The translations under genes were made by a program, and so were the position numbers. Under the pieces are notes generated by a model. That model worked only from the letters and a program-made list of their open reading frames with translations. It did no database searches and had not been told where the DNA came from. 64,000 nt of DNA from Octopus vulgaris (Eukaryota), in contig OX597814.1 in assembly GCA_951406725.2 (NCBI GenBank), forward strand, positions 1,054,001 through 1,118,000, given 5' to 3'. Below are positions 1 through 64,000 of the stretch, piece after piece; the first letter of the stretch is position 1, and each line of letters begins with the position of its first letter.

Positions 1-63
1 ATGAAAAGCTCCTTTTGAGTGTTGTGCCTCAGGGAAGCAATGAGCGAGATCTTTGGCATTATG

Positions 64-340
64 TCATGCTTGAGAAGAAGACGCAGTAAGTCAAGTGAAA
101 TTGCAGCCATGATAGATACTGGCGTCATGCAAATGGCACAGGTGCCAGTGGCACATAAAAGCACCCACTACACTCTTGGAGTGGTTGGCATTAGGAAGGG
201 CATCCAGCTGTAGAAGCTTTGCCAGATCAGATTGGAGTCTGGTCCAGCCTTCCAACTCACCAGTCCTGGTCAAATTTTCCAACCCATGCCAGCATGGACA
301 ACAGACGTCAAATGATGATGAAGATGATGATGATGATGTG
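64..340 (+). mobile_element. RTE LINE 3' UTR fragment with (GAT)n tail
   Basis: Contains GGTTGGCATTAGGAAGGGCATCCAGCTGTAGAA core and CCCATGCCAGCATGG terminal hairpin, then (GAT)n. The same family is physically joined to an RTE ORF C-terminus at 55163-55357. Confidence 0.8.
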
Positions 341-980
341 GTTGGTGGTAATGATGATCAATGATAGAAGTGTAACAGTTAAATGGTATTGATGAGGAAA
401 TTAGTGGTGATGCTGATGAGGATGGAGTGGTATTTATGATGGTGATGGTGATGGTGATGGTGATATAGGCAATACCATTAGTTGATGGTGATGATGGTAA
501 TGATGGTGGCACAAACAGTACTGTTGGTGCTGACGGGGATGGTGATGATGATAAATACAGTGGTAGATTGGCTTTGAGAACGATGATGATGATGATGATG
601 ATGATAATGATGATAACGGTTGTGATGATGACAGCGATTGCAGCAGTGATGATGACAATGATAAAAGTAGCATTGAATTGGTCCCAAGAGAGCAATGCAT
701 TCAACGCAGAACCATTTTCTAAATGGAATGTAAATTTTTATTCTTCCAAACCTGCCTCCAAGACTCCATCCTGATGGCCAAGTTCTTTCACCCCAGAAGT
801 TTTGAATCTCAAGAGAATTTTGGACGTGAGCCATTCTACCATTTCCAACTTGTAATTTTGAACTTCTGCTGCGGGTAACAACAGCAACAATAACACAGTC
901 ATAGTGGCTGTGGTGATGGTGGTGATGATGATGATGATGATGATGATAGCAAATTCATGATGATGATGATGATAACTGCT
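310..980. repeat. Degenerate (GAT)n/(GGT)n microsatellite tracts
   Basis: Visible trinucleotide runs, interrupted by a unique stretch at ~680-880. Confidence 0.85.
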
Positions 981-1221
981 TCAGTAAATTAATGGCGACA
1001 ATAGCGATGGTAATACACTTCTATATTTAAGAGATGAGGAATTATGTACATTATTTACATTATTTACATTTGACGGATATTTGTCCTCGTCTTGTTTGTT
1101 GTCAACACAACATTTTGGCTGATATACCCTCCCACCTTCATCAGGTGTCCTGGGGAAATTTCGAACCTGGGTTCTCATTCCTAAGGTATTTTTCAATGTT
1201 GTTATTATTATTATCATTATT

Positions 1222-1702
1222 GTTGCCTTTGCACAGCTTCTATCGCTGGAGATATACTACGGTGTCAGCTGTTCCAGAGTATTCGAGCAGTTCCAAGCAG
1301 TGCTGTTTTCTGCAAGTGCTCCACCCTTATTGCAGCCCCTATTTGTCCCAAGTACTTCATGAGATTTTTGCTCACTGTTCCCAGGTCTCCGACAATTATT
1401 GGTACTACTGCTACCTTTTTCATTGACCACAACCGCTTAACTTCCCAAGCTAACCTGTCATATCTATCGACTTTTCTTTCTTCCTTATCGCATACCTTGT
1501 TGTCAGCTGGGCATGCTATATCTATGATCCAGCATAGTTTGTTTTCTTTCTCAATTAAGACTATGTCTGGCTTCCTAGTCTCTATCTCATAGTCGCACTG
1601 AATCATAAAATCCCCTAGGATCTTTGCATTTCTATTTTCGACGATGCCTTCAGGTTTGTGGTTGTACCAATTTTTACCTTTGTCAAGTCCATACTTGTTG
1701 CA
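1222..1702 (-). mobile_element. R4/Dong-clade non-LTR retrotransposon, 5'-truncated (restriction-like endonuclease domain)
   Basis: Translates CNKYGLDKGKNWYNHKPEGIVEN..ILGDFMIQCD..RKPDIVLI..IIDIACP..K..RY..L..VPIIVGDLG..LQKTALLGTARIL (PD..D RLE motif). Flanked on both sides by (TAA)n-type repeats. Confidence 0.9.
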
Positions 1703-1828
1703 ATATTATTATTATTATTCAGGTCACTGCTTGGAATCAAACTCGGAATCTTGGGGTTAGTAGCCTACGCTCTTAACCACTATGCTATATGCCCATGGAA
1801 TGAGAACCCAGGTTTGAAATTTCCCCAA

Positions 1829-1874
1829 GACACCTGATGAAGGCTGGAGGGTATATCAGCCGAAATGTTGTGTT
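1829..1874 (+). ncRNA. Minimal type I hammerhead ribozyme motif (F1)
   Basis: GACAC-CTGATGA-A-GGCTG(GAGGGTATAT)CAGCC-GAAA-TG-TT-GTGTT. Stem I GACAC/GTGTT, stem II 5 bp. The sister copy at 14171-14214 has GAAA-CG-TT (palindrome AACGTT). Confidence 0.8.
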
Positions 1875-2539
1875 AACAACAAACAAGATGAGGACAAATA
1901 TCCGTAAAATGTAAATAACGTAAATTGCAATGGTGTCGGATTCTAATCTCTCCCCCTACCTTTATCCTTTGCCACTTTCCCTCCCTCTCTTTCTCTCTGC
2001 CTCCTTGTTCCCCCCTCTCTCTCTTACCTCCACCCCACACCACCATCCCCCCTGCCACTTCTGAAGTAATAGGTTAGTTCTCTCCTGTTGAAGACACTGA
2101 ATTCTTGTGACAGAAACCTGGCAGAGTCCCACTGAAGTAAGCAACTCACAGACAGACAACTCTTATTGTTTGAGAGTGTGGTTCCCCTCTCCCACCCCCA
2201 CACAGTGTGTGTGTGTGGGGGGGGGTGCAGATGTGGAATTGATAATAATTGCCCCCTTCCTCCCCCCCACCGCCATCCAACCAGTTTATTCTTTAACTAT
2301 TGGATGGCTTCTCTCAAGCGAACAATTGATCTGTAAACCACTGAAATAGTTCTTTTTTCTTTTTCCCCTGCTTCCTATCAGATGTTTGCTGTGTCTTTGT
2401 TCATTGGAATCTTCTTCATGCTGCTGTTGTGGTTGTTGTTGTTGTTGTTGTTGTTCTGCCATTTGATTAACTGAAATTGGTTATTCCTGAAGCAGGCAAT
2501 CAGACAATAAAGAGCGGGAGGGGTGGGCATGGAAGACCA

Positions 2540-2970
2540 ATAAAGCATCATAATCATCATCATCTATATCACCACTATCATTATCATCATAGTCATTACT
2601 GTCTTCATTGTCATCACCGTCATCATTGTCATCACCATCATCACTGTCATCATAGTCATCACCGTCATCATTCTCATCACCGTCATCACTGTCATCATAG
2701 TCATCACTGTCATCATTCTCATCACCGTCATCATTCTTATCATCGTCATCACTGTTATCATAATCATCACTGTCATTGTCATCACCGTCATTGTCATTAC
2801 CGACATTGTCATCACTGTCATCATTCTCATCACCGTCATCATTCTTATCATCGTCATCACTCATCATAGTCATCACTGTCATTGTCATCACCAACATTGT
2901 CATCACCGTCATCTCCATCATCATTGCCATCGCCAACACCATCCTCATCATCACTATTATCATTGTTATC
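2540..2970. repeat. Cryptic (CAT)n-derived repeat with 9/18-bp sub-periodicity
   Basis: Recurring 9-mers CATCACCGT, CATCACTGT, CATCATTCT, CATCATAGT. Confidence 0.85.
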
Positions 2971-3014
2971 ATGATTAATCCAAGCAATTTGTTTATTTCT
3001 ATACAAAAGCTCTT

Positions 3015-3054
<40 letters not shown>

Positions 3055-3491
3055 ATGCACGCGTGCTTGTAGAGTTGACACATTCCATCCAGTCCATCTT
3101 TTGTGTGTTGGCATCTTTTATTTATTTATAGAACTAGCTTCTTGTTTCCTCTTTGAGTAGTTTTGCGGAGGTGGTACTTGTCTGTTTACTTAACATTTAA
3201 AACCGTCGTTCTGCCTACTCAGTCCAGGTGAATTTCATGCTTTGTCAACAAGCACAAATTCCATTATCCTCGCATGCTTGTTCAATTTGGAAGTGGTTGT
3301 AGAATTTTACTGTAAATTCTTTTTCTGCCTTCTCATTCTTGTGACATAAATAGATGAATCCATATAAGATTGGAGGAATCTTGCTTTGGTTTTCGCAATG
3401 AATTTTCTAATCGTTCAATCAATAGAATTAACTGTATATTGAATTGTAATTGAATGTAAGCGGCTGAGTATTTTATGGACATTTACACTCT

Positions 3492-3680
3492 TTACCCTTT
3501 TACTACCAACCCACCTGAGATGGATTCTTGTTTCCATAAGTTTTGAATTAAAATCCTCCACCAAACTTTAGTCACAATTTATGTTCCTAACATTAGCTTA
3601 AGTTATTTTACTAAATTCTTTGTTATATTTATAATTAATTGAAATAAACAACATCTCAATTGAAATATGGTGACAAAAAT
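3492..3680 (-). mobile_element. piggyBac-type MITE, degenerate copy
   Basis: Reverse complement of the TTAA-flanked unit at 58057-58286. Related copies at ~33116-33250 and ~43370-43570. Confidence 0.6.
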
Positions 3681-4037
3681 CCACTCACAAGGCCTTGGTC
3701 AGCCCAAGGCTACATAGCAGAAAATACTTGCCCAAGGTGCCATGCAGTGGGATTGAACCTGCAACCATGGCATTGAAAGTAAACTTCTTACCACACAGCT
3801 ATCGACTTTAATTTAAAATTCAAACTGCTATTCCTGCCAAGATTCATCTAGAAATGATTCCCTCCCTTGCAATAACTAGCCACTAGGTGACACCACATGT
3901 TTAATGAATCCTTGTTCTCTACACCATTAGAAATCCCTTTGGTTCCTTCAAATAAAATCATTCAAACTAGCATCGAACCACCCTGCCATTTCTTGTCACT
4001 TCATTATTCTCAAAGATATTTCTGTATTCTCTTGCAG

Positions 4038-4092
4038 AAAAAGTCCAGGATTTTGGACGTTTTCTTATGGCTTGTGCTGAAAGAAGCTCGAG
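4038..4092 (+). CDS. Candidate internal exon of an unidentified host gene (xKVQDFGRFLMACAERSS)
   Basis: Pyrimidine tract TTTCTGTATTCTCTTGCAG acceptor, open frame, AG|GTAAAG donor (alternative GG|GTAAGG near 4117). Ends in phase 2, compatible with the exon at 43594. Confidence 0.35.
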
Positions 4093-4354
4093 GTAAAGAG
4101 GACTACTCAGAACCAGGGTAAGGAAGATTTTGTATTCCGTTTCTTCTCTTTCAGCTGTTCCTTCATTGCTTCCTGTTGTTGTGATGGGATTGATTTGTAT
4201 TGGATTCTAGCAGTATTCTAGTTGCAACCAGTCTGTCTTTATTGCTTGGAATTCTCTCCTCAGATTTAGGACTTTCTTTTGAAGAAACTTTCACACCAAC
4301 TCAACTCCAAGTTCTTCTTGTTTTAGAAACAATCCTTCTCTATATTCTTTTTTT

Positions 4355-4940
4355 TTTTTCTACACTAAGTACAAGGCTTGAAATTTTTTAAGAGTGGGGT
4401 ACAGTCGATTAGATTGACCCCAGAATGAAAAGCAAAGTTGACCTCAGTGGAATTTGAACCCAGAATGTAAAAACAGATGAAATACCGCTAAACATTTCAT
4501 CCAGCTTACTAATGACTCTTCCAGCTCACCGCCTTATAATTATTCTTTTCTACTCTAGGCACAAGGCCTGAAATTTTGGGGGAGGTGGGCCAGTCGATTA
4601 GATTGACCCCAGTATACAACTGGTACTTAATTTATTGACCCCGAAAGGATGAAAGGCTAAGTTACCCTTGACGGAATTTGAACTCGGAACGTAAAAACAT
4701 GAAATACTTATTTCTTTACTACCCATAAGGGGCTAAACACAGAGGGGACAAACAAGGACAGACAAACGGATTAAGTCGATAACATCGGCCCCAGTGCGTA
4801 ACTGGTACTTAATTTATCAAGCCCGAAAGGACGAAAGGCGAAGTCAACCTTGGTGGAATTTGAACTCAGAAAATAACAGCAGATGAAATACCGCTAAGCA
4901 TCTCGCCCAGCGTGCTAACGTTTCTGCCACCTCGCCGCCT
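4355..4940 (-). mobile_element. tRNA-derived SINE (GCCTTTCATCCTTTCGGGGTCGAT central domain), tandem/nested copies
   Basis: Reverse complement of the family at 38121-38353, with about three repeated units. Confidence 0.8.
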
Positions 4941-5935
4941 TTATCCTCCTCTGTATTAGCAGAAAGACTGTCATCAGTGCAGCATTCTGCTTGTCACTCA
5001 GTAATATTTACACATTTAATTCCCAATCCATGAATTTTCCTGATACTGGAATCAACATCATTTGGCTGACACTGGATTGAATTTATAATTTGGAGGAAAG
5101 TTTTTACTGATATATCTGTAGAAAGGAGCAGTGCAAATATTTAGGTAACCTTCCAGAAGAAGAATAAGCAGAGATGTTAGAAAATGCAAGAGGGTCTGCA
5201 TGCCCTGCAGATCTTGAAGAGAGGGAATGTTATTGTCAAGGTCCTTTCATTGCTATTCACAACCTCATCAAGCAACCAACCAACCAACTGGTTGTTTAAC
5301 CAAAACATTAAACAGATGATTGATTAGTTAATTGGTTAGATATTTATCTGATTGACTGACAATAAAGAAGTGATATTGAACCAGTGTGTGTGTTTGTTAT
5401 TATTGGTATAATGACCTTCCCAAGATTAAAAAAAAAAAAGTACTGAAAGTCTGATAATAAAAGATGTGTTGGTTAGATAATATAAAACCTGCGGTTTCTA
5501 AATGAGAAGATATGAGAATTCAAGAGGTGTTAATGACATTAATGAATTGAGTCTTATTGGAAGCTGGTCATAATTTTGGTTTATCAAGAAGATAACAACT
5601 CCTGCTGTTGATACCAGCCATGAACACACCTGTACAAGGTGATGAGTAAATCTCTGTTGAACTGAAGGCAGCAGACTTAGTCTGATAAATCCTACCATTT
5701 CAATGTGATTCAGATGGCATTGAAAGTATTAATCTTTATGATTGAAAGCTTAGAAACTGTAATAAACATCTCTCATAAACAAGTTAATAAGTCAGTCAGT
5801 TATGTATTACTGCCTCTGCTCTCGTGTCTAGGACAGAACTAGTACGATCAATTAGTCTGTTGTTTTTAATATTTAATTTTACAAATACAAAGATATTTAT
5901 CTCATATGTATGCACATATATATATATACATACAT

Positions 5936-6185
5936 ATATTCTGGTGTGTCTGGGGAGAGTCATTCTCTTTTAGTGCCTTATTATTTAACACACTCGCCAG
6001 TAAAATTTCCACTTATTTCTTATTTTTATTTTCTAAAACACACACACACACACATATATATATATTCTGTTGTGTCTGGGGAGAGTCACTAAAAGAGAAT
6101 GACTCTCCCCAGACACAACAAAATATGCTTCAACACACGAACTCACATAAAGAATCTTGCAAACCAAATCCAAAAACGAAACATA
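5936..6185. mobile_element. Fold-back element (family G) with tandem plus inverted copies of one end
   Basis: ATATTCTG(G/T)TGTGTCTGGGGAGAGTCA at 5936 and 6062, inverted at 6100-6126. Embedded in (TA)/(CA) repeats. Second copy at ~33715-33900. Confidence 0.7.
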
Positions 6186-6214
6186 TATATATATTAAATG
6201 ATATATAGCATATA

Positions 6215-6580
6215 ATCATCATTTAATGTCTGTTTTCCATGCTAGCATGGGTTGGACGGTTCGACTGGGGTATGGGAAGCCAGGAGGCTGCACCAGGCTC
6301 CAGTCTGATCTAGCAGTGTTTCTACGGCTGGATGCCCCTTCCTAACACCAACCACTCTGAGAGTGTAGTGGGTGCATGGGACTGAGGGGGCTGGCATCGA
6401 TCACGATCGGATGGATTTTTTTACATGCCACTGGCATGGAAGCCAGTCAAGGCGGTGCTAGCATCGGCCACGTTCGGATGGTGCTTTTTACGTCTCATTG
6501 GCACAGGGACCAGAGGGGGCTGACATCGACCACGATTGGATGGTGTCTTTTAGGTGCCAGTCAGAGCGAGAGGCTGGCAT
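6215..6580 (-). mobile_element. RTE LINE 3' UTR fragment
   Basis: CATCAT tail, TTTCCATGCTAGCATGGG hairpin, core motif and ~60-bp repeats. Confidence 0.8.
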
Positions 6581-6769
6581 CTAATGGACACAGTGATAGT
6601 TGTGTGGTAAAAAGTTTGGTTTCTTATCACATGACTCTGTTCAGTACTACTGTGTGGCACCTTGGTCAAGTATTTTCTGCTATAGCCTCGGACCAACCAA
6701 AGCCTTGTGAGTGGATTTGGTAGAGGGAAATCGAAAGAAGCTCCTTCTATCTGTGTGTGTTTGTGTATA

Positions 6770-7152
6770 TTGTGGAACTCCATTGGTTATGACGACGAGG
6801 GTTCCAGTTGATCCGATCAACGGAACAGCTTGCTCTTGAAATTAATGTGCAAGTGGCTGAGCACTCCACAGACACGTCTACCCTTGACGTAGTTCTTGGG
6901 GGAGATTCAGCATGACACAGAGTGTGACAAGGCTGGCCCTTTGAAATACAGGTACAACAGAAACAGGAAGAAAGAGTGAGAGAAAGTTGTGGTGAAAGAG
7001 TACAGCAGGGTTCACCACCACCCTGCTGGAGCATCGTGGAGCTTTTCGGTGTTTTCGCTCAATAAACACTCACAGCACCCGGTCTGGGAATCGAAACTGC
7101 GATCCTATAACCATGAATCTGCTGCCCTAACCACTGGGCCATTGTGCCTCCA
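6770..7152 (-). mobile_element. tRNA-derived SINE (full length)
   Basis: Minus strand begins GTGGAGGCACAATGGCCCAGTGGTTAGGGCAGC...GTTTCGATTCCC (A and B boxes). Confidence 0.75.
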
Positions 7153-7373
7153 CTTGTGTGTGTGTGTTTATGTGTATATATATTGTTTGAGTTTGTTATA
7201 ATTGAAACATTTCTTCATTAAACTGAAGAATTGCTAAATCTTTTGAATAGCCTACAAATGTATTATTCTTTAACCAGGGTAGTATTGATAGTCCGATGAT
7301 GGCTTAGTTGACTACAAGAAGACGTCCTGCTGTAGAAAATCCTCCTCAACAAATTCCATTCAACCCATGCAAG

Positions 7374-7673
7374 CAGGGCTGTCGAGTCAAAACAAAGATC
7401 TTTGACTCCGACACCTCTACCATTTACACCTCCGACTCTCTTCATGTAATAAAGTGTGATTGTGGTCTACATATCTCATAAAGTATATGCATACGCTTGT
7501 ACTTTGAGGAGACCTATGTGTTATGAGTAGTTTATATTAAAGAATAAAGATGTTGCGAGTTGGAGTCAGTTGGTATAGTTTTACTGACTCTGACTGACTC
7601 TAGCTACTCCTTAATTGTTTCCAATTCCATGACTCCGACTCCACGACTCCGACTCCACGACTCTGAAACCCTG
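7374..7673. mobile_element. hAT-type MITE with GACTCC subterminal repeats
   Basis: CAGGG...CCCTG termini and a perfect 8-bp target-site duplication CATGCAAG (7366-7373 and 7674-7681). Inserted in an RTE tail hairpin. Confidence 0.85.
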
Positions 7674-8172
7674 CATGCAAGCATGGAAAATTAGTTGTTA
7701 GAACAATGCGGTTGAAGATAGATCCCCTCTGTAGCAATACCCTTGTGTATGTTCCTTTATCGCAGTTTGGGCCTCTCAGCATCTGGCTCAAAACCACGTG
7801 CCTCTCTGCTGCAACCCCACTCACTTGACAGCTTTTTTTCTTCCTTTTTTGTCCTGCTAATTACTTGGCAACCCCACTAGTGCTGGTGTCCTGCAAAAAC
7901 AGGATTGCTATAAGGCAGGGTATCCAGCCACAGAGATTATGTCAAAGCAGATATCGGAGTTTCATACAGTCCTTGCTGGCTCCTGCCAAACCATTCAACC
8001 CATGCCAGCAAGGAAAGAGAACTTTAAATGATGATGATGATTAAATTATTGATTTGGTCTTAAGGCTTAAATACTTTTATTTTTTTTCCATATATTTTAG
8101 AGACTCTGTCAGTGGAGAGTTTCAAATTTGAATGGAATTGGAAAGTAGTGCCAGTAATTGGCAAATAAAAGA

Positions 8173-8180
8173 AATTATCA

Positions 8181-8248
<68 letters not shown>

Positions 8249-8380
8249 TTATTATTATTGTTATTGTTATTATTGTTATTATTATTATTGTTATTATTAT
8301 TATTATTTCTGTTATTATTATCTACTAATATCACCACCGTGATTGTTATTATTACTGTTCATTACTACTATTGGTTATTA
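8173..8380. repeat. (TAT)n/(TGT)n microsatellite
   Basis: Direct observation. Confidence 0.95.
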
Positions 8381-8689
8381 TAGTTGAAATGTTGTTAAAA
8401 ACTGTGGCAGATTTCATGGTGCTGATCAGGCAATCTAAAACCACTCACTGCTGCCAACTTTGCAATGATTGAAGTTAATGCCGATATTATTCTCTCTTGT
8501 AGTGTCGGCGTCTGACAGATTAAAAAAAAGGTAGAGTTTCTACCCAGCTCAATCTATAGAAAGAATAGAAAATGCGATAAACCCAATAATCCTGAGCCGT
8601 TTGGCTTTGTTCATCAGATGTTAACATCGTTGCACATTTCAAATGACCGCAACTAATGAATTTACAGACTTCCTTTTCCAGCTGCAGTT

Positions 8690-8724
8690 GTACATACATA
8701 TCCTGTATATATATATGTGTATAT

Positions 8725-8777
<53 letters not shown>

Positions 8778-8778
8778 A

Positions 8779-8813
<35 letters not shown>

Positions 8814-9094
8814 TATACATATATATACACACACACACATATATACACACATACACATATATATACATATATATATACACACACACACATATATATACAC
8901 ACACACATATATATACATATATATATATACACACACACATATATATACATATATATATATACACACATATGTACATATATATATACACACATATGTACAT
9001 ATATATATATACACACATATGTACATATATATATATACACACATATGTACATATATATATATATACACACATATATATATACATATATATATAT

Positions 9095-9125
<31 letters not shown>

Positions 9126-9237
9126 CACACACATATATATACATATATATATATACACACACATATATATACACACATATACATACATACATATATATAT
9201 ATATATACACACACATATATATACATATATATATATA

Positions 9238-9281
<44 letters not shown>

Positions 9282-9288
9282 CACACAT

Positions 9289-9321
<33 letters not shown>

Positions 9322-9365
9322 TATATTGTGTGTATGTGTGTGTGCTTGTGTGTGTGTGTATATAT
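8690..9365. repeat. Compound (TA)n/(CA)n microsatellite, ~670 bp of near-alternating purine-pyrimidine
   Basis: Direct observation; explains the long YI/HT/CV ORFs. Confidence 0.95.
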
Positions 9366-9874
9366 TTATTGTGTTTATTGTAGATGTGTGTAACAGGTTC
9401 AGCAAACCTGACACATTTACTTTACATGTTTAGTTGTTCTCACTGCAACTATGGTTTCTTGTTATAGCGAAGTCAAGTGGCCTGGTGGTTGTGGTGTTGC
9501 ATTCACAAAGGCAAGGTCATGGTTTCGATTCTCAGGCTGGGCGGTAATGTATGTCTTTGAGCAAAAGACCTGGACATCTGACACGTGGCACACCGTGCAT
9601 TTTACGGGCAATGTGGATTTGAGGGAGGGAGTGAGGTTTATGTGCGACACAAACATTCAACAACTAGAAACAAATCATTTGTGCAGGTTTTTTCAACGAG
9701 ATTTTGCAAAACCCTCGTGTAGTGTTTACAACCGGAGAATCCACCAGTTTTACTTAATACATACTAATCATCATCATCATCATCATCTTTAAAAATCTTT
9801 AAAACCTTTAAAAATGTTTCAGCTTCAAAGCTGCGGTCATGCTGGGGCACCACTGTTTATATATATATACCTAA

Positions 9875-10190
9875 AATAACCTGAGAAACGTTTTAGGGAT
9901 GCTGTTAAAAGCAAACCTTAAGGCTCTTAGTGTGCATGTTGAACACTGGGGGCAGATGATAGAAAATCAATTGGTTTGGGAAAAAGCAATCCACCTTGGT
10001 TGTAAAGCATTTAAAACACAGGGAATCAAACAATCCATCTTGAAACAAACACTTTGTAAAATGGGACTTGAGTTCAATCCTGGACACTTTCCTGCCAACA
10101 AAATGTTTGTAATATTTGCAGTTAGGGTCTGTTTGTTGAAAGCCAGACTTGCTAGTCACAGGAGACATCATGATGGCATTTACTAATTGT
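9875..10190 (+). mobile_element. RTE (BovB-like) LINE ORF C-terminal relic
   Basis: Frameshifted translation KRFRD..LKALSVHVEHW..W..AI..G..AF..RVCLLKARLASHRRHH, matching the RTE C-terminus with a C2H2-like end. Confidence 0.6.
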
Positions 10191-10367
10191 AGAGATGGAC
10201 TTCTGTAAAAGAAGTGACAGTTACCATGTGTGTGTATGTATGTAGTGCTTAGTGACCTTGTTGTTAAGGAGCTGAGCCCATTATAATAAGGTTGCAGGTT
10301 CAGTTCCTTTACACAGTGTCCCATTGTGTCCTTGAGTGAGTCACTTCATTTCATGTTACTCCAGTTT

Positions 10368-10665
10368 CATCATCATCATCAGCATCATCATCATCATCAT
10401 CGTTTAACGTCCGCTTTCCATGCTAGCATGGGTTGGACGGTTCAACTGGGGTCTGGGAAGCCAAGAGGCTGCACCAGGCCCAGTCTGATCTGGCAGTGTT
10501 TCTACAGCTGGATGCCCTTCCTAACGCCAACCACTCCGTGAGTGTAGTGGGTGCTTTTTATGTGCCAGGCGGGGCTGGCAACGGCCACGATTGGTTAGCG
10601 CTTTTTATGTGCCACCGGCACAGAGGCCAGTCGAGGCGGGGCTGGCATCGGCTACGTTCGGATGG
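10368..10665 (-). mobile_element. RTE LINE 3' UTR fragment
   Basis: (CAT)n tail, terminal hairpin, core motif. Confidence 0.8.
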
Positions 10666-11149
10666 AATCCTCTGTCTCTGTCAGCTGTCCCAACCATAAT
10701 ATTTCACTGAGTCAAAGGTGAGTAAGCCGAGAGCATGTGTGTGTTTGCTGGAAATCACATAACACATAAAACAATTAGCAAAAGTATGATACATGTTACT
10801 AGGTCCATACTTGCTTGCTGAGTTGTAGCTATTATTTTTATTTTTTATTTTTTTTTTTTTTGCATGATTCATACATGTTGTTTGTCAGAATTACTGACCT
10901 GGCCTGACCTCTTACTTTATTAGAGACTCGCAGCTGTATGACCTCTGTATCAAGTCCCCTCTTATTATCTTTTCTGCGGGTTAACATAACATCCTTTGAT
11001 AACGTGAGCAGAGTGGACATTCAGGTCTTTAGAACGTGTATGGCGGTTGTGTTGTTTACACAAGGAAGAATAACATTCTGTGTGTTCCCAGATCACTTCA
11101 AGCAGAAACTTGATATATTTACAGTCTTTATTTGGAACTGTCGAATCTT

Positions 11150-11479
11150 TACATTATTTACATTTGATGGATATTTTGTCCTCATCTTGTTTGTTGTTAA
11201 CACAAGGTTTTGGCTGATATACCCTCCAGCCATCATCAGGTGTCTTGAGGAAATTTCGAACCTGGGTTCCCATTCCTAAGGTATTTTTCGATGATGATGA
11301 TGATGATGACGACGTTGTTGTTGTTGTTATTGGTCAGGTCAGGTCACTGCCTGGAGTCAAACTCAGAATTTTTGGGTTAGTAGTCCGCGATCTTAATCAT
11401 TAAGCCATATGCCCATGGGGTAGTGGTTAAGAGCAAAGGCTACTACCCCCAAAATTCCGAGTTCAATCCCAGGCAGTGA

Positions 11480-11526
<47 letters not shown>

Positions 11527-11543
11527 TCGAAAAATACTTTAGG
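11150..11543. mobile_element. Family F1 copy: - strand copy (11418 to 11150) back-to-back with inverted + strand head and (AAT)n
   Basis: Two tRNA-like heads diverge from ~11419. Degenerate hammerhead at 11200-11243 (-). Confidence 0.75.
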
Positions 11544-11619
11544 TCTAGTTGTTAAGGTTGATGGTAGGCTGCCATTTAACAAATGAAAATGTGCTGCCAT
11601 ATTTAGATAATTAGATGCC

Positions 11620-12212
11620 ACCAGGATCTATTTTCCAGCTGGACAATTACCCAGTTCAAAAGGCTCAGAAAGTTTTGCAATAATATGGTGGTTCTTGAGT
11701 GGCCTCCACAGAGCTTGGATTTGAATCCGATAGAAAATTTATAGAATTATGTTTCTAGAAGAGTTCATGCTGAAAAACCAACAAATTTGTCCCAATTATA
11801 TAATTTCATTGAAGAAAGAAAGCAGAACATTCCAAATGATTTTTGTGCTCATTTGTTGAGTTCCATGTCCCGTGCCGTTGCAAGGCCATTATTGAAAATA
11901 ATGGCTATGGAACTAGATTTTAATAATAAATTTTTGTTTGTTGATCATTTGTGGCGTAAATTTTCAATTTAGACAAAATAATGTTGGTATGGTCTTAAAT
12001 TTATTTTGCTGAAAATTTTCAATCATTTGAATTAATTGTGCATTAAAAATATTTAAATTGTAGAAAGATACATAACACCTGTACCATTCAAAAGAGAAAA
12101 AAATTCTACATAAACTGTAAAAAGTAAAATAATTTTATACAGTTTTGTTAAAAATAAATTAACGAAGGAAGAGAACTGTCATCATCAGTCTTAAACTTAT
12201 TTTGGCCAGTGT
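11620..12212 (+). mobile_element. Tc1-like transposon relic (transposase C-terminus and right end)
   Basis: IFQLDN.P..K and VLEWPPQSLDLNPIENL motifs with stops/frameshifts; GTCTTAAA.TTATTTTG repeats at ~11992 and ~12188. Confidence 0.7.
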
Positions 12213-12248
12213 GTGTGTATGTATATATATTATATATATATATATATA

Positions 12249-12637
12249 TCATCATCGTTTATCGTCCGTTTTCCGCGCTAGCACAGGTTGGACGGTTCGA
12301 CCGGGGTCTGGGAAGCCAGGGGCTGCACCAAGCTCCAGTTTGATCTGGCAGTGTTTCTACAGCTGGATGCCCTTCCTAACGCCAACCACTCTGCGAGTGT
12401 AGTGGGTGCCTTTTACGTGCCACCTGCACAGGTGCCAGGGGAGTCTGGCATCGGCCACTATCAGTTGGTGCTTTTAATGTGCCACCGGCACAGAAGCCAG
12501 CCAAGGCGACGCTGGCATCGGCCACGTTCAGATGGTGCTTTTTATGTGCCACCGGCACAGAAGCCAGTGGAGGCAGCGCTGGCATCGGCCACGTTCGGAT
12601 GGTGCTTTTTATGTGCCACCGGCACAGAAGCCAGTCT
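12249..12637 (-). mobile_element. RTE LINE 3' UTR fragment with about four 60-bp repeats
   Basis: (CAT)n tail, core motif, GGTGCTTTTTATGTGCCACCGGCAC repeats. Confidence 0.85.
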
Positions 12638-12662
12638 GTTATTTTATTAAACACCTGTCCAT

Positions 12663-12707
12663 TGTCCGGAAATCTTTCGTCACGCATCTGTGACCTCTTC
12701 AGCAACA
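12663..12707 (-). ncRNA. Hammerhead-like motif (family F2)
   Basis: TGTTG-CTGAAGA-G-GTCACA(GATG)CGTGAC-GAAA-GATT-TC-CGGACA. Confidence 0.55.
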
Positions 12708-12911
12708 TTTTTTGTTTTCGTGTGTTCTTGCTCCACTTACTCCATTCTATTCTAAGATGTGTATTCTTATGTGCACATGTGTTTGTGTCCATGTTTGTGT
12801 GTATGCCTGTGTATGTGTGTGTCATAGTTTTTAGCAGCAGTGTGGCCTTTCTCTCAGGTGCCTTGGGGAAATTTCGAACATGGGTTCTCATTCTTATGGT
12901 GGAGGGTTTGA

Positions 12912-12946
<35 letters not shown>

Positions 12947-13135
12947 AAGTAAGGGGGTTTAGTTCACAGGTGATATAAACGATTAGGTACATTAGGTAAG
13001 TGCTGTAATGGATTACTGGGGCTCCAGGGTTATAGCCATCAATCAGCTGTAAGATTTTGAATTTCTTCCTAAAATAATAACGTATATGACTTGAGATGTT
13101 TGCCTTGCCTTAATGTTTGCTGTCCTCTTTAATAG

Positions 13136-13175
<40 letters not shown>

Positions 13176-13178
<3 letters not shown>

Positions 13179-13400
13179 GAGGTGCGTGGCTTAGTGGTTG
13201 GGGTGTCAGCATCATGATCGTAAGATTGTGGTTTCGATTTCTAGACCGGGCGACGCGTTGTGTTCTTGAGCAAAACACTTCATTTCACGTTGCTCCAGTC
13301 CACTCAGCTGACAAAAATGAGTAATGCTGTGATGGACTGGTGTCCCGTCCTCCTGGGGAACTCATATGTCATAAAAACCGGGAAACCAGGCCCATGAGTC
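13176..13400 (+). mobile_element. tRNA-derived SINE (TGTGTTCTTGAGCAAAACACTT central domain)
   Basis: GTGGCTTAGTGG A box and GGTTTCGATTTC B box. Degenerate relatives at ~9470-9560, ~10245-10365 and ~30195-30420. Confidence 0.75.
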
Positions 13401-13672
13401 CTTAGGTTCAATCCTGCGTAGATCCATAAGCGTAAGTCTTTAGGTTCAATCCTGCATATATCCATGTGGGTTAAAGTCCTGATAGAGTAGACATCCCAAG
13501 AAAAAGATGCGAATATATCAACGTTCAATATATGTATTAGAATAAAAGAGAGAATGGAATAAGTCTATCTGGAATAGTCGCAACAAGAAGTATATTAACA
13601 CAGAGAATTGTATTACCATGTAAATGGTAAGAATAGGAATGTACAATAGAGAATATGAAGATGTCTAAAAGT

Positions 13673-13754
13673 TCTTACGATCGTTTCGTGATTATGTAAC
13701 TGAATGGAATCGAAACGGTAATCATATTGAAGTTGCATAACCATTCTTCAGAGA
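13673..13754 (-). ncRNA. Type I hammerhead ribozyme motif (F3, left arm)
   Basis: TCT-CTGAAGA-A-TGGTTATGCAACT...AGTTACATAATCA-C-GAAA-CGATCG-TA-AGA. Confidence 0.8.
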
Positions 13755-14012
13755 TACAAAAAAGAAGAAAACCATTCTTAAAAGTTTATCCATGTTTCTA
13801 AGAATGAGTTAATCCATAGCAGTAGAGATAGGAATCATAAGAATTCTGTATCAATTTCCATATAGTAATCCGACAAGGTTTAGAGAGATTATCATAGTAG
13901 TAATCCAGTATAATTCTTTCATAATTCCTGTGATTCCTATCTATACCGCTATGGATTAACTCATTCTCATAAACACAGGTAAACTTCTAAGAACGGTTTT
14001 CTTTCTTTGATA

Positions 14013-14099
14013 TCTCTGAAGAATGGTTATGCAACTTCAATATGATTACCATTTTGATTTCACTCAGATAAGTTACATAATCATGAAACGATCGTAAGA
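14013..14099 (+). ncRNA. Type I hammerhead ribozyme motif (F3, right arm)
   Basis: TCT-CTGAAGA-ATGGTTATGCAACT...AGTTACATAATCAT-GAAA-CGATCG-TA-AGA. ~14-bp stem II, palindrome ACGATCGT, GUA cleavage triplet. Confidence 0.85.
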
Positions 14100-14124
14100 A
14101 CTTTTATTCATCTTCATATTCTAT

Positions 14125-14601
14125 ATTATTTACATTTGACAGATATTTGTCCTCATCTTGTTTGTTGTTAACATAACGTTTCAGCTGATATAACCACCAG
14201 CCTTCTTCAGGTGTCTTGAGGTAATTTCGAACCGATGGGTTATCATTCCTAAGGTATTTTTCGATGTTGTTATTATTATTATTATTATTATTATTCTATG
14301 TTTGACTTTTGCTTTGCATTTATAGAAGTTGGCTCCAAGTCTCACCCAGAGACCTCAAGAGACAACAAGTTAGAAGTTCATGTTGGTGTTATGCCTAGGG
14401 TGCCATATATTTGGTTTTGTACTTAGTGTTGTTCTAGAGAATGTTTAAGAAACCATAAGAAAATTATGAGTTTATTTAAAAATTTGAGATTACATAGAAA
14501 GTATGTTATGTATTATTATTATTATTATTCAGGTCACTGCCTGGAATCGAACTCTGAACCTTCGGGTTAGGTAGCCCGTGCTCTTAACCACTACACTATA
14601 T
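14125..14601 (-). mobile_element. Family F1 copy nested in F3, with hammerhead at 14171-14214
   Basis: tRNA-like head at 14530-14601; tail with ACAC-CTGAAGA-A-GGCTG..CAGCT-GAAA-CG-TT-ATGT. Confidence 0.8.
14297..14510 (-). mobile_element. Probable 3' end of a second (TAA)n-targeting (Dong-like) LINE
   Basis: Extra ~210 bp inside the (AAT)n linker of F1, flanked by TAA repeats. Minus strand starts with HNILSM* then UTR-like sequence. Family identity is inferred. Confidence 0.45.
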
Positions 14602-14992
14602 CCTCTATTATCCATTCCTTTTCTCACCATTTACGTGGTAATACAATTCTCTGTGTTAATATACTTCTTGTTGTGACAATTCCAAATATACTTATTCCAT
14701 TCTCTCTTATTCCATTCTAATATAGAACTGCTCTTTCACTTTACTCTCTGTCCTTAAGCAATTCTCTTCCAAGATCTTTGGGCAACGATCCAATTTGAGC
14801 ACTTAACTGCTGACACCCAATACAGTTTGTCCTAAAAAAGACTTTATTAATTATTTATATAACACGTTTATCAATTCGTTTTGCTAGATTCCTGATGTGA
14901 AACTGTGTGTTGGAGCAGATATTGTTGTCTGTCAGGACGGTCATTTTATTTATTTATTATTTTTTTGCCAAATATACGCACTTTTTTATTCC

Positions 14993-15218
14993 TTTATTCT
15001 TTTACTTGTTTCAGTCATTTGACTGTGGCCATGCTGGAGCACCGCCTTTTAGTCGAGCAAATTGACCCTAGGACTTATTCTTTGTAAGCCTAGTACTTAT
15101 TCTATCGGTCTCTTTTGCCGAACCGCTAAGCTACGGAGATGTAAACACACCAGCATCGGTTGTCAAGCGATGTTGGGGGGACAAACACAGACACACAAAC
15201 ATATGCACACACACACAA

Positions 15219-15282
<64 letters not shown>

Positions 15283-15459
15283 ATACATATATATGTGTAT
15301 ACATATATACAATGGGCTTCTTTCAGTTTCCGTCTACCAAATTCACTCACAAGGCTTTGGTCAGTCCGAGGCACTAGCCCAAGGTTCCACGCAGTGAGAC
15401 TGAACCTGAAACCATGTGGTTGGTAAGCAAGCTACTTACCACACAGCCACTCCTGCGCT
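14993..15459 (-). mobile_element. tRNA-derived SINE (internal (TA)/(TG) tract; same family as 62545-62931)
   Basis: Reverse complement of the full-length copy at 62545-62931, with a small internal deletion. Confidence 0.85.
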
Positions 15460-15464
15460 TATAT

Positions 15465-15930
15465 ATTTTTTTGTGTCTTTACTCGTTCATTACTGTTCTT
15501 ATTCTAATTCACGTCCATTGTCCAGAAATCTTTCGTCACACATCTGTGACCTCTTCAGCGACATTTTTCGTTTTCGCGTGCTTTCTTGCTCCACTTACTC
15601 CATTCCGCTCTTCTAAGATGTGTATGCATATGTGCGCATGTGTTTGTGTATGCCTCTGTGTGTGTGTGTCATAGTTTTTAGTAGCTGTGTGACCTTTCTC
15701 TAAGCCCTAACCTCTCGCCCCATAGTGCTGCTTCTGTCTTAAGACCCGAGAAAGAAAAAAAAAAGGGGGTACAGTTCCTATACAGAACGGAGCAAATAGA
15801 GCTAGAACACACACGGAAATGAAAAGTGTTGCTGAAGAGGTCACAGATGTGTGACAAAAGATCACCAGACAATGGACAGGCATTAAAATAATAAAATAAG
15901 AACAGTAATAAACAAGTGAAGAAAAAAAAA
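15465..15930. mobile_element. Fold-back element (family F2) with hammerhead-like motifs at 15519-15563 (-) and 15827-15871 (+)
   Basis: ~15465-15610 is an imperfect reverse complement of ~15783-15930. CTGAAGA-G-GTCACA(GATG)TGTGAC-GAAA core. Confidence 0.75.
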
Positions 15931-16023
15931 ATCTAGTTTGTGTATTTATTTGCCCCCCCCCCCCCTGAATAAAAATAAGAAAATAAAAATAAAATGACTA
16001 TCCTGAAATACAACAATACATAC

Positions 16024-16072
<49 letters not shown>

Positions 16073-16539
16073 CCTGCTCGCTTAGCCAACGGGGTGGCGT
16101 CATTTGAAGGCTAAAACAATGCGAAGCGCATTGTGACCAGCGATGTGTAGCAACATCTGATAGCCTGGTCGGTCATGGTGGTGGTGGTGGTGGTGATATA
16201 TATATATATATATATTTCTCTTTGTAATCACTTGATTTGTAAGAAATGATAGTCAAATCTCCCTCAACTCACACTCTACTGTCCTATAAGAAGATTGATT
16301 CAGTGGATGCTGTAGTACCAGTTATACTATATCTGAAAATAAGACCCAGTGGTCATGGTTGGATGGTCTTTGTCCATAAATCTGCGAATCAGGACCAACA
16401 TCAATTATGTTTTTATTCCCAGCTTCATCATCCCGAAGTCAGACCATTGCTTCTCTACCGTGACTCTTTCTCTCTCCTCTCTCTCCTCTCTCTCTCTCTT
16501 CTGTCTCTCCCCACCTCCTTTCCTCTTTCCCCCAATTTT

Positions 16540-16553
16540 GTAGCCATGGAGAC
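16540..16553. promoter_or_regulatory. RFX X-box-like motif GTAGCCATGGAGAC
   Basis: Near match to GTYNCCATGGNRAC; motif match only. Confidence 0.25.
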
Positions 16554-16650
16554 TTGTGACCTCTAACCCATGGTTTTACTTCAGTATATTTCTGAGTCAG
16601 ACTTGGTGTCTGTGGTTAAGTAGACTGGAATCTATGAATCATAGACAAAG

Positions 16651-16652
<2 letters not shown>

Positions 16653-16728
<76 letters not shown>

Positions 16729-17245
16729 GTTGCTGAGTCCTCTCTGGACACTTGCTCACTCCCCATTGGCCAGCTGAACCACCACCACCACCACCCTCTC
16801 CTTTTTGGCCAGATGCTCTGCTTGCCATTGTTGTGCATCGCGACCTCACTCACACATTCATGTACACACACACATACATGTATGCACACACGCACTCACA
16901 CATACACATCCATGCATGCGTGCACATACATACACATACACACACACACACAAACACACACACATCCACACTTACACACATGTATACACACACGCACACA
17001 CACACACATGCATGCATGTATGCACGGACATACATACACGCACACACATGTATACACACACGCACTCACACACACACACACACGCATGCATGCATGCACA
17101 TACATACACACACACACATCCACACTTACACACATGTATACACACACGCACTCACACACATATGCATGTATGCATGCACATACATACACACACACATGTA
17201 TACACACGCATTCACACACACATGCATGCATGTGCGCATATACAT

Positions 17246-17276
<31 letters not shown>

Positions 17277-17282
17277 CACACA
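16653..17282. repeat. (TG)n followed by compound (CA)-rich repeat
   Basis: Direct observation. Confidence 0.9.
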
Positions 17283-17851
17283 GTTAGCAAATACTCTGAG
17301 CTAGGTATGTGTGTATGTTGCCTGACCCCATCATGACCCCTACTTCCACTCCCACCTGATGCAACCTAATCATTACAAATGCTCCAGCTGGTCACGTCTA
17401 ATGCAGTGTTCAGTTGGACGTTGTGTGGTCTGTATTGTATGGCACAGTGCTTGTGTGTTGTGTGGTTCAAGGCTGGTGGTGTTGGGATGATAGCCGTCTT
17501 GGGAGGGAGGCGGTGGGACTGTATGGCCCAAGGGTGGGGAGTTTTGTACAAGGTTATACAGTGTTGCAAGGGGGTGTGGCTAGACTGGATGTTTGGTGTG
17601 TTGTGGTGCTAATGGTATGGGTGAGTGGGTGGTTCGGGGTGGGGGGGAGGGTACCACTGGACGCTGCAGTGTCATTAATGGAATTACAAATATGATGGAT
17701 GCTTAAAGAAAACCATTTCTGTAAAATCTGTCGAGCATATAAACAGGTTTGATTAAGTGCATAGTCCATGTTAAATTGGTAAATGATGGTTCCTGCTCTT
17801 GACTCTAGAAAAGCAAGATTTCATTTTCAGACCCCCACCTCCCCCCACCAC

Positions 17852-17865
17852 GTTTCTATGGAGAC
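17852..17865. promoter_or_regulatory. RFX X-box-like motif GTTTCTATGGAGAC
   Basis: Near match to the X-box consensus; motif match only. Confidence 0.3.
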
Positions 17866-18247
17866 CATCTCTCTTGGTTGCCTGAATCATATTTTCTGTA
17901 AAGAAGTACTTAAGTTGTTCTCTTTCGTAACACTTGTACTGAAGCATTTACCATTCTCGGTACCATGGTTATAGGTTGGTGCAGGTAATGTTATGTGGTA
18001 AAGAGTGCTTGCTTTGCAAATCAAGTTGTCCTGGGTTCAATTTCACTGAATAGAATTTTGGGTAAATGTCTTCCACTGTAGTCTTGGGTTGATCAATGTC
18101 TTGGACGTGGAATTTGGTAGATGGGAACTGTCCAGAAGTCCATTTGTGTCTGCCCAGTACAGTGTCTAAAGTGGTTAGCATTAAGGTCATCCAGCTATAG
18201 AAACCATGCCAAAACAGACTCTGGAACCGGATGTGGCTCCTGGCTTT

Positions 18248-18600
18248 GCCAGTTCCTGTCAAACCGTCCAACCCATGCCAGTTCCTGTCAAACCGTCCGA
18301 CCCATGCTAGTTCCTGTCAAACCGTCCGACCCATGCCAGTTCCTGTCAAACCGTCCGACCCATGCCAGTTCCTGTCAAACCGTCCAACCCATGCCAGTTC
18401 CTGTCAAACCGTCCGACCCATGCCAGTTCCTGTCAAACCGTCCGACCCATGCCAGTTCCTGTCAAACCGTCCGACCCATGCCAGTTCCTGTCAAACCGTC
18501 CGACCCATGCCAGTTCCTGTCAAACCGTCCGACCCATGCCAGTTCCTGTCAAACCGTCCAACCCATGCCAGTTCCTGTCAAATCGTCCAACCCATGCCAG
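18248..18600 (+). repeat. 29-bp minisatellite (~12 copies) within an RTE 3' tail (~18165-18635)
   Basis: GCCAGTTCCTGTCAAACCGTCC(G/A)ACCCAT repeated nearly perfectly, ending in CCAGCATGGAAAA and a GAT tail. Confidence 0.95.
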
Positions 18601-18808
18601 CATGGAAAAATGGATGTTAAATGATGATAATGATGTATAAAGCAGTGACACAGTGTATCTCTTTATGTCAGTCATAACTTAGCCATTCAATAAACAGAGA
18701 TTGATAAAATACGTATCAGACAGAAATAAGAATAGAGTAGGGATGGACTGAAAATCTTGAAGGTGGTGCTCCAGCAGGGTCACAATTTAGTGACTGAAAC
18801 AATTAAAA

Positions 18809-19375
18809 ATCATCATTTAATGTCTGCTTTCCATGCTGGCATGGGTTGGATAGTCTGACTGTAGGCTGGCAAGCCAGGAGTCTGCACCAGGCTCCAATCT
18901 GAACTGGCAGTGTTTCTACAGCTGGATGCCCTTCTTAATGCCAACCACTCTGAGAGTGTAGTGGGCACTTTTTACGTGCCACCGGCATGAGGGCCAGTCA
19001 GGCAGTACTGGCATTGACCATGCTCGAATGGTGCTTTTTATGTGCCACTGGCATGGGAGCCAGTCTGGTGGGACTGGCATCGACCACGCTCAAATGGTGC
19101 TTTTTATGTGCCATCAGTACAAGTGCCAGTCAGGTTATACTGGCATCATTATCATCATCATCATCATTGTTTAACGTCTGTTTTCCATGCTGGCAAGCCA
19201 GAAGGCTGCACCAGGCCCCAATCTGACCTGGCAAGGTTCTACAGCTGGATGCCCTTCCTAACGCCAACCAGTCTGAGAGTGTAGTGGGTGCTTTTATGTG
19301 CCACTAGCACAGGGGCCAGAGGAGCTGACATCGGCCACATTCAGATGGTGCTTTTTACATGCCACCAGCACAAGA
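18809..19375 (-). mobile_element. Two adjacent RTE LINE 3' UTR fragments
   Basis: Two (CAT)n-tailed copies starting at ~18809 and ~19145. Confidence 0.8.
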
Positions 19376-20559
19376 ATCTGGTCTTGGATTGAACCTGAAA
19401 CCACATGGTCATGAAGTAAACATCTTAACCGGCACCCATACTGAATTTTACACAAAACCACTGCAACAACAACCACAACAACACTATCCACCCCACTGAT
19501 ACTAAGCCGTGAAGAATGGGATGTAAAATGGTGGAAATCGTGTTAGATTAGTGTAGTTTATTAATGATTTGAGATGATTAACTGATTAAATCCTAATAAC
19601 CTGTTGACTTAATTCGAACGGCTCTTCTCTAAGCTGTAATTTCAGCTGTTACACTTAGTAACCATCCTCCCACCCTCGTCTATTTATGAGGAGGACGAGA
19701 ATGGTGAGGATGTTTACACAGCATAAACAAGGTATTGTTGGTTATAGGTTGTTTTTTTTTGTATATTTGTTTCATCTCCTCCTGACGACATTGAATCAAC
19801 TCTAAACAACATCGGAATAATTTGTCTTATGTGTATCTTTTTTTTCTTTTCTTTTTTTTAATTTTCTTTTTTTTTATCACTCTTCTTGATCTTGTCTCAG
19901 TTTTTTTACTCAGCAGCCATGTTGGGACACAACCTCCAAGGATTTTAGTCAAACAAATCGATTCCAGTACTTGGCCTTTTTGTTTTTATCTAAAGCCTGG
20001 TACTTATTCTGTCAGTCTCTCTTGTCGAACTGCTTAGTTACAGTGACGTAAATAAACGAATACCAGTTGTTGAACAGTGGTGAGGAACAGACACAAACAC
20101 TCACACACACACACACACACACACACACAAATGTATACATGCATATGTATCAGGGACGTGCCACCTAGGTAGGAAAGGTAGGCACTGCCTACCTTGAATA
20201 AAGAAGATCGATAGCAACATTTTCCTTTTATGGTATAATATGCACCTACTTTAATAAAATCATGAAGGTTACTCTGATTACTGTGCATAAAATACAAAAT
20301 ATTTTATTTTTTTGTAGATTATGTAGGCATAATTCTCCCCTGCTTTTCAATCTCAGTATTAAAGCTACGCATAGTACTGCTGTAGTACTCATGTGCTGCG
20401 TATACTTTTACAAAACTGTTCTTTTCAAGTGCTTTAAAAGCAGATGGAAATCAGCCTCTGACTCGTGCACCTGTGTTTCACTTATTTTTTGTGTGTTTTA
20501 CTACATAAAGGTCACTAACCGCCTGCCCCGAGTAATTACTGATAGCATGTGCCTGATAT

Positions 20560-20705
<146 letters not shown>

Positions 20706-20911
20706 AACATACATATGATGATGATGATGATGCAGCTGTTAATCCAGACCCAGTTTTTTTATCTCTCCATTTTCTTTTCCTCTCTCCATCTGTTTTCTCT
20801 CCTCATTCCTCTCTGTAGAAGAGCATAGGCTCCAATCACCAAAAACTTCTTCCGTTTTACCTGAGTGTCAAACTAATACACCGTGTTTGTTGTTTCCTCA
20901 CCTGTCTCGGT

Positions 20912-21435
20912 CATCATCACCATCTAACGTCTGCTTTCCATGCTGGCATGGGTGGGATGGTTTGACAGGAGCCAGCCAGGCAGAAGCCTGCACCAGACTT
21001 CTGTGACTGTTTTGGCAGGATTTTTACCGCTGGATGCCCTTCCTAACACCAGCCACTCAGCAGAGCATATGTCATCATCATCATCATCGTTTAACGTCCG
21101 CTTTCCATGCTGGCATGGGTTGGACGATTTGACTGAGGCCTGGTGAACCAGATGGCTGCACCAGGCTTCAGTCTTGATCTGGCAGAGTTTCTACAGCTGG
21201 ATGCCCTTCCTAACGCCAACCACTCCATGAGTGTAGTGGGTGCTTTTACGTGCCAGTCAGGCAGTACTGGCAATGGCTACGAAAATATCCTTTTGGTTTT
21301 TTTTTTTTTTTTTTACGTGTCACCTGCATATTGGCACAAGTGCCAGTAAGGCAATGCTGGTAATGATCGAATGGTGCTTTTTATGTGCCAGTTAGCTGCT
21401 CTGGCAATGATCACGCTTGGATGGTGCTCTAAGCA
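20912..21435 (-). mobile_element. Two adjacent RTE LINE 3' UTR fragments
   Basis: (CAT)n tails at ~20912 and ~21073, each with hairpin and core. Confidence 0.75.
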
Positions 21436-21907
21436 GACTGACCAGACTATCAGATGTTGTTTCACATTACTGGTCACAATGCACTTTGCATTGTTTTTGA
21501 TCTTCAGCCCATGGGCTAGGTGACCAGGTCAACACCCCCACCCACCCCCCGCTTGAAAGGGGGACTGGAGCAATGAAGTGTTTTGCTCAAGAATACCACA
21601 TGCCACCCAGTTTGAGAACTGAACTCATGATTTAGTGATTGTGAGTGTGACAGTCTAACCACCAGGTCACATGGCTTCATGTATACTATATATATATGTG
21701 TGTGTGTAAGGCGCCGAGTGAAATGCTTAGCGGTCTTTCATCTGTTGTTGCATTCTGAGTTCAAATTCTGCCGAGGTCGACTTTGCTTTTCATCCTCTCG
21801 GGGTCGATAAAGTACCAGTTTTGCACTGGATCGATGTAATCAACTTAATCCCTTTGTCTGTCCTTGTTTGTCCCCTCTATGTTTAGCCCCTTGTGAGTAG
21901 TAAAGAA

Positions 21908-21939
<32 letters not shown>

Positions 21940-23141
21940 ATACATACACACACACACACAATAGGCTTCCCTACAGTTTCCATCTATCAAATTCATTCAC
22001 AAGCTATTGGTTTGCTAAAGGGCTATAATAGAAGACACTAAAGCACTTTTTTGAAGGCACCACACAATGGGATTGAACCCACAACCACAAGGTTGCAAAG
22101 CAGGTTTCTTGACCACAAAGCCATGTCTGCATGTTTTACACATTCTTTTTAATCAATGTCGTTGTGTTTTTCTATTTGAAAAAAAACAAAACAACTTTTT
22201 TGTTGTTTTTCTTGTTTCCAACTTGATTCCAAGCTGTTATTGTTTTTTTTTTTTGTGTATGTGTGTGTGTTTATTTGCTTGTTTAAGCAGTTATTTACGA
22301 CTCATGAATCACCAATTTACAGGAATATATATATTTTTTCTTTCACTGTTTAACGATCGCTCTTAAATTAAACAACTAGGTTACTAAGATGAAGTTTTTG
22401 CTGCTGTGTCTCTGCTTTTTGTTATCGTTATTTTTTCTCATTAAACACACATGCACGCGCATGCGCGTATACTGTCTACGGTGGCGCTGAAGACAGCGAA
22501 TGTCTTTTACCACAAAAACTTGATATTCTCTTTAAATGTGTAAGGAATATATTAAAAAGAAAAGAAAGGACAGAAGCAAACAAACCGCCCTGCCTACCAT
22601 CTGTAGACAAACTGAAGCCATTCTGAAGAATACAGTATTATATTTACTCTGACATACATGGATTGTTCAAAGTAAATGTATCAGAATACGGAATATTGAT
22701 TATTTTCTATCACTGATAATTATTTAACAATTCCCGCTAATAATTGTCTCTCTCTTTCTCTCTCTCTCCTTATCGAAACATTCTTTTCATTATTCTAAAA
22801 ATGTTCTCTATTATTCTACATATTGATGTGCTAAACTCTGGTTTAACAAAAAAATTTTTTTTTTATTTGGTGTTGTTGTTGTTGTTGTGGTGGTAGTTGT
22901 TATGGTGATGGCTGTTTTTCTATTCGCCATGGTTATTGTTGTTGTTTTGGTGGTAGTGGTTATAGTGGTGATTGTTGTGGTCAGGGTGATGTTTGCAGTG
23001 GTGGTAGTGGTTGTATGATTATGGTAATCGTTGCAGTTATGATTGTGATGGTTGCAGCAGTTGGTGTTGTGGTAATGGTTGTTACTTGCGTTGTTGTTGT
23101 TGCTGTGGTAGTAGTGATAGTTTTTGTTATTATTATTCTTA

Positions 23142-23375
23142 AGGTGGTGAGCTGGCAGAATCATTAACACACCAGACAAAATGCTTGGCAGCATTTCATC
23201 CGTCTTTGTGTTCTGAGTTCAAATTCCGCTGAGGTCAACTTTGCCTTTTATCCTTTTGGGGTCAGTAAAATAAGTACCAGTTACGCACTGGGGTCGATGT
23301 AATTGACTTAATCTCTTTATCTGTCTTTGTTTGTCCCCTCTATGTTTAACCCCCTGTGGGCAGTAAAGAAATAAA
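23142..23375 (+). mobile_element. tRNA-derived SINE (same family as 38121-38353)
   Basis: GAGCTGGCAGAA head, GAGTTCAAATTCC B box. Further copies at ~21710-21910 (+), ~30460-30680 (-), ~33270-33420 (-), ~60780-60990 (-). Confidence 0.8.
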
Positions 23376-23720
23376 AAACTATAATTGATTTACCCCCTAC
23401 TCCCAAAATTGCTGGCCTTGTGCCAAAATGTGAACTTATTATTATCAAAATGGCGAGCTAGCAGAGTTGTTAACGTGCTGAACAAAATGTTTAGCAGTAT
23501 GTCAACTTTACCTGTCTTCCTTGTGGGGGTCGATGAAATAAATAGCACTTGGGCACTGGGGATTGTTGTAATCAACTGGACCTCCATCCCTTGTCCAAAA
23601 TTTCAAGTCTTGTGCCTACAGCAGAAAAGATTCTTATGGTCATTGTTGTTGTAGTGATAGTGGTGGTGGAAGGTCAGCCTCTCACCTTTCTCCTTTAGTG
23701 GTCTCCAAGACTGATAGCAA

Positions 23721-24240
23721 CATCATCATCATCATCATCGTTTAACGTCCGTTTTCCATGCTGGCATGGGTTGGACGGTTTGACTGAGGACTGGTGAGCC
23801 ACAAGGCTGCACCAGACTCAATCTGATGTCACAGAGTTTCTACAGCTGGATGCCCTTCCTAATGCCAACTACCCCGAGAGTGTAGTGGGTGCTTTTTACG
23901 TGCCACCGGCATGAGGGCCAGTCAGGTGGTACTGACAATGACCACGCTCAAATGGTGTCTTTTACATGCCACTGGCACACGTGCCGGTAAGGCAATGCTG
24001 GCAACGATCACGCTTGAATGGTGCTTTTCACATGTCACCAGCACGGGAGCCAATTTGTGGCCCTGGCAACGATCATGCTTGGATGTGCTTTGAACGTTCC
24101 ACTGGCACGAGTGCCAATCAGGCGGTACTGTCATCGACCACGTCAGCGATTTTGATTTGTTTACGCTTGCCACAATTGGTCTTTGCAAGCACAGTTCATT
24201 GTCCAATGAATGAGGGGTACTCATAAGTGGGCTGGTTACC
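23721..24240 (-). mobile_element. RTE LINE 3' UTR fragment
   Basis: (CAT)n tail, hairpin, core, repeats, upstream spacer. Confidence 0.85.
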
Positions 24241-24849
24241 TGGAATGTTTGCAAGAGAGTGGATTCTGATAAGATCTTTTAACAGTAGCCAGGAGGTGGT
24301 GGTGGTGGTGGTGGCGGTGATGAAAGTGGTGGTAAAGTAGGTTTAGGTTGTAGTGGTGGTGTGAAGTGATGTTTGTGTCCCTGAGATTGACCTCCACCCA
24401 CCGAGAGGATCCCCTCCGTAGAAAAAGTTCATGAATAGAGAAACTATTATAATTAATGCTAGATGTTACCCTAAGTTTTATCAATTACAAAGATCTGGTC
24501 CTTATTTTAATCCTTTCCTTTATCCTCATCCTTTTAACGTCCTCTTTTCCATGCTGGCATGGGTTGGATGGCGTTTACTGAGGCAGATTTTCTATGGCCA
24601 GATACTTTTCCTGTTGCCATCCTTTTGTGCCAAGCAGCATAATATTTCTCCTTACTGGAAATTGATACAACAATCATGCAGTGTCAAGACACACACACAC
24701 ACATAACAGGCTTCTTTCAGTTTCCATTTATCAAGTCCACTGTGGTAGGTCTGGGGCTATAGTAAAAGACACTTACCCAAGGTGCCTCAGAGTGGGACTG
24801 AACCTGACACCATGAGATTGGAAGCAAACTTAATGTTAAATTGAATTTA

Positions 24850-25042
24850 GGAGTAAAGATAATTTGCCAGCGTAACATGGCAGTCCTGGATTAAGACGAG
24901 TGTTGCTGTAATTTAGACGATGTCTCCTGGGGCTAAATTACAGCAACATTCGTCCTAAACCAGGACTGCCATGTTATGTTGGCAAACAATCTTTACTCCA
25001 GAGTTGTGAGATTTACAAATAGGAACTTTCTAAATTGAATTT
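24850..25042. mobile_element. Fold-back element (family F4), short copy
   Basis: Arms ~24850-24915 and ~24933-24999; same sequence as 34013-34402. Confidence 0.85.
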
Positions 25043-25081
25043 AGTTATCATTATGGCAGGTGAATGTTGGTTTCTTCTTTG

Positions 25082-26896
25082 TACAAGGTAGCACCAAAAG
25101 GTTCCCAGTCTGGTTACATTTAATAAAAAATAACTAATTTACCTAAGTCTTAACATTTTCTCCTTTGAAATTGTACAGCAATACACTATTCCCAGCATTC
25201 CTACCACTTTTGGAATCTGGCCTGGAAGTCATTTTCCATAAGCGAGTTGAGGACCTTCTGCGATTCACTCTGGATTTTGACAATGGTGACCTTTGGGCTG
25301 CATTTTCACCTTGGGGAAGAGATGGAAATCCACAGGTGCTAAGTCTGGAGAATAGGGCAGGTGCAGAAGCAGTACTATGTCGTTGTTGGTGAGAAACTCA
25401 CGAGTGAGGAGAGCTCAGAGACAGGGTGTATTGTCATCGTTAAGAACCCAATTCTTTGTGCTCCACAGATCCGATCACTTTGGCCAAATGTCTTCCCTCA
25501 AATGCTCTGAGGGATGAATTCTTGATGCCCAATACCACATTTCCGGGGGTGATGCTCATGGCAGGTATTCTAGATCGCTCATCGTCTTCTAGGGATATTC
25601 TTCCGGTGCCACTCGAAACATTGCATATGACCCACTGCCTTGTCACTTACTGCTTTACTCTTTTACTTGTTTCAGTCATTTGATTGTGGCCATGCTGGAG
25701 CACCACCTTTAGTTGAGCAATTCGACCCCAGGACTTATTCTTTGTAAGCCTAGTACTTATTCTATCGGTCGCTTTTGCCGAACAGCTAAGTGACGGGGAC
25801 GTATATACACACCAGCATTGGTTGTCAAGCGATGTTGGGGGGACAAACATATACACACACATACATATATCATCATCATCGTTTAACGTCTGCTTTCCAT
25901 GCTAGCATGGGTTGGACGGTTCAACTGGGGTCTGGGGAGCCCGAAGGCTGCACCAGGCCAGTCAGATCTGGCAGTGTTTCTACAGCTGGATGCCCTTCCT
26001 AACGTCAACCACTCCGAGAGTGTAGTGGGTGATTTTATGTGCCACCGACACAGGTGCCAGACGAGGCTGGCGAACGGCCACGCTCGGATGGTGTTTTTTA
26101 TGTGCCACCGACACAGGTGCCAGACGAGGCTGGCAGACGGCCACGCTTGGATGGTGTTTTTTATGTGCCACCGACACAGGTGCCAGACGAGGCTGGTGAA
26201 CGGCCACGATCGGATGGTGTTTGTTACATGCCCACAGCACGGAGGCCAGTCGATGCGGTACTGGCTACGGCCACGTTCGGATGGTTTTCTTTTGTGCCAC
26301 CAGCACTGGTACCACAAAGATACAAATTCCATTGATGTTCATCTATTTTGATTTGATTTGATTTTCACTTGCCTCATATATATATAATGGGCTTCTTTCA
26401 GTTTCCATCTACCAAATCTACTCACAATGCCTTGGTCGAACTGAGGTTATAGTAGGAGACACTTGGCCAAGGTGCCATGCAGTGGGACTGAACCCGGAAC
26501 CATGTGGTTGGTAAGCAAGATACTTACCACACAGCCACTCCTGTGCCACTTGTTTAAGCATGTTGAATGTCTCTGTAGCAGACTTCTCAAATTTAATGCA
26601 AAATTTCACATTGGTTCTTTGTTCCATCTTTGTTCCATCTTTGTTCCATCTTTGTTCCATCTTTGTTCCATCTTTGTTCCATCTTCCTGACTATGACAAA
26701 AATCACAGACTACAGCAAACTCTACTCCTGATCACAAAAACACAAATTTCACGACTTGTGAAGTAAATACAGCAATGTCACCTGTCACACTGCCTCATGA
26801 AGGTCACTGCTAGCTCTCACTGTACAAGCAACCGTGTGCTGCCATCTATTGGTGGGCTACAGAACTAGACCGGGAACTTTTTGATGCCACCTCGTA
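25082..26896 (-). mobile_element. mariner transposon relic with both TIRs, interrupted by a SINE (~25650-26545) that contains an RTE tail (~25870-26375)
   Basis: TA-flanked TIRs CAAGGTAGCACCAAAAGGTTCCC / CGAGGTGGCATCAAAAAGTTCCC. Transposase pieces MEQRTNVKFCIKFEKSATETFNML, GRISLEDDERS, DDNTP..LPYSPDLAPVDFHLFPK. Confidence 0.9.
26618..26684. repeat. 11-bp tandem repeat (TTTGTTCCATC, ~6 copies)
   Basis: Direct observation; overlaps the mariner start codon. Confidence 0.9.
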
Positions 26897-27493
26897 CATC
26901 AAAAGAAGGTGTAAAAAAAATACAAAAAACTAACAGAAAAAACCAACTGCTCTCAAATGAATCTTTTAGTCACATCCAATTAAAGTTATCCCTTGTTAAT
27001 TTTGCATAAAATATCATATCTGGTAATTTTAATTCCACCCCCACCCATCCACCCACCCACCATCATCATTAATGCCTTCCCACCATCCTTCAGTGATGTC
27101 AGTCATATTTGTCCTATGAATGATGACAGAAAATATTGTAAGTTTTTTTTTTATTCTATTGGATTAAGCTGTTGTTAACGAGGCCTTACAAGTGACAATT
27201 ATGAATTTATTAAGAATTATGGGTTCATTAAATGCAAAGCAAGAAATAATTTCTGTAATTAATTTTGCTTTTTATTTTTAATTATTTTTATTTTTGGTGT
27301 TTCAGAAAGTTTGAAAAAAAAACAAAACAAGAAATTAACGAAAACAAAACTGTTGTCCGTTAACCAGAAATTATTTCTTTCAGATCTGTCGATTTTTTTC
27401 TTCTGTTTGCATTTGACAACTTTCATTCTTGTTTTAGTCATTAGACTGAGGTCATGCTGGGGCACAACCTTGAATTTTAGCTGAATGTGGTGG

Positions 27494-28070
27494 CTAGATC
27501 AAATGTTCAACTTCACTAGAATGTTCCTCGTGCCATTCAGTAACAACTTTAGTTGTGTGAATTGGTGCATTATCATCCTGAAAGATTGCGTTTCCCTCCG
27601 GAAACTGTTCTGCAACCATAGGATGAATTTGATCAGATAAAATGCTTAAATAGTCTTGACTATTAATTCTGCCATGAAAGGAAACCATTGGGCTGGCGGA
27701 TTTCCAAGATATAGACCCCATCACAGATCCTCCTCCATGTTTAACAGTTGGAAGAAGGCAGTCTTGGTCAAATGCTTCTTTTGGCTGTCTCCACACGTAT
27801 TCTTGGTCGGTGGTCAGAAATAAGGTAAAGGATGACTCGTCCCCAAAAATAACATTCTTCCACTGCTCTAGGGACCAACTCTGTAGGTTTTTACTCTACT
27901 CTAAACACTTTGTAACGTTTGTTTTTGAAAGTAGTGGTTTTCTGATTGCAGCCCTTGCATGAAATCTGGCTTTGTGCAGCTCCCGGTGAACGGTTTTTGT
28001 GGAAACGGTTCTCGAGGTGGTCATTAAGCCCTGCAGTAATTTTGGGAGCTGTACTTTTGTAGAGTCCATG
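27494..28070 (-). mobile_element. Tc1-like transposase relic
   Basis: VSTKTVHRELHK..AAIRKPLLS, WKNVIFGDESSF, PTVKHGGGSVM, IFQDDNAPIH. Confidence 0.9.
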
Positions 28071-28106
28071 ACACACACACACGCACGCACGCACGCACAC
28101 ATGCAC

Positions 28107-28141
<35 letters not shown>

Positions 28142-29334
28142 CTTCTTTCAGTTTCTGTCCACCGAATCCACTGACAGGGTTTCCGTCAGCCTGAGGAGAT
28201 GGTAGAAGACACTTGCTTGCCCGAGGTGTCGTCACTCGGTGGGACTGAACCCGGAACCGTGTGGCTGGGAAGCAAGCTTCTTACCACACAGCCAGATCTT
28301 TTTTTGCAGATCGTATTAAGATATTACTGCTGCACTGCTAACTGCAACAGTTGCACAGATTCACGCTTACACTTGAGCACCATCTTGTTTGATCAAACTC
28401 TATCTTTGCTTTTAGGTTAATAACTTTAGGCCATAGCAAAAAGAAAAATCAATAAACGATCATTTCAACCTTTCACCCCCATTTCCCCCTCTCTTTCTCT
28501 ATCCCATTGTCTCTATCCCATTGTCTCTCCACCTCCCTCTCTCTGTCCCTCTTTGTCTCTCTCTCTCTTTCTTTCTCTCTCTCTCTTTCTCTCTAATGTC
28601 TCTCCTCCCTTTTTTCCCCTTTATAATCCTACTTTAGAGTAGATTCTTGAAAAAACAATTTAGACTTCTTAGAAAAAACGTCAGGGACGTGCTCTGCTTG
28701 AAAACTAAATGGCAAAGTCGGTGCTGGTGGTATTAATAATACTTAATGAAGTGAACCAAGAGAAATTTTAATTAAAATTGTACTTGTATGTAAAGAGAAA
28801 GAATAAAGAAAGAAGAAGAAAAAAAATCCTTCGTTCGTTCGATGATTGATTAATTAGTGCTCAGAAAAAGCAAGGGAGACAATCTGCAACATTTCAATTA
28901 AGTCTGCGACGTAAACCTAAAAATAACAGACAATCCACAGAATCTCTGATACAATAACAGACAATCCATAAAGTCTTTTGACGTACGATGAGAAAACAAC
29001 AACAACAACAACATCAACAACAAACACATTGACAAACAAACCAACAAACCAACAAACGATGATATATGCAAAGAAATAAAAGTGGAATCAATGTGAAATG
29101 TAAAGAAGAGAAAAATGGTGAAATGTCTTTGAAAGAAGATTAGAAACTGTAACAACAGAGAAATGGTAAACATCCAGATAATAGGATGGGATGAATATTT
29201 CATTGAATCAATAACCAATCAATAGGTTACTATGATCTGTTTTAAAGATTAGGTCATAAAACTCTGTGCAAAGTGCGTAATTTCATTACAGCCGGGGTTT
29301 TTGTTGTTTTCATACCAACTTGGAAATTCCTGGT

Positions 29335-29890
29335 TAATGGTGATGGTTTTCCTAATCAGGAGGTTGGAAGTGGTGGTGGTGGTGGCGGTGATGGTGGTGG
29401 TGGTGGTGGTGGTAGTGGTGGTATTGGTGGTGGTGGGGATGGTGGTGGTGATGGTGGTTGTTGTTGTTGGTGGTGGTGGTGGTTGGTGGTGGTGGTGGTG
29501 GTGGTGGTGGTGATGGTGATGGTAGTGGTGGTGGTGATGGTGGTGGTGGCTGATCAGATTAAGGTGGTGGTAGTGGGGGTGGGGGTTGCAGTGGTACAGG
29601 TGGCTGTCATGGCTGATGGTGGCAGTGGTAGTGATGGTGGTGGAATTTATAACTGCGGTAGTGTGTGTGTGTGGTGATGATGATGATGGTGGTGGTAGTT
29701 GTGTGGTAGTAGAGGATGTGGTGTCACTGTGTTGTGTGTTTGATGGTATTGGCCTTTGCGGTAAAGTGATGTGTGGTGTTGATGTTTTGGCTGCGTACTG
29801 GCAGCAGTGGTAGTGGTGGTGATGGTGGTAGTTGTAGTGGTAGGAGCTGTGTGACAGTAGAAATAGCAGTGGTGGTGATGATGATGTGCT
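29335..29890. repeat. (GGT)n/(GAT)n degenerate microsatellite
   Basis: Direct observation. Confidence 0.9.
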
Positions 29891-31524
29891 GCCCATCAAC
29901 AATTGATAATTAGTTATGGAATTGGAGAACCTGCAATGACGGTTATAAATATTTAAAACTGGTGAGACGATGGTCAGGGAGTGGAGATAAAGGTCAAAGG
30001 TGACAGTGTATTTCGGCTGGACACGACCTTGCAGAACCAAGGACATAGGAAGCAGGACATTAGTAATACACCTCATGCCGCCCTAAAATAACTGCACAGA
30101 CATATTATGTTGTAAAAATATATTTAAAACTCTGACAGGTGGGGAGTGCAAACAGGTGTTAATTGAACTTGAGAAGAATTTAATGTGATTATTGTTATGG
30201 CCTATTGCTAAGGGCGTTGCACTGACAACCACAAGATTGTGGTTTCAGTTCCTGGACTGGGCGGTGCAGTGTGTTCTTGAGCAAAATGCTTCATTCCACT
30301 TGCTCCTGTTCATTCACCTGTACAGGGGTTATTCTGTGATGGGCTGTTGTCCAGTTAGGGTAAATGTTGTGATCTTGGTCGCTTATATGTTATGGAAACT
30401 GGGTAAGCAGCCCCATGAGCCTCAGGAATCAAGACAGTACTTAGGATTGTCATTGGTTTCAGATTTTGGCACAAAGCCAGCAATTTCGGGGAAAGGGTAA
30501 GTCGATCACTTCGACCCCAGTGCACAACTGGTACTTATTTTATCGACCCCGAAACGATGAAAAGCAACATCAACCTTAACAGAATTTGAACTCAGAAGGT
30601 AAAGGCAGACAAAATTTTTCCAGGTGTGCTAATAGCATTTTGCCAGGTGTGTTAACAGTCCTTCCATCTCACCACTGTACTTATTATCATTATTGAATAT
30701 AAAATGTTATTGACCAGTTGTTGTGGTGCTGGTGGTTGTGGTTTGATCTCCAGATCAGCCCTGATCAAGCAGATATATTATCATAAAGGTATTCCAACCA
30801 TGATCGTCCTGTTGCATCTTTTTTTTGTGGAATCCTACACTTTGGATGACATTATTCAGTGAGTCCTTTATTAAAATTGTGTGATTTGAAGAAGATTTGA
30901 CCTTTATAGCAGGTCAAACAACCATAAACCAGCTCCTTTGTTGGCATGTTTTGTTTTCAGGACAGTGAATTTTGATATTCCAGTGGGTGGGGGTTGCTTT
31001 GTTTAGGATAAGGAGGATTTTTTTGGAAACCCCAAACTCAAGTTGTCTGCATCAGAACAAAAACAGGCACACACACACACACACACACATTCATTCACTC
31101 ACACACTCACTCTCACACACACTCACTCTCACACTCACTCTCTCCTGTTTTTCTTTTCCTGATGATGGTTTCAGGTTCAGTCCCTCTGTGCAGCACCTTT
31201 CACAATTGTCTTCTACTCTAACCCTGGGCTAACCAATACCTTGTGAGTGAATTGCATGAAAGAAAACTATGTAGAAGCCCATAGTGCATGTGTATGTCTC
31301 CTTGTCTTGGCATCACATGACAGTTGTAAACGAGTGTCACTGTCATACAAGCAGTGTCGTTCACTTCCAGTATTCTGTCAAAATCATTACCTAACTCAGA
31401 AACAGGTGAAGGTTGGTGACAGGAAGGGCATCCACCTGTAGAAAATATGCTGCAATAAACTTCATCTGATTTATGCAAGTAAGGAACAGTGGATGTCAAA
31501 ACAATATTGATGCTGTTGCTGCTG

Positions 31525-32165
31525 ATCATCATCATCCTCATCGTTTAACGTCCGCTTTCCATGCTAGCATGGGTTGGACGATTTTGACTGAGGGCTGGTG
31601 AACAAGAAGGCCACACCAGGCTCCAATCTTGATCTGGGAGAGTTTCTACAGCTGAATGCCCTTCTTAACGCCAACCACTCCAAGAGTGTGGTGGGTGCTT
31701 TTTATGTGCCACCGGCATGGAGCCAGTCAGGTGGTACTGGCAATGACCTCACTCAAATCTTTTTACACATGTCACTGGCACAGGTGCCAGTAAGGCGACG
31801 ATGGTAATGATCACGCTTGAATGGCACCGTTTTACGTGCCACCGGCACAGAGCCAGTCGGCTGCTCTGGCAATGATCATGCTCAGATGGTGCTCTTGGCA
31901 CCCTACTAGCACGGGCACAAGTGCCAGTAAGGTGATGCTGGTAATGATCACACTCGAATGGTGCCCTTTTATGTGCCCCTGGCACGGAAGCCGGTTAGCC
32001 GCTCTGTCAATGATCACCCTCGTATGGTGCTCTTTGCACACCGCTAGCACGGATGCCAGTCATTGAATTTGATTTTGATTTCACTTGCCTCAACAGGTCT
32101 TCGCAAGCAGAGTTTAGTGACCAAAGAAGGAAAAGGTACGCACAGGTGGGCTGGTTGCACCCATT
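31525..32165 (-). mobile_element. RTE LINE 3' UTR fragment with ~7 diverged 60-bp repeats
   Basis: Closely matches copies at 47815-48388 and 49181-49698. Confidence 0.85.
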
Positions 32166-32307
32166 CACTCTACCCCACATGTTCATTTGTATATCAGATA
32201 ATGTTTATATTATGTAGAATATTTTACAAGTCTTACATTGTGACACGCAGACAGGCACACACACACACACTCACACACACACACACACACACTCACACAC
32301 TCACACA

Positions 32308-32346
<39 letters not shown>

Positions 32347-33714
32347 CATCCTATGGCAGGGCGTGTTTGTATTAACCCTGATTATTTCAGCGGACTTTGG
32401 TCCTCATAGAAAATAATTCTTCAATAAACTCACTCTCACATTTGCTCATGTTCTGTTCGGTACTGGTTTTACCAAAGCTTGAGGAACAAAAAAAAACAAA
32501 AAAACAAAACAAAGTAGTGCTTGGTGGAAAAAAATTAGGACTCAAAAATGGATGGGAATCCAAAGAAATCCTTTAAGGTATCTGGTATTGTTGCTTCTCA
32601 TTTCTGCTATCTTTGCTATCAGAAATAAAAATAACTTCTCAAAATCCATCTGGTAGGTAATGTTGTTGTTGTTGTTACTGTTGTTTAACCCCAGGTCCTC
32701 CTTCATTGAGCCAACTTATGGTTAAAGACATTATAGTTGTGAGCATCCTGTTTGATTGTGTCTCAGAAAATATATTGTCTGATGTGTCCTTCCTGTATTT
32801 AAGACATTAACACATGATTTGAGAGTCATTTGGTTAGTATTTTTAGCAGGTCAAGTGACTGTGTAGAGGCTCATTTGTCAACTTGTGTTGTTGTTTAGCT
32901 TTTGGTTAGACATTATTGAGTAAACTTGATTAAAGGTGCTCCAGGTGGGACCATGTCATCTTTTTTTTTCTTATCATTGTATGTTTGTTTCCTTATGAAG
33001 ACAGTAGAGTATAATTTGAGGGAGATTTTGCTGCTGTTTCTAGTAGTCAAGCAATTACATAAAGCCTCTATCCATGTCTCATGTAATGTCTAAATGATGG
33101 TAAAATCTGACGATGTTAACCCTTTTGATGCTAATCCATCCTTGACCACCCCTGGTTCTTATGATGCAAACTTCCCGTTTTTAAGGGATCTAAATTAAAC
33201 CCTACTTCCATCCAAACTTCATGCTATGTTCCAAACACCAGCTTAATAATGGGTTCAAGTACATCAACCCTGGTACTTAACTGGTACTTGTTTTATTGAC
33301 CCTGAAAGGATGAAAAATAAGGTCGACTTTGGTGGGATTTGAACTCAGAATGTAAAGATTGACAAAATGCCACCAAACATTTTGCTTGGCATGGTAACAA
33401 TTCTGCCAGCTTGCTGCTTTAAACTTCAGTTTAATAAGGCTAGAGACAGACGGAGACAGAGGTACACACACACACACACACAGACACACACACACACACA
33501 GACACTTACACACACACAGAGACACTCACACACATAAAAACACAAGCATATGAAGATGTAGAATATATACATACATGTATACATACGCACACACACACAC
33601 ACATGTATACACACATTCATACATACATACCTACATACATGTGTATGCGTGCACACACTGACCCATACACGTGTACAAACAAACAAAAAGAATGCAGCTC
33701 GAATAACGGACAGA

Positions 33715-33900
33715 GTCAATGACTATTGTAAAGATAAGATGCAACAAAAATTTTAGGAAGAATAAATGAGTGGAAACTTTACCAGTGAGTGTGTTAAATA
33801 ATAAAGCACCAAAAGAGAATGACTCTCCCCAGACACAACAAAATATGCTTCAACACACAAACTCACATAAAGAATCTTGCAAACCAAATTCAAAAATGAC
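33715..33900 (+). mobile_element. Family G copy with a decayed hammerhead-like remnant at 33723-33756
   Basis: Shares AAAAGAGAATGACTCTCCCCAGACACAAC..GCAAACCAAAT with 6090-6175. Remnant reads CTA-TTGTAAA-..-AAAA-ATTT-TAG. Confidence 0.6.
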
Positions 33901-33954
33901 AGTTATTTCATTAAATTCTTCATTATTTTCAAAGTTAGTTGATATAAATTTAAT

Positions 33955-34402
33955 GTTAGAAAATTACTATTTGTAAATCTCACAACGAGAGATATTCACC
34001 AACAATACTTTGTAGTAAAGATTGTTTGCCCACATAACATGGCAGTCCTGGTTTAGGATGAATGTTGCTGTAATTTAGCCCCAGGAGACACCGTCTCCAG
34101 CTGGCTATACGACACGATCTGTGTCCTTATATTTTCGAACAAGGGAATCTAGCACCCCCACTCAGCTCAAAACAATATCTATGTATTGTTTTGTGCTGAT
34201 GAAGGGAAATGACCCGGAAATTGCGATACACAGACATTGTTTTGAGCTGAGTGGTGGGTGCTAGATTCCTTTGTTAAAAAAATGTAAGGACACAGATTGT
34301 GTTGTATAGCCAGCTTGAGACGGTGTCTCCTGGGGCTAAATTACAGCAACATTAGTCCTAAACCAGGACTGCCATGTTATGTCGACAAATAATCTTTACT
34401 AT
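33955..34402. mobile_element. Fold-back element (family F4), ~175-bp arms with a hammerhead at the apex
   Basis: 34013-34186 is the reverse complement of 34226-34402. Confidence 0.9.
34190..34234 (+). ncRNA. Minimal type I hammerhead ribozyme motif (F4)
   Basis: TTTGTG-CTGATGA-A-GGG(AAATGA)CCC-G-GAAA-TTGCGA-TA-CACAGA. With the 56388-56426 copy (GAAA-TCGCAA-TA) this implies ancestral palindrome ATCGCGAT. Confidence 0.8.
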
Positions 34403-34772
34403 AACCTTAATGTATTTTAACAAAAGGGTTAATTCAAGACTTGTCACCTGTTTCTTACGGTCTGGGTTTAATCAGTTTTCCCCAAAATAGCTTACGTAAT
34501 ATTAATAGAAATCTATATTTATAATGATTTTTTAAAAATCATTTATTGGAAATATAAATTTTTCATGGAGAGTTTTAAAAAAAAATCTATTCATCAATAT
34601 TCCAATATAGAATTTTTGTTGTTTATTCAGTTATTTTAAAAAAAAAAAGAAGAAAAAAATGTTTTCGATTTAGAATCAAAAATCAAATTTCAAGATTGTG
34701 ACATCTTGTCCTCCATTAATTCTTTCTGTTTCCTTCTCTCCATCCTCCTCACTAGAGTGGAACAGAATAGAC

Positions 34773-35714
34773 CAATGGTTCTCAATCATTTCTTGCTCGT
34801 GGAGATATTCTGTGCTTGAGAAGACCCGGCAAGCCAAGTGAGACCGTAACTGTGGCCTATGCCAGTGCAGCATAACTGGCCCATTTAAGAGTACCCTTCA
34901 ATCTTTGGGCAATAAACTGTGCTTGCGAAGACCTGTTGAGCCAAGTGGAGTCATTGTCATGGCTGATGATGGTTCTGCCTGATTGGCACGTAAAAAGCAC
35001 CATTCGAGCTTGGTTGATGCCAGTACCAGCTGACTGGTCCCATGACGGTGGCACATAAAAAGCACCATTCAAGCGTGATTGATGCAAGTGCTGCCTGACA
35101 TGTGCCAGTGACATGTAAAAAGCACCATTTGAGCGTGGTCGATGCCAGTGCCGGCTGACTGGTCCTGTGCCGGTGGCACCTAAAAAGCACTCACTACACT
35201 CTCAGAGTGGTTGGCATTAAGAAGGGCATCCAGCTGTAGAAACCTTGCCAGATCTGATTGGAGCTTGGTGCAGCCTCCTGGCTTGCCAGTTCTCAGTCAA
35301 ACCGTCCAACCCATGCCAGCATGGAAAGTGGACGTTAAATGATGATGACGATGGATGATGAATGATGATGATGATGGATCCCTTTGATTCCTATTTTACT
35401 CAAATGGAGCCCCACAATCATTTGAAGTTTTAGAAAATCACATATTTTCGTTAATAAATATCTTTAGGAATTGAATAAAAAAAAAAGAAGAATTATGATA
35501 TTTTGTGTATTGCAGAAATATAAGAGATGTATTGCTCATCATTTTTAACAATTGAATCTTCTATTGGAGGGCATCCGGCTATAGAAATGATGCTGAAACA
35601 GAGGACTGGAGTCTGGTGGCTCCAGCTCGCCAGCCCCATGCCAACATGGAAAACAGACATTAAATGTTGATGATGACCCCTAAGGGTCATGTGGAATCCT
35701 GTTGAGGACCACTG
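34773..35714. mobile_element. hAT-type MITE containing nested RTE 3' fragments (~34805-35375 and ~35565-35675, +)
   Basis: CAATGGTTCTCAA...TTGAGGACCACTG termini; degenerate 8-bp TSD GAATAGAC/AAATAAAC. Confidence 0.65.
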
Positions 35715-36121
35715 AAATAAACTGATTTAAAGATCAACCTTACACATCTGTCTGTCTGTCTGTCTGTCTATTTTCTGTTCTCTCTCTCTCTCTTTCTCTC
35801 TCTCGTTTTGCTCTGTTGCTAAGCACCAAGTCTTAGAAATAGGTTCTAACTACTTCATTTCTTTACCCTGGTTAATAGTATTTTACAGTCCAGCTTGCCT
35901 TGTCCATTCAGTTCTGTGACATCTTTTCCACCCTGTCTTCCAGCATCCTCTCCACCCATCCTTGTAGTGTATTTTCCACTCAGCCCTGCCTTTTTCTTTT
36001 TTTCCGTCCCCAGACTTATTCTGTTTTCCCCCCCTCATGGTTTCCTCCTCATTATCTTAGCTCGCTCTCCCCACCCAACTGTGTTTAATGTTTACACGTG
36101 ACAATATATAGAATAATATAT

Positions 36122-36475
36122 GCACAGGCGTGGCTGTGTGGTAAGAAGGTGACTTTCCTACCACATGCTTCTGGGTTCAGTCCCACAAAGTGTTACTCTT
36201 TGGGCAAATGTCTAACCAAATCCTTGTGAGTGGATTTGGTAGAGGAAAAATGAAAGAAGCCCATCATATATATGTATGTGTGTGTGTCTCTGTCCCCCAT
36301 TATTGGCCAATTGGTGTTGGTGTGTTTACATCCTTGTACTGTAGTAGTTCAGCAAAAAGAGACCGATAAATAAGTACCCGGTTTTAAAAATGCATAGTGG
36401 GGGGTCAATTCATTTGACTAAAGATTCAAGGTGGTGCCCCAGCATGGCCATATTCAAATGACTAAGACAAGTAAA
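36122..36475 (+). mobile_element. tRNA-derived SINE (same family as 62545-62931)
   Basis: GTGGCTGTGTGGTAAG head, GGTTCAGTCCC B box, AGTAAAA tail. Confidence 0.8.
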
Positions 36476-36536
36476 AATTTTTTTTTAAATGCTAAAAGAT
36501 ATTATAGTAGAACCTTACAGTATGAGTGCTCCATTC

Positions 36537-36816
36537 AGTTCTATATTTAAGAGATGAGAAATTATGAACATTATTTACATTTGATGGATATTTGTCCTCA
36601 TCCTGTTTCAGCTGATATACTCTCCAGCCTTCATCAGGTGTCTTGGGGAAATTTCAAAGCTGGGTTCTCATTCCTAAGGTATTTTTCAATGTTATTATTA
36701 TTATTCAGGTCACTGCCTGGAATCGAATTCGGAATTTTGGGGTTAGTAGCCCGTGCTCTTAACCACTATTCCATATGTCTGTGGGCATATCTGTCAAATG
36801 TAAATAATGTAAATAA
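36537..36816 (-). mobile_element. Family F1 copy without cargo, plus short inverted 3' fragment (36787-36816, +)
   Basis: Head, short (AAT)n and tail are contiguous (~250 bp). Hammerhead 3' part is deleted. Inverted ATATCTGTCAAATGTAAATAATGTAAATA abuts the head. Confidence 0.8.
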
Positions 36817-37450
36817 AGATTGCCCCATTGTACCAGTAATTTGCTGTACGAACCGAGACTCATGCGAATTTTTGTCTCAAAGTACGAGCAGAAATCTACA
36901 GTTTGAGCACACAAATCATCCCATCTTTAAAGTAATTCACTTAATAAAACCAGTTTACATATTTCTTTTGCATTCTCTTTTACTTTATAATTATCATTTT
37001 ACTTGTAACGACACCTTTTCTGTTTCAAAACCGACAAAAAAAATCATTTTTGAGTAGTTTTGTTGTGGCTAGAATGGATTAATTATATTTTAGTTAATTA
37101 CAATAGGGAAAATTGATTTGTAAAACGAGTAAACCATGAGACGAGCTCGGTCATGGAACGAATTAAACTAGTATTGCAATACTGCAAGGTATCACTGAAT
37201 TATATTAAAGACACACATTATGTTCTCACCGTTTCTGTCACTGTCTCTATCTAATGCTTTCCTCTTTCTTTTTCTCTCTCTGTGTACGTTGTTAATTAGG
37301 TTAGTCTCCTCCACGACACCATAGGGTGAAAAGTTTAATCTATACGTAAATACCTCCATCACCCTGGCTTAATCTGTTATGGGTAACGGATTAAAATGTT
37401 TGTCAAGGTGAGAACTAGAAGCTAGACATACCACTCTGTCAATGTGTGTG

Positions 37451-37487
<37 letters not shown>

Positions 37488-38120
37488 ATTGTTATTTCTT
37501 AATCTAGTCACTCTTGTTATTAAATCTTCTTCTTAATAAACAGATTACATAGATATATTCTGAAAAATAAAAACAATTACCGTTCACAGTTTATCTGACA
37601 TGATACCACCATTACCTTCAGTACATCTGTACTGGGAGTGTGGAGGGGTAGGGATGGATATGTCTAATTCCATAATAAACTAGCTCTGGTAACTGGATGT
37701 GGAGGGCAAAGAGCAGAGTCATTTAATTCTGTGATTTTATGAACCTCATTGTAATAATATCATTCAGTTTACATCCTACTTTTCACGTACATTGAACATT
37801 TCAGTATGAACATGAACGATGGTGTTGTTGCTTACAGATTGCCAACAGACCAATCGCTGGTCAGCATTATTTTTTGTCATGAGCCAATCGCTGGTCAACA
37901 CTATTTCCAGTGGACCAATCACTGGTCAGCATGAAGTCCAATGGCAAGAGCGAGAATGGTGTCTTTATAACTTGGACAGAATAAATGCATCTTTTTATTT
38001 TTCCTTTACCTTTCTTTTTATTTCCATACAAGGCTGGAGGTAATTATAGTGTAAGGGACCACAAAGAAGGAAAAGAAGGGGCCCACAATTTCCAAAGATG
38101 TCAATAGACAAAGCTTAAAA

Positions 38121-38353
38121 GGCAGCGAGCTGGCAGAAACGTTAGCACGCCGGGTGAAATGCTTAGCAGTATTTTGTCTCCTGCTATGTTCTGAGTTCAA
38201 ATTCCGCCGAGGTCGACTTTGCCTTTCATCCTTTCAGGGTCGATAAATTAAGTACCAGTTATGCACTGGGGTCGATGTAATTGACTTAATCCCTTTGTCT
38301 GTCCTTGTTTGTCCTCTCTGTATTTAGCCCCTTATGGGTAGTAAAGAAATAAG
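38121..38353 (+). mobile_element. tRNA-derived SINE, full length with TSD
   Basis: A/B boxes, GCCTTTCATCCTTTCAGGGTCGAT domain (Meta/MESC-like from memory), TSD AAAGCTTAAAA at 38110-38120 and 38354-38364. Confidence 0.9.
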
Positions 38354-38364
38354 AAAGCTTAAAA

Positions 38365-38590
38365 GACCGAATATCACAGACCAGAGGAAAACAAAAAGAT
38401 GACCATGGGTTGTAGAGAGCGGCTGTTTGAAGCATGATGCTGTTAGAATGAAAGGACTTTTGACGATGTTTAAAGGTGTTGAGAGAGAGGGTAGCAGACC
38501 AAAAAGTTCATCAGAGCAATGGACCTGGAAATACTGACAGAAAAGATGCAATGAAGATAAATTCCGACAACGAAAGACTGAAACCAATTA
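38365..38590 (-). mobile_element. CR1-group LINE ORF2 C-terminal relic
   Basis: RCRNLSSLHLFCQYFQVHCSDEL..LLP; related to 56900-57400. Confidence 0.5.
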
Positions 38591-38639
38591 GAAAGAACTG
38601 GAATCACCATTGTTCATTTGATTCTGAATTTGGAAACAA

Positions 38640-39640
38640 GTAAATCAAAATCGAAATCGAAATCAATCAACATCAATGGAAATTGTAGCTGTGATATCAG
38701 TGCCGGCGGCACGTAAGAGAACCATCCGAACATGGCCGTTGCCAGCGCCGCCCGGGCTGGCCTCCATGCCGGTGGCACGTAAAAAGCACCCACTACACTC
38801 ATGGAGTGGTTGGCGTTAGGAAGGGCATCCAGCTGTAGAAAAACTGCCAGATCAAGATTGGAGCCTGGTGCAGCCTTCTGGCTTCCCAGACCCCAGTTGA
38901 ACCGTCCAACCCATGCTAGCATGGAAAGTGGACATTAAACAATGATAATGATGATGATGAAGTAAAGGCACTTAAAGAAGGCGCCAGCCCAAAGATGGTG
39001 GCAGCATTTAATGAATGGCCAAGCAGTGGCCTTACAGAGATACAATTTACTTTCAAGTGTAAGAAATTTGTAAGCACAGTTGTAGGATTCTACCTTCTTG
39101 GAACAAATATGTTCAGTCCAATGCCATATTGTCTGTCAAGAGAATTTCTTACTCAAAGTTAAAACAAGGAGTTGGCTTCAGACTAACACACCGATTTTCC
39201 ACCAATATCTTGATGCTTAAGAACCTTTTGTTAGGTTCCAGCCTCCAAATTAACGATGGCAGTTATTTTATTAAATCTTTCTAAATCTTTGATTGTTTTC
39301 AAAAATATTTTAAACCTACAAATTATTTTTTATTAACCCCATTCGAGCGTGATCGTTACCAGCATCGTGATCGTTACTAGCACCTGTGCCGGTGGCATGT
39401 GTAAAAGATTCGAGCAAGATCATTGCCAGTACCGCCTGACTGGCCCCTGTGCTGGAGGCATGTAAAACGTACCCACTACACTCTTGGAGTGGTTGGCGTT
39501 AGGAAGGGCATCCAGCTGTAGAAACTCTGCCAGATCAAGATTGGAGCCTGGTGCAGCCATCTGGTTCGCCAGCCCTCAGTCAAAATCGTCCAACCATGGA
39601 AAGCAGACGTTAAACAACAATGATGATGATGATGATGACC
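38640..39640 (+). mobile_element. Two RTE LINE 3' UTR fragments (38640-38960 and 39338-39640)
   Basis: Core motif, tail hairpin and (GAT)n. Confidence 0.8.
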
Positions 39641-39880
39641 ATGGTTACCAAAGGGTTAAGAATGGTAATCTGTATTTTACTTTGGATCTATGTTTGATAT
39701 CTTATCTAAAAGGTCATGTTGTACATTGAACTTAACATAGGCAAGAATTTTGGGTCTATTGTTTAATAATTCTAATATCCTCACTTCCACAACTTGGAAC
39801 CCAACAAAACAGCTTTAGATTTGAACACAAGTTTTTATTTCTTCATATTTATTAATCATAAAGTATTAAGATTAACTGCA

Positions 39881-40140
39881 TTGTTTCAGATTATCCCAGA
39901 TTGTCTTGGTTTTGTTAAATTGTCTCTGATAAACCTAGATTGTCTTTGATTATCTCAAATTGTCTCAAACTGTTTCAGATTGTCCTAGATTGTCTCAGAT
40001 TTTCTCAGGTTTTCTTAGATTGTTTTAAATTGTCTGCGATTTCCCTGGATTATCTCAGCTTGTCTCAGATTATCTCAAATTGTCTTGCATTGTTTCAGGT
40101 TATCTTAGATTGTCTCAGATTATCTCAGTTTGTCTTGGAT
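39881..40140. repeat. Degenerate 10-bp tandem repeat (consensus TGTCTCAGAT, ~26 copies)
   Basis: Near-strict decamer register over ~260 bp. Confidence 0.85.
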
Positions 40141-40149
40141 CATCAGAGA

Positions 40150-40850
40150 AGTACTAAACTCTTGTCACCTTCAGAGTAGGATCCTCTGACTTCAATGCAT
40201 TTATTGCAACATTCCAACCACTTTGTGAAGGCCCCATGGAAGTCTTGGACACCTAGGGTCTTTGTCACAGCCTCCATCATCTTCTCCTTCAGCTTTGGGA
40301 AAAACCTAACAAGAAGGAATTGGTGAATTGTCCTGGTGCAGATGCTCTGGCCTTTTGCTACAAAATCTCTTCCTGAATTCTCTCAAAATCTCCACAAAGT
40401 ACCCCTTGTTAACGATCAGGTCAGAGGGAACCCAGTAGATATTGATGGTGCCCTTTCTTTTGAAAACAGGGAGCTTCCTGGTGGACTTGCTTTGTTTGGA
40501 TTCTTGTGCCAGTGGAAAGCAGATACTTGGTTCATACAAGTTAATCCATAAGCCATCTGGGGCATTTCATAAATTCCTGTAGCATCTTCCCTCAGATTAA
40601 CACAAAACCTTATTGCATGGTGAGCTTCAAAATTATCTTTCGGCCCCAATTGCGCTCTGCAAACTAATCAACTGTGCTAAGTAGTGTTTAGTAGGGTGTG
40701 TTCAAAGTGCTGTTACAGATGTCTCCTTTAATTTGGAATCACAGAAGTTGGCAGGTCAGCTTATTAGATGTATGGTAACAATAGACTAAAATTACGATAA
40801 TCTAAGACAGAACTGCCTCTCTCCTAAAAGAAAGTTCTTGAAACTCCTGA
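40150..40850 (-). mobile_element. mariner transposase relic
   Basis: HAIRFCVNL..ATGIYEM..AYG..W HTH, KQSKSTRK, YFVEILREFRKRF..KRP..HQDNSP, W..C.NKCIEVRGSY.EGD. Confidence 0.85.
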
Positions 40851-41031
40851 AATGAACCAGGTACATTTGTATTCACAAGTGTATGTATGCATGAATCTAT
40901 ATACAAATGTGCTTACACCCATGTTTATTTCCCACACATATCTAAATATCTCTTTCTGTCAGTCTCTCTCTCTATTTCCCTCTATCTATATATATTCTGT
41001 CTGTCTGTTTGTTTCTATATATCAGTATGAA

Positions 41032-41618
41032 GGGGTGGCAAGCTAGCAGAAATGTTAGCACGCCGAGCGAAATGCTTTGCGGTATTTTGGCTATCGTTAC
41101 ATTCTGAGTTCAAATTCTACCGAGGTCGACTCAGCCTGTCATCCTTTCGGGGTTGATAAATTAAGTACCAGTTACGCACTGGGGTCGATGTAATCGACTT
41201 AATTAGTTTGTCCCCTCTGTATGTAGCCCCTTGTGGGTAGTAAAGAAATGGGTATTTCGTCTGCCGTTAAGTTCTGAGTTCAAATTCCGCTGAGGTCGAC
41301 TTTGCTTTTCATCCTTTCGGGGTCAATTAAATAAGTACCAGTTACACACTGGGGTCGATATAATTGACTTAATCCGTTTGTCTGTCCTTGTTTGTCCCCT
41401 CTGTGTGTAGCCCCTTGTGGTTAGTAAAGAAATAGGTATTTCGTCTGCCGCTACGTTCTGAGTTTAAATTCCACCGAGGTTGACTTTGCCTTTCATCCTT
41501 TCAGGGTCGATTAAATAAGTACCAGTTACGCACTGGGGTCGATGTAATCGACTTAATCCCTTTGTCTGTCCTTGTTTGTCCCTTCTGTGTTTAGCCCCTT
41601 GTGGGTAGTAAAGAAATA
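41032..41618 (+). mobile_element. tRNA-derived SINE tandem trimer (one A-box head, three B-box-to-tail units)
   Basis: TTCTGAGTT(C/T)AAATTC recurs at ~41102, ~41272, ~41456. Confidence 0.9.
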
Positions 41619-43593
41619 TATATATATCAGTATGTCTTTATCTTTCTATCTCTCTCTTTATATACTCTCTCTTCTCTCTCTCTCTCTCTCTCTCTATCCA
41701 CACACACTCACACACTCATTTCTCTCTCTCAGTCTATATCTGTCTTATTTTCTTTCTCTGTGCATGCACACACACACACGCACACACACGCAAAAAAAAG
41801 TACACCTAATAAAAATTGTGTTCGTTAAAATGACAGTAATTATCTCCATATTTACTCCGCTCTCCCTCCAACAGCTCCCAATACCTCAATGGCTGAAATA
41901 ACAGAAAAATTAATATTTTAAAAGCAATCAGTCTCTTATTTCTTTAATTGAATCACTCTCTGCAATAAATAATCAAGTTTGTCTTCTCTTTTCAGTCATT
42001 AGTCAATAATTCCTGTCAATTAGTTTCATTTTTCTTTAGTCATGGAAGCAATTTTGTTGTTTAGTTTCAGATCAACAGTGATCATACGTACCTATAATCA
42101 AAGACATTCCAGCTGTGACCATCATGTTTTTTTTTGTTTTTGTTTTATCTATTGTTACATGTCATAAATAAACTAAAAATATAGCAGAAGATACTTGCCC
42201 AAGTTGCCGCATAGTGGGACTGAACCTGAGACCACCTGGTTGAAAAGCAAGCTTCTTAACCACAGAGCCATGATTGTCTTCTTTATCCCCCTTTTTAAGA
42301 TGATAGGTTTTGTGATATGAAAGGAAAAATTGAGGGCAGTGTTGACCTACAAAGGATCTACTCAACTTCTGCAAACATGGAAAAATCAATGTAAAAATGA
42401 TGATGGTGGTTGTGATTGAGGTTGAGGTGTATAATATTTAAATTTAGGTCTCTGTTGCCCATTTTGTATATATATATATATATCTGCTGTGCTTGAGAAG
42501 ACCCTGCAAGCCAAGTGAGATTATAGTCGTGGCCGATGCCAGTGTCACATAATTGGCCGATTTAAAAGTACCCTTCAATCATCAGTCAAATGCTGAAGTT
42601 GTGAAGACCTGTTGAACCAAGTGAAATCGTAGTCCTGGCCGATGTTGGTGTCGCCTGACTGGCACCCGTGCCAGTGGCATGTTTAAAGCACCATTTGAGC
42701 ATGACTAATGCAGTTGTTAACCCTTCAGCATTCAGATTATTTTATCGAATGTAATATTTTTTTTGAAAAACTGTCTGCAGTGCGTATCACTTCAGCTTAC
42801 GAGAAAGGGATGGCCTCCCTTTGCAAATACCATAAGGGCACAGATAGTGTGCCTAAAGCCAGCTGGAGACGATGATCTCCTGGGGCTAAAAGCTACAGTA
42901 ACAACACCCCTCCCCTTTGTGGTTAGCCATATTGAGATGGCTATTATACTTTACAATATTTTTTTTATTCATGTTGTTTTAAATTTACCCTGAAATTATC
43001 CAAAAAAGTATCCAGTACAGAGTGGGGCCATAGCTGAAAGCGGGGTGGTTGAAGTTTGAAAGAAGGGGCCAGAACGACAGGTTTCTTACTGTAGGTGGCA
43101 CATATAAAGCACCATTTGAGTGTGGTCATTGCCAGTGCCACCCGACTGGCTCCTGTGTCTGTGGAATGTAAAAAGCACCCACTACACTCTTGGAGTGGTT
43201 GGCATTAGGAAGGGCATCCAGCTGTAGAAACTTTGCCAGATCAGATTGGAGCCTGGTGCAGCCTCCTGGTTTGCCAGTCCTCAGTGAAACCATCCAACCC
43301 AAACCAGCATGGAAAGCGGACATTAAATGATGATGATGATGATGACGATGATTAATGTTTTTAATAACCACCTGAGTCCACCCCCTGCTTTATAATGCAA
43401 ACTTCTTGTTCTAAAATGATCTAAATTAAAACTGTGTTTCATCAGAATTTGTTCATTTGTCTTCCAGACACCAGCTTTAATAACGACAAAGTTATTTTAT
43501 TAAAGTCTTCGTTATCTTGAAAATTAATTAATATAAAGGCAACAGCAACCATGGTGACAAAATAGTTAAAATGTTGTTATATTCCTCTTACAG

Positions 43594-43756
43594 AGACATG
43601 ACAGTCACATGTAACCAACTGGTGCAGGAATTCATGTCTGGAATTCTTCGGATTACCAATGATGCTAATGAAGATGATGTGGAAGAATTACAGAATTACC
43701 TCCTCAAAGGTCAAGGGGTCTATTTGCTAAAGGTCATTCACAAAATCGGAGTAAAG
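43594..43756 (+). CDS. Candidate internal coding exon of an unidentified host gene (DMTVTCNQLVQEFMSGILRITNDANEDDVEELQNYLLKGQGVYLLKVIHKIGVK)
   Basis: TATTCCTCTTACAG acceptor, AAG|GTAAGT consensus donor, 163-nt open frame, non-repetitive protein-like composition. Product not recognised. Confidence 0.7.
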
Positions 43757-44350
43757 GTAAGTTGTTTTTAATTTGTTTCACTCGTGCCATGTAAAAAGCA
43801 AAGGTGATGGTGTCGCATAAACGGCATCCAGTACAGAGCGGGGCCAAAGCTGAAAGGGGCCGGTGGTTGAAGTTTGAAAGAAGGGGCCAGAACAACAGCT
43901 TTCTTACTGTAGGAGAGCTACATGGTTATGCATGTTACAAAAGGGAGGGTAGGAGTGGCCAGGAGGGGGAGAGAGAGAGAGAGATTGTTAGAGATAGGGA
44001 ATGGTTAAGAGGGTAAATATAGTGAAGAACAAGTATTGAAAAAGAGAAAAAGGAAGAGTAGTGGATAACTGCAGGGGTCCAGTAGGGTTGAGGGACAAGT
44101 ATTTGTTGTGTTACATTCTTTGTTTCCACTAAATCTCATGGAATAGGTTCTGTAATCCTATCCGACATGATGTTAATCTGCCAAACCAAGAACACAAACA
44201 GCATTTTATAACTTCAGTATTTAATCTTTCGTCCCCAGTTTTTAATTTTGTGACTTTTTATATGTTTGCAGCTCATCGTTCCTCTCTACCAGTGGTTCCC
44301 AACCCTTTTATTTAAATGAGTTTTCTCATGGACCCCTTTTAATATGCTTA

Positions 44351-44721
44351 TCCTTATGTGTGTGTATATATGTGTGTGTGTGTGTGTTTGGGGTTACTCT
44401 AATGCCTCCTACACCGTCCAACTGATTTTAATGATTTTTGGCACATAGGTGCATCACATGTCCTGAAGTTCAAATAAGGCTGGAATTTTTCAAAAACTCA
44501 ATAATGTTCAGTTGGCATCGATTTTTATGAGCTCAATCGGGTATTTGAATGGAAGTTCCCATAATGATGCTATTTATCCTGTAGCTTTTGCATTTTTTCA
44601 TGTGTAAAATTTCAACAAAATCGATAGAATAGTCTCTAAGGAAAAGCTTATTCAATACAAGGTCAGAGGTGGGCTTAACTTCAACATGGAAAACACGAGC
44701 AATGCTGGGTCCAACAGCTAG
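44351..44721 (+). mobile_element. Non-autonomous Helitron-type element
   Basis: A|TC start, (TG)n, 3' ACGAGCAATGCTGGG hairpin relic and CTAG|T end. Confidence 0.6.
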
Positions 44722-44773
44722 TAATATATATATATATATATATATTATTATTATTTTTATTTTTATTTTTATT

Positions 44774-45424
44774 TTATAATGAGGGTACTACTATTAGTAG
44801 ATACCAACACGCTAAGAGGGACCAATGCGGTCAAAACTACTAAAATAAACAAAATATTACCGAATGCAAAACTTCAAAACACATCATTTTAAAAAAGAAT
44901 TCAGTTACAAATCACATGTGATTTCGCATTTAATGCAGAATATGCATTTCATGTTCATCAGTGCAACAAACTCAAGAAATATAATAGAAAAACATAACAT
45001 TACAAGCTCGATAGCCAACCGTAGAATTCATCGTAGCATGTACGAATGTTTATCTTTACATATCTATGAAAATGGCGGGCTTATTCGCAATGCATTTCAG
45101 TAACAAATTGTCTAGTCGGAATAAAAATTCAGTATTGAAGTATTCCGGTGAAAAATATAAATTAACAATTGAGGATAAAATCTTTAAAAGAAATTATCAG
45201 TATGGTGTGTTTTGAAGTTTTGCATTTGGTAATATTTTGTTTATTTTAGTAGTTTTGACCGCATTGGTCCCTCTTAGCATGTTGGTATCTACTAATAGTA
45301 GTACCCTCATTATAATATAAATGAATATTTTCAAAGAGTAAGAATTTACGGATTCTTTCTCTTACGAGGTTTTTCACGCTGACTACTGATAATTTCTTTT
45401 AAAGATTTTATCCTCAATTGTTAA
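44774..45424. mobile_element. Double fold-back element (family F5)
   Basis: Interlocked inverted repeats 44774-44888/45202-45315 and 45161-45202/45384-45424. Confidence 0.85.
44904..44967 (-). ncRNA. Type I hammerhead ribozyme motif (F5)
   Basis: GTTGCA-CTGATGA-ACATGAAATGCA(TATTC)TGCATTAAATGC-GAAA-TCACATGTGA-TT-TGTAAC. 6-bp stem I, palindrome ATCACATGTGAT. Confidence 0.85.
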
Positions 45425-46232
<808 letters not shown>

Positions 46233-46404
46233 TTAGTAATTTGTGATAAATCATTTTACCTTTGCCCATATAATACAGTAAATGAATTGATTGCATCGCA
46301 ATCATTAACATTTATGTATTAACTTTGTTAGGTTCTTCACTAGCAGTATATTGGATATACGTTATCCCATGGAGGGTTGGATTTACAACCCCTATCTCAA
46401 TTTT

Positions 46405-46435
<31 letters not shown>

Positions 46436-46660
46436 TTTTGAATTTAGTTCACGGACACCCAGTATATCTTTGTGGACCGCCAGGGGTCCATAGACCCCAG
46501 GTTGGGAACCACTGTTCTATGCTATTAACCTCAAAAGTAGCACAAAGCCATACCCCTCAATACTACATGTGTATTCATGCATGTATGTGTATGTACGTAT
46601 ATATAAAGATGTGTATATGTATGCATGTATGTATGTACATTGTATGTATTTATATATATA

Positions 46661-46880
46661 TACGTGGAAAAAAAGTCAAGGTACAAAATGCTAAAATAAT
46701 TTTATAAAAAGCATTTCAGTACCGGTTTCAGTCATTGAGACTTTTTCAACTGTAACAATTAAACAATTAAATTTAGAAAAATTAAAAGAAAAGTTTTTCA
46801 AAAAAAATATTTGTATAGTGTTCAAATTTTTTTTATAAAATTATTTTAGCATTTTCTATCTTGACTTATTTCCATATATA
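46661..46880. mobile_element. Fold-back element (family F6), ~50-bp arms
   Basis: 46661-46710 vs 46830-46880; flanked by (TA)n. Confidence 0.8.
46717..46752 (-). ncRNA. Minimal hammerhead motif, U3-A8 core variant (F6)
   Basis: CAG-TTGAAAA-AGTC(TCAAT)GACT-GAAA-CCGG-TA-CTG; palindrome ACCGGT. Confidence 0.8.
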
Positions 46881-46966
46881 TCAACTCGTGTGTTCCTTTT
46901 CATCCTTCTACATATATATATATATTCATACATATATATAAGTGTGTGTGTGTATATATATATACT

Positions 46967-47029
<63 letters not shown>

Positions 47030-47039
47030 CACAACACAC

Positions 47040-47072
<33 letters not shown>

Positions 47073-47449
47073 ATATATATACACACACACATATATACAT
47101 ATATGTATATATGTGTGTGTGTATATATTTTGGTGCGAATGGTTTTGTTATACAACGGCGTAATTTACAATCCTGTAAATAATAATAATGGTATTTTTAT
47201 ATAAGCTTACAGCTTATGGGGATCACCGTGCAATGATTAAGGAAAATAGTCTAATAATGGGGCATGTAAGCCCTCGACAGAAAAAAGAAGACTTATGCCT
47301 CGATATATGAGTTAATTCATTCCCAGTGAATGATTGTAAAAGGAAAACTCAATCAGAGAATAAAGCTTGTAAAAACTCAAAAACCCAGGGTCTCATTAGT
47401 TGGGTCCTTATAAAGTGAGTATTACTGTGTATATATATATATATATTTT

Positions 47450-47777
47450 GGAGATGTACTCGCATAGCAAGTAATTTGATCTGAGATCGTGTGCTGAAAC
47501 GAAAACAATTGCAGCGTGGAAGGTGTTTATAAGCCATTTAAGAAACACACAAAAGCCGTTCGATTCACTCCAACATTTAAGTTTAATTTGTCAAAATATT
47601 TTCGTCGCTAAAATCCGCGACCTGTTCACTGACAAAGTCCGTGCTGCATCACGGACTTTGTCAGTGAACAGGTCGCGGATTATATATATACAAATTAAAC
47701 TTAAATGTTGGAGTGAATCGAACGGCTTTTGTGTGTTTCTTAAATGGCTTATAAACACCTTCCACGCTGCAATTGTT
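47450..47777. mobile_element. Fold-back element (family F7), near-perfect arms
   Basis: 47504-47643 vs 47650-47777 with a 6-nt loop. Right arm has ~21 nt replaced by (TA)4. (TA)n on both flanks. Confidence 0.9.
47587..47636 (-). ncRNA. Minimal hammerhead motif, G3-C8 core variant (F7)
   Basis: TTTGTCA-GTGAACA-G-GTCGC(GGATTTTA)GCGAC-GAAA-ATAT-TT-TGACAAA. 7-bp stem I, 5-bp stem II, palindrome AATATT. Confidence 0.8.
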
Positions 47778-47814
47778 GTGTTGTATATATATATATATAT
47801 ATATATATACATAC

Positions 47815-48384
47815 ATGCCAGGGGTGTAACCAGCCCACTTTTGTGTACCTTTCCTTCATTGGACTGTAAACTCTGTTTGCAAAGGCCTGTTGAATCAAGT
47901 GAAATCGAAATCAAATTTGATGACTGGCATCCGTGCTAGTGGAGCACGAAGAGTACCATACAAGTGTGATCATTGCCAGAGCAATAAGCTGGCCTCCGTG
48001 CTGGTGGCACAGAAAAAACACCATTCGAGTGTGATTGTTACCTGCATCACCTAACTGGCACTTGTGCTGGTGGCATGTGAAAAAACATTCGAGCGAGGTC
48101 ATTGCCAGTGCCGCTGGACTGGTTCCTCTGCAGGTGGCACATAAAAAGCACCATTCGAGCATGGCCGTTGCCAGTACCGCCTGACTGGCCTCCATGCCGG
48201 TGGCACGTAAAAGCACCCACTACACTCTCGGAGTGGTTGGTGTTTGGAAGGGCATCCAACTGTAGAAACTCTGCCAAATCAAGATTAGAGCCTGGTGCAG
48301 CCATCTGGTTCGCCAGCCCTCAGTCAAATCGTCCAACCCATGCCAGCATGGAAAGTGGATGTTAAGCAATGATGATGATGATGA

Positions 48385-48388
<4 letters not shown>
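47815..48388 (+). mobile_element. RTE LINE 3' UTR fragment
   Basis: Spacer, ~5 repeats, core, hairpin, (GAT)n. Confidence 0.85.
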
Positions 48389-48427
<39 letters not shown>

Positions 48428-49180
48428 TATATCTGGTGCTCCATTTAGATTATTTCCTGTTTCTGAATGCAGCAATCTTATTAAGGTGTAATATTATAAA
48501 GTCGACAATTACCTGGCATCATTAGACACTGCTGATTGGGAAACTACTACGTTAGCACCTTTCTCCTTCCATTTCTAAGTGATGGTCATCAAATTAGTTC
48601 AATACCCATCTGATTGATATCTATCAATTAGTAGATATTTGACTTCAATCAAAGTCACTTTAGATACTTACTGTCGACACTAATCTGTTCAGCTTATGCT
48701 GTCCAACTTATTTACATAACGAGCGCATTGTATTTTAATTGCTTTTTAATTAGGAGTACTGAGGCGATTACCATTTTCTTCTCAATGCTTGGAATTTTAA
48801 ACATTCTTCATGCTTACAAATTAAAGGGATTCTCTGTTTGTCTCTATACTCTGTGTGCTCAGTCACTCAGCCATGCTGGGGGGGGGGGTAAGAGGTTTTG
48901 CTTCACAATCACCTGGTTCTAGGTTCAGTCTCATTGCATGGCACCTTGGGAAATCATCTATTACAGCCCCAGGCTGGCCAATGCTTTGTGAGTGAATTTG
49001 GTAGACAAGATGTGTGGAAGCTTGTCACTCATCATCATCGTCATCATCATCTTTTTTAATATTCGTTTTTCTTAAGGTGGCAAGCAGGCAGAGTTATTTG
49101 GATGCTGGGAAAGATACTTGATGGTATGTTGTCTGTCTTGAGGTTCTAAGTTCAAATTCCATTGAGATTGACTTTGCTTT

Positions 49181-49698
49181 CATCATCATCATCATCGTCG
49201 TTTAACGTCCGCTTTCCATGCTAGCATGGGTTGGACGATTTTGACTGAGGGCTGGCAAACCAGATGGCTGCACCAGGTTCTAATCTTGATTTGGGAGAGT
49301 TTCTACAGCTGAATGCCCTTCTTAACGCCAACCACTCCGAGAGTGCAGTGGGTGCTTTTTATGTGCCACCAGTCAGGCGGTACTGGCAACGACCTCGCTG
49401 GAATCCTTTTACACATGCCACCAGCACAGGTGCCAGTAAGGTGACTTTGGTAACGATCACACTCGAATGGTGCCCTTTTACGTGCCACCTGCACAGAAGC
49501 CAGTTGGCTGCTCTGGCAACGATCACACTCGGATGGTACTCTTGGCACCCTACTAGCACGGACACAAGTGCCAGTAAGGCGACACTGGTAATGATCACGC
49601 TCAAATGGTGCCCTTTAAGTGCCCCTGGCAAGGAAGCCGGTTAGCCGCTCTGTCTATGATCATGCTCGTATGGTGCTCTTTGCACCCTGCTAGCACGG
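49181..49698 (-). mobile_element. RTE LINE 3' UTR fragment
   Basis: (CAT)n, hairpin, core, ~6 repeats. Confidence 0.85.
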
Positions 49699-49737
49699 TT
49701 TCCTCCTTTCAAAGTTGATAAAATAATCCCCAGTATA

Positions 49738-50083
49738 GTGCAGGAGTGGCTGTGTGGTAAGAAGCTTGCTTCCCAACCATTTGGTTCCAGGTTCAGTCCC
49801 ACTGCGTGACACCTTGGGTAAGTGTCCTCTACCACAGCCTCGGGCTGACTAAAGCCTTGTAAGTGGATTTGATTGTGTGTGTGTCTGTGTTTGTCCCTCC
49901 ACCATCACTTGACAACCGGTGTTGGTATATTTAGATCCCCGAAACTTAGCTGTTCGGCATAAGAGACTGATAGAATAAGTACTAATCTTACAAAGAATAA
50001 GTTCTGGGGTCGATTTGTTTGACTAAAGGTGGTGCTCCAGCATGGCCGCTGTCAAATGACTGAAACAAGTAAAAGAATAAAAG
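49738..50083 (+). mobile_element. tRNA-derived SINE (same family as 62545-62931)
   Basis: Full head and tail match. Confidence 0.85.
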
Positions 50084-50184
50084 AACACTGGGGTCATTGT
50101 AATTGACTTACTCCCCTTTTCCCCCCAAAATTGCTGGCCTTGTGCTAAGATTTTGAGCCACTATTTGCTTTCCTTTCTGGCAAA

Positions 50185-50360
50185 CATGAACCGATGTAGA
50201 CCATGCTGAGGGTTTTGCCTTGCTCTCTGACACAATATCAAACCCCACTCGATTATTTCGTAGTCTAGAATTAGCTGCACATGATGTTGGACTGCTTGTT
50301 AATCCTAGTAAAACCAAGATCATTGCTCACAGTCAACAAGTGTCCTTCACCAACATCAGC
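50185..50360 (+). mobile_element. RTE-like reverse transcriptase fragment
   Basis: TDVDHAEGFALLSDTIS..RLFRSLELAAHDVGLLVNPSKTKII resembles a decayed D.DYADD..GL..N..KTK region. Confidence 0.6.
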
Positions 50361-50424
50361 AGAGAACCCCATCAATGAAGTGGCTGGTATCTATCGTGAA
50401 GTTGATAGATGGATGCAGTGTGGT

Positions 50425-51559
50425 GAGGAACAAACTATACGATGAAATAGGGAAAGTCTTGGAACACGACTTCAGAGAAGATATCAAGAAAAAATGGAAA
50501 CGCTACCTTGATGACTGCTTCATCTTTTGGAACAGATCAGAAGAAGACCTACAAACATTCCACAACATCCTCAACACACTGCACCCATCTATCAACTTCA
50601 CAATAGATACCAGCCACAACGAACTTCCCTTCCTAGACATCAACATCAAAATACACAACTCCATCGTCACAACAAACATCCACTACAAAACAACTGACAC
50701 ACACCAATATTTAAATTTCTACTCTTGCCACACATCCCACATAAAAAGAAACACCCCATATAGTATGGCAAGATGCATATGCAGCATAGTAACCAACTCA
50801 CAAACATTCCAAATATGACTAAATGAACTTAAAAACTTCCTACTAGAACAAAAATACCCCCTTAAACTAATAAAAAATGGAATCTCAAGAGCAATGAAAC
50901 TGGACATCGCACAACTCAGAACTCCAAAAAAGAAAAACAAAGAAAACATCATCCCTTTCATAAACACACACAACCCTGGAGTTACCAACATGTTTCAAAT
51001 CATACATTCAAACTTACCAATAGTCCTACAAAGCCCCAAAATGGGAAACATATTAAACAAATATTGCATAAAAAACAGTAAACGCCAAGACAAAAACCTG
51101 AAAAAACAACTAACAAGAGCGAAATTCTCATCAGAAATTAAAACCGAATTCTTTGTAAAAGAGTGCGGAGGTGGTAGATGTGGGATCTGCAGTAACCCCA
51201 CCTACAAATATATAGAGGGAGACAAACAAATAAAATTTAAGAGTGATCACATATTCAAAGTAAATGTAGACATGAACTGCAAGATGCAGAACGTAATATA
51301 CTGCATAACCTGCCCCACATACAAGAAGGATTACATAGGTGAAACTGGAAATTCTTTATGCCAAAGAGCCAGAACTCACCGACAACATGTTCGACAGGAA
51401 TAACTGCGAAAGATTCCACTGAGTAAACACCTAGATACGTATGGAGAAGGAAAATTTAAGATCTTTCCCTTCTACAAATGTCCAACGAATGACACCTACT
51501 TCAGGGGAAATATGGGAAAATACTTCATAACAAAGTTCTCCCCCAAATTGAATGGCTGA
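50425..51559 (+). pseudogene. Penelope-like element ORF (RT C-terminal half + Cys-rich linker + GIY-YIG endonuclease; Neptune-like), 5'-truncated, two in-frame stops
   Basis: One frame: WKRYLDDCF, INFT, LPFLDI, YKTTDTHQYL.F.SCH, C-GGGR-CGIC, C...NVIYCITC...YIGETG..L..R...HR..V, LSKH, PKLNG*. Stops at 50816-50818 (TGA) and 51401-51403 (TAA). Confidence 0.93.
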
Positions 51560-51964
51560 AAATATTTCTATAATAATTTGTACTAAATGAAGGACCAATT
51601 TTGTAAAGTAAATTGTATTACACACACACACATACACACAGAGTGTTACACATATGTACATATACAAAAATAAAAACAATCTTTCATCCAGATTCTTCAA
51701 CCCATGTCAGCACAGGAATCAAATGTTGGATTGAAAGAACTGAACAGTGGTATAAATGTCAACACAATTATTTCTTCTTCCTCTCTTTCTTCCCTTCTCC
51801 ATTGACACCCCTTTCAGATATACAGGCATCCCCCCCCCACACACACACGTGTGCTCTCTCTCACTTTCTCCCCATTCCTCACCCTCTTGTACTATCTTAT
51901 ATCTCCCTCCACCCCTACACAATCAGTAATACTATAAAAAGAGACAAAATTCTTGCAAAAGTTC

Positions 51965-52003
51965 AATTTGACAACTCTACTAGAGTGGACAAAAGCGCTA
52001 ATA
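51965..52003 (+). ncRNA. Decayed U3-A8 hammerhead motif in the presumed 3' pseudo-LTR of the Penelope-like element
   Basis: AAT-TTGACAA-C-TCTAC(TAGA)GTGGA-C-AAAA-GCGC-TA-ATA; palindrome AGCGCT. GAAA reads AAAA and stem I is weak. Confidence 0.5.
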
Positions 52004-52119
52004 TATGATATATGATGTATAAAAACATGTAACATACTAATAAATATCTCTAAATATTTCTGAGTACCTCATTTCCTCCAAAATATATATATGTATATAT
52101 ATACACATATATATATTCT

Positions 52120-52522
52120 TTTACATTTTTTCTTGTTTCAGCCATTTGACTGTGGCCATGCAGAAACAACGCCTTTAGTCAAGTAAATCAACCCCAGGAC
52201 TTATTCTTTGTAAGCCTAGTACTTATTCTATCGGTCTCTTTTGCTGAACCGCTAAGTTACGGGGACGTAAACACACCAGCATCGTTTGTCAAGCGATGTT
52301 GGGGGAACAAACACAGACCCACAAACACACACATATATATATATATATATATATTTATACGATGGGCTTCTTTCAGTTTCCGTCTACCAAATCCACTCAC
52401 AAGGCTTTGGTTGGCCCAAGTCTATAGTAGAAGACACTTGCCCAAGGTGCCACGCAGTGGGACTGAACCCGGAAACATATGGTTGGTAAACAAGCTACTT
52501 ACCACACAGCCACTCCTGCGCC
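52120..52522 (-). mobile_element. tRNA-derived SINE (same family as 62545-62931)
   Basis: Full-length reverse complement. Other copies at ~57470-57860 (-), ~59487-59860 (+), ~28140-28293 (-). Confidence 0.85.
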
Positions 52523-52556
52523 TACATATGTATATATATTATGTATACATAATATG

Positions 52557-52625
<69 letters not shown>

Positions 52626-52915
52626 TATATACACACACACACACACACATATATATATGTATATATATAGTATATATATAATATGTATATATTTATAAAT
52701 ATGTATATATATAATATATATTATATATATATAATGTATATATTTATATATTTATCTTTATGTATGTATATGGTAACATCATGAAACATTAACTTAATGA
52801 CGGGGCTTCTACATGGATGTTCAGCATAATAGCAGCCAAACGTCCCTCAGATTACAAAATATTTTAGTCAAGGGGGACATTAAGATAAACGCCTTCTCTT
52901 TCTTACTTCCTCCCT

Positions 52916-52955
<40 letters not shown>

Positions 52956-53067
52956 ATGCACAAAAACACGAAGATGCACAAACATACTCTCAAACACACA
53001 CACAAACACACATACAGATGCACACAGACAAAGCATCAAATACATACACACATGCTAATGATGGGGG

Positions 53068-53405
53068 TTTCTCTCCTCTCTCTCTCTTCCTCCCCATCAC
53101 TCCTCTTCCTCTCGCTCCCTTCCTCCCTGTCACCATCACTCTCCCTACCTCTCCATCTCTCCCTCCCTTCCTCTCCATCTCTCTCTCTTTCTCTCCATCT
53201 CTCCCTCCCTTCCTCTCCATCTCCCTCCCTTCTTCTCCATCTCTCCCTCCCTTCTTCTCCATCTCTCCCTCCCTTCCTCTCCATCTCTCTTTCTCCCTTC
53301 CTCTCCATCTCTCTTTCTCCCTTCCTCTCCATCTCTCTCCCCCTCCATGTTTCTTCCTCTACTTCCCTCTCTCTCTCTCTCTCTCTCCCTTCCCCATCTC
53401 CCCTC
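53068..53405. repeat. Polypyrimidine minisatellite (~21-bp CTCCATCTCTCCCTCCCTTCT units)
   Basis: Direct observation. Confidence 0.9.
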
Positions 53406-53492
53406 ACACTTGGATGTTACATGTTCCCTTTCCCTAATGTGAACTCTCCCCTCCCCACACCTCCACTCTCAGAAGAAGTGAAGGATACTGTT

Positions 53493-53506
53493 GTTACCAT
53501 GGCAAC
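53493..53506. promoter_or_regulatory. RFX X-box GTTACCATGGCAAC
   Basis: Full match to palindromic GTTRCCATGGYAAC in unique sequence; no functional evidence. Confidence 0.5.
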
Positions 53507-54258
53507 CACAACTGAGCTACCAGCCAGTTTGTTCCAATAAATCTCCTCTGCCAGCCACTTTATGCTTCACTTGAATATTTAAGATTCTGTTCAGAGACGG
53601 CAGTGAAAGCTGCTGGTTTCTTTATTGCATGTCTTGCAGAATGATGGCTTACCGTTCCTTTCTGCGTGGAATGCTTCCTAATGAACTTGCTATCGTCCAG
53701 CTAATTATACAGCACATTAACTGCCAAAAGGAGACTGGGAAATTTACTTGTTTAACCCCTGGTCAACCTCGATCAAAAGCAGACCGGTAACCAGAAACAG
53801 ATCTTTGATCAAAAGACTGTCCTGTCTTTCCTTTTGTGCAGGGAAAAACTCTTGACTTCATAATCCAATTTGGCCTTTGTTTTCAAAGGTAATAGAGTGG
53901 GATCTGAAGGAGATATGGTTGCTATTTCTAATGACTGAAGTGGCCATGTATTGATTCCGTCATTGTTTTGTGTTTAGAGCTGTGCTTAGGTGTGGGTACG
54001 TAGGAGAGAGGTACTTTACACACTTCTTGGGTTACTCTTGCTGTCATTGAACTTCTGGTTAGTCCTGATCTGGCAGAGCCATGACCAATGACATGCTATC
54101 TATAATGATGATGATGATGATGATGATAGTCATCATCATCATTTAATGTCTGACTTTCCTGCTGGAATGGGTTGGATGGTTTGGTGGCATCCAATGAGTC
54201 AGAGGACTGTATCGAGCTCCAATGTGTTTTGGCATGGCTTCAACGATTGGATGCCCTT

Positions 54259-55360
54259 CATCATCATCATCATCATCATCGTTTAGCGTCCGTTTTCCAT
54301 GCTAGCATGGGTTGGACGGGTCAACTGGGGTCTGTGAAGCTGGAAGGCTTCGTCGATGCTGGCAACGGACACGAACGGATGGTGCTTTTACGTGCCACTG
54401 ACACGGTTGCCAGACAGAGCTGGCAAACGGCCACGAGCGGACGGTGCTTTTACGTGCCACCGACACGGTTGCCAGACAGAGCTGGCAAACGGCCACGAGC
54501 GGACAGTGCTTTTACGTGTCACCGGCACGGGGGCCAGCCGAGGCTGGCAACGGACACGGACGGATGGTGCTTTTACGTGCCACCGACACGGGGCCAGACA
54601 GAGCTGGCAAACGGCCACGAACGGATGGTGCTTTTACGTATCACCAGCACGGGGCCAGCCGAGGCTGGCAACGGACGCGAACAGATGGTGCTTTTACGTG
54701 CCACCGACACGGTTGCCAGACAGAGCTGGCAAACGGCCACGAGTGGACGGTGCTTTTACGTGTCACCGGCACGGGGGCCAGCCGAGGCTGGCAACGGACA
54801 CGGACGGATGGTGCTTTTACGTGCCACCGACACGGGGCCAGACAGAGCTGGCAAACGGCCACGAACGGATGGTGCTTTTACGTGCCACCGACACGGGGCC
54901 AGACAGAGCTGGCCAACGGCCACGAACGGACGGTGCTTTTACGTGTCACCGGCACGGGGCCAGGCGAGGCTGGCAACGAACACGAACGGATGGTGCTTTT
55001 ACGTGCCACCGACACGGGGCCAGGCAGAGCTGGCAAACGGCCATGAGCGAATGGTGCTTTTACATATCACCGGCACGGGTGCCAGACGAGGCTGACTGCG
55101 GACACGAACAGATGGGTCACTTAACCCCTGCTTTCTGATATATGATTTGATTTTGATTGTTCTCACTGGTCTTGCTGGGTCTTCTCACGCACAGCATACT
55201 TCCATAGGTCTCGGTCTCTGGTCATTTCCTTGGTGAGACCTAGATTTCGAAGGTCGTGCTTCACCACCTCGACCCAGGTTTTCCTGGGTCTACCTCTTCC
55301 ACAGGTCCCCTCAACTGCCAGGGTGTGGCACTTTTTCACACACCTATCTTCATCCATTCA
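54259..55360 (-). mobile_element. RTE LINE 3' end: ORF C-terminus (55357 to 55163) + 3' UTR with 12 x ~61-bp repeats + (GAT)n tail
   Basis: MDEDRCVKK..VEGTCGRGRPRKTW.EVVKHDL..LGL...M..DRDLW..AV is the typical RTE C-terminus, contiguous with the repeat array. Confidence 0.92.
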
Positions 55361-55897
55361 ACATTAATCCTCTTTTATAAATACATAACTGACCCATATC
55401 TTCTTGCTCCTTCTCCCTCTCCTCCTCAGCATCACCATTTGCCGTTCAAGAATTTGGACCTGGAGATCTCCATTTCCAGCGACTTCGAGGGCCAGTGACT
55501 CCCAGTGGTGTCGGGCGTCAACGAAGAGCCCTCGACTACAAGACGACCAAAATTTTTTTTTCCAAGGTCTGGGGTCTCCCACCCCTAAGCCCTAGACCAT
55601 CACCTAATCACCCTTACCCGTCTTGTTGCTTAACAACAACAACAACAGCATCACCATTTAACATCCGTTTTTCATGCTGGCATGGGTTGGACAGTTTGAC
55701 AGGAGCTGGCCAGCCAGAGACATGCACCAGGCTGCAGTCATCTGTTTCGGCTTGGTTTCTATGGCCGGATGCCCTTCCTACTTTACAAAATCTATTGGGT
55801 GCTTTTTACATGGCACCAGCACAGGTACTGCATACCTGGTACTGGCACAGATCCTTTTTACATGGCACAGGTGCATTTTACTATGCATTGTCTAAGA

Positions 55898-56148
55898 TAG
55901 TGTTTCTCAACCATTCTTTGCCTATGGACCCCTTTGGTTCCTGTTATACTCAAGTGGATCCTCCTAATCATTTGATGTTTAAAGGATCCTATTATATTTC
56001 TACAATCCAATGTTAGGAATTGTATAAAAATAATTAAAAAAATACTTTGTGTATTTTAGAAGTATGACCAATTTATTGCAGCTAAATTTTAACACCAAAA
56101 TCTGTATGGACTCTTAAGGGCCATCTGGACCCTGGGTGAGATCCACTG
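55898..56148. mobile_element. hAT-type MITE
   Basis: TAGTGTTTCTCAACC...GGGTGAGATCCACTG termini, perfect 8-bp TSD GTCTAAGA. Confidence 0.85.
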
Positions 56149-56169
56149 GTCTAAGATGACTCTGTCCTT

Positions 56170-56605
56170 GAAAATTATTATTTTTAAATCTCACAACAAG
56201 AGATATTCAGCAACAGTACTTTGGAGTAAAGACTGTTTGCCAACATAACATGGCAGTCCTGGTTTAGGACGAATGTTGCTGTAATTTAGCCCCAGAAGAC
56301 ATCGTCTCCAGCTGGCTATACGACACGATCTGTGTCCTTATATTTTCAAACAAGGGAATCTAGTATCCCCACTCAGCTCCAGCAATATCTGTGTATTGCG
56401 ATTTCAAAGTTCTTTCCCTTCATCAGGGAAATAAAAGGACACTGATCGCGTCGTATAGCCAGCTGGAGACAATGTCTCCTGGGGCTAAATTACAGCAACA
56501 TTCGTCCTAAACTAGGACTGCCATGTTATATTGGCAAACAATCTTTACTCCAAAGTACTGTTGCTGAATATCTCTCGTTCTGAGATTAACAATTAGTAAT
56601 TTTCT
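56170..56605. mobile_element. Fold-back element (family F4) with hammerhead core at 56388-56426 (-)
   Basis: Arms ~56170-56342 and ~56430-56605. CTGATGA-AGGG(AAAGAA)CTTT-GAAA-TCGCAA-TA-CACAGA; 5' strand of stem I lost at the inversion point. Confidence 0.85.
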
Positions 56606-56899
56606 AAACTAATGACACTTATTTATTTTATTGATTCCCTGTTAGCTTGTTGTCTTGTTGCATTCAGACGTTAACTTACCGGCTTCAGTTTCTGCCATTA
56701 AATCTCTGATCTGTTGATTGATCTCTGTATAAATGGATGCAGGTGTTGCTATGCTGTTAAGATGTTGACTGTGTAACTACATGGGTTTGAGTTCAAATTC
56801 AGTGTGTGGCACCTTAGATAACGGTCATCTATCCCAACCTTAGGCTGAACAGAGTCACATGATTGAACTTTAGGATATGGAAACATTGGAGGGACCATT

Positions 56900-57400
56900 C
56901 CATGCTCACAGGGGTTCTTATGCCTGAGAATATCTTGTATCTTTATCAGGTCACCGTTTGATTATGCGTTGAATATTGCTGTCGTCTTTGAGCTTTTGTG
57001 TCCTCAGTATGCCTTCACTTGATTGATTGAATTCAGCATCAAGCTGTTAACATGGTGGAGCATCTTTCTTCCTGAACGGAGTCTTTGGCTCATCATCAAA
57101 ATGTATCTTTGTTATGTCTTTGCTCTAAGTATTTCCATGGTCATTGCTCTGACATTGTTACTGGTCGAGTACCCTCTGTCAAAACCTTCAAACCTGTCAC
57201 CTATTTCTCTTGCCAGGCACAGAGTTTCTCTGTTGAGCTTTCTGTTGGTCATAACTCCTTTTATCCTAATAACTTCTTTCCTCAAACTGTTGCTCTCCGG
57301 AACTCAGTACCATCATCTGGTTTCCCACTGGTCCATGATATTCAGCTCTTTAAGCTTTCAATCAATCGATATCCTTTCAATTTGTAACTCCCCCCTCCAC
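56900..57400 (+). mobile_element. CR1-group LINE ORF2 C-terminal relic
   Basis: LAHHQNVSLLCLCSKYFHGHCS..NNFFPQTVALRNSVP..FP..HDIQLFKLSINR. Confidence 0.7.
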
Positions 57401-58056
57401 TCTTTACCTTCTTTGTTATCCCTTATGCTGCAGGGGCCTCAAATCTTGTTTGAGGCAAAATCATATTCTCTTTTGTTTTCACTCATTTGACTGACCATAT
57501 TGGAGCACTGCCTTTAGTCGACGAATCAACCTCAGGACTTATTCTTTGTAAGCCTAGTATTTGTTCTATTGGTCTCTTTTACCAAACTGCTAAGTTACAT
57601 GAACGTAAACACACCAACATCAGTTGTCAAATGATGGTGGAGGGACAAACACAGACACACAAACATATATTTATATATATATATATATATACACACAATG
57701 GGCATCTTTCAGTTACCGTCTACCAAATCCACTCACAAGGCTTTGGTCGGCCCGAGGCTATAGTAGAAGACACTTGCCCATTGTGTCACATAGTGGGACT
57801 GAAACCAGAACCATGTGGTTGGTAAGCAAGTTCCTTACCACACAGCTACGCAAGCGCCTATCCCATAAATAATTCCTGGATGGATGGTAAACCTTAATCA
57901 GTTACCTGGTTTAATATCACCACTTGACCTTTAGGTACCTTTAGCAGAGGCCATGCTGCAGCAAGCATTTTAAGCTAAGTCTTTGGTTTAAGGTTAACTT
58001 CTCTTTCTCCCCACCAGACACAGAAAGTCTGTAAAATCATGTTGCCCTTCCTCCTC

Positions 58057-58700
58057 TTAACCCTTTCGTTACCATATTTCTGTAGAGATGCTCTGTGTTT
58101 CTTTCAATTAATTATAAATATAACAAAGAATTTAGTAAAATAATTTAGTTATCTTTCAGCTAGTGTCAGGAACATAAATTGTGACTAAGGTTTGGTGGAA
58201 GATTTTAATTCAAAACTTATGAAAACAAGACATTTGTACTACAGAGTCAGAGGTGGTTTCAGCTGGGCTGGTAATGAAAGGGTTAAATTAATCATTTGTT
58301 AACCCTTTTGTCACCATATAACAAAGAATTTAGTTATCATTAAGCTAGTGTTGGGAACATAAATTGTGACTAAGGTCTGGTGGAAGATTTTAACTGAGAA
58401 CTTATGAAAACAAGACATTTGTACTACAGAACCAGAATTGGTTTCAGCCAGGTTTGTATTGAAAGAGTTAAATTAATCATTTGTTAACCCTTTTTATCAC
58501 CATATTTCTGTTGAGATGCTCTGTGTTTCTTTCAATTAATTTTAAATATAATAAAGAATTTAGTAAAATAATTTAGTTATCATTAAGCTAGTGTCAGGAA
58601 CATAAATTGTGACTAAGGTTTTGGTGGAAGATTTTAATTCAAAACTTATAGAAACAAGAACCAGAGGTGGTTTCGGCCGAGTTAGTATCAAAAGGGTTAA
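58057..58700 (+). mobile_element. Head-to-tail trimer of a piggyBac-type MITE
   Basis: Three TTAA-CCCTTT...AAAG(G/A)G-TTAA units separated by an identical ATTAATCATTTG spacer. Confidence 0.85.
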
Positions 58701-59371
58701 GCATTCCACCTAAAACTTCTCAAGTGGTGGAAACCAACCCATCACTATTTGTGTCCTATAAGTCATCACAACAGAAAGATTATTAATATTCAGTTATTCT
58801 CTGCCACATATTTGCAGGAACATCAACTGCAACAAGAAAAGAAACTATAACGAAGTCCTTTTCTCTGACGGAATATATTGAAGTGTAAAAATAAAAAATA
58901 AAATTTTCAATAATAAGTTGGTAAATTCTTCCAAGAATAAACTTGCAAGGAACTTCTTGAAAATTCAGCAGTAATCTCATAATATCCTTTTGACACATTG
59001 TTTTTATATTAATATCTGCAATAAGATCTCTGGAATCAGTCTTACATATATAATTTAGTTTTCTAAAATCATTGATCGGTGACAAAACCATTCTCTACGG
59101 ATCTTCAGATGCTAATCTTGGTACCTTGTTTTTATTATTATTCATTTTATTACTTTTTCCAAAAATCTAAATTGAATGAAGTTTGCTGCTGTCAATATTA
59201 TCTATGGATTTTGTCTTTCTTTATTCTGAGAATATGGTAAATATTAAAATTCAATTCCTGTCATTCGGTAAACAATGGAGGAGATTCCAGTCTCAGACAA
59301 CAAGCATAATTCCAGTGCTGTTTCACTCTTGAAGTGTTGGATGCAATAATGGTGATTCTTTCAGGGGGGGT

Positions 59372-59454
59372 GGTGTTATAGCTGTGTGGTTAAGGCGATA
59401 GACTAGAAATTCATTGGGGTCTCCCTGCAGAGGTTCAAATCCTAATCAGTGATG
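59372..59454 (+). pseudogene. tRNA-Ser(AGA) pseudogene
   Basis: GTGGTTAAGGCGATAGACTAGAAATTCATTGGGGTCTCCCTGC..GGTTCAAATCCT matches metazoan tRNA-Ser(AGA), including the long variable arm. Acceptor stem does not pair. Confidence 0.75.
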
Positions 59455-60432
59455 TTAGTTTTGTGGGGGTTTTTTTTTTTTTGTCAGCACAGGTATGGTT
59501 GTGTTGTTGAGAAACTCACTTTGCAACCATGTGGTTCTGAGTTCAGTTCCACTGTATGGTACCTTGAGCAAGTGTCTTCTACCATAGCCCTGGGCTGACT
59601 AATTCCTTGTGAATGAATTTAGTTGATGAAAACTATATGGAAGCCCTTGATATGTATGTGTGTATGTGTATTTGTTCCACCACCACTTGATAACCATTAT
59701 TGGTTTGTTTACATCCCCATAAGTTAGCATTTCAGCAAAAAAGATCCATAAAATAGGTGCCAGGCTTACAAAATAAGTTCTGGGTTCGAGTCATTTGACT
59801 AAAAGTTCACCAAGACAGTGCCCCAGTATGGCCACAGTCCAATGACTCAAACAAATAATAAAGAAAGAGAGATAAAACAATGATAATGAATGATAGAGCA
59901 GGACGCTATCCCATGATTCCATTATCTCAGCCTCAAAAGGGTGTCACATGACTGCTTTTCCTGTTTCTCCAGAATTTATTTCCTGTCAACTAAATAATTA
60001 ATTCAGCTTGTTATCAGTTGTTAATGAGATAATTAAATATTTTTGCTATTTATTTTTTGCTTCTATTCTTCAGTGTTTGAATTATATTTTCTTCAATTTC
60101 TCCCTTTTTTTTCAATAATCTCTTGTCATTCTTTAATCTCCTGTTTTTTGGCTTCTTTTGATTGTTATTTACGGAGATTTGTTCTTCATCACTTTCATCA
60201 TCATCATCATCATTATCGTCATCATCATCGTGATGATCATCGCTGCTGTCACCTTTATAATCTCTGGTATTTCTATTATCACTATCCTCATCATTGAGGT
60301 GATTTGACTCCCATTAACATGTCAACGAGAATGACTTGCTGTATTTTCATTGGTTCTCTGCACCCTGAGTTCAAATCTCACCAAGGTCAACTTTGCCTTC
60401 CATCTTTTCGGGGTCGATCAAAGTACTGTGGT

Positions 60433-60620
60433 CACTCCCCCTTCTCTCTCACTCCCCTTCTCTCTCACTCGCCCCTTTCTCTCTCACTCCTCCTCTCTCA
60501 CTCCTCCCTTTTCTCTCACTCCCCCTTCTCTCTCACTCCCTCTTCTCTCTCACCCCCTGTCTCTTACTCCCCCTTCTCGCTCACTCCCCCTTCTCTCTCA
60601 CTCCCCACTCCTCTCTCTGG
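60433..60620. repeat. Polypyrimidine minisatellite (~16-17-bp CTCTCTCACTCCCCCTT units)
   Basis: Direct observation. Confidence 0.9.
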
Positions 60621-61270
60621 ATTGTACCCATAATTCAAAGCATCAATCTTATTGTTTCATGCTGATTCAGCTTGTCTGAGGGATACTCAGCCACTTCTAT
60701 GTCAATTTCCCTATTAGGGATTCACTTTGTTGATCATTGAGACTGACAAAGATTCTTAATCATCATCAGTCATAATCCTTTCTCCCAGAGGCACAAAGCC
60801 TGAAATTTTGAGGGGAGGGGTAAGTTGGTTACATCAACTCCAGGGCTCGGCTCGTACTTATTTCACTGACCCCGAAATGAGGAAAGGCAAAGTTGACCTC
60901 GGTAGAATTTGAACTCAGAATGTAAATACAGACAAGCTGCTATTAAGCATTTTGCCCAGCATGCTAACAGTTCTGCCAGCATATTGCCTTAATCATCACC
61001 ATCATCATCATCATCATTATTGCTATCAACATCACTACCTATCATTTCATCATCACCTTTGTCAGCATCTGTACCCCCTTTAGCATCTTAGCTGGCCATA
61101 TCTGGCCCAAAAGTGGGGGTGCATGGTTTAGTGGTTAGGGTAGTGTTTCTCAACATTAATACCCTTGCGTAACCCTTAAAATAAATTACATCTCCCAAGG
61201 AACCCATGCATGAAAAAATTATATATCATATCTTTCTCATATTTTTTCATCATAGTCCATGTAGTAAATA

Positions 61271-61908
<638 letters not shown>

Positions 61909-62409
61909 ATAGAGAGTATTTCTTTCTCTGATGGCTGGAATTTGATTTTGGCACAAAATGAATCCATTACAGCGCAGACTTCGATACAAGTAGTTTGGGG
62001 TCTCTTTTCATGGTAACACGTGCTGATGACGTTAAGGTGATTTTATTTATTTTGCCAGTACAGAAACCAGTCCACGTGAATCCTTATACTTAAATGTACA
62101 TTAAGAGATTTTATTAACCTGATCTGCTTCGGTTGATTTCTGTGGTTATCATCAGTGTAAATTTTAGCGATTTAAATAAGAGTTTTGACTGTTATTTCCA
62201 GCAGGTAGACATACTTAGTATGATACAGCTCTATATTTAGGAATGAGAACCCAGGTCTATATTAGGAATGAGTACCCAGGTATATATATATATATATATC
62301 ACCGTGATCGACCAGGCTATCAGATACTGCTACACATCGCTGGTCACAATGCACTTTGCATTGTTTTTAGCCTTCATTCTATTTTCTCGCCCAGTTTATT
62401 TTTGTGTTC

Positions 62410-62445
62410 CTTCCTGTTGAAGAGCATAGGCTCAAAACATAAAAG
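62410..62445 (+). ncRNA. Decayed minimal hammerhead-like motif (family F9)
   Basis: CTTC-CTGTTGA-A-GAGC(ATAG)GCTC-AAAA-CA-TA-AAAG; a more decayed sister copy lies at ~20808-20845. Confidence 0.4.
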
Positions 62446-62544
62446 ACTTTCTCACTTTCCGAGCATTAAACTAAATACATCTGTTTGTTATTTACACACC
62501 TGTCTTCATCATTTGTTTTTTTGTAAATTCTCACTATATATTTA

Positions 62545-62931
62545 GGCGTAGGAGTGGCTGTATGGTAAGTAGCTTGATTATGAACCACATGGTTCCGGGT
62601 TCAGTCCCACTATGTGGCACCTTGGGCAAGTGTCTTCTACTATAGCTTCAGGCCGACCAAAGCCTTGTGAGTGGATTTGGTAGATGGAAACTGAAAGAAG
62701 CCCATCGTATATATGTATATATATGTGTGTGTGTTTGTTCCCCCCAACATTACTTGACAACCGATGCTGGTGTGTTTATATCCCTGTAACTTAGCAGTTC
62801 AGCAATAGAGTGTGATAGAATAAGTACTAGGCTTACAAAGAATAAGTCCTGAGGTGAATTTGCTCAACTAAAGGCGGTGCTCCAGCATTGCCACAGTCAA
62901 ATGACTGAAACAAGTAAAAGAGTTAAAGAGT
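62545..62931 (+). mobile_element. tRNA-derived SINE, full length (CORE-like ACCTTGGGCAAGT domain)
   Basis: GGCGTAGGAGTGGCTGTATGGTAAG head, GGGTTCAGTCCC B box, internal (TA)/(TG), AGTAAAAG tail. Abundant in the window. Confidence 0.9.
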
Positions 62932-63027
62932 AGGTCCAAATATTCTACCTTGTTTCATTTCAAACTGGCTGCATTCAGCCCCTCACAAGTAGCCTACAGT
63001 ATCATTCTAGAAATAAACAATCACATC

Positions 63028-64000
63028 ATTGGCGTTAGGAAGGGCATTCAGCTGTAGAAACATTGCCTGATCAGATTGGAGCATGGTGCAGTGTTCTGGT
63101 TGTCCAGACCTCAGTCAAACCGTCCGACCCATGCCAGCATGGAAAACAGATGTTAAACGATAATGATGATCATTATATTCTTAAAGCTACAGGATATCAT
63201 CATCATCATCGTTTAATGTCCGCTTTCCATGCTGGCATGGGTTGGACAGTTTGACTGAGGACTGTCGAGCCAGAAGGCTACACCAGGCTCCAATCTGATC
63301 TGCCAAAGGTTCTACAGCTGGATACCCTTCCTAACGCCAACCACTCCAAGAGTGTAGTGGGTGTTTTTACATGCCACCAGCACAAGGACCAGTCAGATGG
63401 TACTGGCAATGACCTCGCTCAAAAGGTATTTTTTACGTGCAACCTGCATGGGAGCCAGTCTGGCGGCACAGGCAACGACCACACTCAAATGCTGTTTTAC
63501 ACGTGCCACCGGCACATGTGCCGTTAAGGCAATTCTGGCAATGATCACGCTCGAATGGTGCTTTTTACATGCCACCGGCATGGGAGCCAATCCGTGGACC
63601 TGGCAACAATCACTCTCAGATGTGCTTTTAGTGTTCCACTGGCACAAGTGCTAATCAAGCAGTACTGCCATTGGCCACGTCAGCGATTTTGATTTGATTT
63701 GATTTCACTTGCCTCAATAGGTCTTAGCAAGCAAAGTTTATTGTCCAATGAATGAGGGGTACTCATAAGTGGGCTGATTACACCCCATGATTGGATGTGC
63801 TTTTAACGTTCCACTGGCACAAGTGCCAATCAGGCAGTACTGCCATTGGCCACGTCAGCGATTTTGATTTTGATTTGATTTCACTTGCCTCAATAGGTCT
63901 TAGCAAGCAAAGTTTATTGTCCAATGAACGAGGGGTACTCATAAGTGGGCTGATTACACCCCACAAATGCCAATCAAGCGGTACTGCCATCGGCCATGTC
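63028..64000 (-). mobile_element. RTE LINE 3' UTR fragments (63028-63170 on +; 63197-64000 on - with ~180-bp tandem duplication)
   Basis: Core, hairpin and tails; ~63615-63786 is repeated at ~63790-63963. Confidence 0.85.

What the first reader, a model, noticed from the sequence alone, without database searches (positions are those of the whole stretch)
13535..14722. ~310-bp fold-back with intact hammerheads on both strands and an unusually long stem II (F3)
Seen: both arms keep CTGAAGA, GAAA, the ACGATCGT palindrome and a GUA triplet despite many arm-to-arm substitutions elsewhere. Stem II is ~14 bp with a ~30-nt apical region. An F1 copy later inserted ~25 nt past the + strand ribozyme. 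Inference: a transcript from either direction contains one ribozyme; the large domain II departs from the usual tiny PLE stem II.
Basis: partly seen in the sequence, partly recalled or inferred. Interest (0 to 1): 0.72.

Follow-up and report, generated by a model that had tools for sequence, protein, structure and literature searches.

The report
Long-armed hammerheads in Penelope element ends
This is a worn, back-to-back pair of end pieces from a likely Penelope-type jumping gene, each with a self-cutting-RNA (hammerhead) motif that is predicted to be switched off here; the layout is already known, but the extra-long arm is shared by about 39,000 similar motifs in this genome and is longer than the arms listed for this group in the one published table read here.

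Summary
Two inverted arms each carry a type I hammerhead motif: CUGAAGA, a 57- or 62-nt domain II, GAAA, the palindrome ACGAUCGU, GUA, and only a 3-bp helix I. They are the pseudo-LTRs of a decayed, low-copy Penelope-like family, most likely Hydra clade. One arm ends at a TA end, the other has a ~130-nt tail and a later F1 insertion with a 10-bp target duplication. Hammerheads on opposite strands are published. Both cores being intact is about a 1-in-10 chance; only 4 of 16 family copies keep the full motif. A read-through RNA is predicted to lock the ribozyme in dsRNA. The long domain II is not special to this locus: 40,872 genome matches against 1,643 control, 2.4 times the excess of short forms. 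In 52 consecutive hits the free stem III letters are palindromic in 43 and helix I has 3 or more pairs in 37 (control 7%). Published Hydra hammerheads have domain II of about 25 nt or less. So: dead copy, known layout, new structural variant of a known ribozyme; cleavage untested. The scan noted like loci before (e1-9838340, e1-9560118).

The parts
13531..13923 (-). pLTR arm 1 (family F3), ending at the family's TA-type 3' end
   Evidence: 88% to reference copy L023 positions 37-434; same end in other copies
13673..13754 (-). type I hammerhead motif, 57-nt domain II, 3-bp helix I, predicted cut after the A at 13676
13912..13923 (.). inversion junction: 12 bases claimed by both arms (inverted microhomology)
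   Evidence: overlap of the two alignments to L023
13912..14127 (+). pLTR arm 2, inner part (more 5'-truncated than arm 1)
   Evidence: 86% to L023 positions 104-320
14013..14099 (+). type I hammerhead motif, 62-nt domain II, 3-bp helix I, predicted cut after the A at 14096
14128..14599 (.). later insertion of the very abundant repeat F1, flanked by a 10-bp duplication (14118-14127 and 14600-14609)
   Evidence: reference positions 311-320 occur twice; other F1 copies end here; very high contig depth
14175..14210 (-). minimal hammerhead motif inside F1 (short helix II, ACGT palindrome)
14600..14722 (+). pLTR arm 2, outer part
   Evidence: found in 8 of 18 F3 loci, on one side only in each of 7 two-armed loci

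Best explanation
The locus is an inverted pair of repeat arms that are likely the pseudo-LTRs of an old, dead insertion of a Hydra-clade Penelope-like retrotransposon, and each arm carries a type I hammerhead motif that is predicted to cut only as a dimer and to be silent here. Shown: the arms, the one-sided tail, the later F1 insertion, the link of F3 to a GIY-YIG gene remnant, and covariation of helices I and III across families. Inferred: the two arms arose as two cDNA copies of the element's RNA end, begun at two start points about 130 nt apart and joined at a 12-base microhomology; in the active parent, two tandem hammerheads paired through the 8-nt palindrome to cut the multimeric RNA, perhaps with protein help; domain II is an expandable hairpin whose apex grows by insertion and is kept mainly for staying paired.
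For: F3 copy L030 has an EN C-terminal remnant (51% to the L080 EN) about 420 bp upstream of its pLTR; the same 3' UTR joins EN to the pLTR start in L087 and lies upstream of the pLTR in L020 and L027. Related loci show the Hydra marks CxCx5C, RW+DKT, KDHK and CxLCxxE...CRH (against section 11 of PMC8557442). 14 divergent pairs (28 of the first 100 hits), none convergent, within 5 kb (hand count). Helix I of 3 or more bp in 51 of 66 (control 12%) and 37 of 52 (control 7%). The four free stem III letters are a Watson-Crick palindrome in 28 of 52 (background 7%), 43 of 52 with G-U (background 14%), in 8 different palindromes. The double-hammerhead fold is at or within 2 kcal/mol of the cofold minimum for 4 of 7 other loci tested. 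Sister families share the basal stem with apices of 25 to 60 and 36 to 70 nt. Decay: 4 of 16 copies full, 10 of 16 core only. Fold-back trapping.
Against: No full-length F3 parent was found, so the clade rests on an EN remnant and on relatives; no tree was built. The core is somewhat better kept than flanks in F3 (10/187 against 554/5222, p=0.02), though copies were found with a query holding the core and CpG sites in stem III decay. The window motifs fold no better than shuffles (z -0.17 and +0.61), and their double-hammerhead fold lies 7-8 kcal/mol above the cofold minimum, so even the parent's activity is unproven. Only 1 of 52 sampled hits had an EN within 1.2 kb upstream, so not every long-domain family is tied to Hydra. 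40 of 52 domain II lengths fall at 53-63 nt (hand count), which a purely neutral apex does not predict unless by common descent.
Confidence: 0.8

Rival explanations
1. The long domain II is a selected working module of these elements, for example a binding platform for the PLE protein or a replacement for the missing loop I-loop II contact, which makes these ribozymes a distinct functional subclass.
For: Long forms exceed short ones about 2.4 to 1 above control (39,229 against 16,495); lengths cluster at 53-63 nt in 40 of 52 hits from many families and domain II stays paired (median z -1.9); the Anolis PLE hammerhead needs its protein to cut (PMC11167929).
Against: A length series from 19 to 70 nt exists among sister families, and I saw no shared apical sequence or internal-loop position between unrelated families by eye; clustering may be descent; published Hydra elements manage with short helices.
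Confidence: 0.2
2. This particular fold-back has been kept by the host, as a regulatory self-cleaving site or a dsRNA source.
For: Both window arms keep the full motif while only 2 of the other 14 F3 copies do.
Against: The locus was picked for that trait; chance is about 0.09 from arm divergence; the - arm has lost the 10.1-11.1 pair and 5 apical bases; F1 broke one arm; the ribozyme is predicted trapped; such pairs are common.
Confidence: 0.05
3. The element is a MITE-like DNA element with terminal inverted repeats, and the hammerhead likeness is chance.
For: Long inverted arms at a TA-rich site; Rfam reported no hammerhead in the window at E up to 1.
Against: Arms are unequal, 5'-truncated at different points, with a one-sided tail; many copies are single arms; an EN remnant is attached; the motif is 25-fold above control and its helices covary.
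Confidence: 0.02

Closest known systems
Hydra clade of C-terminal EN+ Penelope-like elements and their hammerheads (Craig et al. 2021, PMC8557442; Hydra-1_Obim, Penelope-13_HM)
   Same: CxCx5C linker, RW and DKT motifs in relatives, (TA)n targets, inverted 5'-truncated copy, one-sided tail, type I hammerhead with palindromic 3-4 bp stem III, GUA/GUU site, short helix I, frequent U.U at the base of helix II; Penelope-13_HM is listed with the motif on both strands.
   Different: The listed Hydra motifs have helix II of 3-7 bp and loops of 3-10 nt (about 25 nt or less in all); here 57-62 nt. The tail is ~130 nt against the 30-40 bp stated.
min-HHR and palindromic-helix-III HHR of metazoan PLEs (Cervera and De la Pena 2014, PMC4209133)
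   Same: Type I, short helix I, palindromic 15.2-16.2 and loop 3, dimer model, pairs on opposite strands 100-700 bp apart.
   Different: Helix II there is 6-8 bp with a conserved G10.1-C11.1; here 13 bp plus a ~30-nt apex and A-U or A.C at 10.1-11.1.
PLE-X1_sMoe and PLE-X1_sTam hammerheads of Selaginella (File S2 of PMC8557442)
   Same: Precedent for a large domain II in a PLE hammerhead (sMoe: 9 bp and a loop of about 35 nt, marked as deviating).
   Different: Plant, EN-minus, rDNA-targeted, two families; not a genome-wide majority form.
Non-LTR retrozymes (as described in bioRxiv 10.64898/2026.07.22.740005)
   Same: Type I hammerheads in pLTR-related non-coding units.
   Different: Retrozymes are head-to-tail arrays; this locus is an inverted pair. 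A long-domain family does form a 534-bp head-to-tail array elsewhere.

Membership tests
Type I hammerhead ribozyme | Core CUGANGA, GAAA, NUH in order | tested here: met
   both arms
Type I hammerhead ribozyme | Helices I, II, III around the core, supported by covariation | tested here: met
   Across families; in the window helix I is only 3 bp and monomer helix III 2 bp
Type I hammerhead ribozyme | G10.1-C11.1 pair | tested here: not met
   A-U (+) and A.C (-); G-C in only 17 of 52 sampled hits; many published Hydra motifs also lack it, so it is usual but not required in this group
Type I hammerhead ribozyme | Loop I-loop II tertiary contact | not tested
   No conserved loop motif noticed by eye; no formal test
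Type I hammerhead ribozyme | Self-cleavage at the NUH site | not testable with these tools
   No raw RNA reads were offered; needs an in vitro assay
EN+ Penelope-like element | pLTR with hammerhead downstream of a GIY-YIG gene | tested here: met
   L030 and L087; the window copy itself has no coding part
EN+ Penelope-like element | Inverted 5'-truncated copy and one-sided tail | tested here: met
   tail is longer than published
EN+ Penelope-like element | PLE-type RT in the same element | tested here: inconclusive
   No RT found on an F3 copy; RT pieces only in loci whose EN is 67-71% like the L030 remnant at DNA level
Hydra clade | CxCx5C linker; CxxC and CxH around the conserved E and N | tested here: met
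   L078, L079, L107, L129 for the linker; CxLC..E and CRH/CRN in L030, L080, L104; linker not preserved in an F3 copy
Hydra clade | RWK and DKT motifs in RT | tested here: inconclusive
   IRWQAFFF and SDKT in L128, a relative found through the L030 EN remnant; not in F3 itself
Hydra clade | Phylogenetic placement with reference Hydra RTs | not tested
   Reference proteins were seen only as text in a supplement; compared by eye
Hydra clade | Insertion into (TA)n | tested here: met
   Ends run into TA repeats in L020, L021, L022, L027, L030; only a short TATA-like end in the window
Non-LTR retrozyme | Head-to-tail units each with a hammerhead | tested here: not met
   Inverted pair here; no tandem F3 hammerheads among the 19 matches

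The most novel reading that the evidence does not exclude
This genome holds about 39,000 hammerhead motifs of an undescribed architecture, from many Penelope-like families, in which a 53-63 nt domain II is a selected module (a protein-binding platform or a substitute for the loop I-II contact) working with a palindromic dimer helix; standard models miss them, and the F3 family also starts reverse transcription at two sites 130 nt apart.
Probability: 0.2. Interest if true: 0.68.

Novelty: new variant of a known kind. Interest (0 to 1): 0.4.

Why it matters
The locus itself is a dead copy in a known layout. The class behind it matters more. It roughly triples the helix II domain size on record for animal PLE hammerheads in the papers read, and its count is well above the largest quoted there (about 9,000 in Xenopus; 235 Rfam hammerheads in giant squid). 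It shows that descriptor and Rfam searches undercount ribozymes in such genomes: none of the four motifs in this window was reported. What PLE hammerheads do is still open, and a natural series of 19-70 nt domains on one core, with young identical copies and a perfect tandem array, gives ready test substrates. It also suggests re-checking the 'half-core' Naiads (35-50 nt spacers) as long-domain hammerheads.

Tried and rejected
Rfam scan of the window: 109 matches at E up to 1, none a hammerhead. Folding the window motifs alone: no better than shuffles. Search for an RT-bearing F3 parent: none among 17 F3 loci plus the window or the 15 matches to the EN-UTR piece. Expression: no RNA holder listed and no raw reads (the query was a young relative, L079, not the window); contigs of one run guessed as RNA did not cover the F3 arms, which is no evidence either way. 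No contig showed the locus without F1. The 140-bp piece left of the element also lies beside L020, which suggested a shared part; it is a separate abundant repeat (413 candidates). The zinc-knuckle 'body' between the arms of L020 looked like the element's own gene; a homologue in L087 has its own 17-bp duplication, so it is an inserted element. Naiad as parent: rejected, since the EN is C-terminal. Lunse et al. 2017 could not be read. Rows dropped: 5 of 28 BLAST pieces under 100 bp were left out and 7 of 23 rows did not span the core; the 66 rows are de-duplicated hits from loci partly chosen by hand; the 52 rows are the first 52 of 40,872 in contig order, so families repeat and rows are not independent.

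Full report
Observation. The region holds two inverted arms. Against a family copy (L023), arm 1 covers positions 37-434 on the - strand (13923 to 13531); arm 2 covers 104-320 (13912-14127) and then 311-563 (14600-14854) on the + strand. The arms match at 185 of 211 inner and 111 of 122 outer aligned bases. Each has CTGAAGA, a domain II of 62 (+) or 57 (-) nt, and GAAACGATCGTA. Stem II is 13 or 12 pairs with one mismatch and a 34- or 29-nt apex. Helix I is 3 bp. The 472-bp F1 insertion begins 31 nt past the + cut site and duplicates 10 bp of F3, so F1 is younger. A contig of an independent run spans the centre (13770-14039). The window lies in a 2.8-Gb genome; I take it for an octopus from recalled repeats and from an earlier AI note, not from a tool label.

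The family. F3 is low in copy number: 19 and 24 matches to two probes, 72-93% identical, lower bounds. Copies are single arms or inverted pairs. They end either at a TA-type end or about 130 nt further on; this tail is in 8 of 18 loci and on one side only in the 7 two-armed ones. One copy, L030, has a GIY-YIG C-terminal remnant upstream, 51% identical to the EN of L080. Its 3' UTR also follows an EN remnant in L087 and precedes the pLTR in L020 and L027. Loci related through this EN, or carrying the same hammerhead type, show CNCRIKSKCP or CTCKNKKSCP, IRWQAFFF...SDKT, KDHK, LYRDD and CxLCxxE...CRH. These match the Hydra clade as defined in section 11 of PMC8557442 and resemble Hydra-1_Obim by eye. 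No RT-bearing F3 copy was found and no tree was built.

Is the locus under selection? Among 16 F3 copies that span the motif, 4 keep it whole (both window arms among them) and 10 keep the core. Core sites differ from the majority at 10 of 187, flanks at 554 of 5222 (p=0.02); stem II (49/476) and stem III (12/112) are like flanks. The copies were found with a probe that holds the core, so this small excess is biased upward, and it can reflect constraint in the parent lineage. Two arms 12.3% apart agree at 18 given sites about 9% of the time. In either direction the antisense arm is transcribed first; predicted pairing of the hammerhead with the far arm is 0.92 (+) and 0.96 (-), and stem II has probability 0.

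The long domain II is a class trait. CTGANGA-N40-70-GAAACGATCGTA has 4,410 matches against 1 control; the N10-39 form has 1,722 against 1. With the four middle letters free, the long form has 40,872 against 1,643 and the short form 17,970 against 1,475; the sets may overlap slightly. In the first 52 hits the free letters are a Watson-Crick palindrome in 28 (background 7%) and in 43 with G-U (background 14%; halves swapped 24%), with 8 different palindromes. Helix I has 3 or more pairs in 37 (control 7%), with different pairs by family; domain II folds better than shuffles (median z -1.9). A second, partly hand-picked set gave 51 of 66 against 12%. Rows are not independent, but the changes between families are compensatory. 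Of the first 100 hits, 28 sit in 14 divergent pairs within 5 kb and none in convergent pairs (hand count). Sister families keep the basal stem and differ in the apex (25 to 60 nt; 36, 39, 44, 68, 70 nt; 19 to 37 nt). Yet 40 of 52 lengths fall at 53-63 nt (hand count). Only 1 of the 52 had an EN within 1.2 kb upstream; EN links were seen in L030, L042, L078, L079, L080, L131, L132, L134 and L169.

How it likely works. In a monomer, helix III would be 2 bp; two copies can pair the 8-nt palindrome (-10 kcal/mol). The double-hammerhead fold equals or is within 2 kcal/mol of the cofold minimum for 4 of 7 other loci, but is 7-8 kcal/mol above it for the window copies. So the parent's tandem pLTRs would cut as a dimer, as proposed for PLE motifs, perhaps with protein help, as shown for the Anolis element. 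That element cuts and extends both DNA strands and starts reverse transcription at two sites that define the tail. I infer that the two arms here are two such cDNAs, begun 130 nt apart and joined at the 12-base overlap. This step is inferred, and earlier AI notes proposed the same for other genomes. After insertion the copy decayed and F1 landed in it.

Comparison with print. Opposite-strand hammerhead pairs 100-700 bp apart are in Cervera 2014; the inverted copy and a 30-40 bp tail are in Craig 2021; Penelope-13_HM has the motif on both strands. The Hydra motifs in File S2 have helix II of 3-7 bp and loops of 3-10 nt; two Selaginella PLE-X1 motifs have large domains. I found no account of a 40-70 nt domain II in animal PLE hammerheads in five searches. 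That library lacks Lunse et al. 2017, and I did not see Cervera's supplementary alignments; either may hold such cases. Papers seen: PMC4209133 parts 1-2 of 4 and passages; PMC8557442 passages, section 11, supplement part 2 of 59 and search hits, no figures; PMC11167929 parts 1-2 of 4; bioRxiv 10.64898/2026.07.22.740005 part 1 of 5; PMC6962438, PMC13725137 and PMC6765202 passages.

Verdict. Real motif, known layout, dead copy. The long domain II is a new variant of a known ribozyme and is the majority form of this motif class in this genome. Cleavage is untested. Interest 0.4.

Noticed in passing
window 61348-61425 (-): A third long-domain-II hammerhead motif of another family (59 nt, AATT palindrome, 6-bp helix I).
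   Followed up: partly
L176:1515-3394: Perfect 534-bp head-to-tail array (3.5 copies, 100% identical), each unit with a 50-nt domain II hammerhead motif, AATT palindrome and GUC site: retrozyme-like and the natural substrate for dimer cleavage.
   Followed up: partly
L087:2112-3571 (continues in L101); also L020 about 4800-5790, L022, L021: A roughly 1.5-kb element with a zinc-knuckle ORF remnant sits at the start of the F3 pLTR in several copies; in L087/L101 it has a 17-bp duplication and is followed by a second insertion at the same site. Possibly target-specific; its 3' end looks by eye like that of a nearby LINE.
   Followed up: partly
window 14723-14854: The F3 tail is about 130 nt, against 30-40 bp in the literature read; it implies two reverse-transcription start points far apart.
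   Followed up: partly
window 13393-13530: A separate abundant repeat with a 38-bp internal unit abuts the F3 end; it also forms a long tandem array at G000:C1:207113530-207117233.
   Followed up: partly
window 50549-51451: Remnant of a Neptune-like PLE ORF (RT thumb to GIY-YIG), 24% to the L082 ORF.
   Followed up: no
L084:2818 (-) and 3555 (+): An inverted pair whose two hammerheads share the 3' half but have unrelated 5' halves; one may be a chance or chimeric core.
   Followed up: no
L078:3829-5720, L079:3270-4950: Young Hydra-type copies with long Asn-rich insertions between the RT thumb and EN and near-identical hammerheads; best substrates for assays.
   Followed up: no
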